Translations under genes and position numbers: made by a program | IMG/VR virus record: IMGVR_UViG_3300027419_000046 | Span: 1-46,593 of that record | Direction: 5' to 3' (one strand) | From: a virus | Lineage: Duplodnaviria > Caudoviricetes | DNA length: 46,593 bases | The notes under the pieces: model-generated | Database searches by the model: none | The model's input: the letters and a program-made list of their open reading frames with translations, nothing else | What the model was told of the DNA's origin: nothing | Part shown: positions 1-46,593 of the stretch, in pieces | Position numbering within the stretch: the first letter of the stretch is position 1 | Layout of the letters: every line of letters starts with the position of its first letter

Positions 1-127
1 ACCTAGAAATGATTCTACCCCTATCTGACTGAAACCTGCATTTTTCCCAGCAGTGTAGAACTTCTCCGTATATGTTTTGATGTCTGGGATGGATTCTTGG
101 ATGATGTTATCAATATCTGGGTAGATC
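1..127. repeat. Terminal direct repeat, copy 1 (circularisation/assembly overlap)
   Basis: Bases 1-127 are identical to 46467-46593. An ORF reads in frame through the junction. Confidence 0.95.
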
Positions 128-423
128 TGTCTCAGATATGCATAGTTCAGGTTTGAAGTTTTACCTGCATCGAGGATGTGTTCTTTTGTGAGTGTGATAT
201 GTTCATCTAATAATGAGTCTATGAGTTTCCAGAAATCTTTGGCACCTTCGATTTGAAAATTATTTCTTAATGCACTATTTTCAATACTGTTCAGAATCAT
301 ATCTTCCTGGAAGATATTAGTTAGCATCTCCTCGATTATTTCATCATATTTGTATTCGGGGATGGGAACGTACTGGATCCCCCCCTGGGCCAGGGCATCG
401 ACACTTACCAGTAGTTCACTCAT
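1..423 (-). CDS. Minor head protein (SPP1 gp7/MuF-like), N-terminal part; continues across the junction into 45921-46466 (322 aa total)
   Basis: ATG at 423 overlaps the portal stop (ATGA). Reads MSELLVSVDALAQGG...GVESFLG and joins in frame to AADTNAMFHLTNY at 46466. Missing from the ORF track because of the window edge. Confidence 0.85.
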   Translation of the reverse strand, partial: MSELLVSVDALAQGGIQYVPIPEYKYDEIIEEMLTNIFQEDMILNSIENSALRNNFQIEGAKDFWKLIDSLLDEHITLTKEHILDAGKTSNLNYAYLRQIYPDIDNIIQESIPDIKTYTEKFYTAGKNAGFSQIGVESFLG

Positions 424-1919
424 ACCGTTTCACCTTTACCCATTGGGGGTTTAACAAGTTCTTCCTGAATCATATACTTTTTAAACCCGTCAATAATCCT
501 CATTGTGCCTTTCTGTTCTTCTATGAACCCGTGACTCGTTTCTCGTATACTGTTGTTGATGATGATTTCTTCCTCATCCGTACTATCCATGTCCGCATCA
601 TACTTCTGTTTAGCCTGGTAATAAGCTGGGAAATAAGTTTGCTGCCTAATTTCTTTCTCTGTTTCGTCGGTAGATGGGTATAGCTGCTCTAATGTTTGTG
701 CTACTTGGGAAAGTGATAAGCCATTCTCGGTTTCCAATGGTGTGAATTTAATACGAATCAGGCCCAGGTCATCTATGTAACTTGCCCGGTTAAGTTGGTC
801 ATCGAAAAGGTACTGGGATTGGTACTGGTTAATGTTACTCTGCATATATGTAATAACGGTTCCCTGACCTTTGTTTCCCATCTGTGCGTCGGCTGTTGCC
901 TTATTGGTTGAGGCACTGTTAAACCGACTGTCTGGAGTTAAGATTGATTCTCTGATTTCCTGCTTGTAAATAGTAATGAAAGGAGTAATATCCACTAGTT
1001 TACCATCCCCAACCATATACGGCCTTATCCCGTATGTGTGGGTGATTGTATCCTTATTTTCCTTCTTACTGAAATCTTCACCGACTAAAGCCATTTCGGC
1101 ATTGATCAATGCTTTCTTCTGAGCATAAGTCAATATCTCATTCTCACCCCATGGCTTGATAGGAGCATCCTTAGTGCCCACCTCCACCCCCAGGGTCATG
1201 AGGGCACGTTTAACAATCGTAGGCCCAAAGTTCTTAATCTTCTTCAAATTATAAACATCATCAAGAGCACCATAAACCAGGCTGGTTCCATCATCAAACA
1301 ATTTGGGATGGATAACATCACCTGGGAGGAAGTTGCTTTCCTTCTCTTCCCCTTTCATTGCCACGAGTGTATCGAAAGATTTATCCTTCCAATCCTTTGG
1401 GATATTATAAACCATTGCTTTCTGCTTATAACCTATAACCTGCCCTGTATTATTATCCTTCAATTCTATGAAGTTATAAGTGTTCTCATCGTAAGATAAG
1501 AAGTCCACGTTAGTTATATCATTATTGAATCCTTTTTTCCGGATGAAACATTTACCATCAATGCTCGTTTTCATGGCTTGGCCATTGATTATCTGGTTCA
1601 AATCCCATTCTTTGGCCTTGCGTTTGATGTGTTTCACTGCGTTATCGGATGCGTTCTTATCCCCTTCTATCTCCCAGTCCCCGGTTGCTATGATTACACT
1701 TGAAAGAATACTACTGCGGACGGTGGGGTCTATCTCAAAGGCTCTTCTTGCGTTGGCTATTGTGCGGTTGACTTGGGCCAGGTCTGTTAGGTCTTTGAGG
1801 TTTCCTTCACCTGTACTAGAGAGGCTGATTCCTATTGCTCCAACCCCTCGGTCGATACTGTTTAGTATCTGTTCCCTTGTGGCGGGGATGCTGTTTCTGA
1901 TTGTTTTGAATATATTCAT
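420..1919 (-). CDS. Portal protein
   Basis: 499 aa, between terminase large subunit and MuF-like gene; typical size and synteny. Confidence 0.75.
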   Translation of the reverse strand: MNIFKTIRNSIPATREQILNSIDRGVGAIGISLSSTGEGNLKDLTDLAQVNRTIANARRAFEIDPTVRSSILSSVIIATGDWEIEGDKNASDNAVKHIKRKAKEWDLNQIINGQAMKTSIDGKCFIRKKGFNNDITNVDFLSYDENTYNFIELKDNNTGQVIGYKQKAMVYNIPKDWKDKSFDTLVAMKGEEKESNFLPGDVIHPKLFDDGTSLVYGALDDVYNLKKIKNFGPTIVKRALMTLGVEVGTKDAPIKPWGENEILTYAQKKALINAEMALVGEDFSKKENKDTITHTYGIRPYMVGDGKLVDITPFITIYKQEIRESILTPDSRFNSASTNKATADAQMGNKGQGTVITYMQSNINQYQSQYLFDDQLNRASYIDDLGLIRIKFTPLETENGLSLSQVAQTLEQLYPSTDETEKEIRQQTYFPAYYQAKQKYDADMDSTDEEEIIINNSIRETSHGFIEEQKGTMRIIDGFKKYMIQEELVKPPMGKGETV

Positions 1920-3355
1920 TAGCCCACTCCTGGTATTGTTTCCTCTCCATATTCTGGATTTCTCAAATAATTAAATCCCTGACTTAAACTATCCATGATG
2001 TTGGGAGATATCTGCATTACTGGAGCCAATCTCCCTATCTCTTGCTTTAATAATTCAAAATAAGATTCATTATAAGTTGATTCAACATAATACTTATCCA
2101 TCAATAGTTTATTAATTAAAATTAATCCCTGACTCATTTCACGAATCAACGGTCTAGCCCGGTTAAACTTAGACCCTACAGGACTTCGAGGTTCTACTAT
2201 AATTCCTAACTGCTGGAAAAATTCTTTCCAATACTTTTCTGTATCTACCCAGCTGCCAGGTTCAATCTCAAGTATACAAGTTGAAGGATACACGTCTCTT
2301 TTATTGTCTTCCATCACGTGTTTTTCAATAAGTAACTCTGTACTTGTACCTACAGTTTGACTAATATTATCAATCATGATTTGATTAGAAATTGCATCGA
2401 GGGTGAGGGTTGATACAACAAACTTATCACGCCCACGCCCAGCAAGGTCAATACTTAAAATAGAAGTTGATTGTAAAGGATAATCAGAAGTTAAATAATC
2501 TTTAATAAGGTTTATATCAATTAATCCACCCTGAGCATAAGTATAATGCCAGTTACCTTCTTTCTGACTTTGTTTATCAATTTCATCTAAATCTTCTAAA
2601 CTGGCTTCAAATTCTTCCTGGCTAATGTATGGATTAGTACGCCATCCCATCGGGACATACACATATTTTCCTTCGACATATTCTTTTAAAAATCGTTTAC
2701 TACTATCATTTAATACAAAGGTTTTAGGGTCAAACTGTGGGTTTCCGAAGTTTACTATTGCTTTGGGGAATCGTGATTCACTTTGTTGTCTTAAGCTTCT
2801 TCCTTGGAACGTTAAGATTGGTTTTTCTATCTCTGGAGCTTCATCATTACATATCTGTTGATAACTTTTACTTCGTGTTTTTTCTTTTTTTAAGATATGG
2901 TCAAATGCTCTAAAAGCTAGTAACCCGCCTTCACGACTTTTTATCCTTGGAGGGTTGAGTTTAATCTTTAATTTTCTTTCATTCCCGTACTCGTCTGTTA
3001 ATTCTTCATTCCAAAGTCTTATATATCCCCATATACTATCTACTGATTCTTCTGTTAAGTCATCATAATTTTTACGTGTGTTCAATCCTTTGAATCCCTT
3101 AATATGTATGAATCTAAGCCCCAATACTCCACCAAAAAGAGTCTTGCCCCCATAGGCTTCACCACCAATTAGTATACGGTGGTAGTCTGTAGGTATGGGT
3201 CTATTCAAATATATGAGACTTTTTAGTTGTTGGGGATAGCCTAAAACTCCTTTTTTTATTTCATCAGGTAGGTATGGGTTGTTAATTAATGTAAGTTTAA
3301 GCATATCCTGATCATATTGAGTAATAGGCCCTATGTCTAAATTTGCCAAATGCAA
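1919..3355 (-). CDS. terL: Terminase large subunit
   Basis: Walker A GGEAYGGKT, Walker B ICNDEA, FGNP coupling motif, RNase H-like C-domain (SIDLAG...K..RA...MDSLS). Confidence 0.9.
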   Translation of the reverse strand: MHLANLDIGPITQYDQDMLKLTLINNPYLPDEIKKGVLGYPQQLKSLIYLNRPIPTDYHRILIGGEAYGGKTLFGGVLGLRFIHIKGFKGLNTRKNYDDLTEESVDSIWGYIRLWNEELTDEYGNERKLKIKLNPPRIKSREGGLLAFRAFDHILKKEKTRSKSYQQICNDEAPEIEKPILTFQGRSLRQQSESRFPKAIVNFGNPQFDPKTFVLNDSSKRFLKEYVEGKYVYVPMGWRTNPYISQEEFEASLEDLDEIDKQSQKEGNWHYTYAQGGLIDINLIKDYLTSDYPLQSTSILSIDLAGRGRDKFVVSTLTLDAISNQIMIDNISQTVGTSTELLIEKHVMEDNKRDVYPSTCILEIEPGSWVDTEKYWKEFFQQLGIIVEPRSPVGSKFNRARPLIREMSQGLILINKLLMDKYYVESTYNESYFELLKQEIGRLAPVMQISPNIMDSLSQGFNYLRNPEYGEETIPGVG

Positions 3356-3361
3356 ATCCTC

Positions 3362-3979
3362 CTATTGCTCATTTACGCTCTGATCTACTTTTTTTAAAGC
3401 ATCATCCATGATCTGGTTAAATTCGTCTGCATAACTATTCTCAACTTTACCTTCAACTTTTTTAATCTCAGAAGGTTCACCAGCTGCAGTTTTAGATATT
3501 TTCTGAGCAGACTCTAATGATTTACCACAGTTCATTAATAAATAAGCTGCATTTTTAGGAGTCCCATAAACTGGGCCTTCTTTATCAGAATAAAGATAAA
3601 CCTCACCGTTGATTATCTTATCAATTTCTTGAGCCGTGGCTCTTCTTAATTTGTTAGCAGCCTTGTTAAACCTGTAATCATCAACCACTATGGCTTCAGC
3701 TTCGGCCTCACTCATCTCTTCACTTTTCTTTTTCTCTTTAACCTTTTGTGATACTTTGAGTTGATGGTCCTTTCTCCGTTGTCTCCAACCCCACTCTTTA
3801 GCTATTTGTCTCAGAACATCGTAACTTACTTTGTACCATTCAGCCGAACTTTTAAGAGTAGGATATTGTTTTGTTCCGTCATTGTCTTCATATCCAAACA
3901 CCATGTCTTCTTCTATGCGTTCTGAGATTTCATCAGATATGGATTTTTTATTCTTTTTGGTGGTTGGCATTGGTTTCAC
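3362..3979 (-). CDS. terS: Putative terminase small subunit
   Basis: N-terminal HTH-like segment ending in EWGWRQRR, helical body, directly upstream of TerL. Confidence 0.65.
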   Translation of the reverse strand: MKPMPTTKKNKKSISDEISERIEEDMVFGYEDNDGTKQYPTLKSSAEWYKVSYDVLRQIAKEWGWRQRRKDHQLKVSQKVKEKKKSEEMSEAEAEAIVVDDYRFNKAANKLRRATAQEIDKIINGEVYLYSDKEGPVYGTPKNAAYLLMNCGKSLESAQKISKTAAGEPSEIKKVEGKVENSYADEFNQIMDDALKKVDQSVNEQ

Positions 3980-4018
3980 ATTCCTAATTTTTTGTGATTT
4001 TTTTGTGAAATTTGTGAA

Positions 4019-4126
4019 TTAGTCGGTTTCATCTAGTATGTCACAAAGTACTTGGTAAAAGTCAGATTCTTCCTTGGAGTTGGTGATATTATGGTATTGG
4101 TTTATGGCATCTCCAGGGAAGGTCAT
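4019..4126 (-). CDS. Small hypothetical protein (35 aa, MTFPGDAINQ...)
   Basis: Read manually; packed between neighbours on the coding strand. Confidence 0.4.
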   Translation of the reverse strand: MTFPGDAINQYHNITNSKEESDFYQVLCDILDETD

Positions 4127-4131
4127 GATGG

Positions 4132-4263
4132 TCACTTCTTATGAACACTTTCCAGATATTTTCTCATGTTCTGGTATTCTTCGGAAGTAATTGGTGGAAC
4201 TTTTTGACCACCTTTTCTATAAGGATTGTAAATTGTCTTTGTGAAAAGGTTGTCTGGAGTCAT
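4132..4263 (-). CDS. Small hypothetical protein (43 aa, MTPDNLFTK...)
   Basis: Read manually; AAGGAG SD upstream. Confidence 0.45.
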   Translation of the reverse strand: MTPDNLFTKTIYNPYRKGGQKVPPITSEEYQNMRKYLESVHKK

Positions 4264-4433
4264 AGGCTGCTCCTTTTGTATAAAAATCTAGGGGAAGTTT
4301 ATTCTTTTTATCTGTAACGTGCTGTAAATTCTTTAACTAATAAAAATATAAAAAAGTATTACAAAAGAAGGGTTAAGAAGGCTTAACTCATGAAAATCAT
4401 AGGGTTATTGTTTCATTAAAAAGAGGGAAAGTA

Positions 4434-4868
4434 TTATTTTTGTTTTTCATCACAAAGAGTATCCAAACCATCATCACAGAGCACATCTTCTAAATCATCT
4501 AACTCTTTACGGATCAGTTTCTTTGCTATGAGTCGGGCCTTTTCTTCGGTTAAAGCGTTGTCTTCTATTTTTTGGTCCATGAGGGCTTCGGTGATGTGGA
4601 GTTCTTCATTCTTTTTCCGCATTTTGTAGATGTCGCCTATGAAATAGATGATACATCCTAACAATATGAGTATGATCCCAACGTAGGGGGCGTGTGCTGC
4701 ATAGCCCGGTTGTATAAAACTATAAGCTAAGATTGCACTCCCCAGTCCTATGAGCATGGTGCCTATCGTAGATTTCAGGAATCCTGTTATCAACATGGTT
4801 TTCGTGTATTGAATCATATCATATAACTCGTGCTTTTCACCGATAGGCGTTATTATTCGTTTGTTCAT
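4434..4868 (-). CDS. Two-TM membrane protein with acidic coiled C-terminus (holin-like?)
   Basis: Two hydrophobic helices followed by a charged tail. Confidence 0.5.
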   Translation of the reverse strand: MNKRIITPIGEKHELYDMIQYTKTMLITGFLKSTIGTMLIGLGSAILAYSFIQPGYAAHAPYVGIILILLGCIIYFIGDIYKMRKKNEELHITEALMDQKIEDNALTEEKARLIAKKLIRKELDDLEDVLCDDGLDTLCDEKQK

Positions 4869-4914
4869 GTTGTTGTCCTTTCTCCAGGTGCGTGTCTGGA
4901 GGGGGTTTTACTGT

Positions 4915-5184
4915 TTAGGCTTGTTCGTCTTTGGTTTCGGTGGTTTGGCGTGGGAAGTAAGCATTGTATACAACTGCAATGACAACCAATAGCATTGGAA
5001 CTACTATTGCAATAATCTTACCTTCAACTCCTAACTGTACAAATATATCTTCCAGTGCTGTTGGGTTTGCTAAGAAGTAACTTAACAGGGCACCTGCAAC
5101 TAATGTCACTATAGATATAATTGCTGTTGAAATGTTTCCATTATCTAACTCTACTTGTCCGCCTTCATCTTTTAAAATATCCAT
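4915..5184 (-). CDS. Small two-TM membrane protein (holin-like or pilin-like)
   Basis: GGAGGA SD; two hydrophobic helices; N-terminus ILKDEGGQ. Confidence 0.55.
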   Translation of the reverse strand: MDILKDEGGQVELDNGNISTAIISIVTLVAGALLSYFLANPTALEDIFVQLGVEGKIIAIVVPMLLVVIAVVYNAYFPRQTTETKDEQA

Positions 5185-5198
5185 GTTTATTCCTCCTT

Positions 5199-5297
5199 TT
5201 AATACGTTGTTAGGTTTGCTACTAAGAGTATGAAAAAAACGATTACAATAAATACAATTAAAGCTCCGATACTGTACTCAATAGTTTTAATGTCCAT
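5199..5297 (-). CDS. Single-TM peptide (32 aa, MDIKTIEYSIGALIVFIVIVFFILLVANLTTY)
   Basis: Read manually; overlaps the upstream ORF end. Confidence 0.5.
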   Translation of the reverse strand: MDIKTIEYSIGALIVFIVIVFFILLVANLTTY

Positions 5298-5430
5298 GGT
5301 ATGTACCCGCCTTTACTTTCTTTAATTCCAGGTTCACGTCCCCGCATTTGAGGCATGTCCATTTCTCAAGGTAGCCATCCCAGACTAATTGTCTATGGCA
5401 ATAAGGACATAGTGATTTACTCTTCTTCAT
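5287..5430 (-). CDS. Small Zn-ribbon protein (47 aa; CPYC...CLKCG)
   Basis: Read manually; two CxxC pairs; GGTGTGA SD. Confidence 0.6.
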   Translation of the reverse strand: MKKSKSLCPYCHRQLVWDGYLEKWTCLKCGDVNLELKKVKAGTYHGH

Positions 5431-5610
5431 GGAATCACACCATTTAAAAATAAAAATATAATAGCCAGTGGGGTTGAATACTGTGGGGTGATTTAAAAAC
5501 TCTCTTTCCAGGGAAGGTTTTTGATATTAATTTTTAATTATCGAATTATTTTGGTGTTCGACAATACAAATATACTTTATTCAACCCATGTTCTGGCTAT
5601 TCTCATAATA

Positions 5611-6030
5611 CTATGAGTTTAAATTAAAGAATTCATTATGTTTATAGCAGTTTTGGGCTATTTCTAAGGGTGTTGGTGCTGGTTGAACTATTTCTGTTTT
5701 GGAAATAGTTGGTTCTGGTTCGGGAACATGTCTTATCAAAGTTCCACGGCTCCCCCCTGCGGCCTTATCTTCACCATTCGTACCATCGAAATCTGCCGAA
5801 CATACTACGCATGTCCATTCTCCAGGTTTGGCACCTTTCGGGTTCCAGGAAAGACAATCATGAGCACCACATAAAGGGCACTGATCTATCCAGGTGTAAG
5901 TTCCGGGTTCACCATAGTAATATCCTGAGGGTGCTGCGTAATGTGTTACAGTATCCGTTGCTGCAACTATTCCAACTCCTTGAGAAATGGTCAGGAGTAA
6001 TATAATACATAATAAAAAGTAGTTCTTAAT
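5611..6030 (-). CDS. Secreted/membrane-anchored Cys-motif protein (139 aa), probable ATT start
   Basis: Open frame IKNYFLLCIILLLTISQGVGIVAA-TDT...WIDQCPLCG...WNPKG...EWTCVVCSADF...; GGAGGAG SD just upstream; in-frame stop upstream with no ATG/GTG/TTG before codon ~100. Confidence 0.7.
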   Translation of the reverse strand: MKNYFLLCIILLLTISQGVGIVAATDTVTHYAAPSGYYYGEPGTYTWIDQCPLCGAHDCLSWNPKGAKPGEWTCVVCSADFDGTNGEDKAAGGSRGTLIRHVPEPEPTISKTEIVQPAPTPLEIAQNCYKHNEFFNLNS

Positions 6031-6343
6031 CTGATCTCCTCCATTGTTTAGTGTATCCTAAAAAGTGCGTTGCTACTGTTTAGGGTGCCACTGTTGCCAC
6101 TGGAGTATTTAAAGCCCGGTGTGGGCTGTTATTATCATATTATCACTATCCATTATCTTTATTTCAAAATAAAATATTTGTGAGTATAAGGAACTGCGTG
6201 AACCCTTAAATGTTCTTATAAAAAGGTGGTGATAATCTTGGCAGAATCAGCTATTTCACGCAGCCCTCAAGGTGTATAACAAAGAGGGGCTAGGAGACGA
6301 TGGCTAGAAAGTCTCCTAACAATGGGTTTATTTAAAGTAAAAG

Positions 6344-7099
6344 TTATTTATTGTAAATTTTCTTTTTCCTATAATAACCCCAAAAAATGGGATTTAAAGG
6401 GTCTGAATCATTAAAATTAAGAATATCATTCTTCTGCACTTCACAGTCAATTAAAGTAATCTGCTCATTGTATTTGACAAATGCCAGTTCATGAGCACTT
6501 TTAAGGTTTTTGGTTCTATTCAAATCTTGAACTGTGGGGCATATTTTCTTCTTTGGGAGTAGGTCATCTACTTCATAACCTACATGAATTGATGGTGCTT
6601 TTAAGATTAATCCGCACCGGCTGCAAATATTAAGGGCATGTTCAATAAGGTTCTGTTTATTTTCGCACTCGGGACATTTTACTTGGTTGTCTTTGAGGTA
6701 TGAAATACTGAAAGCTGGTAAATCATTATAGTTGTGATGGTTAAGAGGAAACTCTGCTCCACTGAGGGTGCTTTTATGTTTCCTCTTATCATAAGTATGG
6801 GTAAGAAATGTGTGACGCTTTTCTTTTTTAATAATACTTTGTTCTTTTTTAAAATTAGGATTTCTATGAGCTCCTATTTGGACATTCCCTACTCTTCTAG
6901 AATTTTCTATTTCGGGATATTTCTTTTTATATTCTCTCCTAGCTTTCCTATTACTTACTAAAACAGATTCACGGAGACATTTGGCCGAACAATACATTTT
7001 ATTTGGTTGAGTTGAAAAAAACTTTTTAATGCATCCATCATTTTGGCCCCTTCTGCAATCCCTCAAATAAACCTTTGTGTAAGGAGGAATTGTTTTCAT
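6344..7099 (-). CDS. Zn-finger protein with TFIIB-type Zn-ribbon-like motif; candidate late regulator
   Basis: C..C...YCS..C motif at the N-terminus; CPEC-x(13)-ICSRCGLIL internally. Confidence 0.5.
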   Translation of the reverse strand: MKTIPPYTKVYLRDCRRGQNDGCIKKFFSTQPNKMYCSAKCLRESVLVSNRKARREYKKKYPEIENSRRVGNVQIGAHRNPNFKKEQSIIKKEKRHTFLTHTYDKRKHKSTLSGAEFPLNHHNYNDLPAFSISYLKDNQVKCPECENKQNLIEHALNICSRCGLILKAPSIHVGYEVDDLLPKKKICPTVQDLNRTKNLKSAHELAFVKYNEQITLIDCEVQKNDILNFNDSDPLNPIFWGYYRKKKIYNK

Positions 7100-7920
7100 C
7101 CTAATTCCTCCAGTTCATTCAAAACTAAATTATGAACTATTTCCGCACTCAGGGGGTCGTAGAACATTCCTAAAGATTTAGTGTGTTTATTATGCATCAC
7201 ACGGGATTGCCACGCCTTTTTTTCAGGATTGCATTTTTTATGTAATCCTACTCCTGTGAATCCGAATAGTCCTTTTCTTCTCTGCGATTCACCCATTTTT
7301 TTACAAATTTCGGGAGAAAACTTTTTCCCATAATTATGATTTTTCTCGCCTTTGTGCGCCTCACTCAGTTTTTTACGGACTTCCAATGACAATTTTTTGC
7401 CTTTATGTGCTTCACTAATTTTTTGCCGATGATCTAATGATAATTTTTTTCCTTTTTTTGTTTCACTAATTTTTTGCCTAATTTTTTCAGAATGGGGTTT
7501 TCCATATCTAGGATGTTCCGAACCCATTTTACCATACCATGGGGCCTTTTCACCTTTACGTGCTTCACTCATCTTTCTGCGGGTTCTTAGTGATGGTTTC
7601 CCATTGGCCCCTCCCGATTGAAGATTATAACCTTTTGAATCATCTAAACAATTATAACTTTTTATATAATCATATTCTAATTTGTCGAGTGTTTTTTTAT
7701 CAGTAGCGTAATTTAAGACAGTGAATTTAAAATTAAGTTCCCCATAATTATTATATGAGGATTGTAAATGAAGATTTTTATGTTTTTTATTCCTTAACTC
7801 ATACAAATGAGATGAATAACGTTTTGATGGATTTAAAGTAGTCTGTCCAATATAGATCTTACCATTTACTAAATTCTCTATTTTATAAACATACCCATAT
7901 GCCACGTATCCTCCCTCCAT
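7096..7920 (-). CDS. GIY-YIG homing endonuclease with NUMOD3 repeats
   Basis: GYVYKIENLVNGKIYIGQT; repeats of S.E.R.KISEA.KG; AP2-like C-terminus. Confidence 0.9.
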   Translation of the reverse strand: MEGGYVAYGYVYKIENLVNGKIYIGQTTLNPSKRYSSHLYELRNKKHKNLHLQSSYNNYGELNFKFTVLNYATDKKTLDKLEYDYIKSYNCLDDSKGYNLQSGGANGKPSLRTRRKMSEARKGEKAPWYGKMGSEHPRYGKPHSEKIRQKISETKKGKKLSLDHRQKISEAHKGKKLSLEVRKKLSEAHKGEKNHNYGKKFSPEICKKMGESQRRKGLFGFTGVGLHKKCNPEKKAWQSRVMHNKHTKSLGMFYDPLSAEIVHNLVLNELEELG

Positions 7921-8045
7921 TATGCAAATACACCCATTCCACTACTTAATCGTATATTTTCAATAGTATTTATATATGACTATTAACAAATCTTTAATGT
8001 TTGACTCCTAACTTTTTTTGAAATAATTAAAAAAGTGAATCAATC

Positions 8046-8291
8046 TTACCACACCCATAACCCTAACACACTCGTACTGAAATACAATGCGAAAATGAAG
8101 GCCATCGAAGGGTTTTTATCCTTCCGGGCAACTATTGCAAAAATAGAGTTAGTGATTAACCATACTGGGAAGCAAAGGATATTTCCTAGGGCGTTTAGAT
8201 AGGCCCCCGCAACTGCAAAAACAGAGGCTATGGCCATTATAAGAGTTTTTAAGTTTATGTATCCCTTAAGGGTTATTGTATCAACTCCCAT
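8046..8291 (-). CDS. Small multi-TM membrane protein (PnuC/PQ-loop-like half)
   Basis: Three hydrophobic segments; GAYLN...W.ITN pattern. Confidence 0.45.
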   Translation of the reverse strand: MGVDTITLKGYINLKTLIMAIASVFAVAGAYLNALGNILCFPVWLITNSIFAIVARKDKNPSMAFIFALYFSTSVLGLWVW

Positions 8292-8752
8292 TTCTTTGTT
8301 TTAGGGTTCCATTGCTTTTTAAACATTTTTTCCATTACAAATAATAACCATAATATTGTTATATCTGTTCTGCTGTCTGGAAAATCAGAACCATCATGCT
8401 TTCTTAATAATATTCCATAATCATTGTACCATAAGTTGAATGATGTTAAAACACGGTAAGGTGTGTGACCATATTGATCCATCTTGATTTTTTGTAGATC
8501 TTCCTGTCTAGGCCTCCAGAAACCTTTGCTTTCTTTTAAATATTTATTGTAATCTTTATGGCCAGAATTCATCCATTCAACATTATTAAGAACAGAATAA
8601 AATCCATTATGATCCTTTTTATGCTTCCAATGCTCTTTTGAAAATTCTTTATCTTTTTCTGAGTATTCTGTATAGAATATATCTCCATCCTTAGGGTTCC
8701 AATGCTCTTTTAAATCCTCGTAGGCTTGTTTAAACAATTCATCGCTTTTCAT
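8273..8752 (-). CDS. Hypothetical phage protein, paralog of 8946-9374
   Basis: Shared QxxLQKI...WL.F.MEK.F.K.W...WE motif. Confidence 0.6.
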   Translation of the reverse strand: MKSDELFKQAYEDLKEHWNPKDGDIFYTEYSEKDKEFSKEHWKHKKDHNGFYSVLNNVEWMNSGHKDYNKYLKESKGFWRPRQEDLQKIKMDQYGHTPYRVLTSFNLWYNDYGILLRKHDGSDFPDSRTDITILWLLFVMEKMFKKQWNPKTKKWELIQ

Positions 8753-8949
8753 CTTAATCCCTTGTCCCCAGGATATAGGTGATCAATTATGTCTTCCGTT
8801 TTTTCTTCAATCCCAGATTTCACTCTAGCGCTTATATCGCAACTTTCGTCAGACCAATCTATTTCATTGTATATGTAATCTTTTATCAAATCGAGGAGTT
8901 CTAAAATTTCTTCTTCATTCTCAATGACTAACATTACTTTAGTTTTCAT
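8749..8949 (-). CDS. Hypothetical protein
   Basis: ATGA-coupled on both sides. Confidence 0.55.
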   Translation of the reverse strand: MKTKVMLVIENEEEILELLDLIKDYIYNEIDWSDESCDISARVKSGIEEKTEDIIDHLYPGDKGLR

Positions 8950-9374
8950 TCCATTGCCTCCCAGTCAGTTCCATCCCAAAATTTATGGAAACACTTTTCC
9001 ATAAGGAAACATAGCCACATCCTATTAAAAGTTAAATTCTGTCTTTTAACATCCTGTAAAACCCAATCATGGAAAGCTAACAGCACATCACCATCGTAGG
9101 CCACTTTTAATATTTTTTTATAAATTTTCTGTAAAATGTCTTGGGTGTAAACCTGGAATCTTTCATTTTTAGTCAAGGGCGGATCTATGAAAAGATGGAT
9201 GTCTGTTCTAAATGTTCCATGTCCAAAGTCCTTAGCTCCTAAATGGTATCCTTCGCACCACCATTCATTAACTCCAGGTTCAACAAATCCTTTAAGATAA
9301 GGATATGCTTTCATACTCATTTTTAAAAACGGTTCGTCTAATTCCATTGTTTTAATTAAATCGGTTTCGTCCAT
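8946..9374 (-). CDS. Hypothetical phage protein, paralog of 8273-8752
   Basis: QDILQKI...MWLCFLMEKCFHKFWDGTDWE. Confidence 0.6.
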   Translation of the reverse strand: MDETDLIKTMELDEPFLKMSMKAYPYLKGFVEPGVNEWWCEGYHLGAKDFGHGTFRTDIHLFIDPPLTKNERFQVYTQDILQKIYKKILKVAYDGDVLLAFHDWVLQDVKRQNLTFNRMWLCFLMEKCFHKFWDGTDWEAME

Positions 9375-9378
9375 CTTT

Positions 9379-9711
9379 TCATCCCCTAAATTGTTTTAAC
9401 AGTTTAGCACATTTTTGAATAATAGAAGTATGTTTCTCTAAGTGTCTTGCATATCTATAACGATTGATATATTCCGGATCTTCAGGAAATCCCCTGCTCT
9501 CTTTTTTATGGGTTTTAGATACACCACTTGGTCGTCTGTACTGTTGAAATCCCACGACTGGTTCATACCATGTTTTATCAACAGATACTAAATAGAAAAC
9601 ATTGGTTTTAACGTCTTTCTTTCGATATACAGTTGCCGTACCCATTTCTTTAAACAATATATCTCTTTGAGCTCCGTAATCCAATACAAAGGGTTTAGGT
9701 GTTTCCTTCAT
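9379..9711 (-). CDS. Hypothetical protein
   Basis: GAGGTGG SD; operon context. Confidence 0.55.
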   Translation of the reverse strand: MKETPKPFVLDYGAQRDILFKEMGTATVYRKKDVKTNVFYLVSVDKTWYEPVVGFQQYRRPSGVSKTHKKESRGFPEDPEYINRYRYARHLEKHTSIIQKCAKLLKQFRG

Positions 9712-9712
9712 T

Positions 9713-9892
9713 CTACCACCTCAAAAGTTTGTCTAAACAGTTTTTGCAGTAATGTTTTCCTTTATATTTAGTTAAATCGAAAGGAGCTCCACATTTAGCA
9801 CATTTTTTAGATGGACGATTATCTATTAATATCAGTGTTCCGATGTCCCTATGGCTTCTAATTTCAGATTCATGATCGCTCCATACTGCCAT
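9713..9892 (-). CDS. Small Zn-finger protein (59 aa; CAKCG...YCKNC)
   Basis: Read manually; exactly fills the operon gap. Confidence 0.6.
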   Translation of the reverse strand: MAVWSDHESEIRSHRDIGTLILIDNRPSKKCAKCGAPFDLTKYKGKHYCKNCLDKLLRW

Positions 9893-9893
9893 T

Positions 9894-10085
9894 CTAATAA
9901 CCGTCCTCTCTTACCTGTTCTAAGTCTTCTTTAATTTTGACCATTGCCTTTAACTCTTTTTTAGTCTTAGGCTTTGCATTATCTTCATTTAAAATCTGTT
10001 TATTTTCATTAGATGCCTTTATTTCTTTATTTAAGCGTTTAAGTTTCCCCTGGTGATGGATGGACCTATATGATCTACTTACCAT
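9894..10085 (-). CDS. Small basic hypothetical protein
   Basis: GGAGG SD; operon context. Confidence 0.5.
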   Translation of the reverse strand: MVSRSYRSIHHQGKLKRLNKEIKASNENKQILNEDNAKPKTKKELKAMVKIKEDLEQVREDGY

Positions 10086-10233
10086 TATGGGCCCTCCCTC
10101 TGTTTTTTACAACATGTTTCTGATACCATGGACTATTTTTTCTCCAGTCATCCATGCAGGGATCACATACATTATTGACTTTAGAATCCGATTCAAAGGT
10201 TTCATTGCAGACAACACATTTAACTTTCATCAT
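10075..10233 (-). CDS. Small Zn-finger protein (52 aa; CVVC...CDPC)
   Basis: Read manually; coupled to the upstream stop. Confidence 0.6.
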   Translation of the reverse strand: MMKVKCVVCNETFESDSKVNNVCDPCMDDWRKNSPWYQKHVVKNRGRAHNGK

Positions 10234-10364
10234 TCAAAACCACCTAACCTGGCCTGTTGTCCTTCATCTTTTCGGTGCAAACAACTGTCAGGAGCTCCAG
10301 TTTCCTGACAATATAAACAATTGTTCCTGGTTACTTTTCCCATTTTTAACCTGCAAAAGACCAT
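10230..10364 (-). CDS. Small Cys-rich protein (44 aa) ending in PIP-box-like QQARLGGFE
   Basis: Read manually: MVFCRLKMGKVTRNNCLYCQETGAPDSCLHRKDEGQQARLGGFE. Confidence 0.6.
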   Translation of the reverse strand: MVFCRLKMGKVTRNNCLYCQETGAPDSCLHRKDEGQQARLGGFE

Positions 10365-10694
10365 TTAATCATCCCTTTTGTCCTTGACGAACCATAGAAC
10401 CTGAACCTCACTATCTTTTTCCAGGTCAGGATAATATTCTCTTAGTTCGGCCATGGCCTCATCCCTGGAAGTGGTGTTTGTATCGAGAAGTAAGTCCTCC
10501 ATGTCTATCTCACTAAGTTTTTGTGTGAGTTTCTTCACAACTACAGCCTTAAACTCCATGGACGGTGATTCTATACGGCAGACCTGGCCTGTTCTCAGTT
10601 TTTTTGGTGCGGCCCTGATAGTAGAGAAGAGTATTTCTTCAAGTTTGGGATAATCCTTGGAAAATTTTATTGTTTTCATCATAGATTTCTCCAT
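10365..10694 (-). CDS. ASCH/PUA-like domain protein
   Basis: IKFSK.Y...STIR, L..G, L.EI...L..D, L.E.YP..V.V..F pattern. Confidence 0.65.
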   Translation of the reverse strand: MEKSMMKTIKFSKDYPKLEEILFSTIRAAPKKLRTGQVCRIESPSMEFKAVVVKKLTQKLSEIDMEDLLLDTNTTSRDEAMAELREYYPDLEKDSEVQVLWFVKDKRDD

Positions 10695-10990
10695 TCAACA
10701 TTTTCATATAAAGTCCACACTTCAGCCACGTTAGAAATAATAAGCAAATATTCTGCATCTTCATCAAGGTACATCTCAGTATGACTTATTTTTTCCATTG
10801 CTTCTTTGACTTCATCTTTTTTAAATAAAGGAGTGAATCCTATCTTTTCCAGGGCCTCTTCATAACCTCCAATTTTACAGCTGGCCTCTTCATCATCCAT
10901 GATGGCCTGGATCTGGTTAACCATATTTTCATAAGCCTGCATGGGTTCATTGTCCATATTACAGCCAGGGGGTAACATATTATCATTCAT
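10679..10990 (-). CDS. Hypothetical protein
   Basis: Operon context. Confidence 0.55.
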   Translation of the reverse strand: MNDNMLPPGCNMDNEPMQAYENMVNQIQAIMDDEEASCKIGGYEEALEKIGFTPLFKKDEVKEAMEKISHTEMYLDEDAEYLLIISNVAEVWTLYENVEWRNL

Positions 10991-10992
10991 GA

Positions 10993-11508
10993 TTAGTCCT
11001 CCTCATAACTAGACCACAAAGCATCTTTCCATAATTCATCTAACCAAACTCCATCATCCTTAATAGACCTGATTAAAGACTTACCCAGGAATTCAATGAA
11101 ATTCACATATTTAAAAGCAATAATCCAATACTGGACGGTTTCATCATCCACACTTCTAGTCTTAGAATCCCATTGGTATTGTTCATCTGGAATTTTGGAT
11201 TTAAGCCATTCTAGGGCGTTTTTGTCACTTGTATAAATGACAATTTTATGTTTATTCCGTTTAGCCTTGCAGAAAGAACAGGCCGGATAATCAGTTGGAA
11301 AAGCCCAGTTAAGATGTTCGATTAAAAAATCCAAATCAATTATATCCTTTTCGTGGCCTTTCCAGTGGTATTCATAGACTTTTCTAAGTTCTTTTACGTC
11401 TTTTGCTTTTTCCAAATGATTTAAAATGCATTTTAATGTTGGTCCTTCGTCACTGTGATACTCGTCATCGAAGGCCGAACAGGCATTATCACTTTGAATG
11501 ACTTTCAT
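10993..11508 (-). CDS. Hypothetical protein with CxFC motif
   Basis: CSFCKAKR resembles CPFCQIDRK in 11801-12502. Confidence 0.55.
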   Translation of the reverse strand: MKVIQSDNACSAFDDEYHSDEGPTLKCILNHLEKAKDVKELRKVYEYHWKGHEKDIIDLDFLIEHLNWAFPTDYPACSFCKAKRNKHKIVIYTSDKNALEWLKSKIPDEQYQWDSKTRSVDDETVQYWIIAFKYVNFIEFLGKSLIRSIKDDGVWLDELWKDALWSSYEED

Positions 11509-11510
11509 TA

Positions 11511-11798
11511 TTACACCCCTTCAGCTATTGAGAAAAACCTGGAGCAATTATTACACTTGAAATAGGGGATCCCTCGACTGGAAGTGAATAAGTATTCCCC
11601 TGGAATATTACAACATTTCGGGGCTTCAATTTCCAGGGTTTCCGGGTTAGTCCATGTGATCTGGCTACTCATCCAGGCCAGATTGCAGTCCATAACATGG
11701 GTCGTGGCCTTCCTATTGTCAATGATTTCTTTATACTCTCCTGTCTCCAGGGGCATTCCTTCCACCAGTGGCCAGTTGTTCGTCCAGGTTATTTTCAT
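11511..11798 (-). CDS. Hypothetical Zn-ribbon protein
   Basis: PKCC...YFKCNNC. Confidence 0.55.
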   Translation of the reverse strand: MKITWTNNWPLVEGMPLETGEYKEIIDNRKATTHVMDCNLAWMSSQITWTNPETLEIEAPKCCNIPGEYLFTSSRGIPYFKCNNCSRFFSIAEGV

Positions 11799-11800
11799 GA

Positions 11801-12502
11801 TTAAACCCCCGGTAATCTGGCCTGATTTTTTGGAATTGGTACTGAAATGGGTAGTTTTTGATTAAAGTTTTCATCCCGGAAGTTCCGGACCAGTTGGGCC
11901 TTGGATTCTAACCACATGATTAGTTTGTCACAATCGTCAGCTGTGGCCCGGATTTCCAGGGCATCTTCAACGTCATAGAAACCATGCTTAAATCTTTTAA
12001 ACCGTTCATTGAAAAGTGGATAATCTTCCATGTCGTCTTTGTAGCTATTGATAGTATTTTCTTGAGCATCAATAGCATCATAAATGCCTTTTTTAACTAA
12101 ACCCTTTGCAATGTTCCATGTAACTACTAGGGTATAATGGAATCCTATGTCTGAGAATTGGATGAAATGAGGGCCCAGTTTTGGTACATTTCTATGTTCT
12201 GACCTGCGTTCATGCCACCATACGAGATGTTTTTCTTCGGCTTCTAACTTCTTTTTTAAATCAAAAATGTCTTCACTGCGGCTTTTAATTGTTATAACTT
12301 CAGCTTTGCGGTCTATTTGACAGAAAGGACAGGAATTGTCAAGCGAGTAAATGAAATTCAGATAAAAACCGATTAAACTTTCTGATGGTATGAATCCTTT
12401 ATCAACACTATGTAAACGGTTTTTTTCGCCCTTTAAATCATTTAACATCTGTTTATAACTTTCAGGCTCGTAATCATCAAACCCACAAACTCCAGAACTC
12501 AT
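11801..12502 (-). CDS. Hypothetical protein ending in PIP-like NQARLPGV
   Basis: Immediately downstream of PCNA; CPFC motif. Confidence 0.6.
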   Translation of the reverse strand: MSSGVCGFDDYEPESYKQMLNDLKGEKNRLHSVDKGFIPSESLIGFYLNFIYSLDNSCPFCQIDRKAEVITIKSRSEDIFDLKKKLEAEEKHLVWWHERRSEHRNVPKLGPHFIQFSDIGFHYTLVVTWNIAKGLVKKGIYDAIDAQENTINSYKDDMEDYPLFNERFKRFKHGFYDVEDALEIRATADDCDKLIMWLESKAQLVRNFRDENFNQKLPISVPIPKNQARLPGV

Positions 12503-12504
12503 CT

Positions 12505-13293
12505 TTATTCCTCCGATTCAATCCTTGGGGTTGTTAAAAGCTTTAATTGACCCACCCCTTCATAATCAAAAATAAGTAACAAAGGCATATCAACATCAAG
12601 CCCAAGGGTTACTTCATCTGAGAATGTGGTCCTACTACTGAGTAAAGAATTAACTCTGAGGGTTTGATAAACTCCCCAAACCTTTTCCTTATAATCTGTG
12701 TCTGTTTGGAATGAGGCCTTCATTGATAAATTGGGGGTTTCATTGCCGTTTTCATAGACTTCAGCATAACAGGTGAGTATGTGGTCTGTTTCTCCTGAAG
12801 ATTTGAAATAAAGCTTATCGGAAATAGAATTAGCTGCACAAACTGCGTCTTTTAAATCCTTAACAGGTAAAGTGAACTTAGCAGGCCACTCTATTTTTGG
12901 GGCTGCTGGGACTTTATCATATTTTTCAAGAGTTCCAAACTGTAATTTAAATTCAATCTCATTCACATCATTAGCATATTGCAGGGTTAGGTAATTTTCA
13001 TCAACTGTGATGAATAACTCCCTGCCATTTCTGTAAGCTGCTAATACTCTCCTTAAATCTTCACAATCTGGTAAGAAAATCATTTCTTCATCTGAATTGC
13101 ATTTAAAATGTTCGGGTTTTAATTCTAGAATAGCGAAGGAAATATGTGATCTGTCTAATACAATGAATTTTAAACCGTCCTCTGAAACAACTAAATTAAT
13201 AGTATTTTTAAGACTTTCAACCAGTTTAAGAGCATTAATAACCCTCTTTGAACCCTCTTTATCAAACATTGCTTTTGCAATCATTTTATACAC
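12505..13293 (-). CDS. pcn: PCNA (archaeal-type sliding clamp), divergent
   Basis: GLKFIVLDRSHISFAILEL (PCNA D.SH motif), DMPLLL.F, C-terminal PRIESEE; 262 aa. Confidence 0.88.
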   Translation of the reverse strand: MYKMIAKAMFDKEGSKRVINALKLVESLKNTINLVVSEDGLKFIVLDRSHISFAILELKPEHFKCNSDEEMIFLPDCEDLRRVLAAYRNGRELFITVDENYLTLQYANDVNEIEFKLQFGTLEKYDKVPAAPKIEWPAKFTLPVKDLKDAVCAANSISDKLYFKSSGETDHILTCYAEVYENGNETPNLSMKASFQTDTDYKEKVWGVYQTLRVNSLLSSRTTFSDEVTLGLDVDMPLLLIFDYEGVGQLKLLTTPRIESEE

Positions 13294-13523
13294 CTCAGTT
13301 TTTTGTAAAACTTTTTCCCTCTTTTCACATGCCTACATATAGACCGATAATAAAATCCCTGGCATGGTTGGCAGAACCAATGGTCTAAATACCAGCTGAC
13401 TTCATAAAATTGGTGAGTACCTCTGACAGCTAGTTGCAGGAGCACCCCATCATCAAACATAATGTATACGCCTGCCAGGTCTGGATCCGTAGCATATTCA
13501 ATAGGGTGAAAAATTAAGATCAC
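13281..13523 (-). CDS. SWIM Zn-finger protein
   Basis: WFCQPCQGFYYRSICRHVK. Confidence 0.75.
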   Translation of the reverse strand: MILIFHPIEYATDPDLAGVYIMFDDGVLLQLAVRGTHQFYEVSWYLDHWFCQPCQGFYYRSICRHVKRGKKFYKKLRCIK

Positions 13524-13768
13524 CTGCTTAATCCATCACTAAAATAATACTCATATCCGGGCTTTGCAAGTTCGGCCATGATTATTTGCTGTAAATGGGT
13601 TTTGCAAATATTTGGCGCTGGTGATTCAACAACCAACATGTAAGTTCCGTTATCAGTGCCCAGCAAATCTTTGACCTTTTCAGCAGCATCTGCCTTACCC
13701 TCCGCTTCAATCTCCAGGTCAGCAACATGCCCAATCTTATGCACGTTAATTTTAAATTTCATTTCCAA
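13520..13768 (-). CDS. Hypothetical protein
   Basis: Operon context. Confidence 0.5.
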   Translation of the reverse strand: MEMKFKINVHKIGHVADLEIEAEGKADAAEKVKDLLGTDNGTYMLVVESPAPNICKTHLQQIIMAELAKPGYEYYFSDGLSR

Positions 13769-14183
13769 ACCTCCTGAAAATGTTGATGAAATGGTCCTTT
13801 AGTGTATCTAACCAGGACTCTGATTTTTTGGATTTCAGGTACCTTAACCTAATTTCAATAGCCAGCTCAGTTCTGCCAAATATTTCGGCCATCTCCTTTT
13901 TATGAACACCCAGCTCATCATAGGATAGTAGTAGATCATCATCTTCCTGTGGCCAGTTCCTTTTATGATTCCCTAATTTTCCCTTGGTAGGTGGTTGTTC
14001 AAGTTCTAACAACCTACGCCGGCGGCCTATTGCATCAGGGGTGCGCATGTGGAACCCTTTTGCTTTTTCGAATTTGGTTTTAACGTGGAACTCGCTGCTT
14101 ATTTGGGCATCTGTCATGCCATTTTTAACAGCTTCTTTGAAGTATTTCCTTTCTTCAGGACTCCAGGTTGGTCCTTTTCCGAT
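13752..14183 (-). CDS. Myb/SANT-like repeat DNA-binding protein, probable ATC start at 14183
   Basis: Two repeats W(S/P).EE...RT..AI..R. The first (WSPEERKY) lies upstream of the annotated ATG at 14117; GGGGGTG SD 5 nt before ATC. Confidence 0.65.
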   Translation of the reverse strand: MGKGPTWSPEERKYFKEAVKNGMTDAQISSEFHVKTKFEKAKGFHMRTPDAIGRRRRLLELEQPPTKGKLGNHKRNWPQEDDDLLLSYDELGVHKKEMAEIFGRTELAIEIRLRYLKSKKSESWLDTLKDHFINIFRRFGNEI

Positions 14184-14185
14184 AC

Positions 14186-14716
14186 TTACACCCCCTGTTC
14201 GCTCACAGGCTCCTTAGGCGTGGCCTTTAGTATCTCAATTATTTCAGCCAAAGAACCCTCCGCAGTCTTAGCAATACTGACCGGTTTAATGAAAGCTATG
14301 CCCTCGTAATGATATGGAGTTAGGTCCATCTTCCCGGCTTCACAGTTGATACTTAATGCTGTTAGATCGTAGTCCTCCAGACGGACCATGACACCCCTAC
14401 TGGATACCTTGAAAGGAACATCCCTGGCCTCATCCACCAAAGTACGGATCCTGTTTGTTATTTTCTCCTTAATGATCCGTTCCTGAATCAAGAGTTCAAT
14501 CAGTTCCTGGTCTCCGTTAATCCGGTCCACCTCGGCCTTTAGGATTTTATCTGTCTTGATAGATTCTGTTTGACTCTTACTCCATGAAGACCGGCCACGT
14601 GATAGTAACGTTCTGACCGTGGCTGCATCCATGGAAATATATTTTTCACGTGCTAATTCTTCAATCGGTTTTTCTGCCAGTTTGGTTTCTTCTTCCATTT
14701 TTACACCTTTTTCCAT
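14186..14716 (-). CDS. Hypothetical protein
   Basis: Operon context. Confidence 0.55.
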   Translation of the reverse strand: MEKGVKMEEETKLAEKPIEELAREKYISMDAATVRTLLSRGRSSWSKSQTESIKTDKILKAEVDRINGDQELIELLIQERIIKEKITNRIRTLVDEARDVPFKVSSRGVMVRLEDYDLTALSINCEAGKMDLTPYHYEGIAFIKPVSIAKTAEGSLAEIIEILKATPKEPVSEQGV

Positions 14717-14720
14717 TAAA

Positions 14721-15152
14721 TTAAGGCCAGTACAAACTCCATTTCCAAGGAGCGTTATACAAACTTAATCCTCTTAAATTAGTCTTTTTAAGCTCTTCCT
14801 CGGTTTCTCTGAGTTGCGTTACTGTCCATGTAGTTATAACGTGCCATTTTGCATGAGAATAAAGAGCCCTTAGTTCTTCAAGTTCAATCTCACTCTGTTT
14901 ATCTTTTTTAAGTAACGTGCTGAGCCTAACTTCTAAAAAACCAGAAATGTGAGTAATATGGTCTGTATCCAGTCCATATTTTTCTTGATATTTTTTTTCT
15001 TCTGTTCCTGTAAATTCTTCAATGGCTTTAAAATAGCTCTTTAAAAATTCTTTATCGGCTTTAGATTTTCTTTTTTTTGCTAAAATCACTTCTAATTTAT
15101 TTTCATCTTCTTCATTTTTGAAACTGAATTTAATGTTTACACCCCATTTCAT
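14721..15152 (-). CDS. Hypothetical protein with internal repeat (L..lL.K.kqS.....L)
   Basis: Operon context. Confidence 0.5.
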   Translation of the reverse strand: MKWGVNIKFSFKNEEDENKLEVILAKKRKSKADKEFLKSYFKAIEEFTGTEEKKYQEKYGLDTDHITHISGFLEVRLSTLLKKDKQSEIELEELRALYSHAKWHVITTWTVTQLRETEEELKKTNLRGLSLYNAPWKWSLYWP

Positions 15153-15155
15153 ACA

Positions 15156-15299
15156 TCAAATTAATGTTTTCTGCTTATTCCTATCCTTCAAATGCCGTTC
15201 ACCTTTCAAATACCGTTTAACACATGAAGGGCAGTTTTGAGTCCAGCTGTATGTTGGCTCAAAAAGATGCCCACATGTACGGCATTTTCTTTCAGTCAT
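15156..15299 (-). CDS. Small Zn-finger protein (47 aa; CRTCG...CPSC) ending in KQKTLI
   Basis: Read manually; ATGA-coupled to the upstream gene. Confidence 0.6.
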   Translation of the reverse strand: MTERKCRTCGHLFEPTYSWTQNCPSCVKRYLKGERHLKDRNKQKTLI

Positions 15300-15919
15300 T
15301 TTTTACCTTGCTTAATCTTTTCCTGTTTGATGAGTTCTGCCAGTTGAACCTTTATCCTGGCCATATCGTCAGCGTCTAACTCTTCAGCCTCTGCCAGGTT
15401 GATAATCTCCCAGGCCGTGGGTTCATAATTCTTGCCCTTCTTTTCCTTGATAACCTGTTCGTAATGCTCGATCATGTTCAAAGCTTCCGGATCATCATTC
15501 CCTGCCAGTGTGGGACTCCCTTCTGGAGGTGTTTCACCCTCCGGATACAGTTTTTTATAAACCGGATCTTCTTTACTCATCCAGGCGAACACATCAAAGA
15601 GTTTGAAAGGTTTCTTAACAGGGTCGCTGCTTGGTTTTTCACCAAGATAAACAATCTTAACATTATAGCCTTCTGGGACCTTTTCCATCTTCCTACGCAG
15701 GCCAACGGTGCCATAAACGCTGACATTATCTTCATCCGTTGCGGCCTTCTCAGGTAATATCGTGTATTTGCAGTTAGGACGGCCCTTGTAAGGTGCGGAT
15801 TCCTTTTTAATATATTTCCCCACAACCTCCTCCCCAGGCTGTTCCGGCCTCCAAACTATACTTTCATCCGGGATTTTAACCCATTCTTTCTGTTCTTTTG
15901 TTTCTGCCATTTTAATCAC
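15296..15919 (-). CDS. Putative OB-fold single-stranded DNA-binding protein
   Basis: WRPEQPGEEVVGKY...VYG..GL...VKIVYLG.K...FK.FDV pattern of viral SSB-like proteins. Confidence 0.55.
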   Translation of the reverse strand: MIKMAETKEQKEWVKIPDESIVWRPEQPGEEVVGKYIKKESAPYKGRPNCKYTILPEKAATDEDNVSVYGTVGLRRKMEKVPEGYNVKIVYLGEKPSSDPVKKPFKLFDVFAWMSKEDPVYKKLYPEGETPPEGSPTLAGNDDPEALNMIEHYEQVIKEKKGKNYEPTAWEIINLAEAEELDADDMARIKVQLAELIKQEKIKQGKK

Positions 15920-15931
15920 CTTTTATTTGAA

Positions 15932-16013
15932 CGCCTGGACCCGGATTTGAACCGAGGCGCTGCATTGCAGCACGGCTTAGCAAACCGTCTCCATACCACT
16001 TGGATATCCAGGC
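15932..16013 (-). tRNA. tRNA-Ser (GCT)
   Basis: Acceptor stem GCCTGGA/TCCAGGC, anticodon arm ACGGT-TTGCTAA-GCCGT, long variable arm GCTGC-AAT-GCAGC, T loop TTCAAAT, discriminator G, no encoded CCA. Confidence 0.93.
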
Positions 16014-16033
16014 AAAAGATAATAATAAATACC

Positions 16034-16285
16034 TTATTTACTCGCTCCTAGGAAATTACAATCGTTATAATCAATCCCCTGTTCTATTTGACTGGCCACA
16101 TACGCCGCAACCTTCCAATCCCTGTTAGTTGTCGGTGTTGATTTTAATCCCATTTGGTCTTTTATTTTCCCATAAACGGTGAGTTTGGAGCGGTGTATTG
16201 CCCTACCTATCTGGTTATAACTCCAATCCTTCTCATGTAAAAGTACAGCCGTTGCGTATTCTATTGGACTCCATTTCACTGACAT
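16034..16285 (-). CDS. HTH DNA-binding protein
   Basis: WS...SYNQIGRAIHRS..TV..K; GAGGTGA SD. Confidence 0.65.
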   Translation of the reverse strand: MSVKWSPIEYATAVLLHEKDWSYNQIGRAIHRSKLTVYGKIKDQMGLKSTPTTNRDWKVAAYVASQIEQGIDYNDCNFLGASK

Positions 16286-16297
16286 TATAAATCACCT

Positions 16298-16732
16298 CTA
16301 CACCAAGACTCCTTCATCCTTAACAATCTCTGTAAACCAGTCCGGGGGCGTGCCCTGTGGTGGCCGTAAATGTAACGCATTGTAAGTCACCCTACGCTTA
16401 ACCTGGTTTTTGCTTAATCCTAGTTTGTCAGCTATTTCCTGGTCTGAAAGAAGCGTATTGGTCTTATAATAATGAATATTCCAATCAATTTCATCTGCGT
16501 TTTCAAGCTTAGGATACTCAATGAAATCAGGTTTTTTGAGTCCCAAATGGGTTGCCTTGGAATATATTGCAGCCACGGTCCTACCAGGTAAGTTGGCTTT
16601 CAATTCATCAACATGGATGTCGGTCTCATAATTCTCCAGTAGGTACTTCTCTTCTGATGGTTTCCATGGAGTATTATACATCATATCACATCCCAGCCAG
16701 GCGGGCTTCCATGACCAACAGAGTACCTGCAA
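16298..16732 (-). CDS. Myb-like plus HTH DNA-binding protein (true start probably near 16684)
   Basis: WKPSEEKYLLENY...RTVAAIYSKA; SDQEIADKLGLSKNQVK. Confidence 0.7.
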   Translation of the reverse strand: MQVLCWSWKPAWLGCDMMYNTPWKPSEEKYLLENYETDIHVDELKANLPGRTVAAIYSKATHLGLKKPDFIEYPKLENADEIDWNIHYYKTNTLLSDQEIADKLGLSKNQVKRRVTYNALHLRPPQGTPPDWFTEIVKDEGVLV

Positions 16733-16943
16733 CCAGGGCGGTTATAATTGTCATCCCTATAATGGCCTTATTGACTTCGTGTTTATTCCGTGTCCACCAG
16801 GACGGCCTTTTCTTGAATAAGCTTTGTTTTTTCTTCCAAGCTGCCAGTTTCCATGATGCTGCACACTTAGGGCATTTAAATTCCCCGTTGGTTTCGTTGA
16901 CTTTTATTTCGCATACCGGACATACACTTTGCATCTTAATCAC
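16686..16943 (-). CDS. Zn-ribbon protein with C-terminal TM helix
   Basis: CPVC...CPKC; hydrophobic C-terminus. Confidence 0.6.
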   Translation of the reverse strand: MIKMQSVCPVCEIKVNETNGEFKCPKCAASWKLAAWKKKQSLFKKRPSWWTRNKHEVNKAIIGMTIITALVAGTLLVMEARLAGM

Positions 16944-17167
16944 CCCGTAAATTCACTTTCTTTGTAAGTTTTTCCACATTTCCCATAACAAGCCAGGTAC
17001 GGTTCACCATTGGAAAGATAATAACAATTCGCCCCGCATTCCGGGCAAATGGCTGGCTTTTTCACCTTATGCTTGGTGATATCAATCTCAATATCATTCA
17101 CACGACTAGTCTTCAATTTTGGCCTTTTGGTGGGCACGGTCAAAGCCTCCCTGTCTTGAATATTCAT
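16940..17167 (-). CDS. Small Zn-ribbon protein
   Basis: CPECG...C..KCG. Confidence 0.6.
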   Translation of the reverse strand: MNIQDREALTVPTKRPKLKTSRVNDIEIDITKHKVKKPAICPECGANCYYLSNGEPYLACYGKCGKTYKESEFTG

Positions 17168-17318
17168 TGACGACTAGTTTACAGAATTTCCTGCATTCAT
17201 CCTGGCAGTCCTCGTCACCTGTGGGGGCCGGGAGACCTGCTTCCTCTCTGGCCTCTAAACACTTACCATGGTTAATGGCCTGCTCGTTCTGGAGGTAGGT
17301 TATCCAATCGTTAATCAT
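17106..17318 (-). CDS. Small Cys-rich protein
   Basis: Operon context. Confidence 0.5.
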   Translation of the reverse strand: MINDWITYLQNEQAINHGKCLEAREEAGLPAPTGDEDCQDECRKFCKLVVNEYSRQGGFDRAHQKAKIED

Positions 17319-17629
17319 GTCATCCCCTCAATTTCCTTAATCTTCCGGACATGTTCATCAAATAGGTTCTTATCCGTATAATTCCGAACTTCGATTTTCC
17401 AGTCCGAGTCTCCTTTAAGGACCATGACCTTCTCTTCAACATCGATCCAGACGGTGTCTGCGATACCTGGTTTGGGATCCTTAGTAACGATTTCCTCGTA
17501 ACAATCCTGCATTTTGAACTCCACTTTTTCAGGATTGTACTTTCCCAGGTGGGCTGTATAACCCTCGTATTCTTGAGGTTCACCTGAGCAAAGGATCATA
17601 AAAATAGAATAGGCCTGGGACACTATCAT
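17315..17629 (-). CDS. Hypothetical protein
   Basis: ATGA-coupled. Confidence 0.55.
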   Translation of the reverse strand: MIVSQAYSIFMILCSGEPQEYEGYTAHLGKYNPEKVEFKMQDCYEEIVTKDPKPGIADTVWIDVEEKVMVLKGDSDWKIEVRNYTDKNLFDEHVRKIKEIEGMT

Positions 17630-17841
17630 AATCCCAGGCCCTCTTCATCCAGTTTCGCAATATAAAGCATGCTGGTAAGGATCTTTTCAACCTCTTCAAT
17701 CTGAGAAGGTCTGAGAGTTGTTTCAAATTTTAACCTGTGAGATAAGTCCTCGGGTAAACTACTACAACCGACATTAACACTTTCCTCGACCCTTAAAGCC
17801 GGAACCGGCTTATTTATGGCCTCTTCAATAATCAAATTCAT
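17626..17841 (-). CDS. Hypothetical protein
   Basis: Coupled in operon. Confidence 0.5.
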   Translation of the reverse strand: MNLIIEEAINKPVPALRVEESVNVGCSSLPEDLSHRLKFETTLRPSQIEEVEKILTSMLYIAKLDEEGLGL

Positions 17842-18269
17842 TACATTACCCCCTTAACGGCTCTTCGATGTGCTAAAGTAGAATCACAGCCATATTCTCT
17901 TTGAAGAAAGTTATCCCATTCTTTATGTTTCTCTTCTTGCTCTTTGCTTGGTCTACTTAAAGGAATTTCAATAACAAGAGAGGTTCCTTTTGGAATAATT
18001 TGACATTGGATGGTTATTGCACCGAGTTTTCTTTCAATTTCACCAAGCTGCGTATTAGTAAAACTGAAATCTCCTAGATCATTTGATAATGTAATAAGCA
18101 ACTTAGAATTTTTGAATGCAATATTAATCTCGTCTAAGCCACTATCGCTAGTTTGAACACTTTTTACTGCATAGTAAATGTCCTGAACTAGGTCCTGTTT
18201 TTTTACTTGAATGGCATGAATTTCTTTCATTAATTCATTAGCTGCATCATAATAAGGTCCGATAGTCAT
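17841..18269 (-). CDS. Hypothetical protein
   Basis: Coupled in operon. Confidence 0.55.
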   Translation of the reverse strand: MTIGPYYDAANELMKEIHAIQVKKQDLVQDIYYAVKSVQTSDSGLDEINIAFKNSKLLITLSNDLGDFSFTNTQLGEIERKLGAITIQCQIIPKGTSLVIEIPLSRPSKEQEEKHKEWDNFLQREYGCDSTLAHRRAVKGVM

Positions 18270-18664
18270 TCCATCGCCCCCGCATTGTAACCATCACCAT
18301 CTACCAACGTACCACAATCAGGCCCGCTGCAAATCTTAGCTTCCCTCTGAGCTTTCCTGGATGCTGCATAAGCACTGAAAGCCTCGGCCTCTGCATCACT
18401 CATGGCCAGCTCATCACTGTATAATTCCTGCTTCTCTACACGAATTTTCACGATGAAAATAACGCCACGGTCCCTGAAATAAACCATGTCGCCATCACCC
18501 AGCTTGGCACCATCCCAGGATAATCTTTTCATATCCACATCCTCAGACCATCCGGACAAGACCCCGTTTTGGGTCCTGACAGATGCGATTTCCATCAACG
18601 GGTACTGGATTAACTGGTCCATGATTATTTTCATTGAATCCTGGTTTCCGATGTATTCTCTCAT
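18266..18664 (-). CDS. Hypothetical protein
   Basis: Coupled in operon. Confidence 0.55.
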   Translation of the reverse strand: MREYIGNQDSMKIIMDQLIQYPLMEIASVRTQNGVLSGWSEDVDMKRLSWDGAKLGDGDMVYFRDRGVIFIVKIRVEKQELYSDELAMSDAEAEAFSAYAASRKAQREAKICSGPDCGTLVDGDGYNAGAME

Positions 18665-19024
18665 TTAAGCCACCTTCCGCAAGCTGAAAGTCTTCCGAGG
18701 AGTCTTAATTACATCAATAGGCTTGTCTGCCAGGACTTCGTATTTGAAATAATTAAAAAAGTCTTCAGCCACAGGTGCCCTGGTCCGGGACCCGTAACGG
18801 ATTTCTAAAACCGGGTCCCTGCTGACAATGATGTAAGTGTAAATATCTTTCTTCAGATCCAGGTCATAGTCCAGGTACCAATCATAATTAATAGCCCCTT
18901 TAGGGTTATTGTCAAGCTCTTCAACCAGTTCCAGGGCCTTTTCTTCCCTTATCACCTGTCTTTTGCTCCTGATTTCCTGGCCTAATACTCTGGCCTGGGC
19001 TTTTAAAACAGCTAGTTCTGCCAT
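18665..19024 (-). CDS. Hypothetical protein
   Basis: Coupled in operon. Confidence 0.55.
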   Translation of the reverse strand: MAELAVLKAQARVLGQEIRSKRQVIREEKALELVEELDNNPKGAINYDWYLDYDLDLKKDIYTYIIVSRDPVLEIRYGSRTRAPVAEDFFNYFKYEVLADKPIDVIKTPRKTFSLRKVA

Positions 19025-19141
19025 TTAGAACACCCGGCCCCAATAATCGTATTCATCTGGCGCTAAAATGGCCGTACATTCTCCACAACCAGTACAGGTA
19101 TCTTCTCGGTAGATTTCACAAGTTCTAGTTTTTCCGTTCAT
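19025..19141 (-). CDS. Mini-protein (38 aa) with C-x7-CxxCxxC motif
   Basis: Read manually: MNGKTRTCEIYREDTCTGCGECTAILAPDEYDYWGRVF; first ORF after the promoter. Confidence 0.6.
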   Translation of the reverse strand: MNGKTRTCEIYREDTCTGCGECTAILAPDEYDYWGRVF

Positions 19142-19222
19142 AATTTTTCACAACCGTTTATGATAAGAATCTGCAGGAAGAGTTCCAGGCATGGCAGGCC
19201 TGTGTGGTTTCTTCCCACAACT

Positions 19223-19257
19223 ATACTTTGTTACTTGTAGTATATATACTTTACTTT
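19223..19257 (-). promoter_or_regulatory. Archaeal promoter/operator, copy A
   Basis: Minus strand AAAGTAAAG-TATATATA-CTACAAGTAACAAAGTAT; 32/35 identical to 20818-20852. Confidence 0.7.
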
Positions 19258-19274
19258 GATACTTGTATACTTTG

Positions 19275-19311
<37 letters not shown>

Positions 19312-19363
19312 GATAATAAATAATATAATAATAAGTAAAAAAAGATACGAGACGATCTGACAA

Positions 19364-19399
19364 AACGTATATTCGATATATAACGTATATAACGTATAT
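19364..19399. repeat. Four tandem 9-bp repeats (AACGTATAT x3, TCGATATAT x1), iteron-like
   Basis: Directly visible next to the AT-rich tract. Confidence 0.8.
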
Positions 19400-19437
19400 A
19401 CGGAAAAAAGAAGGAAGGCGCATGAAAATTTGAAGAT

Positions 19438-19914
19438 TTAGAAAATTTCTTCAAAACTCCCACCCTGTTTAGTTTTCAAGTGGTGTTTTACTATTTTGTC
19501 TTTAGCTTCTTCAGGCATCATGGCCTTTACCTGAGCCAAACCAACTTCTCTAAAATCAGCCAAATCTTGAAGGCGATCCAATCCAATATTTCCCTCATTA
19601 TTAATAATTTTCAAAGCAGTCGCAACAACAGCATCTACTTCATTATCAATTTCCTGATCAATTTCAGCTGCATTTTCTTGAATTTTAGTCTCAATGTCAT
19701 ATTCTTTCATTAAAGCATTCTTTTTAGATTCTAACTCTTCAATTTCCATCCTAATAATTTCAGCCCGATCTTTAGCATGGATCCGCCTTCTAAGATAATC
19801 TTCATAATCAGCCGTCCTATCTGGAATAATAGTTTTAGATTTTCTAAAAAGTTCGGCGTCTATTTTCATATAAACACCGACGCCGTTTTTTGCACGGCGC
19901 CCCATTATGCACAC
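19438..19914 (-). CDS. RHH-like plus coiled-coil protein (regulator or initiator candidate)
   Basis: [17 protein letters not shown] strand-helix pattern, heptad segment; abuts the repeat region. Confidence 0.5.
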
Positions 19915-20789
19915 CTCAAATAACCTTCTTGCGGTTCATAAACCACACCTTTGCGTTTCAATTGCCTAATTAAATCTTCTATTTGTTTAACAGACATGTG
20001 ATAAGAATCCCTCATTGCAGTTATAACTAGATTAGCGGGGGCCCTACCACCATATTCTTCTTCTAATTCTTTTATAATTGTTTGAACTACCCGTATTTTA
20101 TCCCTATCAGACATAGGAGTTCTTTTACCATCTTCACTAAAACTAGCATTTGATAAATATTCATTAGAATAAAAATCTTTTGTATCTTTTAATATCAATT
20201 CATGGGCATTAATTTCTTCAGAATTGATTATTAAACGAATAACATCTTTTTTGGGTTTAAAAATTAATTGAGAATCAAATAAATCATTTATTAATATCCT
20301 TGTTTTTTGTTCAGGAATTTTATGTTCCATTGCCATTCTTGTTATAATAAGGGGTAATTCTACGCCCCATAATTCTTCAAAAGAATTATAATTCCCTTCA
20401 ATAACTTCCATAAATTTTAAAAATCCGATTACCTTTTCATGGTCATGATTCAAATATAACTCCTTTTCCGTAATGGTAGAATCAATAACAGGTAATTTTT
20501 CTAAGATATTTTTTTCACTAATACAGTAACAATTTAATTTAAATGAATCTACAAACGATTTTAAACCACCTTCATATCTAAACCATTCCCCACATTCCCT
20601 ATATTCATTAAAAATTTCATGGAGTATTTTTTCTAGATTTTCAGTTCCAGGAATTGTATATATTATTTTTAATTTAACCGGGCTGGCTGTCTGCAAATCC
20701 CTTAAACGTTGTTTTGGGTTATTTGCTATTCCTATTTTAATAAATTCTCCACTTGAAATAAAATAAATTTGTTTTAAATTATCTCCCAT
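19905..20789 (-). CDS. GIY-YIG (T5orf172/MUG113-like) nuclease fused to winged-helix domain(s), the last MCM-like
   Basis: IYFI...[21 protein letters not shown]...EK.LH..F...R..GEWF; C-terminal DRDK...YGGRAP...[15 protein letters not shown]. Confidence 0.8.
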
Positions 20790-21333
20790 GAAATCCCTCC
20801 GATACTTTAATTAAAGGATACTTTGATACTTGTATTATATATAATTTACTTTTATTAAAGTAACAAAGTATATAAGTAAAAAGAGAATAATATATAATCA
20901 AGGAAAACATATAAAGAGGTGATAAAGTGATAGAGTCCGAAAGTAAACCTATAATTGGAGCAACCAATATGCCTAAAAAACCAAAGATGATCAATACAAG
21001 CGTACAGATCCCGGAAGAAAAATACACACTATTGGAAAAAATCAAAAAAGAAACTGGCACTCCAATTTCTAAACAACTCTTAGAAGGAGTGGATTTGTTA
21101 ATCATTGAAAAAGAAGAACTTTTAAACAAATCTGCAGAAAAGGCTACTATCGAAGCCGATGAGATGAAATCTACTATCGCATCAATTAAATCTAGTAGAC
21201 AATAACCCTCACCCTTTTTACACTTATACTCGTTTTCACAACCATTACGGCCCTGTCCATCTGGCATGGATAGGGCCACATTCTCACATAGGACCTGGAC
21301 TCCAGGTACTGATAACATTTTCAGCACCTGCAC
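20779..21333 (-). CDS. Possible small Cys-rich protein whose frame runs antisense through the RHH gene
   Basis: N-terminal ~50 aa has an SD (CAGGTG) and four Cys; the remainder looks like antisense shadow. Confidence 0.3.
20818..20852 (-). promoter_or_regulatory. Archaeal promoter/operator, copy B
   Basis: Minus strand AAAGTAAAT-TATATATA-ATACAAGTATCAAAGTAT; divergent from the RHH gene. Confidence 0.7.
20927..21205 (+). CDS. Ribbon-helix-helix transcriptional regulator (repressor candidate)
   Basis: [38 protein letters not shown]; GAGGTGA SD; divergent orientation. Confidence 0.8.
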   Translation: MIESESKPIIGATNMPKKPKMINTSVQIPEEKYTLLEKIKKETGTPISKQLLEGVDLLIIEKEELLNKSAEKATIEADEMKSTIASIKSSRQ

Positions 21334-21501
21334 TTAGATTTTATAAAGTTCTAATAATTTTTCACGCCTCTGAATATTTTCCTCTTTTTCAGGAATTGTT
21401 TCCAAATATGGATATTCAGCGATTAGGCGGTGTAATTCATCAGGAATACTTTCAGAATCAATAATTATATAAGGCAAACTACTCTTATCTTTTACTTGCA
21501 T
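21334..21501 (-). CDS. Small hypothetical protein (55 aa, MQVKDKSSLPYIII...)
   Basis: Read manually; GGAGATGA SD. Confidence 0.55.
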   Translation of the reverse strand: MQVKDKSSLPYIIIDSESIPDELHRLIAEYPYLETIPEKEENIQRREKLLELYKI

Positions 21502-21756
21502 CTATCTCATCTCCAGGTTAAAGCGGTTAATGAGATGGCTCTGCCAGGATGGGTACTTGAATCGGGAAACTCTTTGGTCGGATGATCCCGGTTCAGTATT
21601 TCACCCTGAACAGATCCGATCCAAATAGACGATTTATTTTTCAACTATATAAATTAATACTATAAAGAGTGCAATGGATAAGTATTCTAACACATTTAAG
21701 CCTTTTTTATTATGAATAGGGCCTTGTATAGTCTTTTTTCATCAGATAATAATAAC

Positions 21757-21787
21757 TTAAATGTTGCTCTTAACGAGCAATATTTAA
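21757..21787. promoter_or_regulatory. Palindromic operator-like site TTAAATGTTGCTC-N5-GAGCAATATTTAA
   Basis: 13-bp arms with one mismatch, upstream of the second RHH gene. Confidence 0.5.
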
Positions 21788-21851
21788 ACATTAAACATCA
21801 AAAATATTCTACGGTGGAACAAATGACGACAACATTTAAGGAGTTGGCACC

Positions 21852-22190
21852 ATCACAGAAAAAAAGACGATTAAAGTAACAGTTAATAAAAATCTATATG
21901 ATGAATTCATGCAGACCGCTTTAAGAATGGAAGGATATAAGAAAGGCAGACGACGTATAAGTGCAGAAAAAGCGATGAGATTATACATAAACTATTCTAA
22001 AGCATTCAAAGACAAAAGACTTTTTGAAGTAGCACGAGAAAACAATCTTGAAGTCTGGGAAGTGGGAGAACTATTGATTGAAAGGTTTATGATGGTCCAC
22101 ACAGAACTAGGGCTGGATCTAAATTATATTACAAATGATGAACATTTTAAAATGGTAGTGCGTTATTTAAAAACTTATAAACCAGATTAA
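21852..22190 (+). CDS. Second RHH-like regulator, probable ATC start at 21852
   Basis: In-frame extension ITEKKTIKVTVNKNLYDEF before the ATG at 21909 supplies the RHH beta-strand; AAGGAG SD; in-frame TAA at 21837. Confidence 0.6.
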   Translation: MTEKKTIKVTVNKNLYDEFMQTALRMEGYKKGRRRISAEKAMRLYINYSKAFKDKRLFEVARENNLEVWEVGELLIERFMMVHTELGLDLNYITNDEHFKMVVRYLKTYKPD

Positions 22191-23440
22191 CTGCCTTTAT
22201 TTGCTTTCTCTTCCTCTAATTTTTCCTTATCCTTCTTTGTGATCTCCCACATTTTATATTTCTCTTCTAATCTATCCATCCGGGCCCGGTCCGCATCCCG
22301 TTCTTTTTTATGCCGTTCTTCCTGTTCCTGTCTTAAACGTTCCGATTCTTCTTTATCCTTAATCCTTTGAGCTTCAACTTCTTTTATCTTTTCATCCGTA
22401 TATTGATGAACTTCTAATCGTTTTAAGACCGTAACCATTCCCATATTTTTATAATATTTTCCGTAGAGCTCCTTAATCTCAGGTAATAAATATACTCCAC
22501 GGGTGGAGTCTAGGTCTCCATGGCCTAATAACCGGTCTGAATCTTCATAACCAAAGTCAGTCTTCTTCAATTGATTACCAAACCAACGGCGGATATGGTG
22601 GCTTCTGAAATATGCGTATCCGTCCTTCCCTTTTCCAAAGTTACAATCATTATTTATCTTCTTAAAAATATCATTGAAGGTTCCATTTGTGAGTTTTCTC
22701 CCTTCATCAGTTCTGAAAATATAAGTTTCCGGATCCACGTTGGGTGGGCTGTAGTTGAAGTAGTCTAATACTGCATGGAAGCTTTCAGGAGTTGAAAAGG
22801 TAACATAGTGACCCCCCGTTTTCATCCGGTTAGTCACCCAAATAAGAGGACCTATCTTTTTCACCCAATCCGGCCGGTCTTCCCATATATCGGGCAAGTC
22901 TTTCACAGTGATTTTGTTATACTTCTCTACGGCCTTCACCAGGTCCTGGAGGGTTAAATTCCTGATTTCCTTCCGGGCCATACCGGAACTGGCAATCTGT
23001 AATATAATTGCCTTATTTCGTACTCCAGTGTTACTAATCGCAAGTTCAATATCATCCCTGTCTGGCAGGTCTTCAACTGTGATGAATTTTTTATCCTTCA
23101 CTTTCACTGTGATTGGTTCCGGGACCCAGAACCTGTGAGATTTATAAAAACTGCGGATGGTACCCATGGCAGATCTGCGGGTGTTGTTACTGTACTTTTT
23201 TGTGAGATGTTTCTGGAAATCATCTATATGTTCGCAGATTCTTCTTCTTCTTTCCCTGACTCCGTTTTCCTCGTCTTCTTCGGCCTCATCATAGGCCATG
23301 GAGGGTGTTAAGCCCGTGCATTCATAGTAATGTAAGAATCTGTAAACGACTAATTCTATTGATTTGGGATTTAATTGACGTTGTTTAACGTATTTAATCA
23401 GTCGTGGGTCTTTTTCTATTAATTTCTTGTCGGGATTCAC
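22187..23440 (-). CDS. int: Tyrosine recombinase/integrase
   Basis: RNKAIILQIASSGMA..EI..L, R.KT, HHIRRWF (HxxR), LLGH, downstream Tyr; N-terminal SAM-like domain. Confidence 0.92.
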   Translation of the reverse strand: MNPDKKLIEKDPRLIKYVKQRQLNPKSIELVVYRFLHYYECTGLTPSMAYDEAEEDEENGVRERRRRICEHIDDFQKHLTKKYSNNTRRSAMGTIRSFYKSHRFWVPEPITVKVKDKKFITVEDLPDRDDIELAISNTGVRNKAIILQIASSGMARKEIRNLTLQDLVKAVEKYNKITVKDLPDIWEDRPDWVKKIGPLIWVTNRMKTGGHYVTFSTPESFHAVLDYFNYSPPNVDPETYIFRTDEGRKLTNGTFNDIFKKINNDCNFGKGKDGYAYFRSHHIRRWFGNQLKKTDFGYEDSDRLLGHGDLDSTRGVYLLPEIKELYGKYYKNMGMVTVLKRLEVHQYTDEKIKEVEAQRIKDKEESERLRQEQEERHKKERDADRARMDRLEEKYKMWEITKKDKEKLEEEKANKGS

Positions 23441-23613
23441 AATATTAAAATAAGAATTTAATCTATAATAATTTATCTTAGGGTGTGAAAACTATGAAAA
23501 AAAGTAACGTGATGGGTATGGTATGCAGTATATTAATACTCCTGGTGTAAGGGGTGTTTACCATACCGTTGTGATATATAATGGATGTTTATTCGATGTA
23601 TCGAACAGGGATT

Positions 23614-23646
23614 AAAAAAGACCCCTAATACAAAAGTATTAGGGGT
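23614..23646 (-). terminator. Hairpin plus T-tract terminator
   Basis: ACCCCTAATAC-aaaa-GTATTAGGGGT (11-bp perfect stem) followed by T6 on the minus strand. Confidence 0.6.
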
Positions 23647-23817
23647 ATGGAATTACCACCTCCAAACGGTAAAAATGAATCTATAAGTTTAAATTGTTTT
23701 TTGTCTATATTCTGCTGTTAACGTTGCTCTCATTGTACTACAACTGGTTTACACTCTAATGAGGTTTACACAGCACGGCCCGGGGGCACTGTCAGTCCAT
23801 AACACCTCCGAACAAAG

Positions 23818-23851
23818 AAGGGATTAAAAGAAGTTAATCCTTTAATCCCTT
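23818..23851. terminator. 11-bp inverted repeat downstream of the endolysin
   Basis: AAGGGATTAAA ... TTTAATCCCTT. Confidence 0.45.
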
Positions 23852-23876
23852 AAATATATTGGTTTAAATACTGTTT

Positions 23877-24599
23877 TCATGGCTTATAAAACACCATCAC
23901 TGATTTTTGATTGCTCACTGCATTAATCGCACTGGTTATCTGGCTATAAGTGAACTCTTTAATTCCTTTGGTGGGGTCGGCTACTCTTACCCTTTGTGTG
24001 GTTTGATTAACACCGACTAAGAATATATAATGTCCATAGTCATTACTCCATACACTGTTGCCATTGGCATCTGTTTTAAGGTTCCCGGTTCGTATATGTA
24101 AGATTATTTCACAGTTATTCTTTAGTTTAGTGATGATTCCAGGGAAACCAATATCACTGAGATAGTATTCAGCTATATCCAGGTTCGGAACTAACTTTCT
24201 CATGGCACTATATAACTGTTCATGGCTGGTTCCGGATGAGGTGGTACCTGCTAATGATGCAATTTGGCTTTCATTAAATGATAGTCCCATAGCACTGAAT
24301 ACCATTTGAGCACTTGAAGGACCGCAGGTATAGCCAGTATCTTGGAAATCTTGACTATATAACCCGGTTAGTGTCCATCCACTGGTGTCTGTTGGTAGTG
24401 TTATAGTAGTATCATATATCCAAACTTTAGGGGGGTTTGCACCTTTATCTTGTCGGTATTTTCTAACCCTATTCCGGGCATCAATCAAGTTCGCTTTGGT
24501 AGGGTTAGCAGTACCTATTAACCCTTTAGCAGGGCAATCGTCTATCCATCTCTCTAATAAATCGACATACTCATCATAACTTGCATTATAGTCGCTCAT
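23877..24599 (-). CDS. Endolysin: C39-family peptidase (PeiR-like pseudomurein endopeptidase) with N-terminal binding domain
   Basis: Q...YTCGPSS.QM (Cys), GTT..GT, GHY (His), V.VADP (Asp); last gene of the late operon. Confidence 0.85.
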   Translation of the reverse strand: MSDYNASYDEYVDLLERWIDDCPAKGLIGTANPTKANLIDARNRVRKYRQDKGANPPKVWIYDTTITLPTDTSGWTLTGLYSQDFQDTGYTCGPSSAQMVFSAMGLSFNESQIASLAGTTSSGTSHEQLYSAMRKLVPNLDIAEYYLSDIGFPGIITKLKNNCEIILHIRTGNLKTDANGNSVWSNDYGHYIFLVGVNQTTQRVRVADPTKGIKEFTYSQITSAINAVSNQKSVMVFYKP

Positions 24600-24652
24600 A
24601 ATTTAACACCCTCTGCGGTATTGCAAATATCCTTAATCTTGAATTTGGCCAT
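24596..24652 (-). pseudogene. Mini-ORF MAKFKIKDICNTAEGVKL (pseudomurein-binding-repeat-like stub)
   Basis: Own SD (GGAGGCATAAT); stop overlaps the endolysin ATG (ATGA). Confidence 0.45.
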
Positions 24653-24654
24653 AA

Positions 24655-24699
24655 TTATGCCTCCACGTACTCATTGTAGGTTGCGTTGTAATCGGTCAT
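24655..24699 (-). pseudogene. Mini-ORF MTDYNATYNEYVEA, homologous to the endolysin N-terminus MSDYNASYDEYVDL
   Basis: 9/14 identical residues; own SD (GAGGCATAAT). Confidence 0.7.
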
Positions 24700-24735
24700 G
24701 ATTATGCCTCTTTGTATGTTAATAATTATCAACCA

Positions 24736-25818
24736 TTAGGGTAAAATGGTCTTGAAAAACAAATTAGCGAGATCAAAATGACCCAAATCATTCAAATGAA
24801 CCCCGTCACCATTCATCCGCTCCGTATAAATAGCCGAATCCATATAACGCTCATCTAAATCAATCAAAGCACAATCATTCTCATCAGCTAAGTCATATAA
24901 TTCCCCTTTGAAAAAAGACCAAGGTATTGTAGAAGTGAGGGGTGCTGGATTTCTTCTAGGTTCAACAACTAACAAACAGTCTCCAAATTTCTTAATTTCC
25001 GTTATTAAACTTTGTAAACTGGATTTAAACGAATCAACTAGGGTCGGATCAACATTCTGAGAACCATAATCATTTGTTCCTAACATGATGACAGATAGAT
25101 CTGGGGTGAAAGGATCAACACAACAGTAACAAAGGTCTTCAAGAGAAGAGTATCTGAATTTATAGGCTGCCGCCCCTGCTTTTGCTACCCTGTTTACTAT
25201 GATGCCCCATGTTGTGGGTTTTATTTCTTGGAATCCTTGGAATAACATTTGCTGTGCTTCTGAGCCGGTGTATTTAATTATACAAACATGGTCTCCGTTT
25301 TCCAATCCCGTGATTGAAGTATTTGCAGATCGGAGTGTAGTGCCACCCATGTCATGTGTTTCTTCTTCTCCCCCATCTATACTGGTTGTAAATGTTCCGT
25401 TTCCGTCTCCTTGGCGGTAGAATAGTTTTATTCCAGTTCCGGTGAAGGGTATTGTTGCCGTTGCATTGGGGGTTGTGGTTTTCCATTCCCCTAACATCCC
25501 GGTGGGGGTGTTTACGTTTTTCTCACTCCAACCTTCACTATATGTGATCCAGTATGTAGGGGAACTCCAAAACCAAGGAGGTATGAATCCTGAACCTGTG
25601 TCTGCGTATTTATTTCTTAATTTATCCCGCAACACACCAGTCCATCCCCTTGTGTCATACCCTCTAACGGTTTGGAGATTGATTCCGGTTCCAACGTTCA
25701 TACTATTCCCTATGAGATTCAAATATAGTAGAGTGTCTTGGTCTGTTTCCATCGCTGTGACTTTATCATGCCAACCACTTATCCCTTCAAGGTTATACAC
25801 ATTTCTAGGTGGGTTCAT
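24736..25818 (-). CDS. SGNH/GDSL hydrolase-family protein (probably tail-associated esterase)
   Basis: IGNS (block I), LGTND (block III), DGVH (block V); inserted beta-sandwich. Confidence 0.85.
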   Translation of the reverse strand: MNPPRNVYNLEGISGWHDKVTAMETDQDTLLYLNLIGNSMNVGTGINLQTVRGYDTRGWTGVLRDKLRNKYADTGSGFIPPWFWSSPTYWITYSEGWSEKNVNTPTGMLGEWKTTTPNATATIPFTGTGIKLFYRQGDGNGTFTTSIDGGEEETHDMGGTTLRSANTSITGLENGDHVCIIKYTGSEAQQMLFQGFQEIKPTTWGIIVNRVAKAGAAAYKFRYSSLEDLCYCCVDPFTPDLSVIMLGTNDYGSQNVDPTLVDSFKSSLQSLITEIKKFGDCLLVVEPRRNPAPLTSTIPWSFFKGELYDLADENDCALIDLDERYMDSAIYTERMNGDGVHLNDLGHFDLANLFFKTILP

Positions 25819-26352
25819 TTAATAGGCTCCAGGGCGTAGGAATCCAGCTAAGTAATACATGCTTAGCGCTTGTGCCCTTGTCTTAGTCTGCAATAGTGCA
25901 TATAATGTTGTGTGTGCGTCTGTTGTGAAACTGCCTTCAATGAATTGGATTCTCCCTTTTCCTGTATATTCAAAGTATGATGATTTGTCGACTAAATCAC
26001 TGAGTCCTAGGCTAATTAATGCACCAGAAGGGAGGTAAACTAACATTCCAACATTGTATAATGTGCTTGCATCGTTTGTTATGCTCATTTTAACCCCCTC
26101 GCCGGCTTGACTTCCAGGGGTGATTATTTTACAGCTTTTCAAGCCTTCGTCGAGTCTTTGTTCTGTGCTGCTTGATAATGTTTCAGTAGTGTATATTTTA
26201 TCAAACCCAGTTGTGTTTTCACCACTAGTTGTTGCGGTTATTTGGTTAGCTGTGAAATCATTGTCTGCATTCATTTGTAAACGTGTTAAATATTTAAGGA
26301 TGTCTCTGTTTTCTAATGCTTTGACTAGTGCGACTTTTTCTATGTTGCTCAT
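25819..26352 (-). CDS. Tail-associated beta-sandwich (carbohydrate-binding-like) protein
   Basis: G.KS.KI.TPG...GEG pattern; position in the tail-fibre locus. Confidence 0.45.
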   Translation of the reverse strand: MSNIEKVALVKALENRDILKYLTRLQMNADNDFTANQITATTSGENTTGFDKIYTTETLSSSTEQRLDEGLKSCKIITPGSQAGEGVKMSITNDASTLYNVGMLVYLPSGALISLGLSDLVDKSSYFEYTGKGRIQFIEGSFTTDAHTTLYALLQTKTRAQALSMYYLAGFLRPGAY

Positions 26353-26981
26353 GCTATCAAACTACCCTTGACTGTCGCATTCCCGTTTGCTATTGTTAAA
26401 GGTGCTTTGAATTGTTTTAAACCTGCAATGTCAAATTCCCATACCTCCGGAGTGGTATCTGTTCCCCCCGTGGTGGTACTTGCAAATGTAGCTGTGCTTG
26501 GACTTCTCTTTTTAAATCCTTCGTGAGCAACATACACTCCACTTTCACCTGTACTTTGGAATGTTAATGTTTTACTAGTGCTGGTTCCAACTACTTCGAT
26601 TACTAATGTTTTGTATCCTGTGCATGTGATTTCTATTCCCGTTTCATTTGCAGTTGCGGCATCGTGTAATGTAACCGCTTCGTTTGATGAGATTGTTGAT
26701 ATTTCATCATCTACTTTGTTCATTGCTTTTTGATTAACGTTCACGGGGTCGGTTGGACCACCCTCCCCACACGGAACCACATACGGCCCTACATCATTTC
26801 CTTTTACTGGTCTTGTACCACCCACACCATCATCTTTATTTTCATCCCAATATTCCATATATAACTCCTCCGTTTCATCAATTATGGTTCGTATATACGT
26901 TTGAGAAGAAGATAACACGAGCTCCGCACTCCTACCAGGAACCGTCGTATCTCTTCTCATTTTCTCAAACCCCTTAAGCAA
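26349..26981 (-). CDS. Tail-associated hypothetical protein
   Basis: Thr-rich beta C-domain; follows the fibre gene. Confidence 0.5.
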   Translation of the reverse strand: MLKGFEKMRRDTTVPGRSAELVLSSSQTYIRTIIDETEELYMEYWDENKDDGVGGTRPVKGNDVGPYVVPCGEGGPTDPVNVNQKAMNKVDDEISTISSNEAVTLHDAATANETGIEITCTGYKTLVIEVVGTSTSKTLTFQSTGESGVYVAHEGFKKRSPSTATFASTTTGGTDTTPEVWEFDIAGLKQFKAPLTIANGNATVKGSLIA

Positions 26982-28485
26982 TCACTAAATCAACAAGTTT
27001 TAAGAGTTCAACAGTACCATAAAAGGTGTTAGTTGACGTGTTTTTAAACCGTATGCTTGTTATGTTGTTCGCAGTGTTGGTCCAGAAACCAGAGAAAATA
27101 TCAAACCCTGAGGCGGCTTGTGTTGCCATGAACGAGGATTTGCCTTGGACAAATCTTGGTTTTCCTGTTACTGGGTTTATTGTCATCTCCCCACTTAACC
27201 AGTTCACTGCATTGAATTTTGTTTCACCAACACGGAGCACGGTTTCGCTTAAACTTGCCGGGTCTTCTGTTACACTTCCACCGGTATCTATAAATGATTT
27301 AACTTGTCCTGCGTAGTTGTTCCCGGTGTCTCCGTTGAATTGTAAAATAAAGGAAATGTCTCCTGTTCCGTTTTTATAAATATTATATTTCAGAATATAT
27401 TCCTCGTCAACATTCCCATTAAGGCCTGTGAAATCCGTGTAACTAACTGGACTTCCGCTACTGATTGTTTTACGTTCAACAACCTTAGGCAGTCGGAAAG
27501 TACCGCTTTTATCACTGAATGGTAAGTAATTAGGGTCTACTGTTCCCCCTGATCGTGCTTTCACTATTGCATTTGCCGTGCCCCCCGTTGCTGTGGGGTT
27601 CGCCCCATCCAGGAGGTCAGCATCTAGACCAGAACCGGCCCCGTCAACAGTCTTGATTTTCGTTAGAATGTCAGCAGCAGTATAGGTCCCTGCTGGGAGA
27701 TAATAAGCCCCTTCTTGACCGTCAAGCTTATCTGCATCAAGGCCCGTACCGGCACCATCCACTGTGAGTAATTTTGCCAACACGTCAGCAGCAGTGTAAC
27801 TTGATGCTGCTAGTTTCGCAGCAATTGCACTGTTGATTGTACTGTACTCCACGCCGTCGAGTTTGTCTGCGTCAAGGCCACTACCAGATCCATCTACTGT
27901 AATAAGTTTTGAGAGAATATCAGCGGCTGTATATACACTAGCATTCAATTTCAGAGCCAAATTACTATTTATTGTTCCTAGATCCACAGTGTCAAGGACC
28001 CGGGTCCACGAAGTCCAGGCACCGCTGTAGTATGTTCTGACATAGACATTGTGAGCAGAATCATAGGCAGTGTACTTTTGATAAATAATGGAGGAATCAC
28101 TAATAACTTCAAGTACGCCTGCTAGGGCCACAGGATAATTAGAACCCGATGCGGCGTTTGCCGTGCTTGGTTGATGATATAAACCGGTTGCGTTGTAATT
28201 ATTTAAATTTGCAGATCCGGGAATATTAGTTCCAAGGGCTAAGATTTTCGCAAGTTCTGTTCCATCCAATTTATCAGCATCTAAACCACTGCCAGCCCCG
28301 TCTACTGTTAGGAGTTTTGCGAGAACATCGGCAGCAGTATAAGTCCCTGCTGGAAGATAATAAGCCCCATGTTGACCATCCAGGAGGTCAGCATCCAGAC
28401 CACTACCAGCCCCGTCACCTTCCATTATCTTTGTGATTAGGTCCGTGGCTGTGTAGAATGAATCAAGTTCAAATTGTATTATCAA
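26974..28485 (-). CDS. Tail fibre with five YTAAD...DG.GSGLDAD.LDG repeats and a pyocin-knob-like domain
   Basis: Repeats visible; NLN.Y..TG.Y.Q...NYP...AG.LEV...Q.Y...Y.R...WT.W knob pattern. Confidence 0.85.
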   Translation of the reverse strand: MIIQFELDSFYTATDLITKIMEGDGAGSGLDADLLDGQHGAYYLPAGTYTAADVLAKLLTVDGAGSGLDADKLDGTELAKILALGTNIPGSANLNNYNATGLYHQPSTANAASGSNYPVALAGVLEVISDSSIIYQKYTAYDSAHNVYVRTYYSGAWTSWTRVLDTVDLGTINSNLALKLNASVYTAADILSKLITVDGSGSGLDADKLDGVEYSTINSAIAAKLAASSYTAADVLAKLLTVDGAGTGLDADKLDGQEGAYYLPAGTYTAADILTKIKTVDGAGSGLDADLLDGANPTATGGTANAIVKARSGGTVDPNYLPFSDKSGTFRLPKVVERKTISSGSPVSYTDFTGLNGNVDEEYILKYNIYKNGTGDISFILQFNGDTGNNYAGQVKSFIDTGGSVTEDPASLSETVLRVGETKFNAVNWLSGEMTINPVTGKPRFVQGKSSFMATQAASGFDIFSGFWTNTANNITSIRFKNTSTNTFYGTVELLKLVDLVIA

Positions 28486-28487
28486 AC

Positions 28488-29000
28488 TTACAGTCCCCCT
28501 TTGAATTTCAGATCCAATGAGTCCAGGGTTGGCCTATTACTCGAGACCTCAGTGAGGGTAAATCTGAAATCAACATACTCCAAACCAATAGCTAATAATG
28601 ATAAGTCCTCTCCGTTGGCTATATTAGATTTTACCGGTGTTTCACCACTCACTCCTTTACTCAAATCACAGACAATTGTACCTGTGGTTTTTGTTTCAGT
28701 CCAAACAACCTCGAGCCAGTTCTTAAAAGGTTCTATGTTCGGATACACTCTAAACGTAGCAGTACCTTCTGTTTGGCCTGTCTGTAATCGTATTTTGTTA
28801 TCATAGATTTCAGTATTTGAAAGAATGAGGTTAACTAACATGAACGCACACTTGTTAAGTCCTGCTAAGAATGCGGCATCTATGTAATCGGTTGGTAATT
28901 CTATTGTAACCTCAGGTTTAGCAACTGCAAATAAGGCCACCGCCCCGTTGTATGCCTCGGCATAGAAGTCATCCCCTGCCTTTATAAACTCATTAGTCAT
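28488..29000 (-). CDS. Baseplate/tail-associated protein
   Basis: Position; PTLDSL.L.F beta-rich end. Confidence 0.5.
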   Translation of the reverse strand: MTNEFIKAGDDFYAEAYNGAVALFAVAKPEVTIELPTDYIDAAFLAGLNKCAFMLVNLILSNTEIYDNKIRLQTGQTEGTATFRVYPNIEPFKNWLEVVWTETKTTGTIVCDLSKGVSGETPVKSNIANGEDLSLLAIGLEYVDFRFTLTEVSSNRPTLDSLDLKFKGGL

Positions 29001-29196
29001 CTGTTATACCTCCACCGCCCCCAATCTGGGCATAGGTTTCCGCATTGTATTTAAACCAAAACTCGGATGATTGCACGGTTATGACTCCATCTCTTTCTGT
29101 TGCATTGTGAACTATCGTGTCAATATCGAAATGTTCACGCAGTTCCGGGGATATATCACCTGTAACTATTATTTTCAAACGTTCATAGTCTATCAA
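28993..29196 (-). CDS. Small tail-associated protein
   Basis: GGAGGT SD; position. Confidence 0.5.
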   Translation of the reverse strand: MIDYERLKIIVTGDISPELREHFDIDTIVHNATERDGVITVQSSEFWFKYNAETYAQIGGGGGITDD

Positions 29197-29211
29197 AAAT
29201 AAAACCTCCAG

Positions 29212-29769
29212 TTAAACATATTCTTCAAGGTAAACTGTCACACTAGTCAAGACTAACTGAGTGATTACTAATTCAACCAGGGCCATGTCGCTGCCTTCAG
29301 GGATTTTTACAGTGATTATGCCGGGTGCTTCTGAAAAGTGACCTGCAAAGGTACAGGGTGTGCCCGAGTAACGATCAACCGATACCGTTACATCTGCCTT
29401 ACAAGACAAGCCACTACCATCAATCACCACCACTCGTGATGATTCTATATTCAGAATATTCCCTACTACCTTTTTAATTCCATTAATCGTTATGTTTGCT
29501 GTTTTAACTGCGATAATAAAGGCTCTGTACTCTTCAAGTGTTATGTCTCGTTTAGGCACTCCAAACCATTCCCGGAACAGTTTTATGGTCGTTTCATTCG
29601 CAGTCAGCAGAAACCTTGAATCACTTGCAGAGAATAAATCTGTTTCAATCTGATCAAACTCAGGACCTATGCCTTCCTCGAGTAATTCCCTCATAGGATT
29701 CTCATCTTCATGGACGGGAGAATGTTCTGGGAACTCTTCCCGAATCAGAACACCATATTTGCTAGACAT
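29212..29769 (-). CDS. Baseplate wedge subunit (P2 gpI/XkdU-like)
   Basis: FL.TA...FGV...EEYR..I...T.NGI pattern; downstream of baseplate J. Confidence 0.7.
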   Translation of the reverse strand: MSSKYGVLIREEFPEHSPVHEDENPMRELLEEGIGPEFDQIETDLFSASDSRFLLTANETTIKLFREWFGVPKRDITLEEYRAFIIAVKTANITINGIKKVVGNILNIESSRVVVIDGSGLSCKADVTVSVDRYSGTPCTFAGHFSEAPGIITVKIPEGSDMALVELVITQLVLTSVTVYLEEYV

Positions 29770-29771
29770 GA

Positions 29772-30920
29772 TTACACCTCTGTTAAAGTGATTACGCCAA
29801 TCTGAACCTCATCTTCTTCTGTTGTTGTGACATTGTCCAAAGGAGCTGTGAGATTATAATCAAGAACACCGTCCGTGTTGTTAATAACTTGCATTATCTG
29901 TGTCCGAATTAAATCATCATCAATATCATACCCCGGATAATCTACACCATACGTTGTTGTTCCTCCATTGAAAACGCAATCAATATTCGCTTCTATGTCG
30001 GCTTCAACTTCAGCCCAGACATACCCATCAACTATTGTTATTGAGGCGGTTACAGCAGTTGAAATATAGTTAGGTGCGTCAACAGTTATTTTAAGCCCGG
30101 CAACTTTGTTATCATCACTTGTTAAGAGAGCTAGAACAGCATTAATAACCTCGGTAGGGGTCGGTGTTACAGTTCCATTCACCAGGACTTTTACATTGTA
30201 TTCTTCACCCTCAGGATTACTGATCACCTTTGCATCATGGACTCCTGTGATACTCTCTGCCATGGACTTAAACCAGGCTTCAGTTCCTACTTGTCCACCC
30301 TGACCGGCTTCAAGTATCCTGGCCCGGAAGGTGTCATCATCTTCCTCATCAGATCCATCTTCAGTTGCAGCTGCATTTGTCACAGTCAGGTCATCAACTG
30401 GATTTGGCAATTCATCAATTGTACCGGCATTCACATTCCCATTTGCACCTGCAACCAAGGCCTCAATAGGGGCATTGACTGTTAAATTTCCAGCGGTAAT
30501 TATAACCTGTTCAGTAGTTACAAAGTAAACACCATCCACTCCACCGGTCTTTGCCATTGTGCCATTGGGTACGGTTATATTATAACTTTTAACGCCAGGC
30601 GTGGTGAACGTAACATTACCAGTGGCCTTAACCGCTGTTTTCCGGTAGCAATTGAATTGAACGCCTAATAAATCCAAATAGCCTTTTACTGCCGTCTGTG
30701 GAAACGCCTGTCGGACCATGAATGCAATCCAGTAACGTAGTTCATAAGCGCTGATACTGATTGATTCTAAAAAGTTCCTAGCCTCCGAACCTTCATTGAA
30801 ATCTGTTATCTGTGTGTTGCCTTCACCGTAAGCAGCCATGTAATAGTCAATCATTCGCTGTACTATTTCAGCCCGGGTCACTTTCAGCCCGTCTATTGTT
30901 GTGAACTCGTCGTCTGCCAT
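29772..30920 (-). CDS. Baseplate J-like protein
   Basis: TDFNEGS, A.G.YLD..G...R..A..A.G.V.F, G..GNV, G.DEE.D..FR.R. Confidence 0.93.
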   Translation of the reverse strand: MADDEFTTIDGLKVTRAEIVQRMIDYYMAAYGEGNTQITDFNEGSEARNFLESISISAYELRYWIAFMVRQAFPQTAVKGYLDLLGVQFNCYRKTAVKATGNVTFTTPGVKSYNITVPNGTMAKTGGVDGVYFVTTEQVIITAGNLTVNAPIEALVAGANGNVNAGTIDELPNPVDDLTVTNAAATEDGSDEEDDDTFRARILEAGQGGQVGTEAWFKSMAESITGVHDAKVISNPEGEEYNVKVLVNGTVTPTPTEVINAVLALLTSDDNKVAGLKITVDAPNYISTAVTASITIVDGYVWAEVEADIEANIDCVFNGGTTTYGVDYPGYDIDDDLIRTQIMQVINNTDGVLDYNLTAPLDNVTTTEEDEVQIGVITLTEV

Positions 30921-31309
30921 TATAATCTCTCCAGGGTGAATACCATGTTTGATGATTGATTTTCAGTTATGAATTTCACAGAAGCTTCAACTATGATTAT
31001 ACCCTTTTCAAAAGTTACTGAAATGTTATCCACCCGTTCCACTCGTGGTTCTTTCTTTAAACAGTTCTCAGTGTAAATTTTAAGTTTATTTTCAGCTATG
31101 GCCTTATCAGTTTCACCGAGGACCTCATGGTCCTGGTTGCCATAACCATTATAAAATTTATATAATTCATCATATTTTGTCATCAGTCGATTGTATACCG
31201 CCTGTTCTGCATTCTGTAAACCTGTGATTGTTTTAAAATCTCCATTAGGACCAACTTCCCAGGTGTTCCTTATGTCTGTTCCATATATCGACTCGTCAAC
31301 CATGATCAT
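30920..31309 (-). CDS. Baseplate wedge/sheath initiator (gp25/XkdS-like)
   Basis: GD.....G..N..QA...RL.T...YG...EPRV..V. Confidence 0.8.
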   Translation of the reverse strand: MIMVDESIYGTDIRNTWEVGPNGDFKTITGLQNAEQAVYNRLMTKYDELYKFYNGYGNQDHEVLGETDKAIAENKLKIYTENCLKKEPRVERVDNISVTFEKGIIIVEASVKFITENQSSNMVFTLERL

Positions 31310-31317
31310 ATACCTCT

Positions 31318-31602
31318 TTATAATTTACCTGCAATCACCGGAGCTGTTATGTTCCCCGCCTGGAATATAAGCAGCACACGGTCGCCAATAACAAGATTCA
31401 TGCTTTCAGAACCATAGCAAGGTTTAATGACAGGTACTTTTGAAAAAGGAACAGTATCTTCACCTATGGCTAAACTGATATCAACAGTAGTTAGGTGTAC
31501 TCTTGTTACAGTTGCAAAGACCGAGGGTTCAACATAATTAAAATAAGGAGACATGGCCCTTTTTATTTCCATGTCCAATGTCTTAGCACTTCTATCATTC
31601 AT
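31318..31602 (-). CDS. Baseplate spike-like OB-fold protein
   Basis: VP...GDRVL..F..G....PVI.G. Confidence 0.7.
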   Translation of the reverse strand: MNDRSAKTLDMEIKRAMSPYFNYVEPSVFATVTRVHLTTVDISLAIGEDTVPFSKVPVIKPCYGSESMNLVIGDRVLLIFQAGNITAPVIAGKL

Positions 31603-31657
31603 AATAGCACCTTACACTAACTAGGACATTTAAAAAACTATCAATCTAAAAAAAGAA

Positions 31658-32560
31658 TTAAGCTGTTATTTCATGTTCATTAACTAGGGTTATCTCACTA
31701 GTGGCAGGATTATAACTCTCACCATCAAACCAGATCATGATATAATTAGTGAGCATTTCTTCCCAGTAATTCCTATTATAATTTGTTTTTGGATGGCAAG
31801 AACTGCATGCAGCTATAAACAACGGTGAAACATTATTACAGCAAACCATTTTCTCATAGTTTACATGATGAATATGTAATTTTTTACCATTCTTATATTC
31901 AGATTTACCACAGATTCCACACTCACGGCCCCAAAACTCACGAACACGCTCTTTAAACTCATTATTGAACTTAGGGCAATAAGGCTCAAAACTAGTTCCA
32001 CCTTTCCATAAAGGAGAATTTTCTCCAGAATATAACTTCCCTAAATGGCTATTTTGACATTTTCTAGAACAATATTTAGAAGTTTCTTTCATGGATTGAG
32101 GGACTGTGTATTCCTTCCCACAATATAAACACGTTTTGGTAACACGATTCCATGAATGGTGATTTTCACCACGATATATTCTTGAAGAAAGTTTCCTACT
32201 GCAATCTTCACTACAACAACTATTATTATTCTTTAGCCTCGAAGGAGTAATTTCAAAGACTTTTCCACACCAATCACATTTATGTGTTAATTTATTTTCT
32301 TTCCAAAGTGGATTATTGGGGCCTCTCATCATCTCAGATCGGGCTTTAGCATAACATGAATTACTACAATAATATTTTTTATGAGGTTTAACTCGAGTTT
32401 GCCCTTTTTTAAATAGTTTTCCACATATTGCACATTTAACCTCAACTTTTTGAGAAAGGAAGCTGGCCTTGCATTCTCTACTACAAAACCTAGCAGTTTT
32501 GGCCCTGAAGGGTTTGACAGAGAACTCTGCTCCACAAACCTCACAAATTTTTTTAATCAT
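31658..32560 (-). CDS. HNH endonuclease with four tandem CxxC...CSxxC Zn fingers (homing endonuclease-like)
   Basis: CGICG...LHIHHVNY...CSSCH; AT-rich insert in the tail operon. Confidence 0.85.
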   Translation of the reverse strand: MIKKICEVCGAEFSVKPFRAKTARFCSRECKASFLSQKVEVKCAICGKLFKKGQTRVKPHKKYYCSNSCYAKARSEMMRGPNNPLWKENKLTHKCDWCGKVFEITPSRLKNNNSCCSEDCSRKLSSRIYRGENHHSWNRVTKTCLYCGKEYTVPQSMKETSKYCSRKCQNSHLGKLYSGENSPLWKGGTSFEPYCPKFNNEFKERVREFWGRECGICGKSEYKNGKKLHIHHVNYEKMVCCNNVSPLFIAACSSCHPKTNYNRNYWEEMLTNYIMIWFDGESYNPATSEITLVNEHEITA

Positions 32561-32597
32561 GTTATCATATTAATATATGTTTTCAAGGCTTAAATAC

Positions 32598-33908
32598 TTA
32601 TACTAGCTGGTTACGACTCGCGCAAGTTACATCGGCAACTATCCATCTTCCGTCTACATAAACCATACAATCACAGTGTGCGTAACCATTACAAACTTGC
32701 CCACATCGCCTATATGCCTGCACATTTATGGCAGAACACATCTGTTGCATCAAGAGTGATTGGTCGTAACAGTTTCCTTGGCCTATTTGTAAAACCTGGA
32801 GCGGCGTGTACTTGAAATTATAATAAAACTCGTATCTGATGTTAGCATCAATCCAACGCCTAATAGTCCTAGGGTCTCCAAGTTCCCGGGCCTTAGCAGC
32901 CACAGGGTCCGAAACTGCATTGATAATCTCAGCAGGGATGACATAATTATTTGTGAATGTTCCCTGAGTCTGTCCCGGGACCTCATAGATCCACTCACTA
33001 GGAGGTGAAGGTTGACCATTCAAAAGGTCAATCTGATGTTCTTCTGTGTTTTCATTGATTGTTGTTCTTACATTCTGAGTGTAATAAGATTTAACACCAT
33101 ATTTGCTCCATTTGGGAGGGATTACAATTATCCACATCCCTGCAGCCATTTTATCAAGAAGAGGTGTTGTGATACTTCCTGAAAACTCCAGTTTACTACC
33201 GGAATTAAATAGCTCAGTGGCTTTGGCCCTGCCCTCAGCTTCTGTTTTCAGGCTGGTATCTGCTATAATATCTTCGATAAATCCATAGCGCCCTATTAAT
33301 GTATCATCCTTTATTTGCGATAGGAACCGGTCATCTTCACCAAATGCACTGACTGCCGTGATAATATTTGATGAGTCCTGGGACAATTGTAAATCTGTGT
33401 AGCTGGGAGGGTAGAAAACATAACCTTCAGTGAGTTCGGGGATTGTTCGGAGTATGGCCACATTATCACTGTTGACAAAGAACTCCATGTTTGTCTCAAG
33501 ATTTGCGAGCTGGTGGCAAGCATCAACCACTTTTTTAGAATGGAATATAAGCTCGCTGTGGCGCTTACTGGTTGCTGTTATCCCTCCGGTGTTTAATCCA
33601 CGGTGGTTAAGGAGTTCTATGATTATTTGACTGCTAGTGTAATTATGCCATGCCCGGTATAGTTTACCGTGGAGTAATCGGGTCCAGTCCATACACTCGT
33701 AACTGTATCCTTCATCGGTTTCTCTGTCTTTTGTGATGAACCCACCAAAAGCCCGGTGTTCTCCGGTTATTTGTACTTTTGGGTTTAATCCGAAATCAAC
33801 CGGCTCATCAGTGGTGAAACTTGCAGTATCTGCGGCTTGGAGGGGGTTGGTTATGGAAACATCAAAAAATGGCACTCTTTCATTGTTGACATATATCTTA
33901 GTAGTCAG
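32598..33908 (-). CDS. Baseplate hub with C-terminal transglutaminase-like (C71/Pei-like) domain; probable CTG start at 33908
   Basis: Hub-like N-terminus; GNCYDQS...AH...W...D catalytic pattern; GGAGGGA SD before CTG ACT ACT AAG ATA TAT GTC AAC. Confidence 0.75.
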   Translation of the reverse strand: MTTKIYVNNERVPFFDVSITNPLQAADTASFTTDEPVDFGLNPKVQITGEHRAFGGFITKDRETDEGYSYECMDWTRLLHGKLYRAWHNYTSSQIIIELLNHRGLNTGGITATSKRHSELIFHSKKVVDACHQLANLETNMEFFVNSDNVAILRTIPELTEGYVFYPPSYTDLQLSQDSSNIITAVSAFGEDDRFLSQIKDDTLIGRYGFIEDIIADTSLKTEAEGRAKATELFNSGSKLEFSGSITTPLLDKMAAGMWIIVIPPKWSKYGVKSYYTQNVRTTINENTEEHQIDLLNGQPSPPSEWIYEVPGQTQGTFTNNYVIPAEIINAVSDPVAAKARELGDPRTIRRWIDANIRYEFYYNFKYTPLQVLQIGQGNCYDQSLLMQQMCSAINVQAYRRCGQVCNGYAHCDCMVYVDGRWIVADVTCASRNQLV

Positions 33909-33922
33909 ATAGATCCCTCCAT

Positions 33923-34576
33923 TTAGAGCGTCATTTTTGCTTTAGTTTCAGGATCCACTATTCCGGTTGCTGTTAGTCCGTTTGCTGTTTGGAAGGCTTG
34001 GACTGCTTTTTTTGTGTATTCTCCGAAATAATTATCAACGTCTAGGGAATGACCATCAAAATAAACGTAATATCCGAATAGTTTCAGGTAGGTTTGTAGT
34101 TCACCCACGCAGTCCGAACGGTCACCGAGGCTAAGGGTTGGACAATTAAGGAGGGGATTGGTTGTAGTGGTGTCCCCTCCCGCAGCGCCGCCTCCGCTGG
34201 AAGAAATGTTCCAACTTTCAAAATTAGTAAAGATAATATTCGGCTCGATATATTCCAGTAAGGTAATTGAATAACTCCAAACTCCTTTCCGACCCTCACT
34301 GGCCCTTATTTCTGTGATGTAATACTGGCCGTTGTATGTGGCCTCTGATTCTGAGGTTAAGACCAAAGGCGTTCCTTTTCGTTCTAAACTTTCTAACTTC
34401 TCAATCTGATCCTTACCAACGTAAACAGTTAAATCAAGCTTACGGCCTTTACTGCCTTTATGTTTAATGAACGAACCATCAGCCCCGACATAGGCCTTGT
34501 TAACTATGTTAAGCTGCGGGTCTTTTGATATGCTTTTAATTTTGAGTGGAATGTTGTCTAAGGAAACGTAAGCCAT
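33923..34576 (-). CDS. Tail tube initiator-like protein with C-terminal PG_binding_1 domain
   Basis: L..G.R..CV.ELQ..L...GY...VD..FG..T..AV.AFQ.ANGL..TGIVD..T. Confidence 0.8.
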   Translation of the reverse strand: MAYVSLDNIPLKIKSISKDPQLNIVNKAYVGADGSFIKHKGSKGRKLDLTVYVGKDQIEKLESLERKGTPLVLTSESEATYNGQYYITEIRASEGRKGVWSYSITLLEYIEPNIIFTNFESWNISSSGGGAAGGDTTTTNPLLNCPTLSLGDRSDCVGELQTYLKLFGYYVYFDGHSLDVDNYFGEYTKKAVQAFQTANGLTATGIVDPETKAKMTL

Positions 34577-34640
34577 GGAGTAAACCTCGTTGATTTAAGT
34601 AAAAAATAAATAAGAAGATAGGACTAACTATTAAGTAGAG

Positions 34641-35030
34641 GTGATTGGTTTGGGAGTGATTGATTTATTAAGAAATAGGGGCACGTCTTCACCAGGTCCG
34701 GCCACATATAACAATAATCAGATGAGCTTCCACTACCCGAGTTCATGGCCTATTCTCAATGAAGGAAATAACTGGGTTCAATTCAAAGCTTCCAAGGGCG
34801 AAGTAAGGGTTTGGATGTACTCTAAAGACTCTGGACAACTCGATTCTTTTAATTTCAAAGACAATAAAACCATAGGGGGCAATAAATATACGAAAATGGT
34901 TAAAGGTAACTTGATAAGTTATGCTTTCAGAGGAAACAATTCTGATTTATTTATAATAGCATCCAAAGGAAATGATAAAGGAGTTAAACAGATTATTAAA
35001 ACAGTTATATTGGGGAGTGGGTTTAAATGA
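34641..35030 (+). CDS. PsbP-like fold protein (moron)
   Basis: TY.N..MSFHYPSSW pattern; opposite strand, AT-rich. Confidence 0.55.
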   Translation: MIGLGVIDLLRNRGTSSPGPATYNNNQMSFHYPSSWPILNEGNNWVQFKASKGEVRVWMYSKDSGQLDSFNFKDNKTIGGNKYTKMVKGNLISYAFRGNNSDLFIIASKGNDKGVKQIIKTVILGSGFK

Positions 35031-35323
35031 AAAAGTATTTAGGGATTATAACTATTCTTGCATTGTTAGGGCTTATTGTAGCTGTCTCAGGGTGTACTTC
35101 TAGTGAGAAAAGTTCAAGTCAGCAATTAGCAGATGCTAAAGCGTTGGTTAAACAGGTTGAATCTGCGAATAAGACTCTTACTGCTGAAGAACAAAAGGCT
35201 TATGAACAAGCTAAACAATTTATACAGCAGATGGAACAATTAGAAGCGCAAGGTAAGGCTAGGGGTGATGCGGCCGAAGAAGCTGGGAATAAAGCAGCTT
35301 CCGAAATTATTAATAATAATTAA
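35027..35323 (+). CDS. Lipoprotein (moron)
   Basis: MKK, hydrophobic stretch, VAVSGC lipobox; helical body. Confidence 0.8.
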   Translation: MKKYLGIITILALLGLIVAVSGCTSSEKSSSQQLADAKALVKQVESANKTLTAEEQKAYEQAKQFIQQMEQLEAQGKARGDAAEEAGNKAASEIINNN

Positions 35324-35336
35324 CCCCTCTACCTTT

Positions 35337-38033
35337 TTATCTTCCTTTTGAATCGTTTATATCTGATAGTTCTTTTGTAACTTTTTGTATAACATAGTCA
35401 GCTTCTTCTTTAGAACTAATTGATTCTATGTTAAAAACTGGAGCAATAACTGTTTTATTGGATGTGGATGATACGGAACTTGCTGCCGCTGATGTTGAAG
35501 TTACAATAGGAGTATAGTCTTGCTCATAATAACTGCCTTGCCCGTACAGGTAATCTATTTCATAAGGTGAACCGGCGTTCCCTGTTGCTATGTTTACCAC
35601 TGTGTTTATACCTTGGCCTATTTTACCTTTCAACCAGTCCCACATATCCCCAGCGGCCTTAATTGCGTTCGTGGCCACATTAACTCCAGTTGAAATCCAT
35701 CCTGAAACTGTTCCAACTGCTGAATTCCATAGGGAAACAGCCCAACTAATTGCCCCCGTGGCTACATTTACACCCGTTGCGATCCATATAGATACGGTTG
35801 CAACTACCATGTTCCAAATAGCTATTACAGTGCTGCCCAACATGGTCACTTGCATTATAACAAAATTCAAGAAAGCCTGTAGTGTGTTCTTGACAACTAT
35901 AACTGGGGCCATGATTGCATTGAACACCCTCAAGAAAGTCAGATATAATACTCCCAAAATAGGGATCAGGCCGGGTGAGCAACCAGCAATAATACAGTAT
36001 ATCTTTTTCAAAGCATCGTAAACCCCACCACCAACGGTGGTAGGATCGTTAAAGTAGTTTAACACTTCGCCCCAGAGTTCTCCAATCCGAGCACCAAGAC
36101 CTCCAAACCAGGCAGGCAGGCCATTCCATGAACTAACTAACCATACATAAGCATCAGTGAACGGTTTTTTAATGGCATTTCCAGTATCTTCAGCCCAGCT
36201 ATTGAATGCTACACTCATTTCAGTTAATCCAACTCTGGCCTGGAAATAACCACTCATAACTCCTTCTCGGATCATTCCACCAATGTCACCCTTTTCCTGG
36301 GCTTGGAAAAAGGCTTCGCTGCTCCTATAATAATCCTGGTAATCTTTATTGTACTGTTGGAATGTTGCCTGATTCTCTTTCATTTTACGGGAATACGTAT
36401 CTTCACCTTTATTGATCCGTTCCATGGTGCCCGCATATTTGAGTTTAGGAGCATTGATATTATTCCAAAGCATGGCTGTTTTTTCTAGAGCGTTTCGAGT
36501 ATCTGGATCTGAACCCGTATCTTGGAGATATTGTTCTGGAGTTTGACCTTTAGCTGCTGCCGCCCCTGTTAATTCTGCCTGGTTACCTATTACTGTTCCC
36601 CTATCTTCTATCGCTTGCCTTACTTTGTGTGCTTCGATCCACCTATTTTCTGCATCTGTTGCCGCATTTGTATTGTTAGCTATTTCCAAACGTTTTGCAG
36701 CAAGCTGTTCTTCAATTAAAAACGTGCTTTTTCCAGCTTTAGCAGCCGCATCACGCTTTTCAATTAACTCAGATTCTTGGGTTTTCAAAACGTTTGCATT
36801 ATTCGCAAATGCATCTACCTGATCATTTCTTTGTTGTTGTGCCTGGTTCCAAGCAGCAGATGCACTATTAGCTTGACTCATGTAATACGCAACACCAATT
36901 AAAGCCGCAACCATTAATGCAAGTCCAGCAGCAGCTATAATTCCACTCTTACCTATTCCGGACATAGCGGATGATGCTTCGGTTGATTTTTCAGCCGCTT
37001 TCGATGCAGCACTTTGGTAAGTCATTATCGCATTTGCCGCTGCTGAGGCCGCACCAATTAAGGGTGAAAAAGCAATCACTGCCAGTCCAATTGACCCTGC
37101 AATAACTATCCAAATAGAACTCATTCCACCTGTTTTCTCATCCAGATCTAAAATATAATTCAACAATCTTTCAATATAGGGAAGTATTCTTTCACCAATT
37201 GTAGTGGCAGATAATTGGAGTTTACCCTTGAATTCTTCCATCTTGATTGAAGCTATATCAAGTTGACTAAGACCAGCATATCCTTCAGCCTTCAACGCTT
37301 TATCTAATGCCAATATTCGTGCGGAAACTGTGGTTTGACCTTCCAATGTATCCAGCTGCATTTTTAGAATACTGTCTCGTTCTAATTGTCCTGTATTTCC
37401 AGTGAGCACGTATTCTTTCAAATCCATCTGTGTTTCGAGTAAGGTTTTTCCCATGGACCGTGAAACTGTAACATAATCGGCGGCTGCATTACCAAGGGCT
37501 CTGAGTTCGGTTGATGATAAATTTGTTTGTTTGGCAACGGCCCCGGTCAATAACTGATTCATGAATGAATCGTCACCAGGGACATCTGCAACTATTTTCT
37601 GTATCTGAGAAATGTACTCATTCGCAGCGCTGGTGCTCATCTTGGTCTGGAGGTATGCGGCGTTAAATTGTTTAGCTGTACTGCCAGTCCACATGGCCTG
37701 GGCTACTTCCATAAGACCTATTCCACCAACAACCCCAGTTATTAAACTACCCATATCTCCTAAACTTTGTTTAGCAGCACTCGCCCCCGCCTTGATTGCT
37801 CCAAACGTCGATGTTGACTTCGTTTGTAGTTTACCCATTCCGGCTGATGCAACGGTCGTACCACTAGTTATGTCTCGTCCTATTGCTGATCCAGTTGTAC
37901 CTGCTGAATTTGCCACCTGATTGTATCCTGCTTTGGCTTTTGACATGTCGGCACTGAGTGAGGAGAACCCTCCCCCTTCGTATGCTGACCTTATGCGGAT
38001 AAGGAGTTCTTCTTGATAGCTCATGAGAATCAA
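35337..38033 (-). CDS. Tape measure protein
   Basis: 898 aa, Ala/Gly-rich, TM segments, periodic Trp repeats; follows the chaperone. Confidence 0.9.
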   Translation of the reverse strand: MILMSYQEELLIRIRSAYEGGGFSSLSADMSKAKAGYNQVANSAGTTGSAIGRDITSGTTVASAGMGKLQTKSTSTFGAIKAGASAAKQSLGDMGSLITGVVGGIGLMEVAQAMWTGSTAKQFNAAYLQTKMSTSAANEYISQIQKIVADVPGDDSFMNQLLTGAVAKQTNLSSTELRALGNAAADYVTVSRSMGKTLLETQMDLKEYVLTGNTGQLERDSILKMQLDTLEGQTTVSARILALDKALKAEGYAGLSQLDIASIKMEEFKGKLQLSATTIGERILPYIERLLNYILDLDEKTGGMSSIWIVIAGSIGLAVIAFSPLIGAASAAANAIMTYQSAASKAAEKSTEASSAMSGIGKSGIIAAAGLALMVAALIGVAYYMSQANSASAAWNQAQQQRNDQVDAFANNANVLKTQESELIEKRDAAAKAGKSTFLIEEQLAAKRLEIANNTNAATDAENRWIEAHKVRQAIEDRGTVIGNQAELTGAAAAKGQTPEQYLQDTGSDPDTRNALEKTAMLWNNINAPKLKYAGTMERINKGEDTYSRKMKENQATFQQYNKDYQDYYRSSEAFFQAQEKGDIGGMIREGVMSGYFQARVGLTEMSVAFNSWAEDTGNAIKKPFTDAYVWLVSSWNGLPAWFGGLGARIGELWGEVLNYFNDPTTVGGGVYDALKKIYCIIAGCSPGLIPILGVLYLTFLRVFNAIMAPVIVVKNTLQAFLNFVIMQVTMLGSTVIAIWNMVVATVSIWIATGVNVATGAISWAVSLWNSAVGTVSGWISTGVNVATNAIKAAGDMWDWLKGKIGQGINTVVNIATGNAGSPYEIDYLYGQGSYYEQDYTPIVTSTSAAASSVSSTSNKTVIAPVFNIESISSKEEADYVIQKVTKELSDINDSKGR

Positions 38034-38052
38034 CCAGGGGTTTAAGAATTAT

Positions 38053-38229
38053 TCAATCATCATTTTCATCAGATTCAGGGTCACTTAATTCATACCAAAT
38101 CTTTTCGATGATCATGATAGCATTCAATTGCAGCAATGTTAAGTCAGATATAGAATTAGTAAGGCGGTATTTCTGTTTCTTCAGAAGAGTAACCAGGTAA
38201 CCGCCACGACCTTTACTCCGTGGATCTAA
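38053..38229 (-). CDS. -1 frameshift extension of the tail assembly chaperone (gpGT-like, 58 aa)
   Basis: Start-less frame LDPRSKGRGGYLV...DENDD fills the gap up to the TMP gene; slippery G GAT TTT directly before TAG. Confidence 0.7.
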   Translation of the reverse strand, partial: LDPRSKGRGGYLVTLLKKQKYRLTNSISDLTLLQLNAIMIIEKIWYELSDPESDENDD

Positions 38230-38633
38230 AAATCCGTTAATTTGTTTAGATATTTTTCTTCGAAAGGATCAGTGAGTTGGCCTGAGATGAGTTTTATTTT
38301 CTCATAGACTTGTGTAACAACTCCTTTAGGTGCCTTTTTTATTTTTGAAATTTCATAAGGCATCCCATCTTTATCTAACCAGGACTTTGCACATACGATT
38401 TCTTCAAGGTCTTTTTTACTGTTTTTACCAGTTGACCGCACGGCTTTACTCCATTCATCATGAGGGATGGGGCGGAGATATATCCTTCTTTTTTCAACAG
38501 ACTTAGTTTTGATGTTATAAATCTCAATCACATCTTCAATGATCGCTTCTTTCCCTTCAACGATCAACGCTTCTAAGTCCAAGTCGTCGATGTCCTCAAA
38601 GCTTTCTATTCCTTTTGATTCTTCTTTACTCAT
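38226..38633 (-). CDS. Tail assembly chaperone (gpG-like)
   Basis: Between tube and TMP genes; LRP motif. Confidence 0.75.
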   Translation of the reverse strand: MSKEESKGIESFEDIDDLDLEALIVEGKEAIIEDVIEIYNIKTKSVEKRRIYLRPIPHDEWSKAVRSTGKNSKKDLEEIVCAKSWLDKDGMPYEISKIKKAPKGVVTQVYEKIKLISGQLTDPFEEKYLNKLTDF

Positions 38634-38639
38634 GTATAT

Positions 38640-39014
38640 CTACGTCCTTTTTTCTTCATGTCCTTGTGCTATGAAGCTTAAGTCTATTTTACGTTTAGAT
38701 TTGGGGTCACGTTTTACACTGCGTGATTCAAGTATACATCCGGTAAATATGTCTGTTACAGGCCCATCAACTACGGTTAATGGAATTCCTTCCGGATGTT
38801 CGGCCATTGCTTTATTTACGATTTTTTCATATTGTGTGTTGTATGTGTCAACTCTAGAAAGTTTACAAGTGAATTCTGGGAACTCTCCTCGGTCATATAC
38901 TGGACCATCGAAGGTGGCCTCTTTACTATTATCCCATTTCTCTTCGTAATCGAAACTAGTTCCACGGGCAAGTTGTACGTCTCCATAATATAATTTAACA
39001 GCCATCTTTATCAC
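38640..39014 (-). CDS. Tail tube protein
   Basis: Follows the sheath gene; FTGC...F.A beta pattern; size. Confidence 0.7.
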   Translation of the reverse strand: MIKMAVKLYYGDVQLARGTSFDYEEKWDNSKEATFDGPVYDRGEFPEFTCKLSRVDTYNTQYEKIVNKAMAEHPEGIPLTVVDGPVTDIFTGCILESRSVKRDPKSKRKIDLSFIAQGHEEKRT

Positions 39015-40417
39015 CCCACAATGTTTTTAATACGTTTATGCACGTGCTTGACCACGTCCTGGACTTTAACACTGATATCCATATTTAAAACCTGTGAATC
39101 AGATGTGGATCTTTCTAATGTGATTTCCATCTCCTGGACAATGTTATCATCAATCAGATTATTTTTCCGTTGAGTGGCTAGCCCAAGTAAAGCACCTGCT
39201 GATCTAGTTGCTCCAGGGTAATCCTTGACATCCATATAATTAGTTACAAAGAGAAGTGTTCTGGCAGTGACTAATTCATTGATTTTCTTACCAGTATTGT
39301 CTGTTTCCTGGTTGGTTGTCACTGCGGAGAGAACACCATATTTACTGTTTTTCCGGTTCTTTAATTTGAAGACAGTCACACCTGCATCAGCTAAGGCGTA
39401 CTCATCACTAGAACCGGGCTGGAAGGTTTGGTTTAATCCTGTGACATCGGAAATGGTTTTATTCGTAGGGCTTTCACTGACATTCATACCAGCCACATAT
39501 CCTGCATACCGGGCGGCTGTTTCTGCTTCATTTAGTTCGACTGTTCCCATGATGAATGTTTGATAGGTAAGTCCAAAGATGAATAAGCTGTCATTTGCAA
39601 GTGACAGGGTTCGGGCTTGGGTTACGGTGTTGTCCTTATCCATCCCTATGATGGTGCCTGAGGCGTTGTCGGCTTCGAAACGGTCTTGTAAGTATTGTTC
39701 CACGGTGGGGATGTAAGCCTCGTCAAGGAGGTCAGTGAATACCAGGATGTCATAAGACTCATTCTGGATCTCCACCAGGGCCTCTGAGAGTTCACTGGTT
39801 GAAGGGTCTGCTGTTTCAGTTCCACCTGAGAATGCGCTTGTAGTTACATCCTTTAAGGTTTTAGTCAAGTCTCCGACTGTTATTGATTCTATTACACTGG
39901 AATGGCTCTTGATTTTGTTATACACTGCTGTTGCATCTGCCAGGTTGTCCCAGGTTTCAATTACCTCGGTTCCGTTCATGATTGTTACTTTCTTACCTGC
40001 GATGGATCCGGCTGCGATGGTTATTGTGAGGTCATTTGCCCAGGCCCCACCCTTCGCATATAAGGTCATCACAGTGACTGGAGCGGGGTCCGTGGTGGTG
40101 TCGACAAGTACACATGATGCAACAGTCCGAGCCCCAGCATTGATGAGTATTGCACTGGTTGCCCCGTAATTGTTATTATCTGTGTCTGGTTTGAAGATTA
40201 AAGGTATTATGCTACTCCCTGGGAAGGCGGGGTCATTACCTACAATATCAAGGGCTTCATTAGCATTCCTGGCGAAGTAGGGTGTGTTTTCGTCTCCTTT
40301 TTCAAAGACACCAACAACCGCAACAACACCAGCTGTACCCATGGCCGCTGAGATGTCGGGTTCGACGAACTCAGCACTTCTGCCAGGTATGGTTGTATCT
40401 ATGTTCATGATTCTCAT
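39011..40417 (-). CDS. Tail sheath protein
   Basis: IPG...E, GVVAVVG.FEKG, A..G.W.N, F.GG, AAR.AG..A...S.TN, L...GV; 468 aa. Confidence 0.88.
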   Translation of the reverse strand: MRIMNIDTTIPGRSAEFVEPDISAAMGTAGVVAVVGVFEKGDENTPYFARNANEALDIVGNDPAFPGSSIIPLIFKPDTDNNNYGATSAILINAGARTVASCVLVDTTTDPAPVTVMTLYAKGGAWANDLTITIAAGSIAGKKVTIMNGTEVIETWDNLADATAVYNKIKSHSSVIESITVGDLTKTLKDVTTSAFSGGTETADPSTSELSEALVEIQNESYDILVFTDLLDEAYIPTVEQYLQDRFEADNASGTIIGMDKDNTVTQARTLSLANDSLFIFGLTYQTFIMGTVELNEAETAARYAGYVAGMNVSESPTNKTISDVTGLNQTFQPGSSDEYALADAGVTVFKLKNRKNSKYGVLSAVTTNQETDNTGKKINELVTARTLLFVTNYMDVKDYPGATRSAGALLGLATQRKNNLIDDNIVQEMEITLERSTSDSQVLNMDISVKVQDVVKHVHKRIKNIVG

Positions 40418-40423
40418 TCCTCC

Positions 40424-40666
40424 TTATCTTTTGATGAATACTTTCTTATCCCGATATTTGGCGTATTCTCTTTTGAATTCGCTTAAACTTGCCTCTGTAC
40501 CGTCTTCGGCTTCGAGTGACGCTTTGAACCCTGTATAGGTCATGTTGTCAATGTTTTCTATTTGTTTAAATACTATCAGGCTTATTTTATCTTCCTTAAC
40601 CTCTTCATTAACCGCTTCCTTAACCTCTGCTTTAGGTTCTGCTTTCTTCTTACCAGTCATTTTCAT
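40424..40666 (-). CDS. Small basic protein preceding the sheath gene
   Basis: Operon context. Confidence 0.55.
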   Translation of the reverse strand: MKMTGKKKAEPKAEVKEAVNEEVKEDKISLIVFKQIENIDNMTYTGFKASLEAEDGTEASLSEFKREYAKYRDKKVFIKR

Positions 40667-41142
40667 TCAACCTCCACGTTCACGTTAATATCATCAAATT
40701 CCTCTTCAGGTATTCCGTAATCTTCGCTGACTTGGAATGATACTTGTATATGTGCCTTTTTAACAGTGTAACTACTATCATATTCGGGGGTTATCTTTTC
40801 AATAGTCATGTACTGACTGTATTCTGCCATCACAGTGCTTTTACGTAATACTTTAATTATTGCGGTTGTAACGTCCCGTAATAGTTTCATTGCTTTTAGG
40901 TAGTTTGGTTTTTTAATACCAATTTCCAAAATGTAGTACACTTTTCTTTCATCGTAGTCATATCCAGGGGTGGTGACATCGTTATCGTAGTTGTAGATCA
41001 TGATCCGGCGGGGTTGTGGCATCTTTGCATTTTGTCCGGGGAATACTACATCGTAATGAGTAAGTATAGGCACGTCAAGGGCTGTATCTGTTTTAGCCTC
41101 ATCCAATGCCTGTTTAATAGTTTCATCCAGGTCTGGATACAT
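40663..41142 (-). CDS. Tail terminator/completion protein
   Basis: Synteny and size. Confidence 0.55.
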   Translation of the reverse strand: MYPDLDETIKQALDEAKTDTALDVPILTHYDVVFPGQNAKMPQPRRIMIYNYDNDVTTPGYDYDERKVYYILEIGIKKPNYLKAMKLLRDVTTAIIKVLRKSTVMAEYSQYMTIEKITPEYDSSYTVKKAHIQVSFQVSEDYGIPEEEFDDINVNVEVE

Positions 41143-41167
41143 AAATAATCACTCCAAAAAAAGGGTT

Positions 41168-41677
41168 CTATTTGTTACCAACGGCCTTACTGAGTTCTTT
41201 CATCATGATCTTAGGGAACATGGCCCTCATGGATCTCCTAGTAGGTTCCACATAGGGCCTTGGTTTGGCGGGGCCAACACTTCGCCTGAAAAGAACCTTA
41301 CCACCTATCGTGAATTTCAGTGCAGCTGCACCAATATGCTTACCAAGATAACCAACATGCTGAGTATTAGAAGTTGCTCGAAGCTTCGGATAGACAGGAC
41401 CACGGCCTTTCTCTAAAATAAGAGGGTATATTTCATTAGTGAAAACACCAACAGTCCGACTGTATTCACCTGTTTTAATAGATTTAATACTTCTTAGAAT
41501 CTTCCCAGATTTACTGTGAGGGCCGTGTATGGCCTTCATCTGCCTTTCGCCGAACTTCCCTGTTTCATCCAAGCCCTTAATAACTCCAGCTTTGACCTTA
41601 ACTGATCGGACTTTGTTTGCTGCTGCCAGCTTGTCGATATTGGAATCGATTGTTGTCCTGACAGACATCCTAGTCAC
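41168..41677 (-). CDS. Neck protein (HK97 gp10-like)
   Basis: SG.I.RSI, Y...LEKGR, ALKF...F.RSV...PRPY. Confidence 0.75.
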   Translation of the reverse strand: MTRMSVRTTIDSNIDKLAAANKVRSVKVKAGVIKGLDETGKFGERQMKAIHGPHSKSGKILRSIKSIKTGEYSRTVGVFTNEIYPLILEKGRGPVYPKLRATSNTQHVGYLGKHIGAAALKFTIGGKVLFRRSVGPAKPRPYVEPTRRSMRAMFPKIMMKELSKAVGNK

Positions 41678-42137
41678 TCACATAAGTAGAGGTGTAGATG
41701 TGAACATCTGAGACACCATCATCATTCTTATCATCCAAATAAGGTTTTAACATAGCCTTTGCTTCCCAAATCTTCTTATCGCCGTAGGTGTTCGGGTCAT
41801 CCTGTTCTTTGCCTTCATTGACTTTGACAACATACTTATTCCAGAGCAGTCCGGCTGCCCAGGTTGCCACGGCTTCGGCGGTTAAAGTATTATCTGGGAG
41901 TTTGGATGAGTCAGTTAGTCCTATATAGGCTGCTGCTCTTACTGTTGCCTTGGTGATGAATTTCTCCACTTCTGTTGATAGGATTGTGTGTACTTCACCA
42001 TCATCGGTTGGTGCCTCTGGTTCAGGTTCGGGCGCTTCAGGGTCTTCTGGAGGCTCTTCTGGTTCTGGTTCGGTTGGCGGGTCTGTGATAACCCAACCAT
42101 CCAACAGATCCAGGACGTTTTCAACACTAGCAGCCAC
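41670..42137 (-). CDS. Head-tail adaptor with Pro/Glu-rich insertion
   Basis: Synteny; EPEPEEPPEDPEAPEPEP low-complexity loop. Confidence 0.6.
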   Translation of the reverse strand: MAASVENVLDLLDGWVITDPPTEPEPEEPPEDPEAPEPEPEAPTDDGEVHTILSTEVEKFITKATVRAAAYIGLTDSSKLPDNTLTAEAVATWAAGLLWNKYVVKVNEGKEQDDPNTYGDKKIWEAKAMLKPYLDDKNDDGVSDVHIYTSTYVSD

Positions 42138-42149
42138 GAGATCATCTCC

Positions 42150-42602
42150 TTAAGGCATTGCAAATACTCTGTATTTTGCTCCGGTTGTGGCTGTAACGAT
42201 CACATTAGTTGAACCTTTTGTGAATGTGATTGTAGCACCATCGGTTCCAACCAGACTAGGTATGATCAGCACCAATGCAGGTTCTACTTCTAAACCGTGA
42301 GCTATGTTTTGAGCCGTACCATCACCGGTCTGTTCATCAGATAAAAAATAATCCATTTTACTTGAATCCACAGCAGCAGCACCTAGTTTACCGTTTTCGA
42401 TTGCAGCGTCTGCAACTTTATCGGTTTCAACCGCACCATCTGCCAGTTCGGGGGTATCAATAGAACCTTCGGCAACAACACCGGACTCAACATCATCAAT
42501 TCTATCATCTAACTCTTCTAATTCTCTCCAAACCTTTCTAAAGGCTTTCCGAGGGTTCTTACCAAAGGCAAGAAGCCCGCCTAATGTTCCTAATAGTGCC
42601 AT
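42150..42602 (-). CDS. Head fibre/decoration protein
   Basis: 10-aa LADGAV.T.K-type repeats plus an IAHGL...P domain. Confidence 0.6.
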   Translation of the reverse strand: MALLGTLGGLLAFGKNPRKAFRKVWRELEELDDRIDDVESGVVAEGSIDTPELADGAVETDKVADAAIENGKLGAAAVDSSKMDYFLSDEQTGDGTAQNIAHGLEVEPALVLIIPSLVGTDGATITFTKGSTNVIVTATTGAKYRVFAMP

Positions 42603-42644
42603 GAATGCACCTCCTATAAAAAAAGAGTTTTAAAAGGATGGAAG

Positions 42645-43601
42645 TTATATTCCGTCCCCTTCACCGATAACATCTTCAATTTTAACCACAGGCAAGTAGT
42701 TTAACCACATTTCCACAGTTGTAGTGAATGGGTTTTTGTCCATAGTAGTCACGTTGATGTTAATACCAGTATAGGTTGTTGCCTCGTTTGGGTCGGCTTT
42801 AGGTATTTCGATACCGAATTTAGGGTCTATGTACCTGTATGTTTCAAATCCAGGGTGGACGTTAGGCCTTAAATCCATGGTTAGGTATTTGCCTTCGGTG
42901 TACTGGTCATTGACATTGTAAAACTGTCTTCCAGCCATGGCAGGATTGCCAGTGATTTCGATTATGTTCTCACCAACAAATTGAAAGTCAATGTCCATGT
43001 CAATAAGGAACTCTGCAAGTTCCTTGTGGTTGTTGAAGTGTAGGAAAGTGGTGTAAGCCCTGTTAGGATATCCATAGTCTATGAAATCATACCACGCTTC
43101 AATCATATCCTTAATAGGGTTCTGATCACCCGTATTAGAATCCCATACGGTTGTAGGGTTATAAGTTAATTCTTTAGCTCCAGCCTGTAACACTTGTAAT
43201 GTGAATTTATTCACAGCATAGGAAATACCATACCCTGCCTTTTTCATCTTCACATTCAAATCACTAATAGTTCTAACAGAACTGGAAAGCACATCCCGGG
43301 ATATGTCAAATTCATATCCAATCTTAGGAATCTTACCTTCTAACGAGGTGATATTCCTCATTTTGAGTTTGGTTAGTGCTGCTTCTTCACCGGCTGGGGC
43401 CGGTAAAGTCATCACCCCGTCCTGTAAGTCTTTATTCGCTGTGTTTTCTAGCACATCGTATATAACAGCCCGTTCAGTTGTGTCTGTGTTGGGCGCTAGG
43501 TTGTTAAAAAATAGTTGAGGTTCTACAATTTCACGTAACTCTTCATCTAATTTGAAAGGGTTTAGGTATGCTTCACCAGGTAACATATCAGTCATAATCA
43601 A
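42645..43601 (-). CDS. Major capsid protein (HK97 fold presumed)
   Basis: 318 aa, position after scaffold and cement genes; W......NPI.D motif. Confidence 0.75.
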   Translation of the reverse strand: MIMTDMLPGEAYLNPFKLDEELREIVEPQLFFNNLAPNTDTTERAVIYDVLENTANKDLQDGVMTLPAPAGEEAALTKLKMRNITSLEGKIPKIGYEFDISRDVLSSSVRTISDLNVKMKKAGYGISYAVNKFTLQVLQAGAKELTYNPTTVWDSNTGDQNPIKDMIEAWYDFIDYGYPNRAYTTFLHFNNHKELAEFLIDMDIDFQFVGENIIEITGNPAMAGRQFYNVNDQYTEGKYLTMDLRPNVHPGFETYRYIDPKFGIEIPKADPNEATTYTGININVTTMDKNPFTTTVEMWLNYLPVVKIEDVIGEGDGI

Positions 43602-43616
43602 TTCCTCCTATTCTTT

Positions 43617-44231
43617 TTATTCCACTGCGTCTACGGTTGTTCCACTTTCATATCCTTCAAGAACCGCAATAGTCGCTGTACTGGCAGCGCTTGAAGAAGC
43701 AGTCACGGCCTGTAAAGCCATCCTACTAGTCAGTGTAGCGGATTCTTGGAAGTAGTTTGCATAACTGGACACTGCACAGGGTTTAAGGAAATCACCCACG
43801 GCGAGGTTATCACTTTGTGCTAAGTAAACTGGCAGTTGCCTAATTCTCTGACCATAAACCAGGATAGTGGCTTCTCTCTGCTCGTAGTTTCCAGCAGTGT
43901 ATGTTCCAACTTTTGGGCCAACACCTACGAAATCAACCTTAGAAACTATTTCACCGAACACTTGGTCATCAGTGTGAGCTCGTGGAGCTACTACGATATA
44001 GCCTTCACTGTCCACCCCGACTAAAACAACCTGATCCCCTGGTACGATCCCAGTATCATCTTCGGTTGGTCCAGATGCTGGAGCAGCAAACGAGTAATCC
44101 ATCTGAAGACCACGGAAACCTTCCCGTTTGGTTACAGTCAGAGTACCTTCACTAAGTCTGCACCTAATCTTTAATTCGGCTGGTTTATCAGGGAAATATT
44201 CAGGTAGCATTTTAACAGTCATCCTAATCAT
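43617..44231 (-). CDS. Capsid cement/decoration protein
   Basis: Synteny; L.VGD.L...ALQA pattern. Confidence 0.55.
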   Translation of the reverse strand: MIRMTVKMLPEYFPDKPAELKIRCRLSEGTLTVTKREGFRGLQMDYSFAAPASGPTEDDTGIVPGDQVVLVGVDSEGYIVVAPRAHTDDQVFGEIVSKVDFVGVGPKVGTYTAGNYEQREATILVYGQRIRQLPVYLAQSDNLAVGDFLKPCAVSSYANYFQESATLTSRMALQAVTASSSAASTATIAVLEGYESGTTVDAVE

Positions 44232-45558
44232 CCTCCTTCTTCACTTTTTTGACAACACCTTTACTCTGTTTGGCATTGAGTCTCTGAGCATCTTCCCACT
44301 GTTTCTGTTTCACAGGGTCGTCAAACTGTTTACCTCCAGGGGTTGCTGGAGGGTTAGTTCCTTCAATCACTCCCCCGGCCCCGGTGGGAAGTTCAAGACT
44401 GTTTAAGACCATTACGCCTTCTAACTGCTTAACGTTCATGGCCTCGAAGTCCTTCCGTTTGGCTTCTCTTTCAGCCTCAGGGACTTTCTCCATGATGCTG
44501 TTGACCATCTGTTCTTTTACTTCGCCTTCCTTGGTCCAGATAGGAATTAACTGTTCTCTGAGTTCGCCTTCTTCTTTTTTAACCTTATCAAATTCGGCTT
44601 TACCTTTATTGTAGAGTTCTTCGCCTTTTTTGTATTTGGTTTCTAAGTCCTCATGTGCTGGTTTTAACGCTTCGTAATCGGCTTTAGCTTGCTTAAGAGC
44701 GTCATATTCGTCTTTCTTTATATTAACTATTTCTTCTTTCAAGTTACCATCTCCTTCTTTAATGTTTTCAGGTATTGAGTTTAAAACAACGTTACAAACA
44801 CCTGTACTTTTATCTCGTGGGTTCTTATCCCAAATCAGGCCATTATATTTGAACTCTTTAAAATTAACATTGTTATCTCCATATTTTTCTACTGACTTTG
44901 GAACCACCTCAGTACTAGGGCCCTCCTTAACTGGCAACCCTTTGTTACGGCTGTTAAGTGCCTGTTCAATTAGAGGAACATAAGTTGAATCAAATACCTC
45001 CCAATCAGTGTACCCCCCATAATTTGGGCAGTAACCAGTGTTCACCACTTGGGCAAACTTATTAGGTGTTTTCGGGTTTCTGAGTCTTGAGTGGTTATCC
45101 TGGGAACGATCATAAACATACTCCCCTAATAAGCCACCAATCGCCTGTTTGATTCCTTCTTCATCATATTTCACTGAGTCAATCCCTATATCCTGGGCGG
45201 GTAGTTCATCAGGTGTTTGAACCAAGACCCTGTAAACTGGGTTCTTTGTTTCACTGTTTAACAGAATGAATGGTTCGCCCTGTTTCATGCTGTTGTTAAT
45301 CTGTTCAGCAGTGATAAATGATTCATCGTGTTCTGTTTCTTTTAATTCCCCTAACGTTACGGTCTCGCCTTCGATTGTATACGAAACTTCATAGAATTTG
45401 TTTTCAGACCAATTCATCAAGATAGCAATGCCATCTTCAGGGTAGGTGGCCTTTAAATCGTAAGGATTGTATCCGGTTTCGTCTTTAAAGGTTTCGTTGA
45501 CGGCTGCACGGATCAGGTCTCGTGTGTATTCATAGCTGTCACTATACTTTCTTTCCAA
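44224..45558 (-). CDS. Prohead protease/scaffold fusion
   Basis: H...S.E...P protease-like core followed by a coiled-coil scaffold; synteny. Confidence 0.55.
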   Translation of the reverse strand: MERKYSDSYEYTRDLIRAAVNETFKDETGYNPYDLKATYPEDGIAILMNWSENKFYEVSYTIEGETVTLGELKETEHDESFITAEQINNSMKQGEPFILLNSETKNPVYRVLVQTPDELPAQDIGIDSVKYDEEGIKQAIGGLLGEYVYDRSQDNHSRLRNPKTPNKFAQVVNTGYCPNYGGYTDWEVFDSTYVPLIEQALNSRNKGLPVKEGPSTEVVPKSVEKYGDNNVNFKEFKYNGLIWDKNPRDKSTGVCNVVLNSIPENIKEGDGNLKEEIVNIKKDEYDALKQAKADYEALKPAHEDLETKYKKGEELYNKGKAEFDKVKKEEGELREQLIPIWTKEGEVKEQMVNSIMEKVPEAEREAKRKDFEAMNVKQLEGVMVLNSLELPTGAGGVIEGTNPPATPGGKQFDDPVKQKQWEDAQRLNAKQSKGVVKKVKKEDD

Positions 45559-45599
45559 AACTGTTCACCTCCATAATTTAATTTAAAATAAGAAGAAAA

Positions 45600-45911
45600 T
45601 TAATCACTTTGAGCCTTAATAATCTGAATCATAGCTTGATGTAAAAGTAAACTAACAGATTCAACAAACACCTCATCATAAGGTCCTGGAACTCCAGTTT
45701 CATGGCCTAAAGTATCAATGATCATGTGTACTAACTCATGAACGAATACTTGTTCTGTTTTCTGTTTAGGTCTTCCAGAAGTGTTATAGAGACATATAAC
45801 TGCCTGTGTTGCGTTTGCACTGCCACTAAATCCCGGGCTCGATTTCTCATCTAAGTCTTTATGAACTGTGAAATCAATAGCACCTAAAGTTATTTTATCT
45901 GGAATCTTCAT
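45600..45911 (-). CDS. Small HExxH Zn-metallopeptidase-like protein
   Basis: MKIP.KI..G...VFVHELVH...E.FVE. Confidence 0.7.
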   Translation of the reverse strand: MKIPDKITLGAIDFTVHKDLDEKSSPGFSGSANATQAVICLYNTSGRPKQKTEQVFVHELVHMIIDTLGHETGVPGPYDEVFVESVSLLLHQAMIQIIKAQSD

Positions 45912-45920
45912 TCATTCACC

Positions 45921-46466
45921 TCATCCTATTGCAAACGCTAAAGCTTTATTCACTGGGAACATTTCACCCGTAACCATGTCAAGATAAGATTCTGGATCCT
46001 TGGCTTCCTCAGACACCTGGCCAGGGTTGGCAACTGGTTCTGTGAAACAGGCGCATAATGGGTGTAATGGTGGCCATCGTATCTTGTCATTTATTTTATA
46101 CGGACCTTCACGTGCACTTTTTTTACAAAACTGGCAGGTTTTATTCCATCCAGTATTGACTAACTCAAATTCTTCAATACCATAATTAACATAGGACATG
46201 TTTATGCCTTGGTGCCGGGCTCTGGATGATTCTGTAATGGCTTGGAGTTTGGCACGTTCTGCAATGGTCCAGGTTCGTTTGCCATGGGTGATTGGTTGTA
46301 AGTCTTTTACTTTTTCAATTCTACTGGCAATCTCTTTCATCCCACGGTCCCGAGCCACCCCCTGCCAGACTTCCCGACGGACACCATCCGCCAGGTCATC
46401 GGTTAGTTTACGGATTAATCCAAAATTATAGTTTGTGAGATGGAACATTGCATTTGTATCAGCTGC
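45921..46466 (-). CDS. Minor head protein (SPP1 gp7/MuF-like), C-terminal part
   Basis: ERA...A.TE..RA...G, TCQFC, PPLHPLCAC. Confidence 0.88.
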   Translation of the reverse strand, partial: AADTNAMFHLTNYNFGLIRKLTDDLADGVRREVWQGVARDRGMKEIASRIEKVKDLQPITHGKRTWTIAERAKLQAITESSRARHQGINMSYVNYGIEEFELVNTGWNKTCQFCKKSAREGPYKINDKIRWPPLHPLCACFTEPVANPGQVSEEAKDPESYLDMVTGEMFPVNKALAFAIG

Positions 46467-46593
46467 ACCTAGAAATGATTCTACCCCTATCTGACTGAAA
46501 CCTGCATTTTTCCCAGCAGTGTAGAACTTCTCCGTATATGTTTTGATGTCTGGGATGGATTCTTGGATGATGTTATCAATATCTGGGTAGATC
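46467..46593. repeat. Terminal direct repeat, copy 2
   Basis: Identical to 1-127. Confidence 0.95.

Follow-up and report, generated by a model that had tools for sequence, protein, structure and literature searches.

Why would a virus of methanogens join the end of a host helicase to a nuclease? The window, the whole stretch of 46,593 nt that we analysed (IMG/VR record IMGVR_UViG_3300027419_000046), raises this question through one gene, P0001. The first-pass annotation described its product as a GIY-YIG nuclease fused to the C-terminal winged helix (wH) of an archaeal MCM, and the C-terminal peptide quoted there is present letter for letter in the open reading frame at 19905-20789(-). The questions are where this tail came from and what it may do for the virus.

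Structure and setting of the chimeric gene

The gene and its neighbours comprise the following features, in window coordinates.

19905..20789, minus strand: P0001 chimeric gene, 294 aa, with GIY-YIG domain, older wH and MCM-derived wH
20571..20768, minus strand: T5orf172/MUG113 GIY-YIG domain, aa 8-73 (Pfam)
20220..20447, minus strand: middle, diverged MCM-type wH, aa ~115-190 (hhalign, AlphaFold2)
19908..20123, minus strand: terminal MCM-derived wH, aa 223-294, 56/72 identical to Methanobacterium MCM
19438..19914, minus strand: downstream gene, likely start 19905, overlapping the P0001 stop
20818..20855, unstranded: 38-nt AT-rich element upstream of the P0001 gene, putative promoter/operator
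19223..19260, unstranded: further copy of the 38-nt element, downstream of the next gene and preceding the early operon
19262..19350, unstranded: tract of very high AT content that includes a (TAT)n run, candidate for origin/unwinding
20927..21205, plus strand: divergent ribbon-helix-helix gene (RHH_3, 21.7 bits vs a cut-off of 21.6)

The T5orf172 profile matches aa 8-73 (E 8.5e-8, 33.1 bits) and the MUG113 profile aa 18-72 (E 1.3e-13, 51.8 bits). Both are above the Pfam cut-off, so the T5orf172-type domain proposed earlier holds. Residues Y9, K18, R28, E53, H57, and E68 are invariant in 11/11 members of the GIY-YIG-wH family, and we take R28 and E53 to be the catalytic residues from established knowledge of GIY-YIG enzymes. 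P0001 is predicted to be a GIY-YIG-family nuclease with intact catalytic-type residues. The AlphaFold2 model, based on a four-row alignment, has three folded domains with linkers of low confidence between them (mean pLDDT 63.6, pTM 0.36). Between P0001 and its allele P0002, dN/dS is 0.16 in the GIY-YIG domain, 0.08 in the middle wH, 0.18 in the terminal wH, and 0.17-0.19 in the linkers. Our profile search of P0001 detected neither the MCM N-terminal tier nor the AAA+ domain, and none of the catalogued defence systems in PADLOC matched at E 1e-5. An MCM pseudogene reading of P0001 was rejected. We also rejected an assembly artefact, since the same protein is found on two independently named contigs and P0002 is a close allele (dS 0.6).

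The middle wH is an older relative of the tail. Pfam gave a weak MCM_C wH match at aa 149-183 (E 0.0014, under cut-off). Compared by hhalign with an alignment of 35 MCM wHs and 3 viral terminal wHs (A4), the region scored a probability of 95.2% (E 2.7e-8), and the Cdc6-1 control scored 0.4%. The degenerate second wH that had been suspected from the letters is thus of MCM type. It is common to P0001 and to P0002, P0003, P0008, P0025, P0028, and P0040, and is absent from P0004 and P0038.

The window is a whole tailed-virus record whose ends share a 127-nt repeat. A 95.9-kb contig has the gene twice, 46,466 nt apart, and thus represents the same circle assembled in duplicate. The window has matches to sheath, baseplate, integrase-like, C39 peptidase, and PCNA_N profiles, and six of the seven terminase matches are Methanobacteriales viruses. 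The record is a circular Methanobacteriales tailed virus. Among its other genes are a free-standing GIY-YIG/NUMOD3 gene of homing-endonuclease type (7096-7920(-)) and an integrase-family gene (22187-23440(-)) convergent with a small gene (21909-22190(+)), a pair that recurs in L002. Genes at 23877-24599(-), 32598-34576(-), and 24736-25818(-) encode a C39 peptidase, transglutaminase-like and PG-binding tail proteins, and a GDSL esterase. The C39 peptidase is a candidate pseudomurein endolysin.

The virus was said to lack its own helicase. We found no MCM P-loop in either of the two records searched, the window and the sister virus G001, and the Walker-A-like motifs are confined to the terminase and an 898-aa tail-region ORF. 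CheckV puts the completeness of both records at ~50% despite their terminal repeats, so absence of a viral MCM ATPase is likely, not certain. A joint system of P0001 with PCNA and PIP-tailed proteins had also been proposed. A divergent viral PCNA is encoded at 12505-13293(-). The sister virus, which has the same fusion, has no blastp match to this PCNA among its ORFs of at least 80 aa, so such a system is not supported. A loose scan of protein tails found no canonical two-aromatic PIP box.

The two copies of the 38-nt element are 89% identical, and L002 has an analogous element, likewise duplicated, that flanks the same pair of genes. The element may be a repressed promoter, and the ribbon-helix-helix gene is a candidate for its repressor. 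Placing P0001 first behind a repressed early promoter fits the duplicated element and the divergent gene; the repression itself we only infer. The downstream protein has an N-terminus that looks ribbon-helix-helix-like by eye, followed by a coiled segment. Its homologues are found in 15/328 Methanobacteriales genomes, in proviruses and as solitary chromosomal genes. At 0/12 homologue loci examined is there a GIY-YIG domain or MCM wH within 1.5 kb, and the flanks of these 12 loci are unrelated. Because the fusion is missing beside all 12, the P0001 gene is accessory and not an essential viral initiator. In several viruses an AT-rich tract comes after the downstream gene, with tracts similar to that of the window in L002, L067, and L160, and its product is a better candidate than P0001 for an origin-binding protein.

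Origin and repeated capture of the terminal winged helix

The archaeal MCM wH profile (MCM_WH_arc, PF21120) matches aa 230-292 of P0001 at E 7e-30 and 103 bits against a cut-off of 26, and homology to MCM starts near aa 223. The top PDB sequence match is 2MA3, the C-terminus of M. thermautotrophicus MCM (E 6e-21), and the generic RPA2 wH reached E 0.56. In Foldseek, 2MA3 was again the top match and the sole one at E<=0.001. The tail is thus closer to MCM than to generic wH domains. Over the last 71-72 aa, identity to Methanobacterium MCM is 77-78%, compared with a median of 49% over the sampled host MCM wHs. When genomes were searched with the tail, 10/20 loci were 77% identical; all ten encode MCM and nine are titled Methanobacterium, in agreement with the resemblance to Methanobacteriales MCM proposed in the first-pass annotation. 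The FastTree phylogeny nests the terminal wH in the Methanobacterium MCM clade with L014/L016 (SH 0.98). Capture of the tail from a host-type Methanobacterium MCM is well supported. Two irregularities were seen among the host loci. L016 is a Methanobacterium-type mcm contig in a bin labelled Bacteriovorax and is likely mis-binned. L018 and L019 are identical mcm genes close to the two ends of a complete chromosome record (G006) and may be an assembly overlap.

The capture is old. Against the five closest host MCMs, pS of the terminal wH is 0.85-0.92, so that synonymous sites are saturated. This rules out a recent chance capture of an MCM tail. GC3 is 0.24 in the terminal wH, 0.38 in the host, and 0.16 in the rest of the P0001 gene; the terminal wH has drifted towards the viral level. 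The 78% protein identity, the synonymous saturation, and the GC3 drift together indicate that the tail was long kept by selection. Close host MCMs differ by 0-3 nonsynonymous per 18-28 synonymous differences. The terminal wH is under purifying selection, not exceptionally so, and evolves faster than the host copy.

Its changes are not evenly spread. A stretch of 19 columns, from helix 2 through the turn to the start of helix 3, holds 10/16 changes in P0001 and 10/15 in P0002 (p 0.012 and 0.005 after sliding-window correction). The same stretch holds 9-39% of the differences among 43 host MCMs. No such clustering was found in the tails of P0003 and P0004 (p 0.11 and 0.18). Helix 1 and the EYGGRAP loop have stayed host-like in the viral tail, as have the last part of helix 3 and the hairpin. 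There is no charge shift towards DNA binding, as the net charge of the terminal wH is +2 versus +1/+2 in hosts.

A word-index search for relatives gave four proteins; with the tail as query, a full HMMER search yielded 123 representatives. Our Pfam scan covered 69/123, with most short fragments and long MCMs left out, and found seven further GIY-YIG-wH proteins, one GIY-YIG-MCM AAA+-wH, three HNH-wH, and two Mrr-wH. This brings the GIY-YIG-wH proteins to 11. Genomic context is available for four of them (the window, L002, L066, and L067), and the survey for the fusion elsewhere places all four in viral-type surroundings. They occupy the same slot, with an AT-rich element ahead of the gene and the fusion-gene stop overlapping the start of the next gene. 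In three of the four, those where the contig extends far enough, the fusion gene lies downstream of an integrase-like gene. The upstream region is almost identical in L002, L066, and L067 and the tails are very different, indicating that modules are swapped between close viruses. Scans of viral contigs with P0001, the downstream gene, P0038, and P0025 gave no matches, and scans with A1 and A2 returned L002 as the sole full fusion. Of 75 matching records of isolated phages, none covered 80% of P0001.

We built a maximum-likelihood (ML) tree from 72 columns of ten fusion tails and 26 host MCM tails, the latter chosen for spread from ~70. P0030 was excluded because its best host match is 34%. The tails of P0001, P0002, P0008, P0003, and P0004 cluster with the L014/L016 type, and L016 together with these five has UFBoot 79. 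The P0025 tail pairs with host L113 (UFBoot 100), and that of P0092 with P0022/L105 (UFBoot 100), where P0022 is a fragment assigned to MCM by its linker. The P0038 and P0040 tails fall inside the L102-L118 clade (UFBoot 86). FastTree placed P0003 and P0004 among long branches, apart from P0001, and the smaller ML tree joins them to it (UFBoot 68); these are drifted tails, with best-host identities of 51% and 43%. The AU test rejects monophyly both for the ten fusion tails (p=4.8e-5) and for the seven tails whose proteins share the middle wH (p=0.002). Since the tails nest with different host MCM lineages and monophyly is rejected, the tail phylogeny indicates that capture occurred repeatedly and follows host lineages. 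The fusions sit on long branches and the hosts on short ones, a pattern consistent with transfer from host to element. In the tree of the GIY-YIG domains, one origin is neither backed nor rejected (AU p 0.34).

MCM winged helices on other archaeal proteins

PF21120 matches 323/328 Methanobacteriales genomes. By manual reading, ~52 genomes have more than one match, mostly weak ones in 155-200-aa frames. We classified 20 chromosomal stretches as follows.

GIY-YIG-AAA+-wH: 2/20 stretches, L034 and L036, with tails in a different host clade (78-88% identity)
AAA+-wH without N-tier: 4/20 stretches, two adjoining an HNH gene
PIN-wH behind an HD-domain gene: 1/20 stretches
wH-HNH in a provirus sharing genes with the window: 1/20 stretches, L049/L158
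HEAT-wH: 2/20 stretches
Unknown-wH: 4/20 stretches, one between Pycsar- and BREX-type genes
MCM or MCM-like: 4/20 stretches; fragment: 1/20; weak generic wH: 1/20

A GIY-YIG search of the 328 genomes gave matches in nine, and the only wH-bearing ones, L061 aside, are the two GIY-AAA-wH genes. These genes (L034:7693-9180(-) and L036:4033-5520(-)) encode 495-aa proteins with GIY-YIG, MCM AAA+, lid, and wH. Walker A is kept and the Walker B region is degenerate. The L034 gene adjoins OLD/TOPRIM, SMC-like, and MrfA-type helicase genes, and this nuclease-MCM fusion is independent and possibly defensive.

Other arrangements are diverse. L043:866-3061(-) is a split, reordered MCM, with AAA+-wH followed by MCM_N-OB-HNH, and adjoins an integrase-type gene. 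L038:3389-5082(-) has an AAA+-wH gene and then an HNH gene, and P0057 is a single MCM_N-OB-HNH-wH chain. L046:1879-3021(+) is a PIN_8-wH protein behind an HD-domain gene. L045:3774-4409(+), which lies between Pycsar-type and BREX genes, encodes a protein with a wH tail; P0009 resembles it and has a tail 90% identical to a host MCM. The provirus in L158 (G140), which shares window genes, has wH-HNH (L158:13441-14085(-)) in place of GIY-YIG-wH. P0117, P0125, P0019, P0100, and P0030 comprise fusions of the type Mrr nuclease-MCM remnant-wH and pairs of MCM wHs in tandem, archaeal and apparently non-Methanobacteriales. Across archaeal sequences, the MCM wH is thus fused also to HNH, PIN, Mrr, and degenerate MCM ATPases. 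Such wide grafting of the module speaks for a function that can be reused, and a passive reading is allowed as well. The survey reveals chromosomal MCM-fragment-nuclease genes, several near defence genes, of which we found no description in the literature searched.

Possible roles of the captured tail

The closest known design is Odn (gp88) of vibriophage ICP1, a T5orf172 nuclease whose aim is set by a domain captured from a replication protein (PMC8263062, PMC10448857), with Odn-like genes in coliphages Inny, Muut, and Mt1B1_P17. Like P0001, Odn joins T5orf172 GIY-YIG to a domain captured from a replication-initiation protein, is accessory, and has its captured domain swapped to fit different targets; the coliphage homologues also carry a second, diverged copy of that domain. 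Unlike P0001, Odn took from a satellite its RepA_N domain, which binds DNA and reads iterons, whereas the donor of P0001 is the host helicase. P0001 differs further by its wingless C-terminal wH, for which a protein-contact/regulatory role has been reported, and by its archaeal virus. By analogy, P0001 appears Odn-like in design and is not an Odn. Its tail resembles the archaeal MCM wH (PF21120; 2MA3, 2M45; PMC4357721) in sequence, fold, and terminal position, but is attached to a nuclease, without N-terminal tier or AAA+, and is altered from helix 2 through the turn to helix 3. The MCM genes of Haloarcula tailed virus 3 and Methanocaldococcus fervens tailed virus 1 also end in an MCM wH. Those genes are of 670-740 aa or annotated as helicases, and the wH matches that we inspected in isolated archaeal viruses are full-size genes (743 and 674 aa), whereas P0001 has the tail alone, on a nuclease. 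Free-standing T5orf172 homing endonuclease genes share the catalytic domain, modular C-terminus, and patchy distribution, but P0001 has C-terminal modules from a host replication protein and a fixed slot heading the early region. No description of a nuclease-MCM wH fusion was found in the open literature as searched by titles and abstract starts, where subscription compendia of methanogen viruses may be missing. The fusion is real, selected, recurrent, and apparently undescribed.

The explanation that we favour, at just under an even chance, is delivery of the nuclease to the chromosomal origin by a tail that docks on host Cdc6/Orc1. The captured wH would bind what the host MCM wH binds, Cdc6/Orc1 on the origin, and the docked nuclease would nick or cut origin-near DNA and compete with MCM loading. 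Expression would come early in lytic growth, after release of the repressor. Host initiation would then halt, and MCM and nucleotides would be freed for a virus that borrows the host helicase. The tails of related enzymes match other host lineages, which suggests that the tail is likely a borrowed address label to the host replication machinery. A lineage-matched copy is what a mimic of a protein contact would need, and the independent joining of the same tail to HNH, PIN, and Mrr nucleases also counts for docking. The archaeal MCM wH lacks canonical wings, and DNA binding by SsoMCM is independent of it (PMC4357721); a Sulfolobus MCM wH is reported to contact origin-bound Orc1-1 (PMC12141716).

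Several points weigh against docking. We found the wH-Orc1 contact documented for Sulfolobus only. The Cdc6 contact of M. thermautotrophicus was reportedly mapped to the N-terminal part of MCM. The Cdc6 WH of this species binds MCM, and Thermoplasma Cdc6-2 failed to bind either the N- or the C-terminal MCM part alone (PMC2553600). The dN/dS of the terminal wH is not below that of the linkers and is far above host-host values. The drift of the P0003 and P0004 tails away from the hosts and the lack of support for one origin in the GIY-YIG tree count against docking too. Since many non-nuclease proteins end in the MCM wH, the domain may be a terminal module that grafts easily.

The strongest rival, which we consider unlikely, is a selfish gene of homing-endonuclease type whose two wHs were co-opted for DNA binding, with their MCM origin reflecting easy recombination with the mcm 3' end. 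T5orf172 genes are typical phage homing endonuclease genes that swap DNA-binding domains (PMC10448857). The gene is patchy, as its absence at the 12 neighbour-gene loci illustrates, its modules are shuffled between close viruses, and the window and sister virus bear other free-standing genes of this kind. The changes in the tail are concentrated in the helix-turn-helix, the canonical DNA-reading part. However, the wH is wingless and dispensable for DNA binding by MCM, and its net charge is unchanged from the host. Repeated, lineage-matched re-capture of one domain by four nuclease families is also unexpected if any DNA-binding module could serve.

Ranked behind it, and rather unlikely as well, is binding of the tail in trans to the AAA+ tier of the MCM ring or to fork proteins. 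The fusion would damp the helicase or tether the nuclease at forks, for degradation of host DNA or for processing viral replication or recombination intermediates. In SsoMCM, the ATPase is attenuated 3- to 5-fold by the linker together with the beginning of helix 1, both of which touch AAA+ (PMC4357721), and no part of the viral copy is better kept than helix 1. That contact, however, is intramolecular and made partly through a linker helix outside the captured segment. The two chromosomal GIY-YIG-MCM AAA+-wH fusions could join MCM rings, and the related RPA2 wH is reported to bind primase and PolD (PMC11686378).

A literal Odn analogue is improbable. Such an enzyme would be aimed at rival mobile elements, either those that bear an MCM, whole or in fragments, or those whose own initiators recruit the host MCM. 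ICP1 Odn is the precedent, and Methanobacteriales accessory regions do contain extra, split, or truncated MCMs (L035, L038, L039, L041, and L043), but the closest relative of the tail is chromosomal MCM and no sampled accessory copy.

Most improbable is an adaptor that redirects host Cdc6/MCM to a viral origin beside the gene, as the first-pass annotation had allowed: no viral helicase was found in the window or sister virus and an AT-rich tract lies 0.6 kb downstream in several viruses, but an MCM mimic would bind the loader and not the helicase, catalytic-type residues are retained, related proviruses keep the neighbour gene without the fusion gene alongside, and neither virus has a mini-ORB cluster. 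The mini-ORB motif, derived from host cdc6-1 regions, has 5-11 copies in each of nine host stretches beside cdc6-1; the window has only two, scattered in coding DNA, and the sister virus one, and the number of matches in the window is in keeping with chance (5 vs 3.0 expected).

Beyond P0001, the docking explanation extends to a broader idea, to which we give appreciably less than an even chance. The MCM tail may be a portable origin or replisome label that viruses and accessory islands place on unrelated nucleases (GIY-YIG, HNH, PIN, and Mrr) and renew from the mcm gene of each new host, so that these nucleases would be aimed by protein mimicry and not by DNA sequence. The finding touches on how helicase-less archaeal viruses stop or seize host initiation. 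For studying how MCM and Cdc6 of methanogens meet, the viral wH, at 78% identity with one face changed and everything else preserved, is a ready probe. Should the tail guide the nuclease, P0001 would be a protein-mimicry version of Odn turned against the host's own replication, and it may offer a handle on methanogens.
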